64,000 nucleotides of DNA from an uncultured Methanosarcinales archaeon (GCA_964609455.1 CAZSRD010000003.1:8200-72199), one strand, 5' to 3'; positions 1-64,000 are shown, counted from the first letter of the stretch. Numbers and translations are program-made. The notes: a model not told the origin generated them from the letters alone.

Positions 1-1
1 A

Positions 2-1825
2 AATAAATTGTATGGGGAATATTTAATGAATGCCCAAGGAGAGGATATTGTTGCTGGAATAAGGACACCAAAACATATAGGGGAATTACAAAAACAGATG
101 CCTAAGATTTATGATGAATTAGTATCTATATACCTAAAGGTTGAGAAGCATTACAAAGACATGCAGGATATGGAATTTACAATACAAGAAGGCAAGCTGT
201 ATATACTTCAAACAAGAAATGGCAAAAGAACAGCGCATGCAGCTTTGAGAATAGCTGTTGAAATGGTAGATGAGGGCTTGCTTAATAAGAAAGAAGCTGT
301 CTTAAAGATAGACCCTAATCAATTAGACCATCTATTACACAAGATGTTAGACCCTATTGCTAAAGGGAAAGCAGAGGTGTTAGCTAAAGGATTACCTGCA
401 TCACCTGGAGCTGCTGTTGGAAAAGTTGTTTTTACAGCAGAAAGAGCGCATGAGCTTGCTCAGGAAGGTGAAAAGGTGATTTTGACAAGAACAGAAACTT
501 CTCCTGAAGATATTGAAGGTATGAATGCTGCTCAGGGAATATTAACTTCTAGAGGTGGAATGACTTCACATGCAGCAGTTGTTGCAAGGGGAATGGGAAA
601 GCCTTGTGTTGCTGGATGTTCTGATGCTATTATCAATGAAGATAAAAAGATTATGAAAATTGGAGATTTTGAAATCAAAGAAGGAGATTATATTACATTA
701 GATGGAGCTACTGGAGAAGTTATAAAAGGACAAGTTCCTGTAGTTGATCCTGAGCTTAGCGGTGATTTTGAAAAATTAATGAAATGGGCTGATGAATTTA
801 GGAAATTAAAGATTAAAACAAATGCAGATACACCACATGATGCTCAGGTTGCCAGGGATTTTGGAGCAGAGGGAATTGGATTATGCAGGACAGAGCATAT
901 GTTCTTTGAGGGAGAGAGGATTAAAGCTGTTAGAGAGATGATTCTGGCTGAAGATTTAGAAGGCCGTAAAAAAGCTTTGGATAAAATAGAACCAATGCAG
1001 AGAGAAGATTTCAAAGGAATCTTTAAGGTTATGGATGGATTGCCAGTTATAATTAGGTTATTAGACCCACCACTGCATGAGTTTTTGCCAAAAGAAGATG
1101 AAGATATAAAAGTAATGGCAGAACAAATTGGTGTTGATGAACAGAAAATAAGAGATACAATCTCTAATTTACATGAATTTAATCCGATGTTGGGATTTAG
1201 AGGGTGTAGATTAGGCATTAAATATCCTGAGATTTCAGAGATGCAGGCAAGAGCAATTTTAGAAGCTGCTATTGAATCTGGTAAGGAAGGAGTTAAGGCT
1301 TTACCTTGGATAGAGGTTCCATTGGTTGGTAAGCGTGAAGAGTATCTTATTATAAAAGGCATAATTGAAAAAGTCGCAAAAGATTTGAAATTGAAAAAGA
1401 AGAAAGATTATTGGGTAGGAACAATGATAGAAGTTCCTAGAGCAGCCATAACTGCTGATGAAATTGCTAAAGAAGCTGACTTTATGTCGTTTGGAACTAA
1501 TGACCTTACACAGATGACATGCGGTTTTTCAAGAGATGATGCAGATAAATTCTTAAAACCTTATGTTGAGCAAGGAATTTATGATAGAGACCCTTTCCAA
1601 AGCATTGATCAGCAAGGTGTTGGTAAACTAATGCAGCTTTGTGTAAAAAATGCTAGGAAAAAGAATAAGAAAATTGAAATTGGAATATGCGGAGAGCATG
1701 GCGGAGAGCCTGAAAGCGTTAAGTTCTGCCATAGAATAGGACTAAATGATGTGAGCTGTTCCCCTTATAGAGTTCCAATTGCAAGGTTAGCTGCAGCACA
1801 GGCTGCTTTGGAAGATAAGAAATAA
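2..1825 (+). CDS. ppdK: pyruvate, phosphate dikinase, C-terminal ~600 aa (5' end upstream of window; the listed ORF begins at a TTG at 8 but the frame is open to the window edge)
   Basis: Phospho-His swivel motif GGMTSHAAVVARGMGKPCV and PEP-utilising TIM-barrel motifs (FGTNDLTQM, CGEHGGEP, RVPIARLAAAQAAL) typical of PPDK. Confidence 0.88.
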   Translation, partial: NKLYGEYLMNAQGEDIVAGIRTPKHIGELQKQMPKIYDELVSIYLKVEKHYKDMQDMEFTIQEGKLYILQTRNGKRTAHAALRIAVEMVDEGLLNKKEAVLKIDPNQLDHLLHKMLDPIAKGKAEVLAKGLPASPGAAVGKVVFTAERAHELAQEGEKVILTRTETSPEDIEGMNAAQGILTSRGGMTSHAAVVARGMGKPCVAGCSDAIINEDKKIMKIGDFEIKEGDYITLDGATGEVIKGQVPVVDPELSGDFEKLMKWADEFRKLKIKTNADTPHDAQVARDFGAEGIGLCRTEHMFFEGERIKAVREMILAEDLEGRKKALDKIEPMQREDFKGIFKVMDGLPVIIRLLDPPLHEFLPKEDEDIKVMAEQIGVDEQKIRDTISNLHEFNPMLGFRGCRLGIKYPEISEMQARAILEAAIESGKEGVKALPWIEVPLVGKREEYLIIKGIIEKVAKDLKLKKKKDYWVGTMIEVPRAAITADEIAKEADFMSFGTNDLTQMTCGFSRDDADKFLKPYVEQGIYDRDPFQSIDQQGVGKLMQLCVKNARKKNKKIEIGICGEHGGEPESVKFCHRIGLNDVSCSPYRVPIARLAAAQAALEDKK

Positions 1826-1918
1826 TTTCTTTTTCTTTTATATATTCCTTATTATAACTATTTTATCATAATAAAGTATTTATAAGAGTATCTGGATTTT
1901 GTGCTGGGGTGAGTTAAT

Positions 1919-3094
1919 ATGAAAAGAGTTTTAGCAAATGATGGTTTGCCGCAAGAAGGTATTGACATATTTAATGAAGCAGGTATAGAAGTGGATACTG
2001 AGAAAAAAAGTCCAGAAGATCTTTTGGATGTAATCAAGGAATTTGATGGTTTGCTTGTGAGGAGTGCTACAAAAGTCACTAGGCCTGTTATGGAGGCAGG
2101 CAAGAATAGATTAAAAATAATTGGTAGGTCTGGAGTTGGATATGATAATGTTGATTTAGATGCAGCTTCTGAGAATGGTGTTGTGGTTAAATATGCACCT
2201 CATGGCAATACAAACGCAACAGCTGAGCTTGCATTGGCTTTGATGTTTGTTGTTTCTAGAAATATTCCTCAAGCATACTCTGATCTTAGGCATGGAAGGT
2301 GGGTTAAAAAACCTTATGAGGGGGTTGAATTGTCTGGTAAGGTTTTAGGCGTAATTGGTTGTGGTAGAATAGGCCAAAGGTTAAGTGAATTAGTTCCTTA
2401 TATGAGGGTAGTAGGTTTTGATATACGGCAAAATCCTGAGTCTAGGATAGAGTACATGGATTCAATTGAGGATCTTCTTAGGGTATCTGATTATGTTTCG
2501 ATTCATACAGGAGGTAATGAAGTAATAATAGATGCTTCCAGGTTAGGGTTGATGAAATCAAGTGCTATTTTAATAAATGCTTCTAGGGGAAAAAATGTTG
2601 ATCAGGCTGCTTTGAGAGAAGCTTTAGAGACTGGAAGGATAGCTGGGGCAGGAATAGACGTTTATGTAGGGGAAGGAAAGGAAGGGCAGGAATTTCATCA
2701 TCCTTATGAAGGATTAACTAATGTGGTTGTAACCCCACATTTAGGGGCATCGACTGCTGAAGCACAAAAGAAGACTGCTATTGAGATAGCGGAGAAAGTG
2801 AGTAGTTATTTATTAACTGGTGAATGGGGCGGTTCTGTTAATGCTAGTGAAGAAGTAGCATCAGAAGGAAAACCAATTTATACCTTATTTATTACACATA
2901 TGGATAAGCCAGGAATGTTTGGTGCTATTGATACTGTTTTAGGAGACCATGGCGTGAATATTAGAGATAATCCCTCAAGGAAATTAGGTAAGGATTCTAG
3001 AGTACAAACTGTATATCAGTTGCACCAACCACCAACTGATGAGTTGATTAGAGCTTTAAGAGCAGTAGATGGAGTTTATTTTGTTAAAAGATAA
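1919..3094 (+). CDS. serA: D-3-phosphoglycerate dehydrogenase with C-terminal ACT domain
   Basis: D-isomer 2-hydroxyacid dehydrogenase NAD motif GVIGCGRIGQ, catalytic HLGAST, C-terminal ACT-like segment (IYTLFITHMDKPGMFGAIDTVLGDHGVNI). Confidence 0.82.
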   Translation: MKRVLANDGLPQEGIDIFNEAGIEVDTEKKSPEDLLDVIKEFDGLLVRSATKVTRPVMEAGKNRLKIIGRSGVGYDNVDLDAASENGVVVKYAPHGNTNATAELALALMFVVSRNIPQAYSDLRHGRWVKKPYEGVELSGKVLGVIGCGRIGQRLSELVPYMRVVGFDIRQNPESRIEYMDSIEDLLRVSDYVSIHTGGNEVIIDASRLGLMKSSAILINASRGKNVDQAALREALETGRIAGAGIDVYVGEGKEGQEFHHPYEGLTNVVVTPHLGASTAEAQKKTAIEIAEKVSSYLLTGEWGGSVNASEEVASEGKPIYTLFITHMDKPGMFGAIDTVLGDHGVNIRDNPSRKLGKDSRVQTVYQLHQPPTDELIRALRAVDGVYFVKR

Positions 3095-3133
3095 GATATA
3101 TACTCCAGGATAATAAACTTTTTAAATTAATGT

Positions 3134-3730
3134 TTGTTCTTAACAGTTATGGGTGGACAAGACAGGTCTTTGGTAAGTCTTTTGACTATAGAAGAAGATA
3201 CTATGGCACGTGAGATTGCAGAGGAATTAGTTAAAACTAAATTTCTATCTGAACATAGATCATATGTATGGTCTGATTATAGCCATAGACTTATAGACTT
3301 TATTATGGGTGGTATCTATGAAGATTATGACGGCAAGACTGATAGGCCAGAAATAGATGGGATAGTTGAGGCAATATTCCGTTTTCGTGGAAATGAGCTT
3401 AGGCCAATTTCAGAACTTTATTTTCCTTATATTTTTTTGCTTCAGTTAAATGGGGATATGGAAGATCCAGACTTAGCGGCTTATGCTCCAATAGTTAACT
3501 ACCTTAATTCAGAGAAAGGACAGGCTCATATGTTGGGTGCTATGGGCGCTGTTGGTGTTCCTTTACCTAGTCATATCTGGTATCTTATTGGTGTGGACAT
3601 AGCGATTAAAGCTGTTGAACGTGGCATTATCAAACCCAAATGGGAATTAGACCCCGTGACAAATAGAAGAGAACCTGCTTTTAATTATGCTCCTGCAACA
3701 GCAAGGGTTCAACCTGTTGAAGCTCGGTAA
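3134..3730 (+). CDS. hypothetical protein (true start may be the internal Met at MAREIAEEL)
   Basis: Long ORF with coding-like composition and no recognisable motif; ends 20 bp before the distal att repeat, so it is host DNA. Confidence 0.4.
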   Translation: MFLTVMGGQDRSLVSLLTIEEDTMAREIAEELVKTKFLSEHRSYVWSDYSHRLIDFIMGGIYEDYDGKTDRPEIDGIVEAIFRFRGNELRPISELYFPYIFLLQLNGDMEDPDLAAYAPIVNYLNSEKGQAHMLGAMGAVGVPLPSHIWYLIGVDIAIKAVERGIIKPKWELDPVTNRREPAFNYAPATARVQPVEAR

Positions 3731-3749
3731 CTTTCTTATAATAAAAATA

Positions 3750-3781
3750 AACGCGCCCAGGAAGATTCGAACTCCCGACCT
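3750..3781. repeat. att repeat, distal copy (duplicated tRNA-Arg 3' segment)
   Basis: 32/32 identity with 14380-14411; flanks diverge immediately on both sides. Confidence 0.85.
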
Positions 3782-3916
3782 AGAAACATTCGAAGAACTA
3801 TCCAAAGCCAAGTCCTTTAATATCAGCTTCTCGACGTATTTACTTATATTTGTACGCTTTTTCTTTAGGCTTTTACACACTTCGCTTTCAATCGTTAAGT
3901 TAAGTCTTTGTTTCAT
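3782..3916 (-). CDS. integrase N-terminal fragment Int(N), 45 codons, reads into the att repeat in the same frame as Int(C)
   Basis: Minus-strand ORF MKQRLNLTIESEVCKSLKKKRTNISKYVEKLILKDLALDSSSNVS continues through the repeat as RSGVRIFLGA, identical to residues 3-12 of the integrase ORF at the other end. Confidence 0.6.
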
Positions 3917-4128
3917 ATTTGCTCAATTTTATGCGCATACTTTACTTTATAAAACTTTGTAGCCTTCATTCAGAGGCGGAATAGTCCATCAAGTTAATAA
4001 GATAAATTGGACATAGTACCTCGGGAGAATTTTTAGGGTTTTTCAGAATCTTTGGTTAACCAATCACCATAATTCAGCTATTTCTGCGTAAATATGCTAT
4101 TTTTCTGTAAGTTACACTAATTCTGTGT

Positions 4129-4272
4129 ATTATGGGCGCGTGTTTTAGAATTGTGGCGCAAACCACAACCATACGCCATAATAATTGTGGCATAAACTTA
4201 ATAACAGTGACACATTACGAAGATTGATGGTTTTGTTTTTTGGCATTATTTTATGGCGTAGTTTTGTGGCTT
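4129..4272. promoter_or_regulatory. iteron-like repeat cluster, candidate replication origin / control region of the element, upstream of the rep-like gene
   Basis: At least five copies of T(T)RTGGC in both orientations: TTATGGGCGCG 4129-4140, palindrome TTGTGGCGCAAACCACAA 4151-4168, ATTGTGGCAT 4184-4193, TACGCCATAA 4172-4181 with its inverse TTATGGCGTA 4251-4260, TTTTGTGGCTT 4262-4272. Confidence 0.35.
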
Positions 4273-4568
4273 ATTTTGTTGTTTTATCGACGACAAGTAT
4301 ATCTTAGAGAATAGAAATATTTATATACTAGCTTACCCTATTAAATTACATCGACGGATAAAAATTCACTTTGAATAAGTAACATAAACGAGGTGAGACC
4401 AAGCAAAAAAGATGACGCGCCACCAAGTAAAAAGAGGTGCTGATTCTTTAAAAGTATGAATATTTTGTGAAGTGCATTAGGCTAATGTAAGTTAGCGTTA
4501 GCTCTAAAGAAGAATAAAACAAACAATAATCTAGCGATAGCTATAATCGTTAGATAGAGGTATAAAAA

Positions 4569-6011
4569 ATGGATAAAGAAAAAAAAGATTGGGTAGAATT
4601 TAAGAACCCAAAAACAGGACATAAAGTAGGTTATATAACCAAAAATGGAGACAAAGACGTATATGTAAGTGAAAGGACTAAAGACCACTATTTTAAGAAG
4701 TATTGTGGTTTTGGAATATCAGAAGATGTGTTGAACCAGCTTGAAAAAGAAAACATAATAGAGATATATCTTGAATGTAAAGAATTGGATGAAATATTCA
4801 AAACAACCGTAAGCGAATTCAAGGGATGTAAATCCTATAATAACATAGATGAAGATAAACAAAAAGTAATGCCTTTGCAACAGTTCGAGAAGATGATGAG
4901 TAGAAAAATATTCAGAGACTTGGTAGAGACATTAAAACAGTTTATTAGTGTGAAAAAAGAAGAATATCACACATTAGCTCTATGGATAATGCACACTTGC
5001 TTAGTTAAAGAATTTGGTGTTACCCCATATATACGCTTAGTGGGTATGCCTGGAACTGGGAAATCAACAATAATGAGACTTTGCAGTAAATTAGTAAGAT
5101 ATGGAATAATGGGCTCATTTAGTGAGGCTTCCATCTTTAGAATGAATAAAGAAGCACTACCTTCCTTGTTCTTTAATGAATTTGAACATATAAAAGATAA
5201 CAAATTAATGATAGAGATACTGAACAATGGATATGAAGATGGACAAATGGTAAGTAGAGTGGATAAAGATGGGCAGGTAAGTTTTTTTGACCCATTTTGC
5301 CCTAAAATGTTTGGAACTGTCTATAAAGAGTCCATTCCTACTTTAGATAGTCGGTCTATCTGGATAAACACGTTTAAATCTCCAAGAAAATTAAGGAGCT
5401 TGATAGGAAAAGATACAACTAGAGAAGAAAGATTGATGAAGTTACAACTAAAAATATATGAATACATAACCCTTAATAAAAGCAATATACTGGGGTTGCA
5501 CAGCGAAATAGAAATTCCATTAAGCAACAGAGCAGAACAAATAATTAAGCCCTTGGCTACTATTGAGCGATATCTAAATGTAGATGAACTTGTAGTGCAA
5601 ACATACAAGGATAAAATATATTATTCCTTGGTAAAATCTATGCAAACAGACACAGGTCTAAAAGTAGCAAGAATATTGTATGAACAAAAAGGCAAAATCT
5701 CATTGAAGGAGTTAACGAAGAAAGCTAATGATGAGCTTGAATACCCAAAACATGAGAAATACTTTGGTGGTGTGTTAAGAAACATTGGTTTTAGTGATTA
5801 CATTAAAAGACAAGGAGATGGAACAACAATTGAAATACCAGTGAAACAAATAATAGACTTATTTGAGGGACGTAACATAGATAAAGAAATGTTAGACCGA
5901 ATTTCTGGTGAACATTGTGAACGTAGTGAACGTCCAGAAGAAAGTAAGGAAGAACAAGAGACAGGCAGCCCACCTCAGTTAGGTCTATTTAAGGAGTTTG
6001 CTGAGATATAA
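4569..6011 (+). CDS. P-loop NTPase, putative replication-initiator/helicase-like protein of the element
   Basis: Walker A GMPGTGKST and downstream hhhhNE/DE-like LFFNEFEH; 480 aa; sits directly behind the iteron-like region. Confidence 0.5.
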   Translation: MDKEKKDWVEFKNPKTGHKVGYITKNGDKDVYVSERTKDHYFKKYCGFGISEDVLNQLEKENIIEIYLECKELDEIFKTTVSEFKGCKSYNNIDEDKQKVMPLQQFEKMMSRKIFRDLVETLKQFISVKKEEYHTLALWIMHTCLVKEFGVTPYIRLVGMPGTGKSTIMRLCSKLVRYGIMGSFSEASIFRMNKEALPSLFFNEFEHIKDNKLMIEILNNGYEDGQMVSRVDKDGQVSFFDPFCPKMFGTVYKESIPTLDSRSIWINTFKSPRKLRSLIGKDTTREERLMKLQLKIYEYITLNKSNILGLHSEIEIPLSNRAEQIIKPLATIERYLNVDELVVQTYKDKIYYSLVKSMQTDTGLKVARILYEQKGKISLKELTKKANDELEYPKHEKYFGGVLRNIGFSDYIKRQGDGTTIEIPVKQIIDLFEGRNIDKEMLDRISGEHCERSERPEESKEEQETGSPPQLGLFKEFAEI

Positions 6012-6393
6012 TATATTTTTTTATTTTTTATTATATATTAATAATAATATAATTATATATTTATATATATTAATTCTTATATATGATATAATGTTCACAA
6101 CCTTCACTAAGTTCACTAATGCTGTGGGTTAGATTTTAGACACGTTTTCTCGTCCCAGAGTATTATTGTCAACTTGTTTAACGGATTGCAAGGGTGAGCT
6201 CCCCTAACGTTTTGGTAACACTTGGGACAACTGTCATAATAACAAGAGAAGAATAATTGGTAATAGTTTTGCTACGTGTGACATTCACTTTTTAAAGATA
6301 TAGTTAATTTCACTCGGGAAGGCTACTGGTGCCTATGTCTAAATTGAAAAATGGGTATAGTGCCTGTCTCGTGTCTTTGGGTGTTTAGGAAAA

Positions 6394-7422
6394 TTACCCC
6401 TTTAAACATGCGCTAAAACAGTTTTTATACTCCCATTCCGTCCAATCATTAATGGATTGATAGGTTCTACAAGCAGCACTACACCATTTAATTATATCAG
6501 AATCATCTAAACCTGCATTTTCTTCTGTAGGTGTTACTAATACATTATTAGATGGGGGATTGTAAGACCTCACTGTTGGCGTTTCACTTACTGTACTTGT
6601 TTTTTTCTCATCAACATCACATTTACCATTCTCATTTTTATCATTACACACATAAACTTCTGTTAAGCATTTATCAAAGGCGGTATTATTGGTGTATACA
6701 TAAAAAGTAATCTCTGGAATGTTGCCATTTCTTATCAATTTTAAGTAAACATTTAGTTTATCTGTAATACTTCTTGACTGTTTTTCTGTAAGACTTATAG
6801 ATTGTTTTTCTGTTAAATTTTCGCCACTTACCCAAAACTCAAGTGATTCTGTATAAAGATTCATCAATCTAAACGAAAACCCTTTGATAACCATAGCCTC
6901 TTTACCAAATTCTTCCCGTTTTATCCACTTACCAACATAACAAAAACAATCTTCTTGGCACGATTCATTTATTGCACAGATTCCATCGCCGCAACAAGGA
7001 ATGTTTTCTTGATGAATACATCTTTTTGAATTATAATCATACGAATCTGTGGTACATACATTATTATCCTCACAACTAGGACAATCTTTAGATTTAGTAT
7101 ATTCTCCATTTTCACATATTTTGTTTCCGTCACAAGGGGTAATGAGGGCGTATTCACACTTATTTTTATCATTGTTATAACTATCTTTAGTACATTTATC
7201 ATTATCGTTACAATCCTCCCTAGCTACACTAATTTGATTTACTGTTTCTACAGTCTTTATGGATGTTTTAGTTTCTATACTGCCCTTGCTTGAACCTTTT
7301 ATTGAAGAACTATTTTTATTTAAATATTTGCCCAAAATTACAATAAGAGAGAGTACAATCAAGATTATTATTACTGTTTTTACCACACTATATACAGATA
7401 CTTGCTTTTTTATTTCTCTCAT
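6394..7422 (-). CDS. membrane-anchored Cys-rich secreted protein
   Basis: N-terminal TM/signal anchor (VVKTVIIILIVLSLIVILG) followed by many spaced Cys (CxDGIC, CEDNNVC, CQEDC patterns). Confidence 0.55.
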   Translation of the reverse strand: MREIKKQVSVYSVVKTVIIILIVLSLIVILGKYLNKNSSSIKGSSKGSIETKTSIKTVETVNQISVAREDCNDNDKCTKDSYNNDKNKCEYALITPCDGNKICENGEYTKSKDCPSCEDNNVCTTDSYDYNSKRCIHQENIPCCGDGICAINESCQEDCFCYVGKWIKREEFGKEAMVIKGFSFRLMNLYTESLEFWVSGENLTEKQSISLTEKQSRSITDKLNVYLKLIRNGNIPEITFYVYTNNTAFDKCLTEVYVCNDKNENGKCDVDEKKTSTVSETPTVRSYNPPSNNVLVTPTEENAGLDDSDIIKWCSAACRTYQSINDWTEWEYKNCFSACLKG

Positions 7423-7432
7423 TCAAACCACA

Positions 7433-8071
7433 TTATTTTTCTTCCAACACATTCTTCTTTTCTAAATATTCTTTTTTAGTGAGCTTACCTTCTGCAAATT
7501 GTTTCTTCAAGATATCTAAATAGCTTTCTTTTTTTACACTACTTGGTTTTGACGTTCTTCTTAAAATCTCCAACTGGGCTCTTAATGAAGCTGCCTTGCT
7601 TTTTCTTGAGCTAGAAACTATAGTAGCAACTATGAGTAAAATAATGCCTGATAGATACAGGAACAAACCAAGAATTCCTAATATTACTAAAACTATCACT
7701 GCAATACTAACCTCTTCCAATTCTTCTATTTCTTCCTCAATCCTTTGTTCATTTGGCGATAAAGAATTCCATCTTTCCCCCTCTTTTTCGTATTCTTTTT
7801 CTTCTTTTTGTGATTCAATATCTTTAGCACAACGTATACAATAACCTTCCATTTCATAATCTTCAGCAGTATCCAACCAACCCCCCATCTTGTTTTTACA
7901 ATTTTTACATCGTTTCGTTCTAATTTTACTACTATCCTTTTTTTCTTTCCATTTATCATAACATTCTTGGCAGATTTTAATTTTAGTTTTGTCATCATCA
8001 TCTAGCATATCGTGTAATCTATCTCCAAAGACAATTGTTTTACCACATTTTGCACAAGTTATGTTTGGCAT
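7433..8071 (-). CDS. zinc-ribbon membrane protein with C-terminal SHOCT-like segment
   Basis: N-terminal CxxC...CQEC ribbon (MPNITCAKCGK...IKICQECYDKWKE), second CxxC pair, one TM helix, C-terminal KKQFAEGKLTKKEYLEKK resembling the SHOCT domain. Confidence 0.5.
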   Translation of the reverse strand: MPNITCAKCGKTIVFGDRLHDMLDDDDKTKIKICQECYDKWKEKKDSSKIRTKRCKNCKNKMGGWLDTAEDYEMEGYCIRCAKDIESQKEEKEYEKEGERWNSLSPNEQRIEEEIEELEEVSIAVIVLVILGILGLFLYLSGIILLIVATIVSSSRKSKAASLRAQLEILRRTSKPSSVKKESYLDILKKQFAEGKLTKKEYLEKKNVLEEK

Positions 8072-8087
8072 TTTTAACCTACATTTT

Positions 8088-8324
8088 TCATTTCAATTTT
8101 GCTTTTTCTAACCTTAATTCTTCTAATCTTGAATGTGCCTTATTTGCCCCAATCGCTCCACTAATACACATTACTAACCCCAATATCCATCCAATAAAAG
8201 GTATGAATAAAAAAAAGATGCCTGCAACAAAAACGACAATTCCCTTAATATTTTCTTTCTCCGCATCCGCTTCCTGTTCATTTATTTCTTTGATTGTTTC
8301 TTTTTTACCCATCTTGTAACTCAT
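8088..8324 (-). CDS. small membrane protein
   Basis: 78 aa, two predicted TM helices. Confidence 0.35.
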   Translation of the reverse strand: MSYKMGKKETIKEINEQEADAEKENIKGIVVFVAGIFFLFIPFIGWILGLVMCISGAIGANKAHSRLEELRLEKAKLK

Positions 8325-8446
8325 ATTTTACCTATATCTCTATAGGGGGATACATACTATTTAAACTTTTCTTTAATTAATATATTCTAACCACTTAATA
8401 TATTCTAAATACTTATTTAATAAGAACTACTGCATAAAACCTAGTT

Positions 8447-8650
8447 ATGCTTAAATCTGACAAGCTTAAACTTGAAATTCTTAACTTATTAAAAGGGGGA
8501 GATATGAGCTTAGGGCAACTAAGAAAAGCTACTAAAGTAGCACATCATTATACCCTTAAGAATGCCGTGGAGTTCTTGGAAAAGCTGAACTTAGTGGAAG
8601 TTGTTGAGAAAAAAGACAAGCTTAAAACTAAGATTGTGAAGCTTAGATAA
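8447..8650 (+). CDS. small winged-helix DNA-binding protein
   Basis: 67 aa, helix-turn-helix-like core (MSLGQLRKATKVAHHYTLKNAVEFLEKLNLVEV) followed by a basic wing. Confidence 0.5.
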   Translation: MLKSDKLKLEILNLLKGGDMSLGQLRKATKVAHHYTLKNAVEFLEKLNLVEVVEKKDKLKTKIVKLR

Positions 8651-8683
8651 TAATTAGGGGTATGCTTTAGTTATTATCTGTTA

Positions 8684-8974
8684 TCAACTCAATGCCGCCC
8701 AATTCATAAGACTAATAAAACCGCCAATTATCCATAAAACAAAAGCTACTAATATTATGTTCCTAATGGTTCTCACATCACGTGCTATGTTTACTCCTAT
8801 ATTTTCTAAAGGTTTAGTCATAATATCACCCTCCAAGTTTCCTTCTTTCCATTTATCATGGCATTCTTGGCAAATCTTTATTTCAGTTTTGCCATCATCA
8901 TCTATCATCTCATAATATGCCTTATCCGAAGAAATATTCTTTTTACCGCATTTATGGCATTTTATGTTTGGCAT
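8684..8974 (-). CDS. zinc-ribbon membrane protein, paralog of 7433-8071
   Basis: N-terminus MPNIKCHKCGK...DDDGKTEIKICQECHDKWKE is near-identical in pattern to the 7433-8071 N-terminus; C-terminal TM helix. Confidence 0.5.
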   Translation of the reverse strand: MPNIKCHKCGKKNISSDKAYYEMIDDDGKTEIKICQECHDKWKEGNLEGDIMTKPLENIGVNIARDVRTIRNIILVAFVLWIIGGFISLMNWAALS

Positions 8975-8994
8975 TTTATTACCCTTAAATCTAA

Positions 8995-9918
8995 TTATTT
9001 AAACCCATTAGTTAGGTTAGTATCAAACCAAACCATAACAATGGTATCTTTATAATCTATTAATTTAACTCTCATTTCTTTTGGATTGTTCATCCCAGCG
9101 ACACCCAAATCAACAACTACTTTTCTATTTATAACCTCTTGATTCTCTATAAATTCGCTTAAATCAACTTCCTTATAAATTCTGAATTTTTCTTCTACTT
9201 TATCAACAAACTCCACGCTTAAATCGGGGCTTTTGTAAGCACTTCCCTGAAGGTTATAAACTGAGAAAGTAATATCTTTTAATTTTCCATATATGTCTGA
9301 TTTTTTCTCAAAAGTATACCCTTCAATTCTTAGAGTAACTCCATCTTGAGTGTTTTCATAATATTTCTCTGGAATTTTAGTTGTTGGAACATTATTAACA
9401 CCCGTATTTTCTTTATCATTTTGACTCTCAGGTATAACTGGAGCAGTAATATCACTTTTACTTCCTGTGACCTCAGAATCACTAATCTGGAGCTTATATG
9501 TTTCAAATCCTAAACAAGCATCATCATAAAAAATAATTTCAAATGGGCTTGTTTGTTTTGGTTTCAACGGGTGAATTGATGTGTAAGTTGTTTTTGTACA
9601 AACTATCTTTCCAGCTTTATCATACATGGTTGCTATTACTTTTGGATAAGCTATATCCTCGCTACCTTGATTTTTTACTTCACCAACTACATGATAATTA
9701 AGATACCTTGGGTCTGGGTTATTATTAGAACTTATAGAATGAGATAATATACTAATGTCTTCTTTTGCTTTCGATTTGCTTTCCTGAGTAAGACTTGGTT
9801 CAACATTACTTTTGGTTGTAATACCAGAATCTTGGGTCTTTGAAACACTAGCACACCCAATTACAAATGTACTTAAGAATAGAATCAACACCAATAAAAC
9901 GATTAACACTTTTTTCAT
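8995..9918 (-). CDS. secreted lipoprotein-like protein
   Basis: Signal peptide with lipobox-like VIGC (MKKVLIVLLVLILFLSTFVIGCAS), Ser/Thr-rich linker, 307 aa. Confidence 0.5.
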   Translation of the reverse strand: MKKVLIVLLVLILFLSTFVIGCASVSKTQDSGITTKSNVEPSLTQESKSKAKEDISILSHSISSNNNPDPRYLNYHVVGEVKNQGSEDIAYPKVIATMYDKAGKIVCTKTTYTSIHPLKPKQTSPFEIIFYDDACLGFETYKLQISDSEVTGSKSDITAPVIPESQNDKENTGVNNVPTTKIPEKYYENTQDGVTLRIEGYTFEKKSDIYGKLKDITFSVYNLQGSAYKSPDLSVEFVDKVEEKFRIYKEVDLSEFIENQEVINRKVVVDLGVAGMNNPKEMRVKLIDYKDTIVMVWFDTNLTNGFK

Positions 9919-10208
9919 TCAAACCACCCCTATTTATTCCTTTTTTTATCACGCTTATATAAGATAAAACCAATTAATAAAAAACCAACAAGAACAATCA
10001 ATGATAAACCACTTACTGTTGCCACCCCTTCTAAAAATATCCAAAGAAGAATTAATAGTAAAATAAGAAGTATTGGTAAAACAATAAAGATTCCGAATCC
10101 AATTTTAACACCATCCGCTACCGTTGCTATTCAAACCACCCCTAATCCATAATATATGCATAATTATACAGATGTTCTATATAAACTTTATGTGTATTAT
10201 TGTGCAGA

Positions 10209-10422
10209 TATGGCAAGAAAGCCCCTTACAAAAGTAGTGGAACAAATCAGAGAAATTCTACAAAAAGAAGGAGAGCTTTCAATTAGACAGATTTCTATTA
10301 AGGTTAAGTCTGAGTGGAGAACAGTTGCTAAGGCGTTAGAGTTGATGAAGTCTTTGGGAACTGTGAAAGAGAGAAAGGGGACAGAGACGAAAAGAGAAGA
10401 AAGGCTGTTTAGGTTGAAGTAA
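10209..10422 (+). CDS. small winged-helix transcriptional regulator (the listed ORF extends to 10156; start at MARKPLTK is likelier)
   Basis: wHTH-like ELSIRQISIKVKSEWRTVAKALELMKSLGTV followed by a basic tail. Confidence 0.45.
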
Positions 10423-10459
10423 AGAAAGCTTTTTATACGTAACATTCTTATCTAGTTAT

Positions 10460-11644
10460 ATGTTAGAAACGTATAATCTCTTCATCGATACTAATTTTAT
10501 TAGAAAAGGGGAACAGACAGAATTAGAATTACCTCTTTCTACTACGTATATTAAAAGTTTACTTGATTTTAGAGATAAGAATAAGATAGGAGATAGAGTA
10601 AAGATTATTATCCCAGAGATGGTTATCAAAGAGATGGTTTCATGGCGAGTAGATGCAATAAATCAACAAATTGAAAGTTTAAATAATACCCATAATAAGT
10701 ACAAAAAGCACTTTAATATAGATGGAATAGATATTGAAAAGTTTAACAAATACGACTATCGCAAGGAATTTGAAGAGAAGTGTATGCAGTTTGTTAAAAA
10801 ACATAAAATAACTATTGCAAAAATCCCAGAAATAAATGTTAACAACCTTATTGAAAGAGCAATTACAAAAAAACCTCCATTTAGTGGAAAAGATAAAAAA
10901 GGAGATAAAGGGTTTAAGGATACTATAATTTGGTATTCTATAATTGCTTATTGTAAGGATAATAAAGAGGCAACCAGTTTTTTATGCACTGATGATACAG
11001 ACATTAAAAAAGAAGTACTAAATGAAGAATTAAAGAAATTGAATGGCAAAGGTTTAACTTTTTTATCAGAACCACAAGAAATAATTGAAAAGTTAACTGT
11101 TAAGTTGAAACTTGAAAAAGAGAGTTGGCAGAAAGAGATAGAAGCAATTAAGGATACTGTTAGACGTAAGCTAGGGATTATTATAGAGGAGTTATACAAA
11201 AAGAACTATCAAATTGGGGAATCTTCAATGTATTATGGGGTTGACAGTATCTCTTCAAGGCAAATAATTTCTTATGAAATAGAGAATATCCGATTTATTG
11301 AGGTGTGGCGTAATGTTGATAGAGGTAGTGACGAGGTTACACTAAGACTTGAACTAAGACCAAAAGATATAAACGATTTGAATATTCCCCCCACAAGGAA
11401 AAAACTAAGCAGTTTTGATTTTGGTTCATATGAAGAACCATTACCTATAACTCCGAGTGTATATGGGTCTACATTGTCAACCTACACCCAGGTTATGCGT
11501 CCATTTACTTTTGAGCCAGTTGGTTATAAGAATACAGTAGAAATTGAAGTTAAGTTAAAGGTTAATAGGCATTTGGAAGAAATTGAAATTGTTGAGATGA
11601 AACCTCAATCTCCATTATTTGACCCCTTTTACAGAATTTCTTGA
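10460..11644 (+). CDS. PIN-like domain protein with long C-terminal extension
   Basis: N-terminus LFIDTNF, then conserved acidic positions (IPEMVIKE, CTDDTD) in PIN-like spacing; 394 aa; no other motif. Confidence 0.35.
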   Translation: MLETYNLFIDTNFIRKGEQTELELPLSTTYIKSLLDFRDKNKIGDRVKIIIPEMVIKEMVSWRVDAINQQIESLNNTHNKYKKHFNIDGIDIEKFNKYDYRKEFEEKCMQFVKKHKITIAKIPEINVNNLIERAITKKPPFSGKDKKGDKGFKDTIIWYSIIAYCKDNKEATSFLCTDDTDIKKEVLNEELKKLNGKGLTFLSEPQEIIEKLTVKLKLEKESWQKEIEAIKDTVRRKLGIIIEELYKKNYQIGESSMYYGVDSISSRQIISYEIENIRFIEVWRNVDRGSDEVTLRLELRPKDINDLNIPPTRKKLSSFDFGSYEEPLPITPSVYGSTLSTYTQVMRPFTFEPVGYKNTVEIEVKLKVNRHLEEIEIVEMKPQSPLFDPFYRIS

Positions 11645-11779
11645 AATGACACTATTACAACCCAACCCATATGACCTTAATCCATAGCCTTAACTTATGG
11701 TTTTTTATCTTTCTTATGGCTAGGCTTACAACCGTAACAAAGATAAACACCAGTAGGAATTTAAGGTAGAGGTTCATCA

Positions 11780-12457
11780 TTATTTTCTAATAAATCCTAT
11801 AATTAATGAAATAAATGCAACTATCAAAGTAATGAGAGCCACTACATACATTTTATCATTATACCATTTAACTCTAGAATTGATAACCCCTATAAAATTA
11901 GGTAATAATGTACCTTTTCCAATTCTTTTAGATAAATAATACAAAGATAAAATGACTATAAGGAGAGATATAATAAAAATTGAATGTATTTTTACAATAA
12001 ATATAATTCCAAGTATCGCCCCAATCAGAACAGATAATAACCCCTCAAAAAAACCGTATATCGTAGGATATTGGTGGATAAATGAATAGCAGGGTTTTCT
12101 TTTTTCTAAGAATTGCCTAAGCTCTTCTTTTTTTCCTTCTACCCATACTTTATCCGAACCTACTACTCCAATTTTATTGGCATTCTTATTTAACGAAACA
12201 GTGATAGATTCTTTTGTATTCTTTCCCATCCAAAAATAGATATATAAGTCGAAAATTTTATCAGGTAAATCATATGTTGAAAAATTTTTAGAATTTAAGT
12301 CATCTATTGTATATTCATCTTCATGAATACTAGCACTAGGTTCATCAAAACTTTTTGTATATCTTTTTTCCTTTTCAACTAATTCCATTAAGTCTATAAT
12401 ATCTTTCTTTGTAAGTTTAACTGAACTAATTTTAATAGGTTTATCGTATCTTTTCAT
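11780..12457 (-). CDS. membrane protein (soluble N-domain, C-terminal TM helices)
   Basis: 225 aa ORF; C-terminal half is strongly hydrophobic. Confidence 0.4.
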   Translation of the reverse strand: MKRYDKPIKISSVKLTKKDIIDLMELVEKEKRYTKSFDEPSASIHEDEYTIDDLNSKNFSTYDLPDKIFDLYIYFWMGKNTKESITVSLNKNANKIGVVGSDKVWVEGKKEELRQFLEKRKPCYSFIHQYPTIYGFFEGLLSVLIGAILGIIFIVKIHSIFIISLLIVILSLYYLSKRIGKGTLLPNFIGVINSRVKWYNDKMYVVALITLIVAFISLIIGFIRK

Positions 12458-12520
12458 TCAAACGCCCCTGAGATATAACCAAAAAGAAGCAGAATATTTA
12501 AAGGTTTCTCATCTAAGACC

Positions 12521-12823
12521 TTATCTAATCCTCCCTATAATAGTTTTTATTGCATCCCCTACAATACCTGCTATCCCAGAAGAAACAACTCCTGCAAAGT
12601 AGCCTACAAAAAGATTTATGAATTGCTCAACAATTAAATCTAGGCATTTGTCTCCCATGTTTAAAAAACAAGGAATAAGGGAAACAACAAACACTATAGT
12701 AGGCATATACCCCCCTATTTGACCAGCTTTTCTTAAATCTCTTTTTATATCCTTAGAGAAATAGTATCCGAATCCAAGACTACCTAAAATGTCTATGAAC
12801 AATATAATTGAGTTGATTTCCAT
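12521..12823 (-). CDS. small membrane protein
   Basis: 100 aa, hydrophobic and Gly-rich. Confidence 0.35.
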   Translation of the reverse strand: MEINSIILFIDILGSLGFGYYFSKDIKRDLRKAGQIGGYMPTIVFVVSLIPCFLNMGDKCLDLIVEQFINLFVGYFAGVVSSGIAGIVGDAIKTIIGRIR

Positions 12824-12838
12824 AATAATCTACATTCC

Positions 12839-13447
12839 TTATTTATTAGCTCTCAAAATAAAGCTTACTATTTTACAACCGAACCCCCCATATTTTTCAT
12901 AACAATAAGCCCAGTTTTGATAAACCCACCTATAACTATTGGTAACAAAACCGTCTTTTGCCGCAATTTCAACCAAAGACTTTCCCCCAAGACGGTTACA
13001 ATGTAATTGAGCAATATAATCTTTTTTTGGTAATGTTTTAAATTCTTCCTCAAAATTACAATAATAAAAAATCTCCTTCATATTAAATTTAATACCATGC
13101 CTCACACCATGTCCAAAAATATATGCCTCTTTAACTTTTTCATCACAAATAATCCTTTTGAAAGTATCTTTATCTACCCATTTATAGACCTTAAATGGCT
13201 TACCATTATTTTTCAAATACATAATCAACCAAGGTATCCCACTACTATAAATGGGAAATCTATCTATAAAAAAACGCCTTTTTTCAACTAAAATTATTGC
13301 TGTGCACCCCTCCTGCTTTAAAGATTCGGAATTGGATTTAATATACTTCCAACCCCATAAAAAGTTGATAGTGTCTAGAATCAAAAGTACAAAAAATATA
13401 AAAAGGAGATAAAGACCGATTACTAAAACAATACCTGCTATACTCAT
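12839..13447 (-). CDS. membrane-anchored hypothetical protein (the listed ORF extends to 13543 and would overlap the integrase 3' end; the internal Met MSIAGIV is the likelier start)
   Basis: N-terminal TM helix then a Cys/Trp-rich soluble domain. Confidence 0.4.
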   Translation of the reverse strand: MSIAGIVLVIGLYLLFIFFVLLILDTINFLWGWKYIKSNSESLKQEGCTAIILVEKRRFFIDRFPIYSSGIPWLIMYLKNNGKPFKVYKWVDKDTFKRIICDEKVKEAYIFGHGVRHGIKFNMKEIFYYCNFEEEFKTLPKKDYIAQLHCNRLGGKSLVEIAAKDGFVTNSYRWVYQNWAYCYEKYGGFGCKIVSFILRANK

Positions 13448-13511
13448 AAAAAAGATTATCCTACACGAATATTTATAATTATCTAATCTATAAAAACCCA
13501 GTTCTTGATAA

Positions 13512-14417
13512 CTACTTAAACAATTTATCCAACTCTGGCACAACTTTACTATACCAAAAGTCTGCCTGTTGGCTGCGAGCTAAATAATGATTAGCTGAAA
13601 CAGACCTATTCGACCTTCCCTGTATGAAGTCTGCAACAGATTCTGGCACATTATTGTATAATAAGAAGTTATAATGCCATTTTCTAAGGTATTTTAGTGA
13701 AAAACTACACTGTTTTTCTTTAAATCTCTGCCTTAGTGCGTTGTATGTATTAGTAACCTGCTTTAGTTTAGTGTAGACAAACAGTGGCAGATAGATATTG
13801 TTGATGTTTTTAGTGTGGCGTAAGTTGGACACTCTGTACGCCACAAAGTTAGTGCAAACAGTAAACTTATCTATATTATAGTTTTTGAGAAAATCCAGAC
13901 ACTCTATGTACCTTATCCCAGAAGTCATGAGAACTAAAAAGACTATTTCCAGTACACTATTGCCTTTAATCTTATTATAAGCGATTATTACTTCGCTATC
14001 TGTAGGAACGTATACATCTGGATTACTATACGGCACCTTTAGAAACTGCCTATACTTATTGACAACTTCAAAAGGTAATTTATCAAACTTCTCACAGTAA
14101 TTAAGATACAATCTGGCTGTTTTTACTAGGCTGGATATGCCTTTTTTCTTATCTTCTATATACTTTTGAAGCTCTAAAGGGTTTTCAAAACGCCTGTTTT
14201 GAAGATGTTTTTTGAAATACCAGTTCATATGGTCTATATGCCCTTTTGAGAAATTCTTTAAAATGATATAATCAAAAAACTCTTTGTCAGGTGTAAAGCA
14301 AACTGCAAAAGTATGCGTATGATTTAACTTAGAAATCTCACTATTTTTCGCTTTGTCGTCTAAAGCCTTAGAAGAATGTAACGCGCCCAGGAAGATTCGA
14401 ACTCCCGACCTTCTCAT
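13512..14417 (-). CDS. int: SSV-type tyrosine integrase, catalytic Int(C) part; its first 12 codons are encoded by tRNA/att sequence
   Basis: Abuts the tRNA-Arg target; translation begins MR then reads the att repeat as RSGVRIFLGA; C-terminal region has recombinase-like motifs (VSNLRHT, GRSNRSVSANHYLARS, terminal Tyr); joins in frame with the Int(N) fragment at 3782-3916. Confidence 0.7.
   Translation of the reverse strand: MRRSGVRIFLGALHSSKALDDKAKNSEISKLNHTHTFAVCFTPDKEFFDYIILKNFSKGHIDHMNWYFKKHLQNRRFENPLELQKYIEDKKKGISSLVKTARLYLNYCEKFDKLPFEVVNKYRQFLKVPYSNPDVYVPTDSEVIIAYNKIKGNSVLEIVFLVLMTSGIRYIECLDFLKNYNIDKFTVCTNFVAYRVSNLRHTKNINNIYLPLFVYTKLKQVTNTYNALRQRFKEKQCSFSLKYLRKWHYNFLLYNNVPESVADFIQGRSNRSVSANHYLARSQQADFWYSKVVPELDKLFK
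14380..14411. repeat. att repeat, proximal copy (inside tRNA-Arg)
   Basis: Identical to 3750-3781; covers the tRNA from the variable loop to the discriminator base plus 2 nt. Confidence 0.85.
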
Positions 14418-14456
14418 TAGGAGTGAGACGCTCTATCCAAGCTGAGCTACAGGCGC
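14382..14456 (-). tRNA. tRNA-Arg (anticodon CCU), 75 nt, no encoded CCA
   Basis: Reverse complement folds as a cloverleaf: acceptor GCGCCTG/TGGGCGC, D stem GCTC/GAGC, anticodon stem TCTCA/TGAGA with loop CTCCTAA, T arm GGGAG-TTCGAAT-CTTCC. Confidence 0.9.
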
Positions 14457-14490
14457 ATACAATAAGGTAAATGAGAAATTGTATTTAAGT

Positions 14491-15117
14491 TTATTGAATT
14501 GCTGCCATGGTATCTTTAACTATATCCGGAATTGCTTGCTCTGCCTCTATATCTGTCAGTATCTCTTTTGCTTTGTAAAAATCTATTAATGGCTCTGTTT
14601 GTTGTTTGTATGTTTCTAAACGTTTTTTAACTGTCTCTTCTTTATCATCACCTCTTTGGTATAGTTCTCCACCGCACTTGTCACATATTCCTTCTACTTT
14701 TGGCGGGATGTTTTTGATGTGGTAAATAGCATTGCACTTCTTGCATGTCCTCCTTCCAGAAATTCTGCCAATGACCGTATCATCTTTTGCTTTGAAGTTA
14801 AGGACTTTGTCAATTTGAACTTCCCCTTCTAATGCTTCTGCTTGAGGAATTGTTCTTGGAAAACCGTCTAGGATAAAGCCATTTTTGCAATCATCTGCTT
14901 TGATTCTTTCTTTGAGAAGATTGATTACCAGTTTGTCAGGAACTAATTTTCCAGAATCCATAAATTCTTTAGCCTTTTTTCCTAATTCAGAGTCTTCTTT
15001 TACAGCAGCTCTTAATAAGTCTCCTGTTGAAATCTGAGGGATTCCTTCTTCTTTAACAACTTCTTTTGCTATTGTTCCTTTTCCAACGCCTGGTGGGCCT
15101 AAAAATATTAGATTCAT
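14491..15117 (-). CDS. adk: adenylate kinase with zinc-binding lid
   Basis: P-loop GPPGVGKGT, lid CxxC...CxxC (CKKCNAIYH...CDKCGGEL). Confidence 0.9.
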   Translation of the reverse strand: MNLIFLGPPGVGKGTIAKEVVKEEGIPQISTGDLLRAAVKEDSELGKKAKEFMDSGKLVPDKLVINLLKERIKADDCKNGFILDGFPRTIPQAEALEGEVQIDKVLNFKAKDDTVIGRISGRRTCKKCNAIYHIKNIPPKVEGICDKCGGELYQRGDDKEETVKKRLETYKQQTEPLIDFYKAKEILTDIEAEQAIPDIVKDTMAAIQ

Positions 15118-15139
15118 TTTATCACCTTTGATTATAAAA

Positions 15140-15244
15140 AGCCTCCAGGGAGAGTTGCACTCCCGACCTTCTGATTGCTTGCATAAAAGCTACAAGTTTC
15201 GTCGTTTAATAACTCAGACGCAATAGCTACTATGCTACGGAGGC
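15140..15244 (-). tRNA. intron-containing tRNA (~32-nt intron in the anticodon loop; anticodon probably UAU(Ile) or UAC(Val); unusual T-loop TGCAACT and discriminator U)
   Basis: Reverse complement has acceptor stem GCCTCCG/TGGAGGC, perfect 5-bp anticodon stem TCTGA/TCAGA separated by 39 nt (7-nt loop plus intron), T stem GGGAG/CTCCC, variable loop AGGTC. Confidence 0.55.
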
Positions 15245-15279
15245 ATTAATTCTGTAGAACTTAGGACTATTTAAAAAAC

Positions 15280-15894
15280 TTACGCTTCCATCCCATACAA
15301 TTTTGGGGTGAATGGCTCTGGTGTTGGTACAAAAATTCTCAAATCCAGGTATTTTTTGATAACGCTTGTAAGCCTATAGATCTCTCTCCACAACATCTTC
15401 TCATGTTTTTCTATATCTTGGGAGATTATCCTTCCTTCATATAGGTCCTGCCAGTGTTTTAAGAGCCAATGTTCTTTCCATTCCTGCCTATAATCTGTTT
15501 GAACAGCCCCATTAAACATGATCTCTAGTTCGCCCCATTGAGCCTTAATCTTTTTTCCTTGGTGCATTATCTCCCTGTCTTGTATGTACACACCATGGAA
15601 ATCAATATTTAACCTATATCTTAGGTATCCTGAGTATCTCCCTTCTGGCCTTTTGAATAAACGCCAGTATATCCATAGCTCTTTCCCTCCAGAATGGAGG
15701 CCTTTTTGATGGAATTTTTCCAGGTAGAGGGTTTCTATTGTGCTGTGTAATTTGTCAGGACTTTGGCCCACAGGGCTTACTTCACCAAACCATTTTTCTT
15801 CAACAAGATACTCATGCATCATTATATAGAGATTTTTAAGATTAAATACATCCTTAAATTTCACTTTGGTTTCTGGAATTTTGTATTCTGGCAT
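15280..15894 (-). CDS. hypothetical Trp-rich protein
   Basis: 204 aa ORF with 11 Trp and somewhat higher GC than neighbours; no motif recognised. Confidence 0.4.
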   Translation of the reverse strand: MPEYKIPETKVKFKDVFNLKNLYIMMHEYLVEEKWFGEVSPVGQSPDKLHSTIETLYLEKFHQKGLHSGGKELWIYWRLFKRPEGRYSGYLRYRLNIDFHGVYIQDREIMHQGKKIKAQWGELEIMFNGAVQTDYRQEWKEHWLLKHWQDLYEGRIISQDIEKHEKMLWREIYRLTSVIKKYLDLRIFVPTPEPFTPKLYGMEA

Positions 15895-16008
15895 AATCTT
15901 GATTACTAGGAACTGTTTATATAAAGTTTTTGGTTTTTACCAAATCCCGTTTTGAAAAGCTTAGCTTTTCAAAAGGTTTTTATAATTGAATGTTATACTG
16001 TTCACAAA

Positions 16009-17208
16009 ATGTTAGTAGGGGTTGTTGGAAAGGCAAATGTTGGAAAATCTACATTCTTTAAAGCAGCTACGCTGGCTGAAGTTGAGATAGCAAACTATCC
16101 TTTTGCGACTATAAAACCAAACAGCGGGATAGGCTATGTAAAAGTTGATGATGCAGCAAGAAAGTTTGGGAAATCTAGCAATCCCAGAGAAGGATTTGTA
16201 TTAGGTGAGAAGCGTTTTGTTCCTATGCAGCTTATTGATGTAGCTGGCTTAGTTCCTGGTGCACATGAAGGTAAGGGTATGGGCAACCAGTTCCTGGATG
16301 ATTTAAGGCAGGCAGATGTGCTTATACATGTTGTGGATATAGCAGGATCGACCGATGATAAAGGAGAGCCTATAGAGCCAGGAACATATGACCCTGCGAA
16401 TGATATCAGGTTTCTTGAGGAAGAGCTTGATTACTGGATCTTAAGGCTTATTAAGAAAGGGTGGGATAAGTTTTCAAGGGCTGTTCAGCAGACTCATGAT
16501 AAGGTTCATAAGGCAATCGCAAGGCATATTGTTGGGTTGGGAGTAAATGAGGAGATGGTTGAGGATATTATTGCTACTTCTGATTTAGGTGAAAAAAAGA
16601 TTGTTGAGTGGACAGATGAGGATTTGTTTAAGATAGGCTCTATAATCAGAAAAAAGACAAAGCCTATGATAATTGCATGCAATAAGATTGATGTAAGGGG
16701 TGCTGAAGAGAATTTTAAAAGGATAAAAAATGAGTTTCCGGATCATTTGTTAATCCGGTGCAGCGCAGAATCTGAGCTTGCATTAAGGGAGGCTGCTAAA
16801 CATGGGATTATCTCTTATACTCCTGGGAGTAATAAGTTTGAGATAAAGGATGACTCCAAGCTATCAGAAAAGCAGAAAGAAGCATTGAATTTTATAAAAA
16901 CAGATATTCTTGATAGATTTGGAGGCACTGGTGTACAAGATGTTTTGGATAAGGCAGTGTTTGATTTATTGAAGTATATTGCAATCTTTCCAGGAGGGGT
17001 TAATAAGTTAGAGGATCAGAATGGCAATGTGCTTCCAGATTGTTTTTTAATGCCTAAGGATACTACTGCTCTTGATTTTGCTTATAGGCTGCATACTGAT
17101 TTTGGAGATAATTTTATACGCGCAATAGATGTAAAGACGAAAATGACTGTGGGCAAAGAACATAAGCTAAAAAATGGAGATATTGTTGAGATAGTAGCAA
17201 ATAAATGA
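16009..17208 (+). CDS. ychF: Obg-like GTPase/ATPase of the YchF/OLA1 family with C-terminal TGS domain (the listed ORF starts at 15952; MLVGVVGK at 16009 sits ~25 nt after a TATA-like TTTTATAA)
   Basis: G1 GKANVGKSTFF, ANYPFATIKPN, G3 DVAGLV, G4 NKID; C-terminal TGS-like segment ending GDIVEIVANK. Confidence 0.65.
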   Translation: MLVGVVGKANVGKSTFFKAATLAEVEIANYPFATIKPNSGIGYVKVDDAARKFGKSSNPREGFVLGEKRFVPMQLIDVAGLVPGAHEGKGMGNQFLDDLRQADVLIHVVDIAGSTDDKGEPIEPGTYDPANDIRFLEEELDYWILRLIKKGWDKFSRAVQQTHDKVHKAIARHIVGLGVNEEMVEDIIATSDLGEKKIVEWTDEDLFKIGSIIRKKTKPMIIACNKIDVRGAEENFKRIKNEFPDHLLIRCSAESELALREAAKHGIISYTPGSNKFEIKDDSKLSEKQKEALNFIKTDILDRFGGTGVQDVLDKAVFDLLKYIAIFPGGVNKLEDQNGNVLPDCFLMPKDTTALDFAYRLHTDFGDNFIRAIDVKTKMTVGKEHKLKNGDIVEIVANK

Positions 17209-17209
17209 T

Positions 17210-18934
17210 TTAAGCAACCCCCCTGTAGCTCCAAGCCAAGATGTATTTTCTTTTAATCCTTGAGTCATTTGCCATTTTACCATTTAATATATTTTTGTAG
17301 AACCTTACAATTTTTCCAACTTCTTTTTCAGTATCAATAAAAAATTTGTTTATACCTGAGCTTGCTAGTTCTGAGCTTTTGCTAAATAGCCCGAGCTCTT
17401 TTCCATTCAAGATTTGACTTCCATTTTTAATATTCTCTATTTTGAATGGCAATCCTATCTCATCTTTTATCCATCCTTCTTTTAGATTATGCCTTAATGT
17501 CATCAGCCTGATTTTTCCATGCACCATAGCTATCAAATTTTTGTTTCTAAACTGTTTTAGTTCTTCTATGCTTAACTCTGGAGAAATTATTGGTGTTGCA
17601 CCCATTTTTGAAAAGTTTTCTAAGTCCACGTCATTAAAACAATTCAAGTTATAATCCAGGTGTATTGGTAAGTTTAGGCTAAGATTAAGAATTCCGAGAT
17701 TACCTGCTAGGATACCATCTGGCTTATTCTCGTTTATTTTCTTTACGATCTCATTTACATCCGAGTCTAGCATTATTCTTGGCGTGGCGGCAAATAATTT
17801 ACATGCTAATTCCTCCTTTAGATTGTAAAAATCGTCATCAAACAGGTCAAAGTAGATTACATCTGCTCCGTTAGAACATGCTTCAAAAGCATCTTTTTTG
17901 TTATAAACCCGTACCAATAGCTGTTTACTTTCACTTCTTTTTGCCTCTATTCTTGGAAAATCTGCTTTAATATTTTTTCTTTCAATTTTTATATCTTCAG
18001 TTTTTACTTCGTAGAATTCCTTTGTGTAAGGCTTAGTTTCTCCACTTGCTTTTGCCCTGTTCAGCATATCAGTGGATTTCCCGAAAAAACCTAATGTAAA
18101 CTCTCTGCTAAATGCTTTTTGTAATTTATTTAACATATTATCTGATACATTAAAATTACCTTCGTAGAAGCTATCAATAGCTTTTCTATAAACTTCTGTT
18201 GCAGTTGCAACATAATAAGGAGTTCGCATCCTCCCTTCAATTTTGATTGTATTAATCCCAGATTCAATAATTTCTGGAATTTGGCGGATAAGGCATAGTT
18301 CTTTTGTAGATAAGTAATATTGGTTGTTATACAATTTTCGGCAAGGTTGGGCACATTTTCCCCTATTGCCGCTTCTTCCGCCTAATAAACTTGAAAATAA
18401 GCAGGATCCAGAGATAGATACACACAAAGCACCGTGACAGAAAATCTCCAGTTCTTTCTGAAAGTTTTTTCTTATTCCTATTATCTCTTCTTTTGTAAGT
18501 TCTCTTGCAAGGGTTATTCTATCAGCTTTTGATAATAGTTTTGCCTGATTTGAGTTCATTACCCCCGTTTGTGTTGAAATATGTATTTTTAGGCCACTAT
18601 AATTCTTTTGGATTGCGTCAATAAAGGATGTTTCTTGTATTATGACAGAATCAATTCCTTTTGAATAAGCAAAAGAAAGTTGTTTGAGAAAATCATTTAA
18701 TTCAATATTCTTGACTAGTGTGTTCATAGCCAAGTAGACCTTTACATTATTTGATTTACATATCTTAACTGCTTCGGTAAGATATTCTTTATTAAAGTTA
18801 GTTGCAAAGTCTCTTGCACTAAACATTTTCATTCCTAAGTATACAGCATCAGCTCCTTTGCTTACTGTGGCCTTTAAGTTAGCCATACTCCCTGCTGGCG
18901 CCAATAACTCTATCTTTTTGCCCATATCATACAA
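17210..18934 (-). CDS. peptidase U32 family protein (collagenase-like; RlhA/TrhP-type RNA-hydroxylase homologues belong here)
   Basis: U32 signature region with conserved Cys (GRSGNRGKCAQPCRKLY) and N-terminal ELLAPAGS...GADAVY. Confidence 0.72.
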   Translation of the reverse strand: MYDMGKKIELLAPAGSMANLKATVSKGADAVYLGMKMFSARDFATNFNKEYLTEAVKICKSNNVKVYLAMNTLVKNIELNDFLKQLSFAYSKGIDSVIIQETSFIDAIQKNYSGLKIHISTQTGVMNSNQAKLLSKADRITLARELTKEEIIGIRKNFQKELEIFCHGALCVSISGSCLFSSLLGGRSGNRGKCAQPCRKLYNNQYYLSTKELCLIRQIPEIIESGINTIKIEGRMRTPYYVATATEVYRKAIDSFYEGNFNVSDNMLNKLQKAFSREFTLGFFGKSTDMLNRAKASGETKPYTKEFYEVKTEDIKIERKNIKADFPRIEAKRSESKQLLVRVYNKKDAFEACSNGADVIYFDLFDDDFYNLKEELACKLFAATPRIMLDSDVNEIVKKINENKPDGILAGNLGILNLSLNLPIHLDYNLNCFNDVDLENFSKMGATPIISPELSIEELKQFRNKNLIAMVHGKIRLMTLRHNLKEGWIKDEIGLPFKIENIKNGSQILNGKELGLFSKSSELASSGINKFFIDTEKEVGKIVRFYKNILNGKMANDSRIKRKYILAWSYRGVA

Positions 18935-19006
18935 GGATGAAGAATGTATTTAAAAATAGTTTGTTTTTATTTTCCTTTAGATTTTGCTAAATCAGAAAAT
19001 CCAAAA

Positions 19007-19408
19007 CTAAAGTTTTGCATTTTTTACTTTATCAGTGAATTTCTTGAAGCTTTCAACTAGATCAATCATATACTTCCCTTCTTCTAATTTGAATATCAAT
19101 GGCTCTCCTTTGAACAGGTGCACAAGGTCCAGTTCATACTTACCAGGCTTAAGAACCCTTATTGCCTCTAAGTCGAGAACAACCGGCTCATCTGAATCTA
19201 TTTCAGAGCCAACAAGCTCAAATACGTCTTTTTCAATCTGCTCTTTTTCTTTAGGGGACAGTTTTATTTCATCAGCTATTTTTTGAGCTTCTTCTAACTT
19301 CTCTTTTTTAACATAGAAAAATAGCTTGCCACCGCATTTACAACCTTTGATGATTTCAGTAGCCCCGTCGTCATAAAAGGTGTTGCATCTCACGCATTGA
19401 TGTGGCAT
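19007..19408 (-). CDS. zinc-ribbon protein
   Basis: N-terminal CxxC...CxC (MPHQCVRCNTFYDD...GCKCGG); co-oriented immediately downstream of the two preceding genes. Confidence 0.45.
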   Translation of the reverse strand: MPHQCVRCNTFYDDGATEIIKGCKCGGKLFFYVKKEKLEEAQKIADEIKLSPKEKEQIEKDVFELVGSEIDSDEPVVLDLEAIRVLKPGKYELDLVHLFKGEPLIFKLEEGKYMIDLVESFKKFTDKVKNAKL

Positions 19409-19409
19409 T

Positions 19410-19796
19410 TTAGTTCTTTTTCTTTTTGATATCTTTAGTAAATAATTCTATTTTATCAGGATCTTTCTTAATCTGTTTTACAACAGTAGCTGGGCCTATT
19501 ATTGTGAAACCTTGCCTATCTCCTAGTAACCTGGTAACCATAGCATTTTTCATATTTTTGAAGAATCCGGATTCTTTTTTCTGTGGGTTTATTACTGCCA
19601 GCTCTACTCCTTTGAATTTATTGTTAATCTCTTCCATTGTAATCTCGATTAGGTCTTTTTCTTCTTCCTTTTTCAATCTGCCTTCCAGCAATACTATTCT
19701 GTTTTGCTTTGCCATATCCAGGAGCTTGTTGACCCTTCTCGCTGGCCCCAGCTCTTCAATCTCTGAGTATGGAACAAATTGTAGCACTAATCCCAT
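19410..19796 (-). CDS. conserved archaeal hypothetical protein (DUF2073-like)
   Basis: 128 aa; forms a tight co-oriented operon with the GTPase upstream and the Zn-ribbon downstream, with 1-13 nt gaps. Confidence 0.35.
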   Translation of the reverse strand: MGLVLQFVPYSEIEELGPARRVNKLLDMAKQNRIVLLEGRLKKEEEKDLIEITMEEINNKFKGVELAVINPQKKESGFFKNMKNAMVTRLLGDRQGFTIIGPATVVKQIKKDPDKIELFTKDIKKKKN

Positions 19797-19809
19797 TTTA
19801 CACCTCTTT

Positions 19810-20445
19810 TTATTTGACTAAAGTAAATAAACCTTCGTAAAACCTATCTATGTTTTTTCCGTATTTTGCTGAGATACCAATAACATCATACTGGGGGAAG
19901 GCTGCCTGAACCTTTTTGATATTTGATTTCTTTAAGTCTACTTTGTTAGCAACAATTAAAACAGGTATGTTTCTTGCCTGTAAATTTCCAATTATGGTTA
20001 TATTAACCTGTGAATAAGGATCTTTTGTTGAGTCTAATACTATAATTACGGTATCCATATCATCAAGCCATTTAATTGCGTCAATAACCCCCTTGGTTGC
20101 TTCTTTTGCCCTTTCTTTTGCTTCTTTTTCTTTCATACCTGCTTTAATGAAATCTTCGTAGTCTATTTTTGTTGCTATTCCAGGGGTATCTACAAGGTTA
20201 AAGTTAAGCTCTTTCCCTTTTGATTTTATTGTAACCTGCTCTTTTATCTGAATTTCCCTTGTTTCGTGAGCTATATTAGATACAGCACCCATATCTTCCC
20301 CTAACCAGTCTTGGCATATTTTGTTAGCAAGAGTAGTTTTTCCTCCGTTTGGAGGGCCATATAGCCCAAGCTTCACTTGTTTTTTGCCCTTAAAAATATT
20401 CTTAAGAACCCTGTTTATGAATTTTTTTATTAAATCAATTACCAT
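19810..20445 (-). CDS. small GTP-binding protein (Era/EngB-like)
   Basis: G1 GPPNGGKTT, G3 DTPG, G4 NKVD, G5 SAK. Confidence 0.7.
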   Translation of the reverse strand: MVIDLIKKFINRVLKNIFKGKKQVKLGLYGPPNGGKTTLANKICQDWLGEDMGAVSNIAHETREIQIKEQVTIKSKGKELNFNLVDTPGIATKIDYEDFIKAGMKEKEAKERAKEATKGVIDAIKWLDDMDTVIIVLDSTKDPYSQVNITIIGNLQARNIPVLIVANKVDLKKSNIKKVQAAFPQYDVIGISAKYGKNIDRFYEGLFTLVK

Positions 20446-20559
20446 TTAATCCCCTTTTTGAGTGTTGATAAAAAATGTGATATACGTAGTTTATATATTT
20501 TGCGTTTTTTTAACTTAAGGATAGAAACTTTTAAATATGTTACCTGTTAAATTAGTTTT

Positions 20560-21111
20560 ATGAATGAGGTAGTGAAAAAAGACATAATCTCTGTTTTAAA
20601 TGAAGTTATAACCATAATTGGAGTTGAAGAAGAAAGAGACGTTATCGATTTGATGGAGCTAAGCAATCATACTATCCATAACGCATCCATTTTTCAGGAT
20701 GAGGATAGTGTTAGTATTGCAATCTTAATCTATTCTATTTCTAAGGTTATCCAAAGAAGGGAAGGCAAGTTAAATTACAAAAGCATATCTGCATTACTTG
20801 GAGATGCAAAAAATCATTTAACGGTTGGAAATGTTGATAAGTATAGAAAAACAATAAGGAAATTGTTTGATTTTATATCTACAATAGACTCTAAATTGAA
20901 GCTTTATGTAGAGGCAGTTATAAATCAGGCAGAAATTAGAAAAGGAAGCAAACTATATGCTCATGGCATCTCTTTAGGCAGAGCTTCTGAGATTCTTGGA
21001 ATTTCACAGTGGGAGCTGATGTCTTATGTTGGCAAGACAAATTTGACTAATATAGCTGGCGGGGTAGGGATTAAACAGAGGCTACAATATGCAAGGAGTT
21101 TGTTCAAATGA
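20560..21111 (+). CDS. UPF0175-like protein with C-terminal HTH (candidate antitoxin/regulator)
   Basis: C-terminal AHGISLGRASEILGISQWELMSYVG matches the UPF0175-type HTH; 4-nt ATGA overlap with the next gene. Confidence 0.4.
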   Translation: MNEVVKKDIISVLNEVITIIGVEEERDVIDLMELSNHTIHNASIFQDEDSVSIAILIYSISKVIQRREGKLNYKSISALLGDAKNHLTVGNVDKYRKTIRKLFDFISTIDSKLKLYVEAVINQAEIRKGSKLYAHGISLGRASEILGISQWELMSYVGKTNLTNIAGGVGIKQRLQYARSLFK

Positions 21112-21797
21112 AATCAATAGTTTTTGATACAGGACCAATCATCAGTTTAACTACTAATAACCTGCTTGGTTTGTTGACAAATCTGAAGGAGCATTATGGC
21201 GGCAGTTTTTATGTAACAGAAGCCGTAAGGAAGGAGCTAATTGAGAGGCCATTGGACACTAAAAAATTTAAATTTGAAGCCTTACAAGTTTTGAGATGCA
21301 TTAATTCTAAGATTCTTGAGGTGTATGATGATGCTGAATTGAAGAAAAAAACACTCAATCTGCTTGATTTGGCAAACAAATGTTTTTCCTGCAAGAACAA
21401 TTTTTTGCAGATAGTTCATTTTGCTGAGATGAGCGGATTAGCAGCAGCTTTGATAAATAATTCAGAAGCATTTGTTGTTGATGAAAGAAATACAAGATTA
21501 TTGATAGAAGACCCTATGAAGCTTAGGAATATTTTAAGCGGCAAATTGCATATGGATGTAAGTCTTAATAGAAGTATTCTTAACAAGTTTAGGAATCTGA
21601 CTAAGGGTATGAAATTAATCAGGTCTATTGAGCTAGTTACAGTTGCTTTTGAGCTGGGTATCCTGGATAAATATCTTGTTAATATTCCAAATCCCAGGAA
21701 AACTTTATTAGAGGCTGTGTTGTGGGGGGTTAAGTTAAATGGGGCTAGTGTTTCTGAGCAGGAGATAAGGGATATAATCAGGATGGAAGTAAAATAA
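21108..21797 (+). CDS. PIN-like (DUF3368-like) domain protein
   Basis: N-terminus MKSIVFDTGPIISL typical of PIN/DUF3368; translationally coupled to the UPF0175-like gene. Confidence 0.4.
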   Translation: MKSIVFDTGPIISLTTNNLLGLLTNLKEHYGGSFYVTEAVRKELIERPLDTKKFKFEALQVLRCINSKILEVYDDAELKKKTLNLLDLANKCFSCKNNFLQIVHFAEMSGLAAALINNSEAFVVDERNTRLLIEDPMKLRNILSGKLHMDVSLNRSILNKFRNLTKGMKLIRSIELVTVAFELGILDKYLVNIPNPRKTLLEAVLWGVKLNGASVSEQEIRDIIRMEVK

Positions 21798-21832
21798 AAA
21801 CTTTTAAATAACTATAGGGATTAGCTTTTTCT

Positions 21833-23356
21833 GTGATAAAAGGGCAGGTAATTTCTGGAGAATATGGGAAGATTCTGATTAGGCAGAAGGCAGACCAGAG
21901 GATTGAGTTGGGGGAGCTTCTTGTTGCAGATACGAAAGATGCTAAGATTTTGCTGCAGGCAACAAATTTGCTTTATGGGAGCCAAATTTCACAGCAGAAC
22001 TTAGAGCTTATATCCGGCATGAACTTAGAGGATAATGAGGAAGTGGAGTTTATGGATGCTGAATTAAGGAACTATAATTTGGCAGTTTTGAAGAATTTGA
22101 TAACCCTTAGCGGGGAAAAGGCGAGTGTTTCTAAAAGGCTGCCTGCTTTTTTTTCTCCTGTTAGGGAAATTACAAAGGATGATTTAAAATTTCTAACTAA
22201 GCCAAAAAACCCTTTATTTGTTGGCAATTTAAGAAGCGGAAGCAAGGTTTTAGATCTTCCAATTTACTTAGATGGAATTGATGTTTTTTCGCACCATATA
22301 CTAATCCCGGCAACTACTGGAAGAGGAAAGTCAAATTTATGCTCGGTTATACTATGGGATATTTTAGATAAAGATTATTGCGGAGTATTGGTGTTAGATC
22401 CTCATGACGAATATTATGGCAGGAATAAATTGGGGTTAAAGGATCACCCTTCTAAGGACAAGGTAGTGTATTATACTCCTACTGATGTACCCCCTGGTTG
22501 CAGGACTTTAAAGATTAATATTAGCCTAATAAAACCCCAACATTTTAATGGTGTGGTATATTGGTCAGACCCTCAACTACAGGCTTTATCGCAATATTAT
22601 AAGGAATATGGTGAAAAATGGATAGAATCAATTGTTTTGGATAAGCCATTAAAAGCTGGCTTTTTTGAGGGAACCATTGCTGTTGTTAAGCGAAGGATAA
22701 TGTCTTTGCTTGATTTGGAGTTTAGTGGAAACCAGTTGTTTTGTAATTCTATTTTTGATTTAAATGCAGGCGAGACTACTATTAGCGATATTTGCAATGA
22801 GCTTGAAGAAGGCAAGGAGGTTATTATAGACACTTCAGATTTTTCAGGAAGTGTTGAGATTTTAATTGGGAGTTTGATTGTTACAGAGATTTTTAGTAAG
22901 TACAAGAGGTATAAGATGAAGGGTTTGTTAAGGGACAAGCCAGTGATATCCATTTTACTAGAAGAGGCTCCTCGTGTTTTGGGAAAAGAGGTTTTGGAGA
23001 AAGGATCTAATATATTTTCTACAATTGCCCGTGAAGGCAGGAAGTTTAAAGTTGGGTTGTGGGCTATAACCCAGCTGCCCTCACTTATTCCTAGGGAGGT
23101 ATTAGCAAATATGAATACAAAAATAATCTTGGGCATAGAGATGCAGCCTGAGAGAGAGGCAATAATTCAGAGCGCTGCCCAGGATTTATCAGATGATGAC
23201 AGGAATATTGCTTCTTTGGATAAGGGTGAGGCGATTATAAGCAGTAATTTTGCAAAGTTTGCTACACCTATTAAGATTCCTTTATTTGAGGAGTTTGTTA
23301 ATTCTGGTGAGAAAGAGAAAGTTAGGAAAGATTTTTCTGCTATAGCTATGAAGTGA
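21833..23356 (+). CDS. herA: HerA-like (DUF87/FtsK-HerA superfamily) ATPase
   Basis: Walker [11 protein letters not shown], Walker-B-like ISILLEEAP, ~500 aa as for archaeal HerA; mre11 two genes downstream. Confidence 0.6.
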
Positions 23357-23472
23357 GCGTAATTTTTACGAAATTTGTGTAATCCGACGAGATTTATATA
23401 AACAATATATAATATAACGGTTAAATATATAAATTTCTTTGAATTATATAATCCAATTGGGGTGATAGTTTT

Positions 23473-24018
23473 TTGGGCAATGCAATAAACGAAAGAGGAT
23501 TAATCAACGGCATTGGGTACAATCTTGCTAGGTTGGTGGTTGATGAGGTTTCTTTTGAGGATTATGTCAATCTGACCAAAAGATTATGTGCGGGGTATTT
23601 AAGCTATAATGGCCTTGGAGGGGATGGACTGCCTGCAAATAAGGTAGCCCAGATAGCGGATGTAAATGATTTTTACCATATAACCAGGGATTTTATTTTT
23701 AGGGAAGGCATATATTTTGGCCCTGACAATCTTATTGCGAGAGCAAGAGGGGATAGGCAGATACTGGATATTATGGTTGATTCACATCTTGTGTTATCCC
23801 AAGCGCATGCCTTATACTTCTTAGGTCATGGCCTTTCATTAGCTGAGCATATGGAAACTGTTCAGGAAATATTAGATTATTCTAGAGATCTTAATCCAGA
23901 CATTGCCTCTATGCTGGCGAGGGAAAAGCTTGATGAAGTGGTTATAGAGAACTTGCGTAAGCTGAAGGAGGTTTCTAAACAAAGGTACAGAAACCATAGG
24001 ATGGTTGGCGTTGGATAA
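23473..24018 (+). CDS. hypothetical protein (higher GC than flanks)
   Basis: 181 aa ORF between herA-like and mre11; no motif. Confidence 0.35.
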   Translation: MGNAINERGLINGIGYNLARLVVDEVSFEDYVNLTKRLCAGYLSYNGLGGDGLPANKVAQIADVNDFYHITRDFIFREGIYFGPDNLIARARGDRQILDIMVDSHLVLSQAHALYFLGHGLSLAEHMETVQEILDYSRDLNPDIASMLAREKLDEVVIENLRKLKEVSKQRYRNHRMVGVG

Positions 24019-24053
24019 CAATCTTTATAAATCGCTTTTCATTCCCATTTCTC

Positions 24054-25262
24054 ATGAAATTTGCTCATTTGGCAGATTGTCACATTGGGGGGTGGAGAGA
24101 CCCTAAGCTGAAGAATATTGCAGCACAGGCTTTTGAAAAGGCAATAGATACTTCTATAGAAAAAAATGTTGATTTTGTTGTTATATCGGGTGATTTGTTC
24201 AATACTTCTTTGCCTTCTATAGATGGATTGAAATTAGCTGTTAAAAAACTTAAAGAACTGAAGGATAAGAATATAGCTGTTTACATGATTGCAGGCTCGC
24301 ATGATTTCTCACCTTCTGGAAAAACAATGCTGGATGTTTTAGAAAATGCTGGCCTAGCGATTAATGTTGCGAAAGGAGAAGAGGTTGATGGAAAGTTGAA
24401 GTTGAATTTTACTGTTGATGAAAAGACAGGCGCTAAGATTACAGGCTTGTTGGGGAAGCGTGGAGGATTAGAGCGGGGGTATTATGAAGGTCTTCTAAAG
24501 GAAGGGCTGGAGAAAGAAGAAGGCTATAAGATCTTTCTATTTCACTCTTTGTTGTCTGAATTGAAACCAAAAGATATGGAGAAAGTAGACAGCCAGCCAT
24601 TGAGCCTTTTACCAAAGAATTTTAATTATTATGCTGGTGGCCATCCCCATATTGTAAAGGATGCAAAAATAGATGGTTATGGCACAATTGCTTATCCTGG
24701 GCCTTTGTTTCCGAATAATTTTCTTGAGTTAGAGAAATTAGGTAATGGCGGGTTTTACATTGTTGAGGATGATAAAGTTGAGTTTGAGCCTATACAGATA
24801 TATAACACATTTAATATTAAAATAGAATCCAACCATAAAACTCCTGAGCAGATTACTAGTGAGATTATGGATCAGATTAAGGGCAAGGAGTTTAATGATA
24901 CAATTGTAACAATAAGGGTTTCTGGGGTTTTGGAAAGCGGAAAGCCATCTGATATCAACTTTAAAGATATCTTTGAGAAGCTGTATGAAAAATCAGCTTA
25001 TTTTGTTATGAAGAATACTAATGCATTAGTTGCTAAGGAATTCGAAGAGATAAAGATTGATGCTAAGAATGTTGAGGATGTTGAAGATAAGATAATCCAA
25101 GAGCACCTTGGGCAGATTAAGGTTGATGGGTTAGATGTTGGTAAGGAGGATGAGTTAACTAAAGAATTAATGAAAGTATTATCTTTGGAAAGGGGGGATG
25201 AGAAGGTAGCTGACTTTGAGAAAAGGATAAAGGACGAGGTTAATAAACTGATTGGTGGTTGA
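24054..25262 (+). CDS. mre11: DNA double-strand break repair nuclease Mre11
   Basis: Calcineurin-like phosphoesterase motifs in archaeal Mre11 order: MKFAHLADCHIG, VISGDLFN, GSHD, GGHPH. Confidence 0.8.
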   Translation: MKFAHLADCHIGGWRDPKLKNIAAQAFEKAIDTSIEKNVDFVVISGDLFNTSLPSIDGLKLAVKKLKELKDKNIAVYMIAGSHDFSPSGKTMLDVLENAGLAINVAKGEEVDGKLKLNFTVDEKTGAKITGLLGKRGGLERGYYEGLLKEGLEKEEGYKIFLFHSLLSELKPKDMEKVDSQPLSLLPKNFNYYAGGHPHIVKDAKIDGYGTIAYPGPLFPNNFLELEKLGNGGFYIVEDDKVEFEPIQIYNTFNIKIESNHKTPEQITSEIMDQIKGKEFNDTIVTIRVSGVLESGKPSDINFKDIFEKLYEKSAYFVMKNTNALVAKEFEEIKIDAKNVEDVEDKIIQEHLGQIKVDGLDVGKEDELTKELMKVLSLERGDEKVADFEKRIKDEVNKLIGG

Positions 25263-25802
25263 ATGGCAGGCAGTATAGATAAGATAGTTGAAGGTGGAAA
25301 ACTAGTCCAAGATCAAGAGCAATATTTCTTTATTGTTAATGGGCTTAGGAATGTTGAGCCTTTTTATTGCAGACGGGGAAACAGTTCATCTTCTCTTCAG
25401 GAGGACTTATATTTGGCTGACAGAGCAATAGATGATCATTGTTCAGAACAACTTACAAGCAATGGGCTTTTTGGGGTTAAATACGTTCTTTCTGAACTTG
25501 CGATGAATGCTTGGGAGCATGGTATTAGTAGAGGAGAAGGAACACAATACACAATTGCACTATATCTCCAAGGGGATAAGGTTTTTATTCATGTAACTGA
25601 TAATGGAAATGGTTTTCAAATTAGTGATGTTAAAGATCCTACTTTTTCTGAAAAAACTTTGATTCAAGCTCATGGAGATCAAGATAGATTAAAGGAAAGG
25701 GGAAGAGGCATATTTACTTCAATTAGTCTTTATGTAGATCAGATGGCCTATAATGGAATCGGGAATGGAGTAGTTGCTATAAAAAATCTTGGAAAGAAAT
25801 AA
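25263..25802 (+). CDS. GHKL/HATPase_c ATPase resembling bacterial anti-sigma factor serine kinases (RsbW/SpoIIAB type)
   Basis: N-box ELAMNAWEHG, G1 box DNGNGF, G2 box GRGIF in a ~180 aa stand-alone protein. Confidence 0.65.
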   Translation: MAGSIDKIVEGGKLVQDQEQYFFIVNGLRNVEPFYCRRGNSSSSLQEDLYLADRAIDDHCSEQLTSNGLFGVKYVLSELAMNAWEHGISRGEGTQYTIALYLQGDKVFIHVTDNGNGFQISDVKDPTFSEKTLIQAHGDQDRLKERGRGIFTSISLYVDQMAYNGIGNGVVAIKNLGKK

Positions 25803-25858
25803 GTTTTTAAATAGCTATTAATTCTTAAGGTAAAAAGAGGTTCTTATAGGTGATTTAA

Positions 25859-26965
25859 TTGGCAGATAGTGCTAAAAAACATAGTAATTGGGTTGGGGAA
25901 GAAGTCTTATTTCCTGTTAAGTCAGAAGGAGTAGTTTTTCCTCCAGATAAGAAAGAGGTTGTTTATTATGTTCCTTTTCCTCATGGTTTGCTTGAAGAAG
26001 CCGGGAGAAATCAATCCACTTTGGATGCTCAGGTTAGTTCACAATGCGGACAAGAATTGGTGGTTATTCAAACTCCTTTGAGAAATTTGAGCTCTTTGCA
26101 GATAGCTTTGTTTAACTTGTTGGATGTTAGTATGCCCGTGCGATTTTATTCAAAAAAAGAAGGGTGGTCTAAAGCTTTTATTTATCAGGGTTTTTCTGGT
26201 ATAGGTTCTGGTCTACGTATCTTTCTTAGTCCTGATCCATCTGAATTTGAGAGAGTAGAAATTAAGTGTTTAGGGGAACACTCTTCATATTTTAGGAATT
26301 TTGCAGCTGGAATTCTTGCTAAAGCTTTTGAAAATAATGTTATAATGGCAATGGAAAAGAAGGGCAGACTTTATAGGGATTTTTGTGTACTTAGGGGATA
26401 TAACCTATTCCATGCAGAGAAAACAGCTAAACCGATATATAATGTTAGGGGCGTAGTAAGCTCAGGCCAACTTATGGATGCTGAAAGAGAGGATGCTTTG
26501 AGGGCACTTTTTATACAACGGGGAGTTTCAGGATTTGTTTATTTCAGAACATATACAAACCCTATATTCAGAGAATACAAAGGCGTTGAAGATTTGATTC
26601 GGACTTTGACTCATAGCGAATCACACAGCATGTGTTATGACAGAGAAGCTGTTCTTACAATTCCACCACCGCCTTTAATTAAGTTAAGGCTTGACGGAGG
26701 CGAGGATTACTGTTTCAGTATCCCTCCTGTGGAAGGGGTTCATCTTGTTGAAGGGCGCATGGAGGATGAGCATTATAGTATAGAAGGTGTGTATGAGGTA
26801 GACCAATTACGAGAAGTTGGGGCTATTTTAGCTGAAGCTTTAACAATTCCTAATTTAGTTGTAGGAAACACAGATTTTCAAAAGCTTGAAACAAGATTGA
26901 GGGGAACAGAAACAAATCTTGCGACAGAGCTTAAAGTTCAATCAGCTTCTTTAAGATTTCGTTAA
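25859..26965 (+). CDS. hypothetical protein
   Basis: 368 aa ORF immediately after the GHKL ATPase; no motif; higher GC than flanks. Confidence 0.4.
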   Translation: MADSAKKHSNWVGEEVLFPVKSEGVVFPPDKKEVVYYVPFPHGLLEEAGRNQSTLDAQVSSQCGQELVVIQTPLRNLSSLQIALFNLLDVSMPVRFYSKKEGWSKAFIYQGFSGIGSGLRIFLSPDPSEFERVEIKCLGEHSSYFRNFAAGILAKAFENNVIMAMEKKGRLYRDFCVLRGYNLFHAEKTAKPIYNVRGVVSSGQLMDAEREDALRALFIQRGVSGFVYFRTYTNPIFREYKGVEDLIRTLTHSESHSMCYDREAVLTIPPPPLIKLRLDGGEDYCFSIPPVEGVHLVEGRMEDEHYSIEGVYEVDQLREVGAILAEALTIPNLVVGNTDFQKLETRLRGTETNLATELKVQSASLRFR

Positions 26966-28352
26966 CTTCTTTTGGAGAGGCTTTTCCATTTGTTTTTTTC
27001 ATTACAATACCCACGATGAAGTTTAATGCTTTTTCTTTTCCTGATTTGTATTCTTCTACTGCTTTTGGCGCTTCTTTTATTGCTTCTTTGCAGAGCTTTT
27101 CTATCTCTCCTGAGTCAGATACTACATCTAATCTTTCTGTTTTAACATAATCTTTAATATCAAATGGCTTTTCAACTAACTTTTCTATTATTCTTTGAGC
27201 AGTTGTTTCTGTGATTTTGTTTTCTTCTATTAATTTCAATAGATCAATTAAATGGATGTCTTTAATTTCTGTTTCATTCAATTTCTTTTTATTATAGTTA
27301 AGCACCCTTGGAAGTTCTCGTCTTATCCATTTTGCAGCCAATTCTGGATTTATGGCAGTTGAGACAGCTTCGAACATTTCTGCTAAAGCTTTATCTTTTG
27401 AGATAACTTTTGCCATTTCTTCTGTAATCTTATGCTTGGTTGTGAATTTTTCCAATTTTTCATGTGCTAGTTCAGGCATTGTCTTTTTGATTTCATCAAT
27501 CCACTTTTTTGTCAGTTCTGTTTTTACCAAATCAGGATCTACAATATAACCATAATCAGCTTCTGTTTCTTTTGTTCTTAATGAAAATGTTAATCCTTTG
27601 TCAGAATCCCAGGCTCTAGTTTCAACTACTAGTTTTTTACCCTCTTGAACAGCTTGTTTTTGCCTTGCAACCTCATATCTTAATGCTCTTTCAATCTCTT
27701 TAAATCCTGTAATATTTTTTATCTCCGCTCTTGTGTAATTGGATTCTTTAATTGAGATATTAGCGTCTGCTTTAATTATGCAGTTATTCACATCAAATAT
27801 CTCTAGATATTCCAGAATTGTGATTAATTGTTTCATGAAGTTACGGGCTTCTCCTGGAGAAGTTAGGTCTGGTTCTGTTACAACCTCTACTAAAGGATCT
27901 CCGCTTCTGTTATAATCAACTAGAACAAATTTTGAATTTTGCATTCCTGCGGGATGGACTAGAGCAGCAGGGTCTTCTTCCATATGGATTCTAGTCAAGC
28001 CAATTTCTTTTCCATCTTCTAGTTTTATCTTTCCTCCTGTTGCCAATGGAATTTCATATTGTGAAATTTGATAGTTCTTTGCCATGTCTGGATAGAAATA
28101 AGATTTTCTTGAGAAAATCAGTTCTGGAGCAATCTTTGATTGTGTTGCCAAAGCTAGTTTTAAGGCATATTCAACTGCTTTTTTGTTTAATACTGGTTTT
28201 GAGCCAGGATGGCCTAAGCAGACAGGGCAGGTTCTTGTGTTTGGCTCTTCATTTTCTTCACCTGCTCTTTTACATCCGCAGAATAGTTTTGAATCTGTCT
28301 TTAGCTCAATATGCACTTCCATTCCTATAACCATGTCTGAGGTGAATTTCAT
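26931..28352 (-). CDS. gatB: Asp/Glu-tRNA(Asn/Gln) amidotransferase subunit B
   Basis: Typical GatB N-terminus MVIGMEVHIEL...LFCGC and C-terminal YqeY-like domain. Confidence 0.88.
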   Translation of the reverse strand: MKFTSDMVIGMEVHIELKTDSKLFCGCKRAGEENEEPNTRTCPVCLGHPGSKPVLNKKAVEYALKLALATQSKIAPELIFSRKSYFYPDMAKNYQISQYEIPLATGGKIKLEDGKEIGLTRIHMEEDPAALVHPAGMQNSKFVLVDYNRSGDPLVEVVTEPDLTSPGEARNFMKQLITILEYLEIFDVNNCIIKADANISIKESNYTRAEIKNITGFKEIERALRYEVARQKQAVQEGKKLVVETRAWDSDKGLTFSLRTKETEADYGYIVDPDLVKTELTKKWIDEIKKTMPELAHEKLEKFTTKHKITEEMAKVISKDKALAEMFEAVSTAINPELAAKWIRRELPRVLNYNKKKLNETEIKDIHLIDLLKLIEENKITETTAQRIIEKLVEKPFDIKDYVKTERLDVVSDSGEIEKLCKEAIKEAPKAVEEYKSGKEKALNFIVGIVMKKTNGKASPKEVNEILKKLIEL

Positions 28353-29677
28353 TTTTCTAGTTTTGAACCTGCTTGTATTAATTTTTCTTCTTGTAAATGA
28401 TCTCCTATGAGCATTAAGCCTATTGGCATTTTGTCTTTATTGAAACCAACCGGGATTGTAACATGGGGTAAGCCTGCTAGATTAGGTCCAACTGTCAGGA
28501 TATCTGCCATGTAGTTCTGTAATGGAGTTAGTTTTTCTATATCTTTGAATTTTGGAGCAACAAATGGCATTGTTGGCGATACTAATAAATCAACTTTTTT
28601 GAAGGCTTTTTTGTATTCTTCAATTATTTTGGTTCTTACTTTTGCTGCTTTAATGTAATAAGCATCCCTGTAGCCAGCCATTCTTGCGAATGTTCCAATA
28701 ATTATTCTTCTTTTGCTTTCATCGTTGAAATAGTCACTTCTTACTTTTGAGAAATATTCATTAAAATTACCATTTATTGGCTCTGCTGCGCCGTAACGCA
28801 TTCCGCAGAACTTTGCTAAGTTTGTAGAGGCTTCACACATTGCTAATAGATAATAAGTTTTTACACCATATTTTTGTGTTAATGGCAAAGAGATTTCTAT
28901 TGTTTTTGCTCCTTGTTCTTCTAAAGATTTTATTGCAGCTTTTACTTTATTTTTTACTTCTTCATCTATACCTTTACCGAAGGCTTCTTTTATTATTCCT
29001 ATCTTCATTCCTTTTATATCTTTTTTTAGGAAATCTGTGTATTTTGGTACTGGTACATCTAATGTTGTACTTTCATTTTCATCAAAACCTGCGATAATCT
29101 CTAACATTAGAGCAATGTCTTTCATTGATTTTGCCATTGGCCCTATTTTGTCTAAACTGTTAGCGTAATCCATCAATCCGTATCTTGAGACTCTTCCATA
29201 TGTGGGGCATAGCCCTATAACGCCGCAGAAAGAAGCTGGGCATACAATGGAGCCGCCTGTTGATTCTGATAAAGCGATGTGTGGAAATTCAGCTTTTTGT
29301 GTAAAGCCAGCTGCTCCTCCCGAAGAACCACCGCATGCTCTTTCTTTGTCAAATGGGTTAAGAGGAATTTTCATGTCTTTTCCTACATTAACAGAGAAAG
29401 AACCAAAGCCAAAGGCGTCTTGAGCTGTTTTTCCTATTATTATTGCACCAGCTTTTTTTATTTTTTCAATTACAGTTGCGTCAAATACAGGTTCATAGCC
29501 TTGTAGAATCTTAGAGCCAGCTCTTGATTCAAGATCTTTGACACAGATACAGTCTTTGACAGAAACTGCTATTCCATCTAGTTTACCGCTGCCTTCTTTC
29601 TTCGGTTCTTCATCTATTTTATTAAAATAATTATACTCTTTGTTTATTCTCTCTGTTTCTTCAATGATTTTGATCAT
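28349..29677 (-). CDS. gatA: Asp/Glu-tRNA amidotransferase subunit A (amidase family)
   Basis: Amidase signature GGSSGGAAG and Ser-cisSer-Lys region. Confidence 0.88.
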   Translation of the reverse strand: MIKIIEETERINKEYNYFNKIDEEPKKEGSGKLDGIAVSVKDCICVKDLESRAGSKILQGYEPVFDATVIEKIKKAGAIIIGKTAQDAFGFGSFSVNVGKDMKIPLNPFDKERACGGSSGGAAGFTQKAEFPHIALSESTGGSIVCPASFCGVIGLCPTYGRVSRYGLMDYANSLDKIGPMAKSMKDIALMLEIIAGFDENESTTLDVPVPKYTDFLKKDIKGMKIGIIKEAFGKGIDEEVKNKVKAAIKSLEEQGAKTIEISLPLTQKYGVKTYYLLAMCEASTNLAKFCGMRYGAAEPINGNFNEYFSKVRSDYFNDESKRRIIIGTFARMAGYRDAYYIKAAKVRTKIIEEYKKAFKKVDLLVSPTMPFVAPKFKDIEKLTPLQNYMADILTVGPNLAGLPHVTIPVGFNKDKMPIGLMLIGDHLQEEKLIQAGSKLEK

Positions 29678-29678
29678 C

Positions 29679-30215
29679 TTATTTGATTGTTATCTTGTTT
29701 ATTATAACATCCTCAACCGGCTTATCGTTTGCTCCTGTTTGCACTTTTCCAATTGCTTCTACAACATCCATTCCTTGTGTTACTTTGCCAAACACTGCGT
29801 GTTTGCCATCAAGCCAAGGTGTTGGTGCTAATGTTATGAAGAATTGAGAACCTCCAGTATTGGGGCCTGCGTTTGCCATTGATAAGATTCCTGCTGAGTC
29901 ATGCTTCAAGCCAGGATGGAATTCGTCCTCTATTGTGTAGCCTGGGCCTCCTGTGCCTCTGCCATCAGGGTCTCCACCTTGTATCATGAAACCATCAATA
30001 ACTCTGTGGAAGATTAAGCCATCATAGAATCCTTTATTTACTAAGCCTATGAAATTTTGTGTTGTTATTGGTGCTTTATCTGTGAATAGTTCTATCTCAA
30101 ATGTTCCTTTATTTGTTTCAAAAACTGCTGTTTTGCCCATTTTATTTCCTCCTGTATTTGAACAACTAATCATAAAAAAGGTTAATGCCAAAATTACTAA
30201 TAGTTTTTTAATCAT
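29679..30215 (-). CDS. ppiB: cyclophilin-type peptidyl-prolyl isomerase, lipoprotein
   Basis: [15 protein letters not shown] cyclophilin core; signal with lipobox MISCS. Confidence 0.85.
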
Positions 30216-30216
30216 T

Positions 30217-30501
30217 TTACACTGCCATTGGCCCTTTTATGTAGCCATCTTTGTTCTCTTTTGAGTTTTTTAGTGCTTCTTTTTGAGATAGGCATTTAGC
30301 TATCTTATCCTCTCTTAGCCTGTTTTTCAGTTCAACAGGCTGGAAAGAAGGCTTAGTATCTTTTGTATCAACTTCATCTAATTTAGAGAATGCTTCCAGA
30401 ATCTCTTTTAACTGAGGTAAGAACTTCTTTATTTCTGCTTCTGTCAGCTTTAGCCTTGCGAGCTCTGCAGTGTGCTCTATCAACTCTTTGCCTACTTTCA
30501 T
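30217..30501 (-). CDS. gatC: Asp/Glu-tRNA amidotransferase subunit C
   Basis: 94 aa; GatC-like [18 protein letters not shown]; first gene of a gatC-ppi-gatA-gatB operon. Confidence 0.7.
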
Positions 30502-30587
30502 TATAAGGAGAATGATTCTTAATTGCTTTAAATAATTTGCGGCTTGGGTTAATCAAAACATAAGTTTTTTAAATTAGCTATTTTAAT

Positions 30588-31244
30588 ATGTTTGTAGGTG
30601 TTTTTATGAGATATGATTTACACATTCACACACATGATTCGGCTTGCTCTGTTTTAAAACCCAAAACTATCTTAAAGATAGCTAAGAGAGCAAGATTAGA
30701 TGGAATAGCGGTTGTGGATCATAATACTACAAAAGGTGGAAAGGAGGTTTATAAGCTGAATAAGGATAAGGATTTTGAAGTTATTCCAGGGATTGAGGTC
30801 AGTACAGACAGGGGGCATGTTCTTGGTTTGTATGTAAATGAGGAAATAAAGTCAAGGGATTTTTTTAAAGTTTCAGATGAAATAAAGGAACAAGGGGGCA
30901 TTGTTATTATAGCACACCCTTTTAGGATTTTACCTCAATTGAGGTCTCATTTTGAAGGTGTTAACGTTAGTAAATTTCTAGATGGTGTTGAGTGTTATAA
31001 TGCCAGGACGTCTTATTTTGGGAATAGGGATGCAATAAAATTTGCATTAAAAAACAATTTGGCTAAGACAGGAGGCTCAGATTCACACTTTTCTTTTGAG
31101 ATAGGAAGGTGCGTTACTTTATTTGATGGTGATTTAAGAAAAGCCATTAAACTAAGAAGCACCAAGGTTAGTGGAAGTAATATTACAGGCCTGGCAGGAT
31201 CAGTTTTTAGTTTTTTCAATAAACACCTGCTCAGAAGGTGGTAA
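30588..31244 (+). CDS. PHP-domain metal-dependent phosphoesterase
   Basis: YDLHIHTHDS and VVDHNT motifs of the PHP family. Confidence 0.7.
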   Translation: MFVGVFMRYDLHIHTHDSACSVLKPKTILKIAKRARLDGIAVVDHNTTKGGKEVYKLNKDKDFEVIPGIEVSTDRGHVLGLYVNEEIKSRDFFKVSDEIKEQGGIVIIAHPFRILPQLRSHFEGVNVSKFLDGVECYNARTSYFGNRDAIKFALKNNLAKTGGSDSHFSFEIGRCVTLFDGDLRKAIKLRSTKVSGSNITGLAGSVFSFFNKHLLRRW

Positions 31245-31245
31245 T

Positions 31246-31770
31246 ATGTTATTATTTATTCTACAATGTTTTTACTTTATGTTTCCAGCATATATTGCAA
31301 ATATGGCTCCGGTTATAGTAAGGAATTGGTTTAAAAAAATTGCTTTTCCAATTGATTTTGGCAGAAATATATTTGGGAACAATAAGACTTTTAGGGGGCT
31401 GATATTTGGTGTTTTATCTGCTATAATTATTGCTTATCTTCAGTTTTTACTTTACAATCTTGCTTTTTTTAGAAATTTAAGTTTTATCAATTATTCTAAT
31501 TGGCTTTTAATCGGATTTTTAATGGGTTTTGGCGCTATTTTTGGTGATATGTTTGAGAGTTTCATTAAAAGAAGGTTAGGTATAAAACCTGGACAAAGAT
31601 TCATCCCTTGGGACCAGCTTGATTTTGTTTTTGGGGCTTTGGTTTTTGTTGAGATTGTTCTTGATTTAAGCTGGAAAAAAATCTTTTTTATTGCTATCAT
31701 AAGCATATTGGGGCATATCTTAGTTAATCATGCAGCTTTTTATTTGGGCATAAGAAAAGAAAAATGGTAG
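31246..31770 (+). CDS. carS: CDP-archaeol synthase (listed ORF starts at 31171, overlapping the previous gene; ATG at 31246 follows its stop)
   Basis: DUF46/CarS membrane protein with KTFRG and GDMFESFIKRRLGIKPGQ motifs. Confidence 0.72.
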   Translation: MLLFILQCFYFMFPAYIANMAPVIVRNWFKKIAFPIDFGRNIFGNNKTFRGLIFGVLSAIIIAYLQFLLYNLAFFRNLSFINYSNWLLIGFLMGFGAIFGDMFESFIKRRLGIKPGQRFIPWDQLDFVFGALVFVEIVLDLSWKKIFFIAIISILGHILVNHAAFYLGIRKEKW

Positions 31771-32378
31771 CTCTGGTCATTTTATTAGGGGTTGTATTGG
31801 TAATATTTCTTTTTTTAATATTTTATCAATTTATTTTTTTAAGGGATCCTTTAAGGAGTGTTCCTTCTAGTGATAGTATAGTTGCTCCTGCAGATGGAAA
31901 AATTATAAGTATTGTGAAGGTTAGTAGTAGTAAAACCAAAATAAATAAGGGATTAATTGGGAAGGTAAACATTTTGTGTTCTGATGTTGTAAAAGAGGGT
32001 TATTTAATCTCTATTTTTATGTCAGTTTTTAATGTTCATGTTAATAGGGCCCCTCTTGCTGGGGAAATTTTGAGTATTAAACATAAAAAAGGTAATTTCT
32101 TTAGAGCATTTGATTTTGAAAAAAGCCTTCTTAATGAAAGCAATGAGATTATTATGAAAACAAGCATAGGCAAGGTCAAATTAATACAAATAGCTGGTTT
32201 TATTGCAAGGAGGATAGAATGCTTTGTAAAGGAAAATCAGAAAGTTAATAAAGGCCAAAAAATTGGCAGGATTGTTATGGGCAGCCAGGTAAGCTTGATA
32301 TTGCCTATTAGTGTCAAATTAATTGTTAAGAAAGGAGACAAGGTTAGAGCTGGGGAGACCATAATCGCTGAAAAATGA
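31764..32378 (+). CDS. asd: archaetidylserine decarboxylase proenzyme-like (PSD family)
   Basis: PSD-like FNVHVNRAP and GSQ self-cleavage-type motif; adjacent to carS and CDP-OH transferases. Confidence 0.6.
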   Translation: MVALVILLGVVLVIFLFLIFYQFIFLRDPLRSVPSSDSIVAPADGKIISIVKVSSSKTKINKGLIGKVNILCSDVVKEGYLISIFMSVFNVHVNRAPLAGEILSIKHKKGNFFRAFDFEKSLLNESNEIIMKTSIGKVKLIQIAGFIARRIECFVKENQKVNKGQKIGRIVMGSQVSLILPISVKLIVKKGDKVRAGETIIAEK

Positions 32379-33421
32379 TTAGAAAGAGATTTCGAATAAA
32401 GAATATGTTTACTTTGTTGTTATTAAGGTTTCTTTTGACTTTACTTGTTTTTTTAACATTATTCCTTGATCGTTCTAATGTTGCTTTATACCTTTTTATC
32501 TTAACTGCATTTGTTGCTTTTTTTGATGGTTTTTTAGCTAAAAGGAATAAAGTAAGGTCCCAGTTAAGGTCTATACTAGATCCTTTTGCTGATAAATTTT
32601 TTATTAATCTTACAGCCATTGCCTTGTTTTTTAAAGGCATTTTGCCTTTTTGGGTTATGTTTGTCTTTCTCATTAAGGATTTGCTGCTTGTATTTGGAGC
32701 TTTGTTTATGTTGATTAAAAATGCTAAAACAGTTTTTAGAACTAATGTTATTGACAAGATTGCTGTTTTTATACAGTTATTTACATTATTTCTTATTTTA
32801 AACGGAAGAGTTGATTATGTTCTGATATGGATATCTGCCATATTTGTTGTGCTTTCTTTTGTTACGACCTTATTTAGATCAGGAATCAGGGTAGTAAGAT
32901 ACAAAACAGATTTGGAGGAAATAAGATTTAGTAAACTGTTGAAGCTGCCAGACTTATTAACATTAGCGAATATCCTAATGGGGCTTATAGCCATACTATT
33001 TGCTATCAATGGCCAATATTCTATCTCCATCTATGCCTTGTTAGCTGCTGTGGCACTAGATTTTTTTGATGGCAAGCTGGCTAGACTGATCAAAAGAGAA
33101 GGAGAGTTTGGCAAGCAGCTTGATAGCTTGGCAGATACCATAAGCTTTGGTGTTGCTCCTGCAATTTTTGGATTTACCCTTATACAAAACAATTTCGCTC
33201 TTATTGTATTTGCCCTTTTTTTATTTGCTGGCGTATTAAGGTTAGCAAGGTATAACATTATGGAATTTAGCGGAGAATTTGCCGGAATGCCAATAACTGT
33301 TAATGGGGTTGTGATCCCATTAATTTATTTGTTTAAGGTCCCTTTTTTTGTTTATCCTTATATCTACCTGTTTTTAGCTATACTTATGGTTAGCCCTATT
33401 AAGGTTAAAAAGCTGTTTTAA
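32375..33421 (+). CDS. tandem CDP-alcohol phosphatidyltransferase protein (two CDP-OH_P_transf domains; second matches archaetidylserine-synthase-type signature)
   Basis: First domain DGFLAKRNKVRSQLRSILDPFAD (degenerate), second DGKLARLIKREGEFGKQLDSLAD (perfect D-G-x2-A-R-x8-G-x3-D-x3-D); polytopic membrane protein. Confidence 0.68.
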   Translation: MIRKRFRIKNMFTLLLLRFLLTLLVFLTLFLDRSNVALYLFILTAFVAFFDGFLAKRNKVRSQLRSILDPFADKFFINLTAIALFFKGILPFWVMFVFLIKDLLLVFGALFMLIKNAKTVFRTNVIDKIAVFIQLFTLFLILNGRVDYVLIWISAIFVVLSFVTTLFRSGIRVVRYKTDLEEIRFSKLLKLPDLLTLANILMGLIAILFAINGQYSISIYALLAAVALDFFDGKLARLIKREGEFGKQLDSLADTISFGVAPAIFGFTLIQNNFALIVFALFLFAGVLRLARYNIMEFSGEFAGMPITVNGVVIPLIYLFKVPFFVYPYIYLFLAILMVSPIKVKKLF

Positions 33422-33432
33422 TAATAATGTAG

Positions 33433-34491
33433 GTGATGTATATGTCTAAAATAGAGTTAAAAGGCAAGAAAATAAGATTATTTTTCCATACAGATTTAGA
33501 TGGTGTAATTTCTACAAATTTGATTCAACTGTTTTCTGGAGCAACGATTGTTCAGTATGTTCCATGCTCTTATTCAGAGTATAGGGGGAATTTAGATAAA
33601 TCTAATCCTGCTATCTTGAATGTCTTTGTTGATTGTCGTTCGGCTAATAGGGACGAAGACATCAGAATAGATCATCATGCATCAGGAGAAGAGGCTACTT
33701 ATTTAAAACGTGAAGGGATACTCTTACAACCTAATTACAGGAGTGCTGTGTCGTTGGTTGCACATAATTTTAGTATTCATATCCCTAAACAAATTTTAGA
33801 AGAAATGGATAAGGCAGATTCTGGAGAACCCAATATTTTTTCTAAGTTTATTTTTGGAGATAAGACTATGTATAAGATATTGTTTAGGCCTGGCCTTAAA
33901 TCAGATGACTATAGGGATTATGAGCAATTTAAGGATAAATTGCTTGGGTTTATGGTTAGAGGTTTTGCCATTGAAGATATACAAGATACCCCTAAGGGTT
34001 ATGAAAGAAAAATGGAAAAGAGATTTAAGGTAGTGGTTGAAGAAATAAAGAGGCCTGGTGCTCCTCTTATTAAGCTGGTTCATAGCCCAACAGACGAAGG
34101 AATTTTCCTTGAACACGTGTTTAAGATGACAGATGCTGAATTTTTTGGTCATGTGCTTCCTTTTGTACAGCAGCATTATTATATTGAAAGCACCAAGGAT
34201 AAAATAGGCATCTATGTGGTTGTTGGGTTCACAGCACATAATTACGAGTTTGATGATAAATGCAGAAAAATCTTAAAAGGGCACCCGGAACCCTTCCAGA
34301 TATTTGTTTCTAGAAGCAATCAGAATGCAACCATAAACATTGGCAGCCTTATTCAGGAGGTAAAAAAACATACTGGGATTGCGAATGGAGGGGGGAGGGA
34401 TTCAGTAGGAGGAATGAATACCAATGATAAAAGCAAAGCGGTTGCAGCTTTAAGATTTATAACAGAGTTCATAAGAAAAAATTTACCTTAA
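33433..34491 (+). CDS. DHH/DHHA1 family phosphoesterase (NrnA-like)
   Basis: FHTDLDGVIST, IRIDHHASG (DHH) and C-terminal GGGRDSVGG (DHHA1 GGGH-like). Confidence 0.6.
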   Translation: MMYMSKIELKGKKIRLFFHTDLDGVISTNLIQLFSGATIVQYVPCSYSEYRGNLDKSNPAILNVFVDCRSANRDEDIRIDHHASGEEATYLKREGILLQPNYRSAVSLVAHNFSIHIPKQILEEMDKADSGEPNIFSKFIFGDKTMYKILFRPGLKSDDYRDYEQFKDKLLGFMVRGFAIEDIQDTPKGYERKMEKRFKVVVEEIKRPGAPLIKLVHSPTDEGIFLEHVFKMTDAEFFGHVLPFVQQHYYIESTKDKIGIYVVVGFTAHNYEFDDKCRKILKGHPEPFQIFVSRSNQNATINIGSLIQEVKKHTGIANGGGRDSVGGMNTNDKSKAVAALRFITEFIRKNLP

Positions 34492-34528
34492 TCCTTCTTT
34501 TTTGTTTCTTTTTTATACTTACACTTTT

Positions 34529-34993
34529 TTAGAAGATTAGGAACAAGAGTATTGCTACTACAACAAAGATGATATTTTTTAAGATGTCAATTGTTGATTC
34601 TTTTTTGCTATTTGTTGATAATAAGGTTCCTGTTGGCAGGCCGTAAAGGAATATTAAGGAAGCTTCTATTGTAAATAAGTTCAATGTTTTTGAAGATAGG
34701 TAGAATATTATTGATAAAATGATATATGTATAGATTATATCATCAAACTTCTTTTTTAAGTAATTTTTCATCACATAGTTTACAATGCATGCCAGCAGCA
34801 ATAACACTGCTATGTAGCTAAAGCCCATGACCAATAAAAAAATGAAGATTAAGGATAAGAGTGCTTTTTGCAGAAAAATAAAGTATTTTTTTCCTGATTT
34901 AAGCTCTTCTTTTGCTATCAAAGAAAGGACATAACCTACAAGTAGTCCTAGATACGCCACTATAGCTGTTAAAGAATAATTTAAGAAATTCAT
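34529..34993 (-). CDS. membrane protein
   Basis: 154 aa, 4-5 TM helices. Confidence 0.45.
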   Translation of the reverse strand: MNFLNYSLTAIVAYLGLLVGYVLSLIAKEELKSGKKYFIFLQKALLSLIFIFLLVMGFSYIAVLLLLACIVNYVMKNYLKKKFDDIIYTYIILSIIFYLSSKTLNLFTIEASLIFLYGLPTGTLLSTNSKKESTIDILKNIIFVVVAILLFLIF

Positions 34994-35424
34994 AAACCAT
35001 CAAGTTCTCTTACTCTTCTTTGATGCCGCGCTTCTTTTGAAAACTGAGTTGTTAGGAAAGTTTTGACTATTTTTTTATAGTCTTTTGCTGAACTTGTTCT
35101 ACCGCCCAGCGTTAAAATATTTGCGTTGTTATGCTCTCTAGCTACTTTTGCTGTGTATTCATCATAAGCTAATGCAGCCCTAACACCTTTTACTTTATTG
35201 GCTGCTATTGCCATCCCTAGGCCAGAACCACATATAAGGATGCCTTTGGTTTTAGTTTCAGCAACCTTTTTAGCTGCCTTTTTCCCGATTAAAGGATAAT
35301 CTACTGATTCCTCTGAATCTGCGCCAATGTCTTCAACATCATAATTCAAATCTTTTAGATATTGCTTTATCTTCTCTTTTAATTGAAAACCTGCATGGTC
35401 TGATCCAATTATTATTTTATTCAT
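34990..35424 (-). CDS. rpiB: ribose-5-phosphate isomerase B
   Basis: RpiB/LacAB motifs IIGSDHAGF and ILICGSGLGMAIAANK. Confidence 0.85.
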   Translation of the reverse strand: MNKIIIGSDHAGFQLKEKIKQYLKDLNYDVEDIGADSEESVDYPLIGKKAAKKVAETKTKGILICGSGLGMAIAANKVKGVRAALAYDEYTAKVAREHNNANILTLGGRTSSAKDYKKIVKTFLTTQFSKEARHQRRVRELDGL

Positions 35425-36133
35425 TTTTTACATCAACTACTAAGTCTTCAATATATTCTTTTTCTTCTGCAAAGATTCTTATTTGGCAAAGGTATTGGTC
35501 GTCTGGCACTTTGCTTTTAAGCCTTAAAAGCAATATGTTTGTTTTATAATCTCCTGTTTTAATGATGCCTATATTTCTTTTGAATGGTTCCTCCATAACC
35601 TCTTTTGGGCATGTTAGATATATATCCACACCTTCTCTTGGGGCACAATCAGGTTCACAATTATCTTCTGTATAACAAGGGCAATCTGTAATGTCCATCA
35701 AGCAAGGAGATTTTTTGTTATTATCATCGCAGCTCATTCCTGTGAACAAACCAGTTTCACAGTCTGGATCATTAGCTTCATTACATCCATCCTCTCTAAA
35801 ACATATACCATCAGCCTTCCCACACATATTATCTGTTCTGGTAAACTGCCTATTCAACCAATCGTCTTGTGACGGATTTAGAATGTTAATTTTTAATACT
35901 TGTACTTCGTCTTGAGGTGTTTTAATAGGATTTCTTGATAAGGTTATTGGGCGTGATAGAGTTGGTTTTGGAGGCTCTGGCTCTTGTGAGATCTGCTCAT
36001 CAAATCTCATGAACATTTTTCCTAGAACACCTTTGATAAATACTAATCCGAGGCTTAGGAATGCTATTGCCAGAATTAAAATTACTATTGCACCTACAGA
36101 AATCTCCATTGCCCCTTTTTTGTTCTGTTTCAT
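35417..36133 (-). CDS. Cys-rich secreted protein with class-III (prepilin-like) signal
   Basis: N-terminus MKQNKKGAMEISVGAIVILILAIAF resembles archaeal pilin signals; Cys-rich core (CGKADGICFREDGC, CDDNN, CEPDC) resembles the element protein at 6394-7422. Confidence 0.5.
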   Translation of the reverse strand: MKQNKKGAMEISVGAIVILILAIAFLSLGLVFIKGVLGKMFMRFDEQISQEPEPPKPTLSRPITLSRNPIKTPQDEVQVLKINILNPSQDDWLNRQFTRTDNMCGKADGICFREDGCNEANDPDCETGLFTGMSCDDNNKKSPCLMDITDCPCYTEDNCEPDCAPREGVDIYLTCPKEVMEEPFKRNIGIIKTGDYKTNILLLRLKSKVPDDQYLCQIRIFAEEKEYIEDLVVDVKNE

Positions 36134-36216
36134 ATTATGATTTATAATTCTAGACTTTTTAAATCTTTCTAAGGGTTTCGACCTTAGACCCGTGTTACTA
36201 TAGAATGAGTTTTCAT

Positions 36217-37131
36217 TTAGATAGTTATTAAGTATAATCCACCTATCATGAGTAATGCTGAAATTATTTTTAAAGTTATAGTTTTTTTAGTAATTTCTTC
36301 TTTTAATATTTTGGGTAGAAATACTGAAATTAGGACTACAAAGACTATTACAAATAATGATTCTGTCCCTTCTATTAAACTTACTAAGGAAACCGGGCCT
36401 TTTTGTATTGCTATATAGGAGAATACCATACCAATAATCCCTGCACATTCAGAAGCGTATATTAACACCATTTTTTTAACATTTAACTGTTTTAAATCTT
36501 CTTTTGTTTTCTTTCTGATACTTCTTGAGAAAATAAAAAGGGATGAAAATATTCCTAAAAAGAGAGCTTCTCTTACAAGCATCATACTTACAAAATCCAC
36601 TTCAGATATTATTTTTAAGATAATGTTTTGTATTCCCAGGAAAATTATTGAAAAAAGCGCCATAATCATTCCTGTAGATAGGGCGAATCTTTCATCTACT
36701 TTTTTTATTGATATGAGCATACTGCCAGTTATGATAAGCGGGAAAGCTAGGTAATCTTTTAGTGTTAAAACCTCTTTCAAGAAAATAGTTGATAGTATTA
36801 ATACTATTAACGGACTAAGCCCAAAAAATGTTGTTACTCTTGATACTTCCTCTTTGTGTATGCTCTCTAAATAAAACCAGAACGTCATAATGCCTAATCC
36901 GGCTGAAACTAAAATCAATAAGATCATTTTTAGTGATGGTAGATTGAACTTGCCAAAAAATAGAAGAGCTAGACTGAATAATGTTACCGGAGCTGTAATG
37001 ATAAGATAACCAATCGTGCTTTTAATGTAATTTACCCTAACAAATTTTAGGATTACTGCTGATACAGACCAGATAATTGTAGCAGCGATTGCAAAAAAGA
37101 ACCAGGCTATTTCCATCTGGAATGGCCCCAC
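36217..37131 (-). CDS. EamA/DMT family transporter
   Basis: 10 predicted TM helices in two 5-TM halves. Confidence 0.7.
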   Translation of the reverse strand: MGPFQMEIAWFFFAIAATIIWSVSAVILKFVRVNYIKSTIGYLIITAPVTLFSLALLFFGKFNLPSLKMILLILVSAGLGIMTFWFYLESIHKEEVSRVTTFFGLSPLIVLILSTIFLKEVLTLKDYLAFPLIITGSMLISIKKVDERFALSTGMIMALFSIIFLGIQNIILKIISEVDFVSMMLVREALFLGIFSSLFIFSRSIRKKTKEDLKQLNVKKMVLIYASECAGIIGMVFSYIAIQKGPVSLVSLIEGTESLFVIVFVVLISVFLPKILKEEITKKTITLKIISALLMIGGLYLITI

Positions 37132-37349
37132 TGGATCAAAAGATCAGCTTTGCCTTTTAGGTCAGGGACATCGCATGCACCAAAACAGGAACCTAGCCAG
37201 ATTAAAACTTTAGCATTTGTTTCTTTTTCTATTTTGTCTGCTATTTCTTTAGCTTTTGGCTTAAGGCCTTCTGGTAATTGGATGCAGACAGTTTTGGCTT
37301 TACTTGTTTTTATTTCCTTTATTGCTTTGTTTAGTTCTAGGTTGTACAT
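37107..37349 (-). pseudogene. dph2: N-terminal remnant (80 codons) of diphthamide synthase Dph2
   Basis: KTVCIQLPEGLKPKAKEIADKIEKETNAKVLIWLGSCFGACDVPDLKGKADLLIQWGHS aligns with the Dph2 N-terminus (LIQSPEGL...YGACD...HLGHS) but stops after WGHSRWK; the EamA gene start overlaps. Confidence 0.5.
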
Positions 37350-37380
37350 ACTGATTGAGAAAAAGAATGTATATAAAAAA

Positions 37381-38160
37381 TTATCTTTTTAATCTATCTA
37401 GGGGTGCTCTTGCAATTTTGTAGTTAGAATACTCACTGATATGACTTATTTTTAAACCTCCCCGGTCTATATCTGTTACTTCTTCTTTGTCAGAGTTCAT
37501 TCTTCCTTTTGTTAGGGCTCGCCATCTTTCCCATTCTTCTGCTGGGACATTATTGTAATCAGGTTCTTTGTTTCCTGCACATTCTAGGATTAAACCAGCT
37601 CCTAAATATATCATTCCATGTGTGGCTTTACTTGTTTTTGGGTCACATTTGAATAAGATATCACCGGGTTGTGCTGCGTCTAGTATGTTGTTAAGACCAA
37701 ATTGATTGGCTGCTGTATCTAACCCTTCCCTATACTCATCTGCCCTCATTTTTTTATCTTGGAATAATTCATAACCTTGATTACCATAAACCCACCTTAA
37801 GAAACCAACACAATCAAATCCAGGCTCCATTGGTAATCCTTCACGCCAGCTTCCTTTTGGTTGTTTTTTATATCTTGGTATTTGCGTTTGGAAAGGATCA
37901 TTTGATTGTTCTTCTAGTGTGGAAGGAGAAACACCACCCCATACAAATGGTTTGGAGTAATGCTCATTATATTGGTTTAGTGCGAATCCAAGAAGTTCAA
38001 ATATTTGGTCTCGTTGTTCTGTCGAATCAAATCTATGGAATGAGGGTTTACTGTGGCCAGGCCTCCCGTAATCACAATAGCTTACTGTGATGCTTTTGGC
38101 TTCAAATTTACCTACATCTACGAATCCTATGAATGCTTCTAATCCTTTTGTTATTCTCAT
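37381..38160 (-). CDS. NlpC/P60 (CHAP-like) family cysteine peptidase
   Basis: Catalytic Cys context GFDCVGFLRWVY and His context ATHGMIYLG. Confidence 0.55.
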   Translation of the reverse strand: MRITKGLEAFIGFVDVGKFEAKSITVSYCDYGRPGHSKPSFHRFDSTEQRDQIFELLGFALNQYNEHYSKPFVWGGVSPSTLEEQSNDPFQTQIPRYKKQPKGSWREGLPMEPGFDCVGFLRWVYGNQGYELFQDKKMRADEYREGLDTAANQFGLNNILDAAQPGDILFKCDPKTSKATHGMIYLGAGLILECAGNKEPDYNNVPAEEWERWRALTKGRMNSDKEEVTDIDRGGLKISHISEYSNYKIARAPLDRLKR

Positions 38161-38612
38161 TCTAGAAATCTAAAAACAATTCATCCATCTCATAGGAATC
38201 TACTCTCTTTTTGTTCAAAAGAGCCATCTTTGGCTTTTTTCCATGGGCTCCTCTAACTTCATCAAATTCAAATTCTTCTTCTTTTGATTCAAGCAAGTCT
38301 TCCATTTTATTCGCCTATTAATCCTAGTTTTTCATATTCTTTTAGTTTTTTAACTTCACTATCTACTAGTTTTTTTCTTTCTTCTGTTACTTTTTCATTA
38401 TTTGTTTCTATTTTTTCTAAAAGACTCATTTTTGTCAAAATACTTTGTATTTCCTCAAAAATCTCTTTGAGATTTTTGGGACACAAAAAATTGCTTTCAA
38501 TTTTTTCGTGTTTTCCAAATTAGTCTCACTTTGTGAGATAATTAATGTAAAACAGTGAGAAATAGCTAATATATAAATCTTTCGTTTTTGTTGTTATTCT
38601 CAAGTAGTGAAC

Positions 38613-38924
38613 TTATTTAAGGACAAATTTTATGTATTTTTTACAGTCTAAGCAATAGTAAATCAGTTTATGGTCTTTTGTTCTTATCCTGCAGTTTATT
38701 GAGGGGATAAGTATGTTATGGCAGTGCTTGCAGAGCTGTTTTTTAATAACTTTGGGGAGTTTTAGCTTATGTTTCATACTTAGGTAGCGAATCTTCTTAG
38801 TGTATGCCTTAGAAAGCTGTTTGTTGCCTTTTTTGTAGGCCTGTTTGGCTTTTTTCAACAGTTCAGGTATTAGTTCTTTTGCTTCTTTCTTTGCTTGCAG
38901 TTTTTTTTGTAGTTTCTTTCTCAT
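38613..38924 (-). CDS. rnp4: RNase P protein component 4 (Rpp21/Rpr2 zinc ribbon)
   Basis: Basic N-terminal helices then CKHCHNIL...YYCLDCKKY zinc ribbon. Confidence 0.72.
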   Translation of the reverse strand: MRKKLQKKLQAKKEAKELIPELLKKAKQAYKKGNKQLSKAYTKKIRYLSMKHKLKLPKVIKKQLCKHCHNILIPSINCRIRTKDHKLIYYCLDCKKYIKFVLK

Positions 38925-39013
38925 ATGGCAATTGTTTATTAATAGCTATATTAAAGTTTCTTTTTTGGTGTATGTCATATATATTTTACAAAATAGATAA
39001 GTTTAAATATTAA

Positions 39014-39229
39014 ATGTATAACCTTATTTACATTATGGATAATAACCTTAGAAAATATAGGAGGATACTGAAGTTAAGGCAAGAGGATTTGGCTGCTGAG
39101 CTAGGGGTTACAAGGCAGACTATAAACGCCATAGAATCTGGGAAACACGACCCTAGCTTGAAATTAGCTTTTAAATTGGCTAAGTTATTCAATTGTGGTG
39201 TTGAAGACTTATTTATACCTATACTCTAA
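39014..39229 (+). CDS. XRE/Cro-C1 family HTH regulator (alternative start at 39035 MDNNL)
   Basis: LRQEDLAAELGVTRQTINAIESGKHDPSLKLAFKLAKLF is a canonical HTH_3. Confidence 0.7.
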   Translation: MYNLIYIMDNNLRKYRRILKLRQEDLAAELGVTRQTINAIESGKHDPSLKLAFKLAKLFNCGVEDLFIPIL

Positions 39230-39274
39230 ACAATATATAACTTTTTAAATCAATTTCGATTACCTCTTTTTAGA

Positions 39275-40537
39275 ATGTTCAATTTTTTAAAAAAACTATT
39301 TTCTGGACCAGAAGAAGAGCAAGTTAGTAAGGAGGAGATTAAGGTAGATGAATTAGAAAACTGGTTTAAGGGCAATGCTGATAAGATTTTTAAGGAATTA
39401 GGTTTTAAGATTAATCATGCAAAAACTAATATAAAAGACGAGATTGTTAAAGCAAAAGATAATTTAGCAGTTTTGAGTACTGCATCTCTGCATAACCCTA
39501 AGATAAGTGTTAAGGAGAAACAGTTTATGGAAGGAAATCGGAGTGCATATATCTTAGGTGTTAATGGTTTTTTAAGGAATATTGATATTGGAGTGGAGGA
39601 TTATTCTAAATTACTTGATTTTTGTTATAGTTTTAGTGTTAGGTTGGACAAGTTTGGTAAATCAACAGTTAGGCCATATCATATCTTACAAGAATTCTTT
39701 GCTCATGAAAGCAGGGATGTTGCTATAAACATTAAAAATCTGGGGATTCATGTTACTGCTATAAGGAGCGCTATTGAGAATGCCAATATAAGCAAAATTG
39801 ATGATGTGAAGAATATGATTGTTGAATTGAAAGCTAAGATAAAACAGAAAACAGATATAGGGGATTCCTTAAGCGACAAAGAAAAAACTAAAGAAGGTTT
39901 AGTGAGAAATAAAGGGGAGATTGAAAAGGCTCTTGAAAAATTACACAAAAGCAAAGAGTATGACCAGTTAAATGAGCTAAAGGCAGAGAAGGAATCTGTT
40001 TTAGTAAGCTTAAGAGAGCATAATGCAAAGATAGTCCATGCTTTTTCTGTTATGGAAAGGTCTTTAAGAAAATTGAGCAGGGTAGTTGTTGAAGATAGCG
40101 AGCTACTTCAAAAATATATAGATCATCCTGTTGAAGCTTTGGTTAATGATGATAATTTTAAGATTATCGGCCTATTGGCTAAATTAGAGAAAAACATCAA
40201 TAATCTAACACTTGAATTGAAAGATAAAAAGAGGGAGAAGGTTCTGGAGACTGTTAAGGGGCTTACAGAGGAATTTTTAAGAGAGTTTGTCAATAAGCAC
40301 AGGGAGCTGGACAATAAGTTAGGGGAGTTAGAGAGACGAATTGATGAGAATGAAACTCTTAAGAAAGAGAAAAAGTTAGATTATGAGTTAAGTAACTTTC
40401 AGGACAACCTAGAGAAGGTAAGCACAGAGATTCTAGATGATGAGCAGGAACTTAGCAAGATAGATATTGCTGAGATGAAAAATAATTTAGGAAAAGAGAT
40501 AAATGAACTGCTGAAGGTTGATGTGGTTATTAGTTAA
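39275..40537 (+). CDS. coiled-coil hypothetical protein
   Basis: 420 aa, K/E-rich heptad-like sequence. Confidence 0.45.
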   Translation: MFNFLKKLFSGPEEEQVSKEEIKVDELENWFKGNADKIFKELGFKINHAKTNIKDEIVKAKDNLAVLSTASLHNPKISVKEKQFMEGNRSAYILGVNGFLRNIDIGVEDYSKLLDFCYSFSVRLDKFGKSTVRPYHILQEFFAHESRDVAINIKNLGIHVTAIRSAIENANISKIDDVKNMIVELKAKIKQKTDIGDSLSDKEKTKEGLVRNKGEIEKALEKLHKSKEYDQLNELKAEKESVLVSLREHNAKIVHAFSVMERSLRKLSRVVVEDSELLQKYIDHPVEALVNDDNFKIIGLLAKLEKNINNLTLELKDKKREKVLETVKGLTEEFLREFVNKHRELDNKLGELERRIDENETLKKEKKLDYELSNFQDNLEKVSTEILDDEQELSKIDIAEMKNNLGKEINELLKVDVVIS

Positions 40538-41702
40538 GGGCATTAACTGCAGGTAATTCTTTCTTGCTTAGGTATGTTATTGAAGCTCCGCCGCCTGTTG
40601 AGAACTGTGCTTTTGTTCCTTTGTATGCTTTTGCTGATTCTCCGCCACCAAGTACAACAATGTTTACACTGTTAAGGGCGTTTGCTAAGTTGTTTGTCCC
40701 TTCTGCAAAGCCACCTTTTTCTTTTTCAAATACTCCGAATGGACCAAAGCCGACAGCAACATTTGCTTTTTTTAGCTGTTCTAATTTTTCTCCTTCATAA
40801 ATGCAATCAACAATTGCATATCCCGGGGGTATGTCTTCTGATTCCTTTATTCTCTTTTCATCGACAAATTTATCCCCTTCTTTTCTTGCTATAACAATGT
40901 AATCAGGCATAACTATATTTTTTACTTTTGGGAGAAGTTCCCTTGCCATTGCAATATAGTCTGTATCATCATTTTTCTCAGTCACTAATGAAGAACCTAT
41001 ATTTCTATCCTGTGCTGCCCTTATGACATTATATACAGGACCGCCTACATAGACTTTATCAAACTCTTTGCTTAATTTCTTCAATGCTTTTCCTATTTTT
41101 TCACTTAATTTTTTACCGCCTAAGCAAAGATACTTTGGGCCTTGGTTTTCCATAACACTTGACCACATATCAATCTCTTTCTGCATCAACAATCCTGCAG
41201 CTTTTTGGTCTTGTTTAAACAACAATGGAAGGCCATAAACAGAAGCATGCTCTCTGTGAGCTGTTCCGAAAGCATCATTGATGTATATCTCACCTAGTCT
41301 AGCTAAGGCTTTTACAAATGCTGGATCATTAGATTCTTCTCCAGGATTGAATCTTAGGTTTTCTAATAATGTTATATCTCCATCCTGCATATCAGTTATT
41401 ATGTTTTCAACCTCACTGCCTATACAATCAGGGGCCATTGTAACTTTTTGATCAAGTTTTTTCTCTAAAGCTTCAGCAACAGGAGCAAGGCTTTCTTCAG
41501 GAACTACTTTTCCATCTGGCCTTCCTAAATGAGACATTAAGATTACTTTAGCTCCCCTTTTTTGAGCATACCTTATCATGGGTAAAGAAGCGGTTAATCT
41601 ATCTTCCTCTGCAATTTCATCTGGATCTCTTGAAGAAACATTTAAATCAAGCCTAATGAGAACTTTTTTTCCTTTTAATTTTAATTCATCTAGTTTGCCC
41701 AT
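40530..41702 (-). CDS. pgk: phosphoglycerate kinase
   Basis: N-terminus KKVLIRLDLNV and PGK hinge/ATP motifs (GGGASI, ELPAV). Confidence 0.88.
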   Translation of the reverse strand: MGKLDELKLKGKKVLIRLDLNVSSRDPDEIAEEDRLTASLPMIRYAQKRGAKVILMSHLGRPDGKVVPEESLAPVAEALEKKLDQKVTMAPDCIGSEVENIITDMQDGDITLLENLRFNPGEESNDPAFVKALARLGEIYINDAFGTAHREHASVYGLPLLFKQDQKAAGLLMQKEIDMWSSVMENQGPKYLCLGGKKLSEKIGKALKKLSKEFDKVYVGGPVYNVIRAAQDRNIGSSLVTEKNDDTDYIAMARELLPKVKNIVMPDYIVIARKEGDKFVDEKRIKESEDIPPGYAIVDCIYEGEKLEQLKKANVAVGFGPFGVFEKEKGGFAEGTNNLANALNSVNIVVLGGGESAKAYKGTKAQFSTGGGASITYLSKKELPAVNALN

Positions 41703-41809
41703 GTTACCACCCAGTAAGTCAAGATTGATGTCAAATATATAAACTTTATTATAGTTAAGTTAATAGATTACGTAATTTTTTTGGAAATCCAAGGGATTTC
41801 CTAAACAGT

Positions 41810-42955
41810 TTAGGAAGTTAATAACTTCCTAAATTTTTCCAGTGCTTCTCCTAAGGGGCTTTTTTTGATGTCTATGGCATCATATGGGCAGATTTCATGG
41901 CAGCAAAAGCATCTTATGCAGTTTTCCCTGTTAATGAATGCTGCTTGTTTTTTTCCGTATTGTTTTAAAGAGATAGTTTTAGCAGGGCATATCTTAATGC
42001 ATTCCTGGCAGGCTCTGCATTTATCATAGTTTATCTTGGGCTTGTCTGTTAAAAGGTTGCCTACTATTTTTGCCATGCCTTTTGGAAGAACAAAGCTTAA
42101 TGGCTTTTGTTTGTTGGATTTGAATTTAATCTTGACATTTTTCAGAGCTTCTCCAACAACCTCTATGTTTTTCATGAAATCCTTCTCTTTTTGTTGCAGC
42201 GCTACCTTGTTTGTCCAGATGCTTAGGGGATCAAAACCCATAAGTTTGCACATTACAATGTCCATTGCCAAACTGTTTTTTGATGCAGAGATTATTCCTG
42301 CTTTGATTGGGTCTCCATTGCCAGGGCCTTCTCCTTCCATGCCTACAATTCCATCCATTATGTTTACAGTTGGCTTGATGAAATTGTTTAGGTCAACAAG
42401 CATTGTGGCAAACTTTTCCTTATCTTTTAACCTGAAATGCATTTTGCTTTTGTCTAAGCCTCTAATAAATCCGAAGGTGTTCTTAATGGATAAAGTAACG
42501 CCCATCATGACATGGGTTTTTAGTTTTGGGGCGTTTATGACATAATCTACCTTGTCAATTATATCTGCCAGCATGAATCGTTTCATGAGCATGGCTTCCT
42601 GATAGGAATAGTTCTTTCCCTCTTTGAAATCTACGAATTCAATGCCTTCTTGTTTGCAAACATCAAGAATTCCTGAGACCTTTGCTGTTGTTGTAGGATC
42701 ATGGAAACCTGGAGAATCTCCAACGATGATTTTGCAGTTTATTTCTTTTAGAATTTTGATTATTGCTCTGATCACTTCTGGGTGTGTTGTTACAGCATAT
42801 TTTGGATGTTTTGGCCTTAGTAAGTTTGGTTTTATGAGAACTTTGGAATTTGGTTTTATGTTTAAGCCGCCTATAAGTTCAATGCTTTTTTTAATAGCTT
42901 TGTAGACTTCTTCCTGGTCATAAGAATTGCACTTTACCAAAGATACTTTTTCCAT
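41810..42955 (-). CDS. DUF362-domain protein fused to 2x[4Fe-4S] ferredoxin
   Basis: C-terminal CRACQECIKICP and CIRCFCCHEICP cluster motifs. Confidence 0.65.
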   Translation of the reverse strand: MEKVSLVKCNSYDQEEVYKAIKKSIELIGGLNIKPNSKVLIKPNLLRPKHPKYAVTTHPEVIRAIIKILKEINCKIIVGDSPGFHDPTTTAKVSGILDVCKQEGIEFVDFKEGKNYSYQEAMLMKRFMLADIIDKVDYVINAPKLKTHVMMGVTLSIKNTFGFIRGLDKSKMHFRLKDKEKFATMLVDLNNFIKPTVNIMDGIVGMEGEGPGNGDPIKAGIISASKNSLAMDIVMCKLMGFDPLSIWTNKVALQQKEKDFMKNIEVVGEALKNVKIKFKSNKQKPLSFVLPKGMAKIVGNLLTDKPKINYDKCRACQECIKICPAKTISLKQYGKKQAAFINRENCIRCFCCHEICPYDAIDIKKSPLGEALEKFRKLLTS

Positions 42956-43084
42956 AATATAAAAGAAAGAAAAAGGGTTTATAATGGTTTTGTTTAAATA
43001 AACAATGGCAAGAAAACCAATGCTACTATTGGTTTTTCAACAACTCTCCTTTAATATCTTCTCTTAGTTTGTTCCAGGGTTTTT

Positions 43085-43432
43085 CTATTTATATCCGAAC
43101 TTTTTATCATATTCCTTATGGTCAATAAGGTCAAGAACAAAGGCAATTATCTCTATTTCTGTTTCTCCATCTACGAGAGAATAAAGCATCCTCCAGAAAT
43201 TAGGGAGCTCTACTCTGAACAAGTTTGTTACTCCATATTTGCTTTTGTACTCTTGAGGTATTAACTTTTTTGCAATAGGATCACCGTAATGAAAGTTGGC
43301 TTTTATCAATTCAATTTTATTATTGACAGAATTGAGAATCATCCGTTCATTTTTTGAAGTTGGCGCTTGTTTATTTAAATACTTATAAATCTCTTCTGCT
43401 TCTGGTGAAAATATTGCCCTAATTTTTTTCAT
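43085..43432 (-). CDS. RelE/ParE-family toxin-like protein
   Basis: C-terminal NLFRVELPNFWRMLYSLVDGETEIEIIAFVLDLIDHKEYDKKF matches the RelE/ParE core pattern; 4-nt overlap with the upstream gene. Confidence 0.6.
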   Translation of the reverse strand: MKKIRAIFSPEAEEIYKYLNKQAPTSKNERMILNSVNNKIELIKANFHYGDPIAKKLIPQEYKSKYGVTNLFRVELPNFWRMLYSLVDGETEIEIIAFVLDLIDHKEYDKKFGYK

Positions 43433-43737
43433 ATTTCAAGGCCATGAGCAATTGCTTTTCTTAAGTTGGGATTTGTGTTGTGCACCCATGTAATCCCTTT
43501 TAGGCTTACCACTATCTTATTGCTTTTTTCTAAATATTCAAGAATTACCCTTAAGGTATTATGATTTACCATTCTAGGAAGCTTTCTTTTAAGTTCAGCA
43601 ATTGTAATAACACTTTCATCCATATTCTCGAGAGTTTCCTCTACCATGAGTACTGTATTTAAGGTAGGTGCATGTTCGAGTTTTTTTTCCTGCATTTGTT
43701 TTAACATGCTTAAAAACCTCCGGTTTTTAGCACACAA
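43429..43737 (-). CDS. putative cognate antitoxin / small regulator
   Basis: 102 aa ORF translationally coupled to the RelE/ParE-like gene; no motif. Confidence 0.35.
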   Translation of the reverse strand: MCAKNRRFLSMLKQMQEKKLEHAPTLNTVLMVEETLENMDESVITIAELKRKLPRMVNHNTLRVILEYLEKSNKIVVSLKGITWVHNTNPNLRKAIAHGLEI

Positions 43738-43909
43738 AAATCTTCGATTTTTGATGTTTTAATAACTAAAAGTTATTAGTTAATAACTATTAGATACTAA
43801 CTTATATTTAAATCTTTCTATTTTAAAGATACAATTGGAACTAATATAAAAAAAGAAAAATAACGGGAAAATTTTCCCTAGTTCAGTAAATTATTTTATA
43901 ATTTGTGAA

Positions 43910-45901
43910 CTAAATAAAAAGTGGTAAAAATACAAGAGCCACAATGCTTATTAATTTAATCAAAATATTTAGTGAAGGACCAGCTGTGTCTTTCATTGGG
44001 TCACCTACAGTATCGCCAACGACAGCTGCTTTGTGTGCATCAGAGCCTTTTCCACCAAACTTGCCTGATTCAATATATTTTTTAGCATTGTCCCATGATG
44101 CTCCTGAGTTCGCCATAAAGACTGCCATTAAGAATCCTACAACTGTTGCTCCTGCTAAGACTCCTCCTACTGCTTCTACCCCTAGGGTCAACCCAACCGC
44201 AATTGGAGTTAGTATTGTTATTAAGCTTGGCAATATCATTTGTTTTAATGCTGCGCCTGTTACTATTGAGATGCATTTATTAGAATCAGGCTTAGCTTTT
44301 CCTTGCATAATTCCTTTTATTGTTTTGAATTGTCTACGAACCTCTTTTACTACAGCTTCTGCTGCTCTTCCAACCGCTTTCATTGATAATGCTGAAAAAA
44401 CAAATGGTAAAACACCACCTATGAATAATCCAACGATCACATTTGGTGTTGTTATATCAATGATAGTTGCTTTTCCAGTTAATTGTGCAGCTACTTGAGT
44501 AAAGGAGGCGAATAATGCTAATGCAGTTAATCCTGCAGAACCAATTGCGAAACCTTTTCCAATAGCTGCTGTTGTGTTTCCAACAGCATCTAAGCCTTCA
44601 CATCTCTTTCTTACATTTCCTCCAAGATTAGCCATTTCTGCTATGCCTGCTGCGTTATCTGCTACAGGGCCATAACAATCTGTTGCTAGTGTAATGCCTA
44701 ATGTTGAAAGCATGCCTACTGCTGCTATTGCAATTCCATACAATCCTGAGAAGTGAAATGAAATTAATATTGCAGCACATATTGTTAAAACAGGTATTAG
44801 TGTTGATAACATACCAACAGATAGTCCTTGAATTAAATTTGTTCCTGCTCCTGTCTGAGCTGCTTCTGCAACTTGCTGGGTTGGTTTTCTATGATCAGAT
44901 GTGTAATATTCTGTTGCTAAACCAATTATTATTCCTGCTACAAGTCCAGAAAGCATTGCATAAAAAACACCTAGGCCATGAGAGTTTGGAATGATATATC
45001 CTATAACAAAAAATGATGCTATTGCCATAACAGCTGATGCTGCCCATATTCCTTTATCCAAAGCGTGCTGTGCTTTTCCTTTTGTAACTTTAACAAAGAA
45101 CGTTCCTATAATTGATGATAAAATCCCTAAAGCTGCTAGTACCATTGGTAATATTACATAGCCTTTGTCTATTTTTGTTGCTATACCCAAAACAGTTGTT
45201 CCTATCACCATTGCTGCTATTATTGAATCAACATAGCTTTCAAATAAGTCTGCACCCATTCCTGCAATATCTCCAACATTGTCTCCTACGTTATCTGCTA
45301 TAACAGCAGGGTTCCTAGGATCATCTTCTGGGATGCCAGCTTCTACTTTTCCAACTAAATCTGCACCAACATCAGCTGCTTTTGTATAAATACCTCCGCC
45401 AACTCTTGCGAATAAAGCTATGCTTGATGCTCCAAAGCCAAAACCATAGATTATGTTTGGATCATTAAATATTAGATAAAGAATAGTTACCCCTAATAAA
45501 CCTAAACCAACAACCGTAAGTCCCATAACAGTTCCTGAAGAAAAAGCAATGTTCAATCCTTCGTTTAATGATTTTTTTGCTCCTTCTGTTGTTCTAGAGT
45601 TGGATTTTGTTGCAATTCGCATACCGATATTGCCAGCCAAAGCAGAGAAAATTGCTCCAATAACAAATGCTATCGATATTGTTTGACCTATAAAAAAATA
45701 TAATGCTGCTGTAACAATAATTACAAATCCTAATAATATTATATACTCTTTGTTTAAGAAAGTCATAGCTCCTTTATGTATCAAATCAGAAAGCTCTTTC
45801 ATCTTTTCATTTCCAGGAGATTTCTTAATAACCTTAACTGCCTGAAACACTCCAAAAACCAAACCTAAAACACTTATTACCAAAATTACGTATAAAATCA
45901 T
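43910..45901 (-). CDS. hppA: membrane-bound proton/sodium-translocating pyrophosphatase
   Basis: DNVGDNVGD and GDTVGDP motifs; ~16 TM helices; 663 aa. Confidence 0.9.
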
Positions 45902-45963
45902 ATTTCCACCTCACTCTTTTCGAAAAATAGGTTGTATAAAAAGATTTCTAATTAAGGATATAG

Positions 45964-46965
45964 CTATTTCATAATCAGCTTTACCATATCCACCATTCTA
46001 TTAGAATACCCCCATTCATTGTCGTACCACCCAACAACAATAAGGTTGTTGCCTACGCAGGTTGTTAGCTGAGAATCAAATAAACATGAGTGCGGGTTTC
46101 CAATAACATCTGTTGATACGAGAGCTTCTTCTGAATATTCAACAATTCCTTTGTATCTTGTAGAGGCCATTTTTTTGAAAAGAGCATTAACTTCGCCTGT
46201 AATGCAAATATTCCTTTTTCCCCGCAATTCTGCTACAAAATGGCATAAAGAACCGTCTGCTGTTGGGACCCTTATTGCAGAACCTATAAGCTTGCCTTTT
46301 AGTTCAGGAATCACATCGCCGATTGCTTTTGCAGCACCTGTTGATGTTGGTACTATGTTTAGAGATGCAGAACGTGCTCTTCTAAGATCCTTATGGGGGC
46401 TGTCTAGAATTCTCTGGTCGTTTGTGTAAGAATGAACTGTTGTCATAACACCATCTACAATACCATATTTATCATTAATTATTTTAGCCATTGGCGCGAA
46501 GCAGTTTGTTGTGCATGATGCGTTTGAAACTATCTCTTCGTTATTGTATGTTTTATCATTTACCCCCATGACAATTTGTTTTATTGGTTTTGTGCCTTTT
46601 GGCGGAGCGCTTAGAATTACTTTTTTAGCCCCTGCTTTTAGATGCGTTTGGCATTCTTCATATTTTCTGAAAAATCCTGTGCTCTCTACAGCGACATCAA
46701 CTTTAAGTTTTTTCCAAGGAAGTTTTTTAGGGTCTTTTTCTGCTGTTACTTTTATTTCCTGCCCGTTTACAATTATTGAATCTTTTTGAGCTTTAATTGT
46801 TCCTGGAAAAGGCCCATGTACAGAGTCCCACCTTAAGAGGTGGGCTAATGTTTGCGGGTCTGTTAAGTCATTTATTGCAACAAACCTTAGTTTTTTATTA
46901 TTTATACCTGCTTTTAGAACTAGCCTTCCAATTCTACCGAAGCCGTTAATAGCAACGTTAATCAT
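45964..46965 (-). CDS. gap: glyceraldehyde-3-phosphate dehydrogenase, class I (bacterial/eukaryotic type)
   Basis: NGFGRIGR and catalytic SNASCTTNCFAP. Confidence 0.9.
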   Translation of the reverse strand: MINVAINGFGRIGRLVLKAGINNKKLRFVAINDLTDPQTLAHLLRWDSVHGPFPGTIKAQKDSIIVNGQEIKVTAEKDPKKLPWKKLKVDVAVESTGFFRKYEECQTHLKAGAKKVILSAPPKGTKPIKQIVMGVNDKTYNNEEIVSNASCTTNCFAPMAKIINDKYGIVDGVMTTVHSYTNDQRILDSPHKDLRRARSASLNIVPTSTGAAKAIGDVIPELKGKLIGSAIRVPTADGSLCHFVAELRGKRNICITGEVNALFKKMASTRYKGIVEYSEEALVSTDVIGNPHSCLFDSQLTTCVGNNLIVVGWYDNEWGYSNRMVDMVKLIMK

Positions 46966-47009
46966 TATATCACCTTTTTTATACTAATTCTTCTTTGTTT
47001 GTTTAATAT

Positions 47010-47939
47010 TTAAAGCTTTTTAATTTTGGCAACAAAGAAGCCCTCGGTATCATTATCCTGCGGCCAGATTCTTAAACATTTTTTAATCTCTTTATTATAC
47101 TTATTACCTTCAAATTCTAATATTGGTTCTGACCTTTTTATGTCTAGTGTGATTTCTTCAAGTTTTGCATTTTCGTGTTTTTCTAAAAACCAATCAATAA
47201 CTCCTTCGTCTTCTTCTGGCTCTAAGCTGCAGGTTGAATAAACTAATGTTCCTCCTTGTTTTAGAATAGAAAAAGCAGTATCAACCAATACTCTTTGTTG
47301 CCCGCATAACCTTTTTATTGCATTTGGATTCCATATCCCTAACGTTTTCAGTGATTTTCTTATTGTTCCTGTGCCAGAGCAAGGCGCATCTACAAGAATT
47401 CTATCAAATTCTATGTTTGAATTTCTAAAGAATCTTCCTTCCATCAATGTTATTATTGAGTTTCTTACCCCCATTCTTTGCAAGTTTATGCCTAATGGCT
47501 GTAACCTTATATATCGGTAATCGTTTGCAATTAAGATTCCTTGATTTTGCATGTACTGTGAAATTTGAGAAGCTTTTGAGCCAGGCGCTGCACATATATC
47601 TAGGATGGTTTCTCCTGGTTTTGGATCCAGAACTAATGGCGGAATCATTGAAGCAGCTTCTTGAACATAGAAGTAACCTAAAGAGTGTTCTGTTGTGTTA
47701 CCAATATCCCTCCTTCCTTCATGGTGCTCTACCCAAAACCCTTCTTTGCACCAAGGTACTTGTGTTAGTTTCCAGTTTTTGAATCTTTTTTGAAATTCTT
47801 CAACTGGTATTTTTAGAGTATTTATCCTTATGGATCTTCTTAGGAAGCTTGTTGAAGTTTCTTTGAAAGTCTGCCAATCTGTTAGTTTGGAGTAGCGCTC
47901 GATGAATTTTGGCTTGAATTCTATATCTTCTTTGTTCAT
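47010..47939 (-). CDS. NOL1/NOP2/Sun family RNA cytosine-C5 methyltransferase
   Basis: SAM motif DICAAPGSKA and catalytic DAPCSGTG ... TCSL. Confidence 0.82.
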   Translation of the reverse strand: MNKEDIEFKPKFIERYSKLTDWQTFKETSTSFLRRSIRINTLKIPVEEFQKRFKNWKLTQVPWCKEGFWVEHHEGRRDIGNTTEHSLGYFYVQEAASMIPPLVLDPKPGETILDICAAPGSKASQISQYMQNQGILIANDYRYIRLQPLGINLQRMGVRNSIITLMEGRFFRNSNIEFDRILVDAPCSGTGTIRKSLKTLGIWNPNAIKRLCGQQRVLVDTAFSILKQGGTLVYSTCSLEPEEDEGVIDWFLEKHENAKLEEITLDIKRSEPILEFEGNKYNKEIKKCLRIWPQDNDTEGFFVAKIKKL

Positions 47940-48051
47940 ATAATCCTGATGTTAGTTATTTGTTTATTAATTTTCCCCTTATTGTATTTATATCACTTAG
48001 TAGTAGTTTCAAAACAAAAGATTTATAAAGTATGATTAAATTTTAATTTTT

Positions 48052-49164
48052 ATGGACTTGTATTTTGATGATTTGACTGAAAGGCTTTTAAGGGCTGTAG
48101 ATATGCCTACCAAGGCAATGGTGCATGCATATGTTTTAGAGAGAGAACCTAGGTGGACATCTGCTCCAAAGATTAGGGATTTGGCTATGATTGTATGTGA
48201 TAGGAAAGGCATTCCTAGAAGAAAAGTGCGGTTTACTTCTAATGTTGACACAATAAGAAAACATCTGTTAAAATTCGAGGACATTTTCGTTACTTCATTA
48301 GATGGTCAAGGTTATGCACACACAGAATTAGGGCATGATGCCTTAAAGCTTGTTGCTGGACTTGCTTTGGATTATATGGCTAATCATGATTTTCCTTTGT
48401 TTGATGTTGTTAACCACAGAAGGAACTTGCCCTTAATGTTTAAATTCATTGAAGCTGTTTATTTTCATAATCTTACTGGGACTTTAGAAATATTGGACTA
48501 TATGGGTGTTCCGTTTACTAAAGCTAATCAACAGACCATTGATTGTTATGTTGATGGTTTTAGCAGAACTGGTTTGCTGGAAGTAGGGTACGATGTTAGA
48601 AACCGACATAACTATAGGAGAATTTTAAAACCCACAGAAAAAGGAGCAGAGTTGGTTCCTTTGTTCTATAAGGGCTTTGTTATACCTGTGTCAAGATTTA
48701 CCGAATTATTGGGTAAAGGGAAAAAAGATGAAGCTGTTGAATTTATTGGGAATGGGGGTAGGGTAAGGCAATTCACATTTCAGATGTATCCTGGTGACAC
48801 ACCTTGTATAAGGGCATTAAGGACTTTTGTTCCTACTTATTTACGCGACAATTCTAATGATATCGTGCTTAAGGAAGGAGATGAAGATCCCCAGATTGTT
48901 TTTGTGGATTGTAGTGAGGTAGACCCTTCAAAGTTTTATAAATCTAGTCGTGTAGTTGGCGTTACTAATACTTTATATGATGCAAATCTATTAGTTAATT
49001 GTGGGAAACCGGTTGTTGATTATGCTGTTGATTCTAGGGTCTTAGCAGATCTGAACCATCCGGACAGAGCCTTCTTAAGAGAGAGAATGCAGGAAGTTGT
49101 TTTATCTTTATTGAAACATAGGGAAAGATATATTGGATGTATATTTGGTTTTAATGGCCGTTAA
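48052..49164 (+). CDS. hypothetical protein (higher GC)
   Basis: 370 aa ORF, coding-like, no motif. Confidence 0.45.
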   Translation: MDLYFDDLTERLLRAVDMPTKAMVHAYVLEREPRWTSAPKIRDLAMIVCDRKGIPRRKVRFTSNVDTIRKHLLKFEDIFVTSLDGQGYAHTELGHDALKLVAGLALDYMANHDFPLFDVVNHRRNLPLMFKFIEAVYFHNLTGTLEILDYMGVPFTKANQQTIDCYVDGFSRTGLLEVGYDVRNRHNYRRILKPTEKGAELVPLFYKGFVIPVSRFTELLGKGKKDEAVEFIGNGGRVRQFTFQMYPGDTPCIRALRTFVPTYLRDNSNDIVLKEGDEDPQIVFVDCSEVDPSKFYKSSRVVGVTNTLYDANLLVNCGKPVVDYAVDSRVLADLNHPDRAFLRERMQEVVLSLLKHRERYIGCIFGFNGR

Positions 49165-50855
49165 CTAAGTTTCTTAACCATATACGGTCCTTCTTTTTTA
49201 TAGCCTAGTTTTTTGAAATATTCTTTTGCGCCAATTCCTGATATTACGACCATTTTGTTTTTGTAATAGGTTCTTGCTGTTTCTTCTGCTTTGTTTACTA
49301 GGGCTTTTCCTATTCCCTTATGCTGGATTTTTCCTTTCTTACCTATTTGTGCTGCTTCTCCATATACATGCAGCTCTCTTATCAATGCGGAATCTTGAGT
49401 AATCTCTTTTCTTAAAAAAGAAGAGGGGAATCTCAATCTGCAAAACCCTAAGATTAAATCATTTTTTATGTCTTCTGCTGAGATAAAAAACTCGTTTCCC
49501 TCAGATGCTATGTACTGTCTCTCAAGAATTTCTATCTTTTTTGAAATCTTTTTTCCTTTTGGTTCTCTACACCTTATACATCTGCATTTTATTTTTTTCT
49601 TTTTCATCTCATTTTCTATGTATTGGCGCAAATTAGTTTTATCTACCCCTGCTTGGGTCATGAATGTGGGAATGTCTCTTTGTACCCTCATAATTCTTAC
49701 ATATTCAGGAACTATTTTTTTAAAATCTAAAATCAGATCAGCAGCTTGTTTTGTTGTTAATGGCTTATACTTTCCTTTTTTCCATAAACTGTAGAGCTTT
49801 GTTCCTTTTAACACCATACACGGGTATATTTTTAACATGTCTGGCTGAAATTCTTCATATTTGAATAATGCATATAAGGAAAAGAGGTCTTTCTTTTTGT
49901 TTACTCCTGGCAAGCCCGGCATCATGTGGTAGTTTATCTTAAAGCCTAAATCTTTTAGGGTTTTTGTTGCTTTTATTGAATCTTCAACTGTATGACCCCT
50001 CCTTATTTTTTTTAGAACATCATTGTATATTGTCTGAACGCCAAGCTCTACTTTTGTGCACCCTAATCTTAACATTTCATTTGCTTCTTTTATGGTAGCG
50101 TAATCAGGCCTTGTCTCAATAACTAAAGATACGCAGCGTATTTTTGATTTCTCATTTTTTAGCTGTTCTTTTTTTAGGCTTGTTTTTGCCTTAAGCTTCA
50201 TCAATCTCCTTTTTATCCTTTTAGCTCTTTCTTCATTGTATATGTCTCCTGGAAGCTCGAAGAATTTTTTGAATTTGATCAAATCAAGTTTGTGTTTTTT
50301 GAAGAATAATGTTGAGAAATCGTTCATTGCTTTGAATGCGTATTTTATGAAATCTTCCTGGTATTTCTTTGGGAATGAAGGGAAGGTGCCCCCCATTATT
50401 ATCAATTCTAACTTGTCTGGGATGTGGCCTTGTACAATATGCTGTTCTAAACGATTAATTACCTGCTGATATGGGTCATAATTGTTTCTTATAGCGCGCC
50501 TTGTTGCTGGTTCTTTTCCTGTATAGCTTTGTGGAACAGAGCCGAATACTGAATCTGGGCCGCCAGGGCACATTATACATGGGCCAATTCCTTTTTTTAC
50601 ATGGGGGCAAGGAAATGGCTTTGTCATTATTGCGCAGATTGCAACACCTGAAAGGGTTCTTGTTGGCTTTGATATAAGATATTCTTTAATTTTTGGAATT
50701 TCATTGATAGGCGCAGTAAGAAGGATCTCAATATCTGTTGGTACTTTTTTCAGTTTGTATTTTTTGGATAGTTTTGTTTTTATTTTAGACAGCTTTATTT
50801 TTGATGGTTTTTGTTTTTTTATTATTTCTATTATCTCTTCTATGAATTGGTTCAT
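49161..50855 (-). CDS. elp3: Elp3-like radical-SAM/GNAT tRNA acetyltransferase
   Basis: Radical-SAM Cys cluster near CPHVKKGIGPCIMCPGG, central Elp3 region (RPDYATIKE...GCTKVELGVQT) and C-terminal GNAT. Confidence 0.85.
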   Translation of the reverse strand: MNQFIEEIIEIIKKQKPSKIKLSKIKTKLSKKYKLKKVPTDIEILLTAPINEIPKIKEYLISKPTRTLSGVAICAIMTKPFPCPHVKKGIGPCIMCPGGPDSVFGSVPQSYTGKEPATRRAIRNNYDPYQQVINRLEQHIVQGHIPDKLELIIMGGTFPSFPKKYQEDFIKYAFKAMNDFSTLFFKKHKLDLIKFKKFFELPGDIYNEERAKRIKRRLMKLKAKTSLKKEQLKNEKSKIRCVSLVIETRPDYATIKEANEMLRLGCTKVELGVQTIYNDVLKKIRRGHTVEDSIKATKTLKDLGFKINYHMMPGLPGVNKKKDLFSLYALFKYEEFQPDMLKIYPCMVLKGTKLYSLWKKGKYKPLTTKQAADLILDFKKIVPEYVRIMRVQRDIPTFMTQAGVDKTNLRQYIENEMKKKKIKCRCIRCREPKGKKISKKIEILERQYIASEGNEFFISAEDIKNDLILGFCRLRFPSSFLRKEITQDSALIRELHVYGEAAQIGKKGKIQHKGIGKALVNKAEETARTYYKNKMVVISGIGAKEYFKKLGYKKEGPYMVKKLS

Positions 50856-50895
50856 AAAGAATTAAAGTTACAGAAGGATATATTAAGGTTTTCTT

Positions 50896-51507
50896 TTAGG
50901 CAGCATAACGTTGGGTATTTCCTGGTTTTTGAATTGGGTGCGGGTACATACCCAAAATGATTTTTTCTATATCTTGAGGAGTTACTTCATTTCTTCTTTC
51001 AAGTTGTGCATTATACATTGCTCTTTCGTAAGCATATTCTATGGTTTGTACAAAAGATTGTATCCTTTGTGCAACAGATTGATTTCTTTTTTCTTCACTA
51101 TCTCTTGCTTTTGCAAAGGCGAGTACAGCATCTGTTATTTCTTCTCTTCTAGCTGATTTCCCTAACTCTATCCACATATCATGCAACTTTTGGGCAATTC
51201 TTGGGTTTTCCAGATAGTTGTAGTATATAAACAAACCAGCATAACCTTTGCTATAAAGAGGCACTTGTGTTTCTTGTATAGGGGCGTCTATTTCTTCTTG
51301 TAGAGTATCTGTTATGTTTTTAACACCACCCATTTCCGTACTACCTGACCTATGATATCTCAGCCACGCAAAAGGTGGGGCATTAGCAATATCGTACGTT
51401 GCCGCAGTATGTAGCATTTTTTCTACAGCATCAACTAAACTTCTTAAGCCTTTGTGAGCTTGTTGAGCGATTCCTTCGGTTATTGTTATTTCGGACATTT
51501 CTAACAC
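50896..51507 (-). CDS. hypothetical protein (higher GC)
   Basis: 203 aa ORF, no motif. Confidence 0.4.
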   Translation of the reverse strand: MLEMSEITITEGIAQQAHKGLRSLVDAVEKMLHTAATYDIANAPPFAWLRYHRSGSTEMGGVKNITDTLQEEIDAPIQETQVPLYSKGYAGLFIYYNYLENPRIAQKLHDMWIELGKSARREEITDAVLAFAKARDSEEKRNQSVAQRIQSFVQTIEYAYERAMYNAQLERRNEVTPQDIEKIILGMYPHPIQKPGNTQRYAA

Positions 51508-51652
51508 CTTAGAAGGAACAGTCAGAATATGAAGAATGGCTAAATTCCTCTTTTTTCTAGTATACTAATGTGTATATTAGTTTATAAATCTTTCTTTTAT
51601 AATATATTTTAGAAAATATAGTTTAAAATAGTATAATTATATGTTTTGCCGC

Positions 51653-52618
51653 CTAAAATATGAATTCAGCAAATAAAAATAGGATGTAAAATAAGATTAA
51701 TATTAAGCCGTGCTTCCAGTTTACCTCTTCTTTTCCCATTATTACTGATGTATAAAGGATACCTGCTATCATGAATAGGGAGGTTATTAAGATAGTTGCT
51801 GGATTGATGAGAACTGGCTTAATGATAGCAACTATTCCTAAAACAAACGCTGAATTGGCTACTAGAGAGCCTAAAACATTCCCAAAAGCAATATCTTTGT
51901 GGTGTTTTAACACCGATCTAATCTGTACAGTCAGTTCTGGTGTTGATGCCCCTATACCTATAACTATCAATCCAATCATATAAGGAGATATCTTTAATAT
52001 TTCTGAGATGTTAATAGAAGAGAAGACTAGCCAGCGAGCTGAAAGGAGCAAGGCAGCTAAAGCTAAAATAAATATAATGGCATCTTTCCATATATTCTTA
52101 AGCTCAATATTTTTTTTCATCTTTCCTAATTTGCCTTCGCTTTGCCATAATCGCGCTATGTATATAAAGAATGAAATAAGAAGAATTACTCCATCTATTT
52201 TTGATAGTTCTCCGTCAATAATTAATAGGAGCGGCAGGATTGTTATGAAGAATGTAACTATTGGGGCGCTACCTCCTACGTTTTCTTTTGTTTTGATGTT
52301 TTTTGCAATTAACAGAATTAAGCCTAACAAAGGTATTTTAAAGAGGTTTGAGCCAAGAACAGTCCCAAAAACAATTGCCCCTTGGCCAATCATTGTTCCA
52401 GTTATGGAAGCTACCAATTCTGGCAAGGCTGTTCCAATCGAGACTACAAGAAAACCAATTAGGTAATCAGAAACACCCAGTTTTTTTGCGTAATCTGATA
52501 TGCTATAAACTACAAGGTCCGCTGATTTTGCGACAATGGCTAATGAAGCTAAAATTATTATTGAATGGAATAACAAGGGGTGCAGGCTGTTTAATTGGTT
52601 TAGCAGTTCATTTATCAT
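51653..52618 (-). CDS. CaCA-family cation/Ca2+ exchanger (YrbG-like)
   Basis: Two alpha-repeat motifs GTALPELVASI and GASTPELTVQI. Confidence 0.78.
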   Translation of the reverse strand: MINELLNQLNSLHPLLFHSIIILASLAIVAKSADLVVYSISDYAKKLGVSDYLIGFLVVSIGTALPELVASITGTMIGQGAIVFGTVLGSNLFKIPLLGLILLIAKNIKTKENVGGSAPIVTFFITILPLLLIIDGELSKIDGVILLISFFIYIARLWQSEGKLGKMKKNIELKNIWKDAIIFILALAALLLSARWLVFSSINISEILKISPYMIGLIVIGIGASTPELTVQIRSVLKHHKDIAFGNVLGSLVANSAFVLGIVAIIKPVLINPATILITSLFMIAGILYTSVIMGKEEVNWKHGLILILFYILFLFAEFIF

Positions 52619-55226
52619 TTTTTATCCTCTTAACCAGTTTGATTACCTCAATCACTACAAAAACAGATGAGGATATTAAAAGCACATAGATCCAGTCTAA
52701 TAATTTTAGCGGGACTGTCTTGAAAAATAATGCCAAGGGTGTGTGAATCACTGCTACTTGCAGCAATATCGAAATTGTTATAGCGCCTATAAGCCATTTG
52801 TTGTTTCTAAGCCTGAATAAGGATTTGTCCTCTGATCTGCAATTAAGGACATTAAACATCTGGAACATCATCAATGTTGAGAAAGCCATTGTTTGCGCAT
52901 ACTCCAGGCTTTTGGGCAGGTATAATCTGAATACAAATAATGTACCTATCATCATTATTAACCCTATTATCACCATGCTTATTATCATATCTTTTGTAAG
53001 AATCTTTTCTTTAGGGTTACGCGGCTCTTTATCCATTAATCCTTCTTCTCCAGGGTCCACACTTAATGCAAGAGCAGGGAGGCCATCTGTGGCCAGGTTA
53101 ATCCATAATATCTGTATTGCTATTACAGGCAGAGCATTTCCAAAAAAGGGAGAGAGCATTATTGCAGTGAATATTGTTAGAACCTCACCAAGGTTTGAAC
53201 TTAACAGATACTTTACAAATTTTTTAATGTTGGAATATATGGTTCTTCCTTCTTCTATTGCGTTTACGATAGAGGCGAAGTTATCGTCTGTTAATATCAT
53301 ATGTGATGCTTCTTTACTTACGTCTGTTCCACTAATTCCCATAGCTATTCCTATGTCAGAATTTTTTAATGCAGGAGCATCATTCACGCCATCGCCAGTC
53401 ATTGCGATTATGTGGCCTCTTTTTCTTAATGCATCTACTATTTTTGTTTTGTGTTCTGGGTTAACCCTAGCATATATTGCTATCTCTTCAACCTGTTTGT
53501 GAAGGTGTTTTATCTTGTCAAGGTCTTTTCCCTCTATTGCTTTACCTTCTATCCCCAATTCTTTTGCTATTGCTCTTGCTGTTGCAATATGATCCCCTGT
53601 AATCATTACCACTTTGATTCCTGCTTTTTTTGATTTTTCAATTGCTTCTTTTACTTCTGGCCTTGGCGGATCCATCATTGCCTGCAAACCTACAAAGACC
53701 ATGTTTTTTTCGGTTAATTCTCCCTCTTTGTAAGCAAAACCAAGAACTCTTAATGCGTTATTTGCAAGTTCTTCATTAATGCCAAGGATTTTTTTCTTTT
53801 CAAGCTTGCTTAATCTTTGAACCTGCCCATTTACCAATATTCTGTCGCATTTTTCTAAGATTATATCCGGCGCGCCTTTTGTGTAAATTACTTCTTTGCT
53901 ATTTATTTTATGGAAAGTAGACATTAGTTTTCTTTCTGAGGTGAACTGTATCTCTTCTGTTCTGGGATATTTTGTTTCTAAAAAATCTTTTTTTAACCCT
54001 GCTTTTGCTGCAGATACTATCAAAGATATCTCTGTTGGATCGCCTATACTTTCTTTTTCATTTAGTTTTGCATCATTACACAGAACACCTATTTCCAGAA
54101 GTTTTAAGAAATTTTTTGTATTAATTACCTTTTTATTTATATGGAACGCGCCCTTTATGGCATAACCTTGCCCTGAAACATCAATTATCTGGCCATTTGC
54201 ATATATTTTTTTTACAGTCATTTCATTACATGTGAGGGTTCCTGTTTTATCTGAGCAAATTACAGTTGTTGAGCCTAATGTTTCTACTGATGGCAATTTC
54301 CTTACCAATGCATTTCTTTTAATCATTCTTTGAACGCCTAATGCCAGTGATATTGTGACAACTGCCGGTAACCCTTCTGGTACGGCAGCTACTGCTAGGG
54401 CTACTGATGCTATGAACATCTCTATTGGACTTAATCCTGCAGCAAAAGTCCCTGCTAGAAATACAACAACAGCAATTATAATGACAGCAAGGCCTAAAAA
54501 TTTTCCTAATTGCTTAAGCTTTATCTGAAGGGGGGTTAGGACCGCTTCTGTTGCCTGTATCATTTCTGCAATCTTCCCTATTTGTGTGTCCATCCCGGTT
54601 GAAGTTACTATTGCCTTACCTCTTCCCTTGGTTATAATTGTTGAAGAAAAAACCATATTGTACCTGTCTGCAACAGGTGTCTTTTCATCCAATGTCCCTA
54701 TTGCTTTTTTTACAGGCACAGATTCTCCAGTAAGGGCTGCTTCTTGCGCCTCTAAATTCATTATTTCAATCAGCCTAGAATCAGCTGGCACCTTGTCTCC
54801 TGTTTCTAATAAAATAATGTCTCCAAGAACCAGTTCTGAAGCATCAATCTTTTGTTCTTGTCCATTTCTGATCACTTTTGCTTTTAATGAAGCCATCTTC
54901 TTTAGGGCTTCAATCGCTTTTTCTGCTTTGTATTCCTGTATGAATCCCATAAATGCATTTAAAATAAGAATAACCCCAATTACAACAGCATCTATTTTCT
55001 CTCCAAGGAATATTGAGATTCCCAGCGCCGCTAAGAGTATGTAAATTATGAAGTTATTGAACTGGCTGAAGAATATTTTTAATGGTGATATTTTTTTTGC
55101 CTCTTTTATCTCATTTAGGCCATATTTTTCAATTCTTTTTTTGGCTTCCTCACTACTTAAGCCCTTTTCTGATGTGTTTAGCTCTTTGTATACTTCCTTT
55201 AGTTCTTTATAATGCATCTTACTCAC
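52608..55226 (-). CDS. P-type ATPase, Ca2+-transporting (type IIA/IIB-like)
   Basis: CSDKTGTLT, MITGDHIATARAIA, TGDGVNDAPALK; 872 aa. Confidence 0.9.
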   Translation of the reverse strand: MSKMHYKELKEVYKELNTSEKGLSSEEAKKRIEKYGLNEIKEAKKISPLKIFFSQFNNFIIYILLAALGISIFLGEKIDAVVIGVILILNAFMGFIQEYKAEKAIEALKKMASLKAKVIRNGQEQKIDASELVLGDIILLETGDKVPADSRLIEIMNLEAQEAALTGESVPVKKAIGTLDEKTPVADRYNMVFSSTIITKGRGKAIVTSTGMDTQIGKIAEMIQATEAVLTPLQIKLKQLGKFLGLAVIIIAVVVFLAGTFAAGLSPIEMFIASVALAVAAVPEGLPAVVTISLALGVQRMIKRNALVRKLPSVETLGSTTVICSDKTGTLTCNEMTVKKIYANGQIIDVSGQGYAIKGAFHINKKVINTKNFLKLLEIGVLCNDAKLNEKESIGDPTEISLIVSAAKAGLKKDFLETKYPRTEEIQFTSERKLMSTFHKINSKEVIYTKGAPDIILEKCDRILVNGQVQRLSKLEKKKILGINEELANNALRVLGFAYKEGELTEKNMVFVGLQAMMDPPRPEVKEAIEKSKKAGIKVVMITGDHIATARAIAKELGIEGKAIEGKDLDKIKHLHKQVEEIAIYARVNPEHKTKIVDALRKRGHIIAMTGDGVNDAPALKNSDIGIAMGISGTDVSKEASHMILTDDNFASIVNAIEEGRTIYSNIKKFVKYLLSSNLGEVLTIFTAIMLSPFFGNALPVIAIQILWINLATDGLPALALSVDPGEEGLMDKEPRNPKEKILTKDMIISMVIIGLIMMIGTLFVFRLYLPKSLEYAQTMAFSTLMMFQMFNVLNCRSEDKSLFRLRNNKWLIGAITISILLQVAVIHTPLALFFKTVPLKLLDWIYVLLISSSVFVVIEVIKLVKRIKNDK

Positions 55227-55419
55227 CTATTTTTTGTTCTATTGATGGTTTTTTTATTTCCTCGAATTTGATATACCACTTATTAGCCTCGTTATCAAAT
55301 ATGAAAATTATATTGTACTTTTTGTCTTTGTTTAAAGCAAAAAGAAGAGGCATTGGAATTGTTGTTTCAAAGCTAGAGCCGCGCTTGTAAAGCTTTCTTT
55401 TGAATTCTATTTTCTGCAT
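55219..55419 (-). CDS. small AbrB/SpoVT-like DNA-binding protein
   Basis: KLYKRGSSFETTIPMPL resembles the AbrB/MazE swapped-hairpin motif; overlaps the ATPase start by 8 nt. Confidence 0.4.
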   Translation of the reverse strand: MQKIEFKRKLYKRGSSFETTIPMPLLFALNKDKKYNIIFIFDNEANKWYIKFEEIKKPSIEQKIGE

Positions 55420-55596
55420 TTTAGTTAATACTTATTAATATACTTATATTTATACTTATGGGATATATAAATGTTTCTGTCTTATCTACGTCAGTTCTAA
55501 TCGCCTGTCGCATACCGTCAGATGTGCTAATTAGATAAATATAAGAGGAAAACCTTTAAAAATAAGGTTTCCCCCCTCATACAACGGTGATGATTT

Positions 55597-55779
55597 ATGA
55601 GCAGAATACCACAAGATTGGTTTAATGCAACAACAGCTTTAGGAACAGCAGTAGCCTTATTTGCAGTTAAGGAATTAGTAAGAATATATTCATTTAACTG
55701 GTGGGTACTGTTAATAGGTTCGATACTTATGGCTATTGTTTCAATAATAGAATATTTATCAATAATATTTAAAAAATAA
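55597..55779 (+). CDS. small membrane protein
   Basis: 60 aa, two TM helices. Confidence 0.3.
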   Translation: MSRIPQDWFNATTALGTAVALFAVKELVRIYSFNWWVLLIGSILMAIVSIIEYLSIIFKK

Positions 55780-55912
55780 ATTGAATTATATCTAATAAAT
55801 TTTTAATTATTATAAGCAGTGCTAAACCTATCCCACTTATACCAAAGATTAGTTCTATTTTTCTTTTCATTTTTAATCGCCTCCATTAAATCTTAAAGAA
55901 AAATAGAAAAAA

Positions 55913-56701
55913 TTATTTCTTCTCTTCTTTTGGAGATTCTTTCTTCTCTGCTGCTGGAGCTGCTCCTGTTGCTGGCTTTCCTTCTGTGCCTTCGGCTCCT
56001 GCGACCCCTTCAACTGGCAATAATTCTTTTATCATAGAGTCTGGGATATTTGCTTCTTTTAATTTTGCTTTTATCTTGCCTCTTTCCTGGCCAGCCATTG
56101 AAGATATGATCTCTTTAGCTGTTCTTTCAAGCTCTGTTCTTCTCTTCTCTATATCTTCTGCTAGTTTTTTCTTCTCTTCATCTAGTTTTTTCTTCTCTTC
56201 TGCTGTTAGCTCGGTTTTTTCTGATTTTATTTCTGCATCAAACTTCCCTTCGTTGATATCCTTAATTGTTTCTGTTGCTGGTTTTCCTTCAACTAGGATG
56301 CCCATTGAGTTGCAAGAGCCAACAATTTCTTTGACCTTGCTTTTTAATGTCTTTCCAAGCAATGCTGAATCCTTCATCTTTGCGATTTTGATAACCTGTT
56401 CTATAAGAACATCAGCTACTTTATCCTCTTTAGGATTAGAAGCACCTTTTTCTATTCCTGCTTCCTTCTTTAATAATTGTGAACTAGGGGGGGTACCAAC
56501 TTCAATATTAAATTCCTTTGTGCTTTTCTCTATTATCACCTTTACAGGCACTTTCATTCCTGCAAAAGCCTTTGTTTTCTCATTAATCTTGGCAATAACC
56601 TGGCCTATGTTAACCCCCATTGGGCCTAGAGCTGGACCTAAGGGTGGAGCAGCGGTTGCTTTTCCTCCTTCGACCATAACTTCTACTGTTTCTTTTGCCA
56701 T
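55913..56701 (-). CDS. rpl11: ribosomal protein L11 with ~95-aa K/E-rich C-terminal extension
   Basis: L11 signature PPLGPALGPMGVNIGQ... through residue ~165, then a charged coiled-coil-like tail ending GAAPAAEKKESPKEEKK. Confidence 0.82.
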   Translation of the reverse strand: MAKETVEVMVEGGKATAAPPLGPALGPMGVNIGQVIAKINEKTKAFAGMKVPVKVIIEKSTKEFNIEVGTPPSSQLLKKEAGIEKGASNPKEDKVADVLIEQVIKIAKMKDSALLGKTLKSKVKEIVGSCNSMGILVEGKPATETIKDINEGKFDAEIKSEKTELTAEEKKKLDEEKKKLAEDIEKRRTELERTAKEIISSMAGQERGKIKAKLKEANIPDSMIKELLPVEGVAGAEGTEGKPATGAAPAAEKKESPKEEKK

Positions 56702-56938
56702 TTTAACTTAGAAACGCTTTACGTTTCTTGTTTCTCAAAAATCGCTCTGCGATTTTTAAGACTTTGAAAATCTCAATACTTACTCACTTTGTTCGTAAGT
56801 TTAGCCATTTTAATCGTTGATTATATCTTGCATGTTTCCATGTTGGATACCTGCTGTTCACCAGGTGTGAAGAAGTTACCTAGCCTACTTAGCAAGCGAC
56901 CGATTTATGTAATAGGATTAATGTTTTATTTATAAATG

Positions 56939-57433
56939 TTACTCTTCTTTTTCCTCTTCTTCGCCTTTCTCTCTTCTAATCACTTTTATAGCGTCCATCC
57001 TTAATGTAATTGGAATCGGGACAGCTGCTTCTAATAATTCAACAACAACCTCTTCTTTTTGCTTGTCTATTCTGGTTACTTTTGCATTCTCTCTCTTGAA
57101 AGGGCCTGAAATGATCTCACAAATATCATTCTTTTGAATATTCATATCTTTTTTGACTTGCTCAAGCATGTGCTCTATTTCCTTGTATTCTACTGTTTTG
57201 GGTAGAACACCTCTAGCGTATGGAACATTAAAAGCTGCCTGCTCTGCATCTGTTCTTGAGGCTGCTTCTACAAAGATATAACCGCGCATACCATGAGGCC
57301 TTATTACAGAGTAGACTTCTAATTTTTTTCTTTTAGCATTACTGCTAACAAAATCCATTACCTGATCTTCCCTGTTTGCAGTTACTCTCAGAGCATATAT
57401 GACTTCGTTTTCTTTATTGTCTTTTTCTTCCAT
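56939..57433 (-). CDS. spt5: transcription elongation factor Spt5/NusG (NGN + KOW)
   Basis: NGN-like N-domain and KOW motif (DICEIISGPFKRENAKVTRID). Confidence 0.78.
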   Translation of the reverse strand: MEEKDNKENEVIYALRVTANREDQVMDFVSSNAKRKKLEVYSVIRPHGMRGYIFVEAASRTDAEQAAFNVPYARGVLPKTVEYKEIEHMLEQVKKDMNIQKNDICEIISGPFKRENAKVTRIDKQKEEVVVELLEAAVPIPITLRMDAIKVIRREKGEEEEKEE

Positions 57434-57438
57434 TTTAT

Positions 57439-57627
57439 TTAGCTGAAAAATAGCACCTTTATCATTTGTATTATGAAACCAAGCAGGCCAATAATCAAAA
57501 TGCCCAGGCCAGATACCTTAACTATTGTGGTAAACTCCAACCTATCTGGCCTTTTAGTTACTTTCAGTACTCTTATGCATTCATTAATAAAGCTTTTGAA
57601 TTTAACCCATATAGAATTAATTGTCAT
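57439..57627 (-). CDS. secE: protein translocase subunit SecE/Sec61-gamma
   Basis: 62 aa, single C-terminal TM; conserved position between ftsZ and spt5/L11. Confidence 0.6.
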   Translation of the reverse strand: MTINSIWVKFKSFINECIRVLKVTKRPDRLEFTTIVKVSGLGILIIGLLGFIIQMIKVLFFS

Positions 57628-57628
57628 T

Positions 57629-58753
57629 TTAGTCTATGAAGTCTATCCCTAACTCTCTTTCAATCTCCTTTTTCTTTTTATTTGTTAGTGTCACATCTCC
57701 CCCAAATATCTGAGATGATTGCACTCCAGTTACTATCAGCATTGTTCTTATTGTTTTTTTCATGTCTTTATAGATTTGAGCTCCCCAAATTATTTTTGCG
57801 TCTTCGTTTAATCTTTCTGAAACTGTTTCTACCACTTTTCTTGCTTCATCTAGAGTCATATCTTCTCCGCCAGCCACATTAATCAAAGCACCGTTTGCCC
57901 CTGTAATATCAACATCCAATAGCGGATTGCTGATTGCCTTTTCAACTGCCTCTACTGCCCTATTCTCAGAGTCTGATTCTCCCACACCTATTAAAGCAAC
58001 TCCGCCTCCTTTCATAACTGTTCTGATATCTGCAAAGTCTAGGTTGACTAAGCCAGCTTTTGTAACCAGCTCCGCAATCCCTTTTACAGCATTTGTTAAA
58101 ATCTCGTCTGCAACTTTAAATGCAGTGTGTAATGGCAAGTCAGGAGCCAATTCGAGTAATTTATCGTTTGGTATAACAATTAAGGTGTCTACAATCTGTT
58201 CCATCTTTTCTAGGCCTATTACAGCGTTTTCGTATCTAGTGTGGCCTTCCATTGCAAAAGGCAAGGTTACTACACCTACGGTTAATGCGCCTAATTTTCT
58301 TGCTATTTCTGCTATTACTGGCGCTGAGCCTGTTCCCGTACCGCCACCCAGACCGCATGTTATGAATACCATATCAGCATGCTCTAATGCTTTTTTGATC
58401 TCTTGCTCTTGCTCTTTAGCAGCTTCTTCACCTACTTTCGGGTTAGAGCCAGCTCCTAATCCTTTAGTGATGTCCCTTCCTATCAGAATTTTTTTGTCAG
58501 CTGTTGTATAAAGTAAATCTTGAGCGTCTGTATTAATAGCAATTGTTTCTGCCCCCGAGACCCCTACTTCTGCAATGCGGTTTATTGTGTTATTTCCACC
58601 GCCACCGGTTCCGACTACTTTAATGGTTGCTTTTTGTTGTGATAGGAATGCTTCAAGTTCAGCATCTACGTCACTACTTGTTTTTGGCTGATTATTTGTT
58701 TGAGAGAATTCCCTGTTAGCAACATCTGTGGCTTCTTTTATGAATGTTTCCAC
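57629..58753 (-). CDS. ftsZ: cell division GTPase FtsZ
   Basis: Tubulin signature GLGGGTGTGSAPVIAE and T7 loop region NLDFADI. Confidence 0.9.
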   Translation of the reverse strand: METFIKEATDVANREFSQTNNQPKTSSDVDAELEAFLSQQKATIKVVGTGGGGNNTINRIAEVGVSGAETIAINTDAQDLLYTTADKKILIGRDITKGLGAGSNPKVGEEAAKEQEQEIKKALEHADMVFITCGLGGGTGTGSAPVIAEIARKLGALTVGVVTLPFAMEGHTRYENAVIGLEKMEQIVDTLIVIPNDKLLELAPDLPLHTAFKVADEILTNAVKGIAELVTKAGLVNLDFADIRTVMKGGGVALIGVGESDSENRAVEAVEKAISNPLLDVDITGANGALINVAGGEDMTLDEARKVVETVSERLNEDAKIIWGAQIYKDMKKTIRTMLIVTGVQSSQIFGGDVTLTNKKKKEIERELGIDFID

Positions 58754-58755
58754 TT

Positions 58756-59466
58756 TTACCCACCTTTAGATTTATCAGAGGAATTACTTGTATTTAAATC
58801 TTCTTGTTTTTTTTCTGATTTTTGAATGGTAATTTCCTCTAAATGAGGTAGTAATTCCATTATTTTCTTTTTAAGCTCTTTTTGTAATTCTTTTGGCATT
58901 TCTTGCTCTGTTTTTATCTGAGCCTTTTTATTCTCTATATTCACTTCGGCATCTTTAATACCCAGATTTACTTTTAAGATTGAATCTATTTTTTCTTTAT
59001 CTTCAGTTATTATCCTGTTTATTTTTATTTCATAGGTTAAGTCTTTGCCTGCCAATGGATGGTTGAAGTCAACCAGTGTTCTGCCACCAGAAACTGTTTT
59101 TATTGTGCCCATCATACCATCAATATTTACCTGTAATCCAGGCATTGGCCGGATGTTTTCCTTTAAAAATTTTGAGGTTGAAATTAATTGTATAAGCTTA
59201 GCGTTCTTTTTTCCGTATGCGTCCTCTGAGCTTACTTCAATTGTGTAGGATTTCCCTGTTTCTTTTCCGACTATGGCTTTGTCTAGCCCATTGATTATTT
59301 GGTTCTGGCCAACACATATGGCAATAGGCTTGTATTCTGCCCCTTCTTCATATAGGCTGTTGTCTTTTGCTACTTTCTCGTCTGTTGTGTCAAATATTAG
59401 GTTATCTTCTTTTATCTTTCCTGTGTATTCAAGCTCTATGAAATCTTTTTCTTTAATTTGTGCCAT
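58756..59466 (-). CDS. FKBP-type peptidyl-prolyl isomerase (long archaeal form with IF insertion)
   Basis: FKBP core (FIELEYTGK...DGATG-like) plus long insert flap and C-terminal domain. Confidence 0.75.
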   Translation of the reverse strand: MAQIKEKDFIELEYTGKIKEDNLIFDTTDEKVAKDNSLYEEGAEYKPIAICVGQNQIINGLDKAIVGKETGKSYTIEVSSEDAYGKKNAKLIQLISTSKFLKENIRPMPGLQVNIDGMMGTIKTVSGGRTLVDFNHPLAGKDLTYEIKINRIITEDKEKIDSILKVNLGIKDAEVNIENKKAQIKTEQEMPKELQKELKKKIMELLPHLEEITIQKSEKKQEDLNTSNSSDKSKGG

Positions 59467-59575
59467 TTTAGTATTGGTTAATTCCTCTCTTTTATAAGTA
59501 TTTTGATTTTAACTCTACCTCGAGTAAGATTTGGTAGAACTAATGATGTTTGGGATATTATATTTATTTATAAAG

Positions 59576-60106
59576 TTATCGGTTGATTTCTTTTAGTATT
59601 TTTTCAACAGCATCTTCAGGCTTTAGGTGTGTAGTGTCTATTATTATGTCATAGTTGTCTTTATTATGGTAGTCAATATTATAATAACCCCTGTACCTCT
59701 TGTCTTCTGAGTTTATTCTTGTTTTGATTTTTTCTATTGACTCCTGTATGTCTGTGTACTGTTCGTGCTGGCGTTTTTCTTTCAATATTCTATTTGCTGC
59801 TTCGTTCAAGTCGACATCTAAGAAGATTTTTATTGATTTGGGAATGAAGTGGAAGCCTAATCTGGAATCAATTACAAAATTATCCTCTTTTTTTCCCAAT
59901 TCTATTTGTTTTTTGTCCAAGGCTTTGTCTATGTTTTTGTCTTTTTCTGCAAGTTTGCTTAGTTCCAGTAATGTTAATTTTCTTTCTTTTGCTATTTCAC
60001 GCATAAAGTCGCCTATTGAGAAATGCTTATATTTCAGTTTTTTTGCTAATAGTTTTGCTACTGTTGATTTGCCAGAACCTGCTACCCCTGATATTGTTAG
60101 TATCAT
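59576..60106 (-). CDS. cmk: cytidylate kinase, archaeal type
   Basis: P-loop ISGVAGSGKSTVAKLLAKKL and NMP-kinase fold length (~176 aa). Confidence 0.68.
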   Translation of the reverse strand: MILTISGVAGSGKSTVAKLLAKKLKYKHFSIGDFMREIAKERKLTLLELSKLAEKDKNIDKALDKKQIELGKKEDNFVIDSRLGFHFIPKSIKIFLDVDLNEAANRILKEKRQHEQYTDIQESIEKIKTRINSEDKRYRGYYNIDYHNKDNYDIIIDTTHLKPEDAVEKILKEINR

Positions 60107-60160
60107 ATCTCCAACTTATTATCTTATATATTTAAATATTACCCTTAATTATGGGTTATT

Positions 60161-61027
60161 ATGAAACAATCTTTACTTGAGCAGGCGAGTATTTATCTGC
60201 TTAGGAAAGGATTTACGATAAAATCCCTTACTAGGACTGCTTTTGATATTGTTGCTAGGAAAGATACTGCCATATTGTTGATTAAAGTTTTAGAGGATGC
60301 TAATTCTGTTAGCGAAGAGTATACGCAAGCAATGCATAGGGTTGCTGCTTATGTTGGCGGCAGTTCTTTGATAATTTCTGAGAAAGCTGGTGATAGATTA
60401 CAAGATAATATTGTTTATTCTAGATTTGGGATTTATACTTTGAATTTCAATACTTTTAAGAGCTCTTTGGAGAGTAAGTTCCCTTTTGTTAAAAGGGATC
60501 ATTCAGGGATTAAAGCGCAGATTCTTGGTGATAGATTGAAAGAGAGCAGGGAAAGAGGGGGAATTTCACTTAATGAGATTGCCCGTAAGGTGGGAGTCAG
60601 CAAAAGAATGATACAGAAGTATGAATCAGGTGAGAGTGAAGTTAGTGTGAACAAAGCTTTAAGGCTGTATAAGATATTTGGGCATAATGTTTTTGAGAAG
60701 ATTGATGTTTTTGGCCATGATAAGGAATTAATACATGAAGGCAAAGGGGAATTGAGTAAGAAATATAGTAAATTAGGATTTGATGCTTTGGAAGCCAATA
60801 AAGTTCCATTTGATATTATTGCTAAAAGAGAGAAAGAATTGATATTGACTAAGGTTGGAGATACGCCCAGGCCTGAGTTGGATTCGCTCTCTAAGTTAGT
60901 TGATGCAGATAAGTTGGTAATTTTTAAGAAGAAAAAACCTAAAGATGTTCCTGCTTTGACAAAGAAAGAGTTTATGGAGTTTGAGAAAGCTAGAGAGCTG
61001 ATAAAGTTTCTGAAGGAGTTTGAGTAA
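60161..61027 (+). CDS. HTH (XRE-type) domain protein
   Basis: Central HTH_3 (ISLNEIARKVGVSKRMIQKYESGESEVSVNKALRL) flanked by uncharacterised domains. Confidence 0.5.
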   Translation: MKQSLLEQASIYLLRKGFTIKSLTRTAFDIVARKDTAILLIKVLEDANSVSEEYTQAMHRVAAYVGGSSLIISEKAGDRLQDNIVYSRFGIYTLNFNTFKSSLESKFPFVKRDHSGIKAQILGDRLKESRERGGISLNEIARKVGVSKRMIQKYESGESEVSVNKALRLYKIFGHNVFEKIDVFGHDKELIHEGKGELSKKYSKLGFDALEANKVPFDIIAKREKELILTKVGDTPRPELDSLSKLVDADKLVIFKKKKPKDVPALTKKEFMEFEKARELIKFLKEFE

Positions 61028-61062
61028 GGTTTTTAAATGGTAGCCTATTCTTCTAAGATAAA

Positions 61063-61530
61063 ATGCCAGATGAAATTCATCTTAATTGGGGGCAAGTAGG
61101 GGGCATAACTTATGCTTTTGTTTCAGGTGAATGTGATGTCCCTTTGGAAACTATGGTTGCTGATCATCCTTTGACCAGGAAATTTGATGTAGAATTCAGT
61201 AGAATCTCTGGATCTTCAGGCCAACTTCGCGAGGTTAAAGGTTTGTATAAAACACCTTGTTATGGGAACCTTAGAATTGTGGATGGTAGGGATAGTGGAC
61301 AAGAATTATTACTAGGGGGATTAAGTATGGGAAATGGGATAATAGATATAATATCCGCATATGTCAAGGCTTTTGGAGTAAGGACTTCAGATAATCCCTC
61401 TAATGAGGAAGTGTTAAGAGTATTTAAAGTAGCAGCACAGAGTTCGGGGGAGTTATTGGGTGGCGGACTTTCTCAGAAAGGATGTGAGATATGGTATCAA
61501 ATGATGAAGGCGAGTTATGGAATACGCTGA
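61063..61530 (+). CDS. hypothetical protein (higher GC)
   Basis: 155 aa ORF, Gly-rich, no motif. Confidence 0.35.
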   Translation: MPDEIHLNWGQVGGITYAFVSGECDVPLETMVADHPLTRKFDVEFSRISGSSGQLREVKGLYKTPCYGNLRIVDGRDSGQELLLGGLSMGNGIIDIISAYVKAFGVRTSDNPSNEEVLRVFKVAAQSSGELLGGGLSQKGCEIWYQMMKASYGIR

Positions 61531-61564
61531 TTCTTTGTTGATTTTATAGCCAAAGCCTCAAAAC

Positions 61565-61582
61565 CATAAAGCTTATATAGTA
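61565..61582 (+). promoter_or_regulatory. archaeal BRE/TATA promoter of the thermosome gene
   Basis: AAAGCTTATATAG about 50 nt upstream of the ATG, with GGAGGT Shine-Dalgarno at 61617-61622. Confidence 0.45.
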
Positions 61583-61630
61583 CTGCTTATTCATGATTTC
61601 TACGAATTTTGACGTTGGAGGTCGATTAAT

Positions 61631-63268
61631 ATGAGTAGAGAAGTACAACCAATATTTATTTTGCCTGAAGGCACACAAAGAACTACAGGCAAGAATGCAC
61701 AGAGAACAAATATTATGGCAGCTAAGATGGTTGCTGAAACTGTGAGGACAACTTTAGGGCCAAAGGGAATGGATAAGATGATTGTTGATTCTTTAGGTGA
61801 TGTTACAGTAACAAACGATGGAGTTACAATACTAGAGGAGATGCAGATTGAGCATCCTTCTGCAAAGATGATCGTTGAAGTTGCTAAGACCCAGGAGGAT
61901 GAAGTAGGGGATGGTACAACTACAGCAGTTGTTTTGGCAGGGGAGTTGTTAAAGAATGCTGAGGATTTACTTGACCAGGAGGTTCATCCAACAATTGTTG
62001 CAAGAGGCTATAGGTTAGCTGAAGCAAAGGCCCAAGAAATCCTTAACAAGATGGCGGAAGATGTTTCTGAGAAAGATACTGACATTTTAAGGAAGATAGC
62101 TATGACTGCTATGACTGGGAAGGGAGCTGAAAACTCTAAGGAAAAACTAAGCGATATTGCAGTGAGTGCTGTGAGGTCTGTTCTAGAAAGAAATAATGGG
62201 GCAGTATCGATTGACAGAGATAACATAAAGCTAGAGAAGAAAGTAGGAAGCTCTGTTGAGGAAACTGAACTGGTTACTGGAATTGTGCTTGATAAAGAAA
62301 GAGTACACTCAGGCATGCCAATGGTTGTAAAGAATGCAAAGATAGCTTTGATTGATTCTGCTGTTGAAATAAAGAATACAGAGATTGATGCAAAGATACA
62401 AATTACAGACCCTAATCAGATGCAGGCTTTTATCGACCAGGAAGAGAAGATGATTAGGGACAAGGTAGAGAAAATAGCAGCTTCTGGAGCAAATGTTTTA
62501 GTCTGCCAGAAAGGAATTGATGATCTAGCACAACATTTCTTAGCTAAGAAAGGAATTTATGCTGTTAGGAGAGCAAAGCAGAGCGATATGAAAGCTTTAG
62601 CTAGAGCAACAGGCGGAAAAGTTGTTACAAATCTTGATGATTTGAGCAAGAGTGATCTGGGTTCTGCTGGGGTTGTTGAGGAAGTTAAGGTTGGAGATGA
62701 AGAGATGACATATGTTAAGGAATGCAAAAATCCAAAATCTGTTACAATTTTAGTTAGAGGCGGAACAGAGCATGTTGTTGATGAGGTTAAAAGAGCAATG
62801 GAAGATGCTATAGGGGATGTTGCTGCTGCTTTGAAGAATGGTAAGGTCGTAGGTGGAGCAGGAGCCCCTGAGATTGAGCTTGCTAGGCAACTCAGAAAAT
62901 ATGCAGAAAGCTTATCTGGAAGAGAGCAGTTAGCTGTTCAGGCTTTTGCAGATTCTGTTGAGATTATACCTAGAACTTTGGCAGAGAATGCTGGGATAGA
63001 CCCAATTGATATATTAACAGAGTTAAAGGCAGCGCATGACAAAGGAATGAAATGGGGCGGGGTTGATGTTTTCAAAGGTAAAGTAGTTGATGCTTGGAAA
63101 CAAGGCGTTATAGAGCCATTGAAGATTAAGACACAAGCAGTAAGTTCAGCATCAGAGGTGGCAGTGATGATATTAAGAATAGATGATGTTATCGCTGGTT
63201 CAGGCGGCGGGAAAGGCCCTGAAATGCCGCCTGGAATGGGAGGAATGCCGCCTGGAATGGGTATGTAA
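61631..63268 (+). CDS. ths: thermosome (group II chaperonin) subunit
   Basis: Motifs [23 protein letters not shown] and C-terminal [16 protein letters not shown] tail. Confidence 0.9.
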
Positions 63269-63277
63269 TTTTATTTT

Positions 63278-64000
63278 TTATTCTTTTCTATTACTCAATA
63301 AAACATTTCTATTAATCTCTTCTTTTGGTAAATCTCTAGAAAAAAACCTTTTAAATCTGCGAGAGAACCGGGGGTCTTTGTATTCCTCCCCGATTAAAGA
63401 AGCAGCCAGCTTTTTGTATTCAATGACAGCGTTTGACCTTTCAAAGTTCATTGCAGCTGGTTTTGTGAGGGATAATGCCTCAAGAATTTTTATATCATCA
63501 GGCAATACAGCCAACACAGGAGTTTCTGCAGCACCTTCGATGTCATTAATTGTAAGCTCGAATTTTTTGTTTCTTACTTTGTTCAGAATTAGGCCTGTTA
63601 TGGGGGTTTTTTTCTGTTTTGCCAATCTTACAGCCCTTAATGTTGTGCTCAGTGTTGTATAATCAGGGCTTGTGACAACCAATAATTCGTCTGAAGCGAT
63701 CATTGTTGATAAAATCTCCTCGTTTAGCGCTGGAGAGGAATCTATCAAGATAAGGTCATAGTTATCTTTTATTTTGTCAATATTTTCTTTAAGTTTGAAA
63801 GGATTTATTTTTCGGGATAAAAAAGCAGAGGGCAATATATGCAGATTGGGGGTGTGCTCTATTATAGCATCCTTGATGTTTGCCTTTTTAAGCATTACAT
63901 CATGCAATGTTTTTTTTGGCTGGGTAATCCCAAAATGCAAACCTAGGTTAGGGGCGGAAAAGTTTGCATCAACAACCAAGACACTTTTATTAAATTCTTT
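63278..64000 (-). CDS. MinD/ParA-family ATPase, N-terminus beyond window edge
   Basis: Frame open to the window end; ParA/MinD core (LILIDSSPAL, LLVVTSPD, ITGLILNKV). Confidence 0.65.
   Translation of the reverse strand, partial: KEFNKSVLVVDANFSAPNLGLHFGITQPKKTLHDVMLKKANIKDAIIEHTPNLHILPSAFLSRKINPFKLKENIDKIKDNYDLILIDSSPALNEEILSTMIASDELLVVTSPDYTTLSTTLRAVRLAKQKKTPITGLILNKVRNKKFELTINDIEGAAETPVLAVLPDDIKILEALSLTKPAAMNFERSNAVIEYKKLAASLIGEEYKDPRFSRRFKRFFSRDLPKEEINRNVLLSNRKE

Follow-up and report, generated by a model that had tools for sequence, protein, structure and literature searches.

The 64-kb window analysed here (64,000 nt in all) very probably carries a cryptic integrative element of 10.6 kb, plasmid-like and hosted by a tiny DPANN archaeon of the Woesearchaeota type, whose integrase gene (int) was split by the element's own insertion at a host tRNA-Arg(CCT) gene. 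Joined across the repeats that bound the element, the two halves encode a 344-aa protein for which uninterrupted homologues exist.

Insertion at a tRNA-Arg(CCT) gene

The element body (3782..14379; 10,598 bp; 31.5% GC vs 35-37% in the flanks) lies between two direct repeats at 3750-3781 and 14380-14411 that match exactly at 32/32 nt (AACGCGCCCAGGAAGATTCGAACTCCCGACCT) and whose identity ends abruptly on either side. By an arithmetic estimate, the expectation for such a 32-mer pair by chance is ~1e-10 per 64 kb. The proximal att copy (14380..14411, minus strand) forms the 3′ end of an intact tRNA-Arg(CCT) gene, the integration target (14382..14456, minus strand; Rfam RF00005, 60.4 bits; ARAGORN 14381-14457); it comprises tRNA nucleotides 46-75 plus 2 nt downstream and encodes the integrase residues RSGVRIFLGA. 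The distal copy (3750..3781, minus strand) duplicates the same 3′ 30 nt plus 2 nt and joins the element to the host flank. By both ARAGORN and Rfam (60 bits) the tRNA is still complete after insertion, and the locus thereby displays a typical SSV-type feature, the use of a tRNA 3′ part as a target that is regenerated on insertion. An identical copy of this tRNA occurs without the element in another contig (L007), and in related genomes the tRNA adjoins a convergent 2-hydroxyacid dehydrogenase gene with the element absent. In one relative, L084, synteny with the window picks up exactly at 14380. What appears to be a leftover partial tRNA end was also seen at the same site in L084.

A divided integrase gene and its homologues

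At the tRNA end of the element, int(C) (13512..14379, minus strand; stop codon at 13512-14) encodes the remainder of a linker, followed by a helical, core-binding-like domain (~14022-14309) and then by the catalytic domain (13515-14021). A mechanical ORF call extends it to an ATG at 14417 within the tRNA, yielding a 301-aa ORF (13512-14417, minus strand) that starts with MRRSGVRIFLGA. At the far end, int(N) (3782..3916, minus strand) supplies 45 codons, which encode a CcdA-like ribbon-helix-helix (RHH) domain (residues ~1-39) and then the beginning of the linker; once integrated, it reads the att repeat as RSGVRIFLGA and continues into the flank as an 89-aa ORF (3647-3916, minus strand). The initial annotation had reported that the 301-codon ORF and the 45-codon fragment read the repeat in an identical frame, with the latter running on into the flank, and had predicted a joined ORF of ~344 aa. 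We reproduced these readings, and int(N), att and int(C) joined in silico form an uninterrupted, stop-free ORF of 344 aa. Because the repeat is stop-free in all three frames, the frame match alone amounts to a one-in-three chance; judged from the sequences, homology evidence rather than the frame carries the split-gene claim. A TATA-box-like TTTTATAAA (3946..3954, minus strand), read from the sequence ~30-38 nt upstream of the int(N) ATG, is a candidate int promoter.

That homology begins with the N-terminus, which is fused to the rest of the protein in the uninterrupted homologues P0022 (343 aa, 46% identity, 99% coverage), P0100 and P0114, and which has a CcdA-like RHH character in 9/9 family members. 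On its own, the int(N) fragment matches PF07362 CcdA (E=9.4e-05); AF2 models its residues 1-39 with pLDDT 73-94, including helices 11-19 and 24-38, and tblastn with int(N) recovers N-fragments in L004, L008, L009 and L012 (E 4e-11 to 3e-8). The domain is probably a multimerisation or arm-type DNA-binding module. L004 contains an uninterrupted 343-aa homologue with a partial tRNA-Gly(GCC) within its ORF, on a contig that has no complete tRNA. Conversely, in all five integrated elements (the window's and those of L008, L009, L012 and L014) the RHH N-fragment reads into the distal att in the int(C) frame, and the four split Woesearchaeota elements besides the window's occupy different tRNAs. An ARAGORN-called tRNA abuts int(C) on the same strand in 6/8 closest genomic relatives, and L008 is a seventh, its intron-containing tRNA having been read by eye. 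At the same integrase position, relatives carry segments of tRNA Gly-GCC, Lys-CTT, Arg-TCG, Glu-TTC and Leu-CAA, and the Thermococcus plasmid pT26-2 carries Arg-TCT in antisense. The uninterrupted homologues with partial tRNAs and the four further split elements thus bear out the earlier proposal of an SSV-type attP within the int gene; the same homologues, pT26-2 and the in-frame split elements likewise establish the 45 codons as a genuine integrase N-terminus. By sequence comparison, frames, uninterrupted homologues and split relatives together place attP inside the int ORF.

Homology of the joined protein to SSV-type tyrosine recombinases had been set beforehand as the check on this proposal, and it was found at several levels. 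Residues 179-337 match Pfam PF16795 (Phage_integr_3) at E=1.3e-35, scoring 123 bits where the cutoff is 27; the SSV1 integrase structures 3uxu, 3vcf and 4dks are recovered by sequence at E ~1e-10; and the fold predicted by AF2 superimposes in Foldseek on the SSV1 integrase catalytic domain with TM 0.85-0.86 and rmsd 2.5, and XerA, lambda Int and Cre are matched over two domains. The invariant residues are R212, K246, K285-x-x-R288, R311 and Y321; sequence alignment to SSV1 gives R211, K278, R281, R304 and Y314 as the equivalents there. SSV1-type integrases are characterised by an R...KxxR...Y signature in which lysine replaces the canonical histidine (PMC8371274), and this signature is invariant or nearly so among 12 and among 88 homologues. 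The C-terminal recombinase motifs singled out by the initial annotation are part of this active site, although R212 and KYLRKW had been overlooked. AF2 pLDDT is mostly >90 across residues 80-344 and <50 in the linker (residues 40-69), and the repeat-encoded peptide is predicted to lie within this disordered segment. With a PF16795-type catalytic domain, R...KxxR...Y, attP inside the int ORF and an archaeal host, the joined protein is supported by homology as an SSV-type ("suicidal", type I) archaeal tyrosine integrase, and it presumably has recombination activity.

Known relatives, cargo and host

The closest integrase loci all come from Woesearchaeota MAGs, and the window integrase is nearer to uncharacterised DPANN sequences (44-65%) than to pT26-2. 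No near-identical full-length 344-aa protein exists among 5.8 billion proteins, in which the best full-length match is 46% identical; gene-caller annotation covers just the 238-aa int(C) (P0001). Among characterised integrases, sequence comparison identifies the pT26-2 type as the closest relative, and not SSV1 D335 itself, to which the protein had originally been likened; the catalytic fold and signature of that likeness stand. Int-pT26-2 (Thermococcus sp. 26/2 plasmid, GU056179.1 t26-1p; Badel et al. 2020, PMC7253208) is a suicidal SSV-family integrase that aligns by BLASTP along its full length, including the N-terminus (residues 2-344 vs 22-351, 30% identity, E=1e-28). Both proteins run from an RHH-like N-terminus through an att-encoded linker and a helical domain to a PF16795 catalytic domain, share a CcdA-like RHH at the N-terminus, carry attP at the same ORF position and target a tRNA-Arg gene. 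However, pT26-2 reads tRNA-Arg TCT antisense, whereas the window and its Woesearchaeota relatives read their tRNAs in sense, so that int(C) follows the tRNA in the same orientation. The hosts also differ, being a hyperthermophilic euryarchaeon for pT26-2 and a DPANN archaeon from metagenomes for the window.

SSV1 D335, the founding type I integrase (Fuselloviridae), shares the catalytic fold (TM 0.85), R...KxxR...Y and the splitting of int into int(N) and int(C) upon integration into a tRNA-Arg gene, but fusellovirus integrases align with only the C-terminal 55-63% of the window protein, at ~30% identity. Structural genes and a DnaA-like ATPase, both expected of a fusellovirus, were not detected in the element. 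As a small plasmid-like element, it resembles pXZ1 and the pRN-family integrative plasmids of Sulfolobus. pXZ1 carries an SSV-type integrase. By description, the element can also be likened to NitEve-E3 of Thaumarchaeota (Krupovic et al. 2019, PMC6563490), which is also cryptic and integrated and has an SSV1-like integrase split on integration; NitEve-E3 lacks viral hallmark genes, and its host, from a different archaeal phylum, likewise lies outside the hyperthermophilic groups on which most of the integrase literature is centred (PMC6563490).

Housekeeping genes are confined to the outside of the element, the flanks carrying those for PPDK, 2-hydroxyacid dehydrogenase, adenylate kinase and YchF. 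The YchF of the host shares 66-83% identity with proteins of named Woesearchaeota and Nanoarchaeota MAGs, which indicates that the host is a Woesearchaeota-like (DPANN) archaeon. The element itself holds ORFans, a P-loop protein, a PIN protein and small wHTH proteins. The 480-aa P-loop NTPase (4569..6011, plus strand; Walker A GMPGTGKS) is the element's candidate replication helicase, as suggested by weak similarity: a weak partial match to the large ORF of Sulfolobus pXZ1, in its helicase portion (E=1e-6), and a weak PHROG primase match, with no Pfam match and no recognised primase-polymerase domain. Its homologues lie inside other elements that carry the same integrase family (L008, L017, L019 and L022), and it had no match in pT26-2 or other Thermococcales plasmids (PLSDB). 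Judged on this protein, the element would not share the conserved core or replication genes of the pT26-2 plasmid family. A 394-aa PIN_12-domain protein (10460..11644, plus strand; PF16289, E=4.1e-23) is further cargo and gave no PADLOC match. No virion or conjugation genes were found in the element. With Pfam and PHROG profiles, whose sensitivity is limited for DPANN viruses, neither a VP1-like capsid nor a DnaA-like AAA+ ATPase appeared in 10 of the 12 element ORFs of at least 60 aa besides int, and the ORFs at 12521-12823 and 12839-13543 had no matches in a Pfam scan only; the spindle-virus hallmark genes that would mark a Fuselloviridae provirus are therefore not in evidence.

Insertion, excision and alternative readings

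We propose that the free circle would encode the intact pT26-2-like, SSV-type integrase of 344 aa, laid out as an RHH domain, an attP-encoded disordered linker, a core-binding-like helical domain and a catalytic domain with Y321 as nucleophile. Entry would proceed by site-specific tyrosine-recombinase recombination between attP, within the element's own int gene, and the identical last 30 nt of the host tRNA-Arg(CCT) gene, at its 3′ end. Strand exchange inside the 32-nt identity would regenerate a complete tRNA and leave int(C) fused to it, while int(N) would come to lie at the opposite end of the element, so that the gene would be split. Excision would restore an intact int gene and, we infer by analogy with SSV2, pTN3 and pT26-2, most likely requires an intact related integrase in trans.

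Two other readings dispute that the halves belong together at all. A chimeric contig joined at the shared tRNA-like 32-mer might be suspected, as organisms in these samples share tRNA 3′ ends (L007) and the contigs of one assembler end precisely where the repeat lies (L092, L082). However, each junction recurs at 100% identity in independent assemblies, seven further contigs from JGI and ENA samples in total: the attR side (14380-14411) in L001-L003 and the attL side (3750-3781) in L091, L093, L094 and L095. We give such an artefact practically no credence. The frame match could instead be accidental, the 45-codon ORF being an independent RHH (CopG/CcdA-like) regulator or antitoxin and the 301-aa ORF a complete integrase with attP outside it, in the pNOB8/lambda arrangement; the open repeat frames, the match of int(N) to an antitoxin family and the annotation of the 238-aa int(C) alone would all suit this. 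Yet the N-terminus is covalently part of P0022, P0100, P0114 and pT26-2 t26-1p, it is in frame in 5/5 integrated elements, the int(C) ORF relies on the tRNA for both its start and its first residues, and no toxin partner lies next to the int(N) fragment. The full-length homologues effectively refute this reading, which we consider very improbable.

The remaining two accept the split and differ from the preferred account in what follows it. Int(C), translated from the tRNA ATG or from M107, might excise the element alone or with the 89-aa Int(N) read-through product, in which case the integrase would not be truly suicidal: int(C) is immediately downstream of the tRNA promoter, co-directional and open from the ATG, both fragments are stop-free, the att copies are identical, and truncated SSV1 and SSV2 Int(C) recombine in vitro, albeit at much reduced efficiency (PMC8371274). 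We nevertheless hold this to be improbable. The ATG lies 6 nt upstream of the repeat (14417-14415); the initial annotation put it 6 nt inside the tRNA and took it to have been gained by the catalytic part, so that Int(C) might still be made. It consists of tRNA position 40, with which the anticodon loop closes, and of two anticodon-stem positions, 41-42, and is therefore host sequence rather than an acquired or selected feature. It is no evidence for Int(C) production, would be lost from the message by tRNA 3′ processing, and is replaced in relatives within other tRNAs by other accidental starts or none; moreover, SSV2 Int(N) and Int(C) are reported not to associate, and multimerisation to need the N-terminus (PMC8371274). 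A less remote, although still unlikely, alternative is that the element entered by the proposed mechanism and is now permanently trapped, its int halves decaying as pseudogenes. No episomal copy, attP or attB was found in protein, viral-contig and metagenome-contig searches, no second integrase copy able to act in trans lies within the 64-kb window, and the apparent tRNA remnant in L084 would fit such a history. Specifically, neither an attP circle nor the exact attB of the window element was found; the 32-mer had 0 matches in viral contigs and one, with unrelated flanks, in metagenome contigs, which is weak evidence in a collection that missed the source contigs too. L092 spans att to att exactly, but it is no evidence of a circle because a k=31 assembly-graph break accounts for its extent. 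Against a fossil, the two att copies agree at 32/32 positions, the joined ORF is unbroken and keeps all catalytic residues, and the element sequence is 100% identical in assemblies from several samples; together, these features point to a recent insertion.

For the family as a whole, the att peptide probably sits in a tolerant linker, and the differing tRNA segments found there are probably the way in which these integrases change targets. The "suicidal" design of the integrase has been documented well in other archaea, and the element in the window is a clean new example of it in a new host group.

An integrase gene divided at its attachment site

The minus strand of 13400-14600 and of 3600-4100 matches its earlier description exactly. 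An exact direct repeat of 32 nt (plus strand AACGCGCCCAGGAAGATTCGAACTCCCGACCT) lies at 3750-3781 and 14380-14411, both of its ends being the limits of identity. The repeat comprises nucleotides 46-75 of a tRNA-Arg(CCT), that is, variable loop, T-arm, 3' acceptor strand and discriminator, plus two downstream bases. ARAGORN places this minus-strand tRNA at 14381-14457 and Rfam at 14382-14456 (60.4 bits); it is the sole tRNA called in the 64-kb window. Both junctions are genuine; attR occurs with 100% identity in three other JGI contigs (L001-L003) and attL in four other JGI/ENA contigs (L091, L093, L094 and L095). The source samples are JGI 3300028191, 3300028168 and 3300028156, SRR8437217 and ENA ERZ27248895.

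On the minus strand, the 301-codon open reading frame (ORF) at 13512-14417 starts MRRSGVRIFLGA, and the ORF at 3647-3916 translates as the 45 residues quoted previously, then RSGVRIFLGA, then 34 read-through residues. The initial annotation proposed that circularization would rebuild one gene, and joining 3916-3750 to 14379-13512 indeed gives a single open frame of 344 codons. On the minus strand, the predicted attP is ...GAATGTTTCT + att + TACATTCTTC... and the predicted attB ...CTAATGAGA + att + TTATTTTTAT... Because the repeat is stop-free in all three frames, frame agreement is by itself a one-in-three event, so the interpretation must rest on homology.

In the joined protein, a Pfam profile search assigns residues 179-337 to PF16795, 'Archaeal phage integrase' (E=1.3e-35), with a weak match of residues 2-36 to the CcdA ribbon-helix-helix (RHH) family, and in a PDB sequence search only three entries, all of the SSV1 integrase catalytic domain, are significant (E ~1e-10). 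In the PDB alignment, R212, K285, R288, R311 and Y321 pair with R211, K278, R281, R304 and Y314 of SSV1, the last of which is the experimentally established nucleophile. R212, K246, K285 and R288 never vary across 88 aligned homologues, and R311 and Y321 are conserved in ≥90% of them; all six are invariant in 12 close relatives. SSV1-type integrases have R...KxxR...Y as their published signature (PMC8371274). An AlphaFold2 model computed from the 88-homologue alignment (mean pLDDT 87) predicts with confidence an N-terminal helix-helix unit (residues 1-39) and a two-domain body (80-344), while pLDDT falls below 50 at residues 40-69, including the att-encoded residues 46-55. The best Foldseek match of the body is the SSV1 integrase catalytic domain (TM 0.85-0.86, rmsd 2.5 Å), followed by two-domain tyrosine recombinases such as XerA, lambda Int, XerH and Cre. 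All defining features that can be tested in the sequence are present, and by these the enzyme is predicted to be an SSV-type (type I, 'suicidal') integrase.

Three independent lines establish that the 45-codon fragment at 3782-3916 (minus strand), Int(N), is part of the integrase gene rather than a coincidental frame: intact homologues, an end-to-end alignment with the integrase of the Thermococcus plasmid pT26-2, and split relatives. The uninterrupted homologue P0022 (343 aa) is 46% identical over 99% coverage, its N-terminus reading MRKKLNLTIDEKLYKILKRKKYNISRYVENLI versus MKQRLNLTIESEVCKSLKKKRTNISKYVEKLI in the window, and two further homologues of 328 aa, P0100 and P0114, give 100% query coverage; the precomputed annotation of P0100 lists both PF07362 and PF16795. 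On its contig, L004, the P0022 gene contains a 3' portion of a tRNA-Gly(GCC), about 50 nt running from anticodon arm to acceptor end, at the ORF position that matches the window's att. Small element-like genes flank it on either side, and the contig has no complete tRNA and no terminal overlap. With a partial tRNA inside the ORF and no complete one on the contig, attP in this relative lies within an unbroken int.

Among characterized enzymes the pT26-2 type is the nearest kin. Its integrase, t26-1p, aligns with residues 2-344 of the joined protein (30% identity, E=1e-28) and was shown to be a fully active suicidal integrase by Badel et al. (PMC7253208). Opposite the att-encoded residues, pT26-2 carries the reverse complement of the 3' part of a tRNA-Arg(TCT). 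In the window and the Woesearchaeota loci, int reads its tRNA segment in sense, giving peptides such as GVRIFLG and GSNPG; in pT26-2 (L081, 200-250), P0100 and P0114 the reading is antisense (GPGGIRTRDL, GGPDLNRRT), so the orientation of int relative to its target tRNA is variable across the family.

All nine N-termini examined, that of pT26-2 included, match PF07362, the CcdA family (best E=6e-8); the window's fragment alone scores 23.1 bits against a cutoff of 22.4. Such a match could denote the antitoxin of a toxin-antitoxin pair, a reading we reject because a toxin partner is absent and intact homologues carry this domain as part of the integrase itself. As an RHH domain, Int(N) is in keeping with the role in multimerization reported for the N-terminal extremity of these integrases (PMC8371274), a paper in which we found no mention of an RHH or CcdA assignment.

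Relatives split at other tRNAs

The eight closest genomic relatives (44-58% identity) all reside in Woesearchaeota metagenome-assembled genomes. In six, int(C) begins right beside an ARAGORN-predicted tRNA of the same strand: two Glu-TTC, two Arg-TCG, one Lys-CTT and one Leu-CAA. In the seventh, L008, we read by eye a tRNA with an intron, overlooked by ARAGORN; in the eighth, L009, a 45-nt tRNA-like segment (T-arm and acceptor end) is repeated at both ends of the element, and no full tRNA was identified. For four relatives the sequence examined reaches the distal end: L008 (att 72 nt, element ~9.7 kb), L009 (45 nt, ~5.8 kb), L012 (16 nt, ~3.6 kb) and L014 (17 nt, ~7.4 kb). Each has a homologous RHH N-fragment that enters the second att copy in the exact phase of int(C). 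The in-frame split thus recurs in five of five integrated elements, the window's included.

Family biochemistry (PMC8371274, PMC7253208) suggests how this arrangement would arise. The free circle would express the 344-aa integrase, which would synapse attP, in the stretch encoding its own linker, with the tRNA gene's identical 3' end; strand exchange via Y321 would then yield tRNA::int(C)-element-int(N)::att, leaving the tRNA intact and the integrase gene split. The linker holding the att-encoded decapeptide is poorly conserved, variable in length and modelled with low confidence, and a tolerant linker would offer a simple reason why different tRNA segments, in either orientation, fit without harm to the protein. 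An att-encoded linker also fits the model of Badel et al., in which targets are switched by reshuffling int(N) and int(C).

The element, its host and its insertion site

Between the repeats lie 10,598 bp with a GC content of 31.5%, against 37.0% in the left flank and 35.3% in the remaining window; the lowest value among 10.6-kb host windows is at least 33.1%. The flanks hold housekeeping genes (PPDK/PEP synthase, 2-hydroxyacid dehydrogenase, adenylate kinase, a YchF-type GTPase and a U32 peptidase). The host YchF occurs as a 100% identical protein on contigs of up to 83 kb and shares 66-83% identity with proteins named Woesearchaeota, Nanoarchaeota or Pacearchaeota. The cargo comprises ORFans, two small wHTH proteins, two paralogous zinc-ribbon membrane proteins, secreted or membrane proteins, a PIN_12 protein and a 480-aa P-loop protein. 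Homologues of the last lie within other elements with the same integrase family, in L008 (Woesearchaeota) and in L017, L019 and L022 (DHVE2/Aciduliprofundum), and the helicase portion of the large ORF of the Sulfolobus plasmid pXZ1 is weakly similar to it; a PDB sequence search returned P-loop noise only. It is a candidate replication helicase of the element. Genes for capsid, packaging or conjugation were not recognized, so we class the element as cryptic, plasmid-like and integrative. PADLOC returned no match for seven ORFs, six of the cargo and a flanking 198-aa ORF.

The zinc-ribbon paralogues (7433-8071 and 8684-8974, both minus strand) share an N-terminus of the form MPNI.C.KCGK...KICQEC.DKWKE, with transmembrane segments after it. 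Direct repeats of 74 nt and 37 nt, 900 bp apart and 81-85% identical, mark the pair as a duplication inside the element.

Two related contigs lack the element. In L084 (GCA_028279655.1), whose YchF is 82% identical to the window's, tRNA-Arg(CCT) adjoins a convergent 2-hydroxyacid dehydrogenase, and nucleotide synteny with the window resumes precisely at 14380. The more distant L007, whose tRNA is identical, is arranged likewise. As the window has the extra 198-aa ORF (3134-3730, plus strand) between attL and the dehydrogenase, neither contig counts as an exact empty site. This ORF, which has no Pfam match, is missing at the corresponding position of L084 and L007, where the dehydrogenase directly adjoins the tRNA; it could be lineage-specific or a remnant of another mobile element.

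In L084 (JANQNH010000018.1, 7400-7640) a 13-nt intron follows the anticodon loop of the orthologous tRNA-Arg(CCT). A second, partial tRNA 3' end (GGGAATCCTCCTGGGCGCG) lies some 115 nt further downstream. It is closer to the window's tRNA end than to L084's own and may be what an earlier integration and deletion left behind at this site.

A further 'copy' of the att repeat, at 15138-15169 (78%), was considered as an att remnant and rejected, since it belongs, as T-arm and acceptor end, to a separate tRNA-like sequence (15140-15244, minus strand) between adenylate kinase and an ORF at 15280-15894. This sequence has a 7-bp acceptor stem (GCCTCCG/CTGGAGGC), an unusual T-arm loop (TGCAACT) and about 35 extra nucleotides around the anticodon region. 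Missed by Rfam and by ARAGORN with and without intron mode, it probably represents a DPANN tRNA that is non-canonical or contains an intron.

State after integration and significance

The insertion looks recent: the two att copies do not differ, the joined ORF is intact, and the sequence is 100% identical across samples. We found no attP or exact attB of this element in viral and metagenome contigs, no near-identical full-length 344-aa protein in a protein collection search, and no second integrase in the window able to act in trans. The exact att 32-mer has no match in viral contigs, where integrase alignment returned only two distant loci (20% identity). A search for the 89-aa read-through product likewise found no record of it. 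In metagenome contigs the 32-mer matched only L007, a weak negative as that collection did not return the source contigs either; L007 is rejected as attP or attB of the element because it carries the same tRNA in a different organism. Two apparent signs of a free form also have other explanations. The Logan contig L092 (SRR8437217_16799; 10,658 bp with identical 30-nt ends) resembles a circle and is exactly window 3752-14409, as a k=31 graph break at the 32-nt repeat explains, a caution for circularity calls on integrated elements. L082, a contig ending inside the tRNA, was rejected as a sign of excision because a tRNA common to an L007-like organism explains its end.

The initial annotation suggested that Int(C) may still be made from the ATG within the tRNA, which is possible, and nothing here supports it. 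That ATG, at 14417, is tRNA positions 40-42 and so is host tRNA sequence; in relatives at other tRNAs, either other chance starts lie upstream or the frame stays open through the whole tRNA. By our own reasoning, the message should lose this start when the tRNA 3' end is processed. In vitro recombination by the truncated Int(C) of SSV1 or SSV2 is weak, and no association occurs between the Int(N) and Int(C) parts of the SSV2 enzyme (PMC8371274). A bolder proposal is that the Woesearchaeota integrases form a distinct DPANN suicidal clade, always co-directional with the target tRNA, in which integration rewires the gene: the tRNA promoter would drive catalytic Int(C), and the int promoter would keep making a free 89-aa RHH Int(N) as repressor or assembly partner. 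If true, the element would have a built-in integration-state switch and a self-excision route. We consider it very improbable. The reading we retain is that of a suicidal integrase split by its own integration: the initial observation is confirmed and its interpretation supported.

Self-splitting integrases have been described mainly from hyperthermophiles (Sulfolobales, Thermococcales and Archaeoglobales). Few mesophilic cases are on record: five split SSV1-like integrases in Methanosarcinales (PMC7253208) and one element of Thaumarchaeota, NitEve-E3 (PMC6563490). A 2021 review of archaeal tyrosine recombinases ascribes the system to hyperthermophilic archaea and leaves DPANN unmentioned. What is new here is modest: the host lineage (DPANN/Woesearchaeota), a sizeable clade there with many target tRNAs and sense reading, the RHH assignment of Int(N), and the placing of attP in a disordered linker. 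The CcdA-like RHH Int(N) and the att peptide in a disordered linker may help to explain target switching, and neither changes the known mechanism. The window and its relatives form a sizeable integrase clade in Woesearchaeota/Nanoarchaeota metagenome genomes, spanning at least five tRNA anticodons, which extends the split-integrase phenomenon to ultrasmall symbiotic archaea and provides a handle on their almost unknown mobilome.
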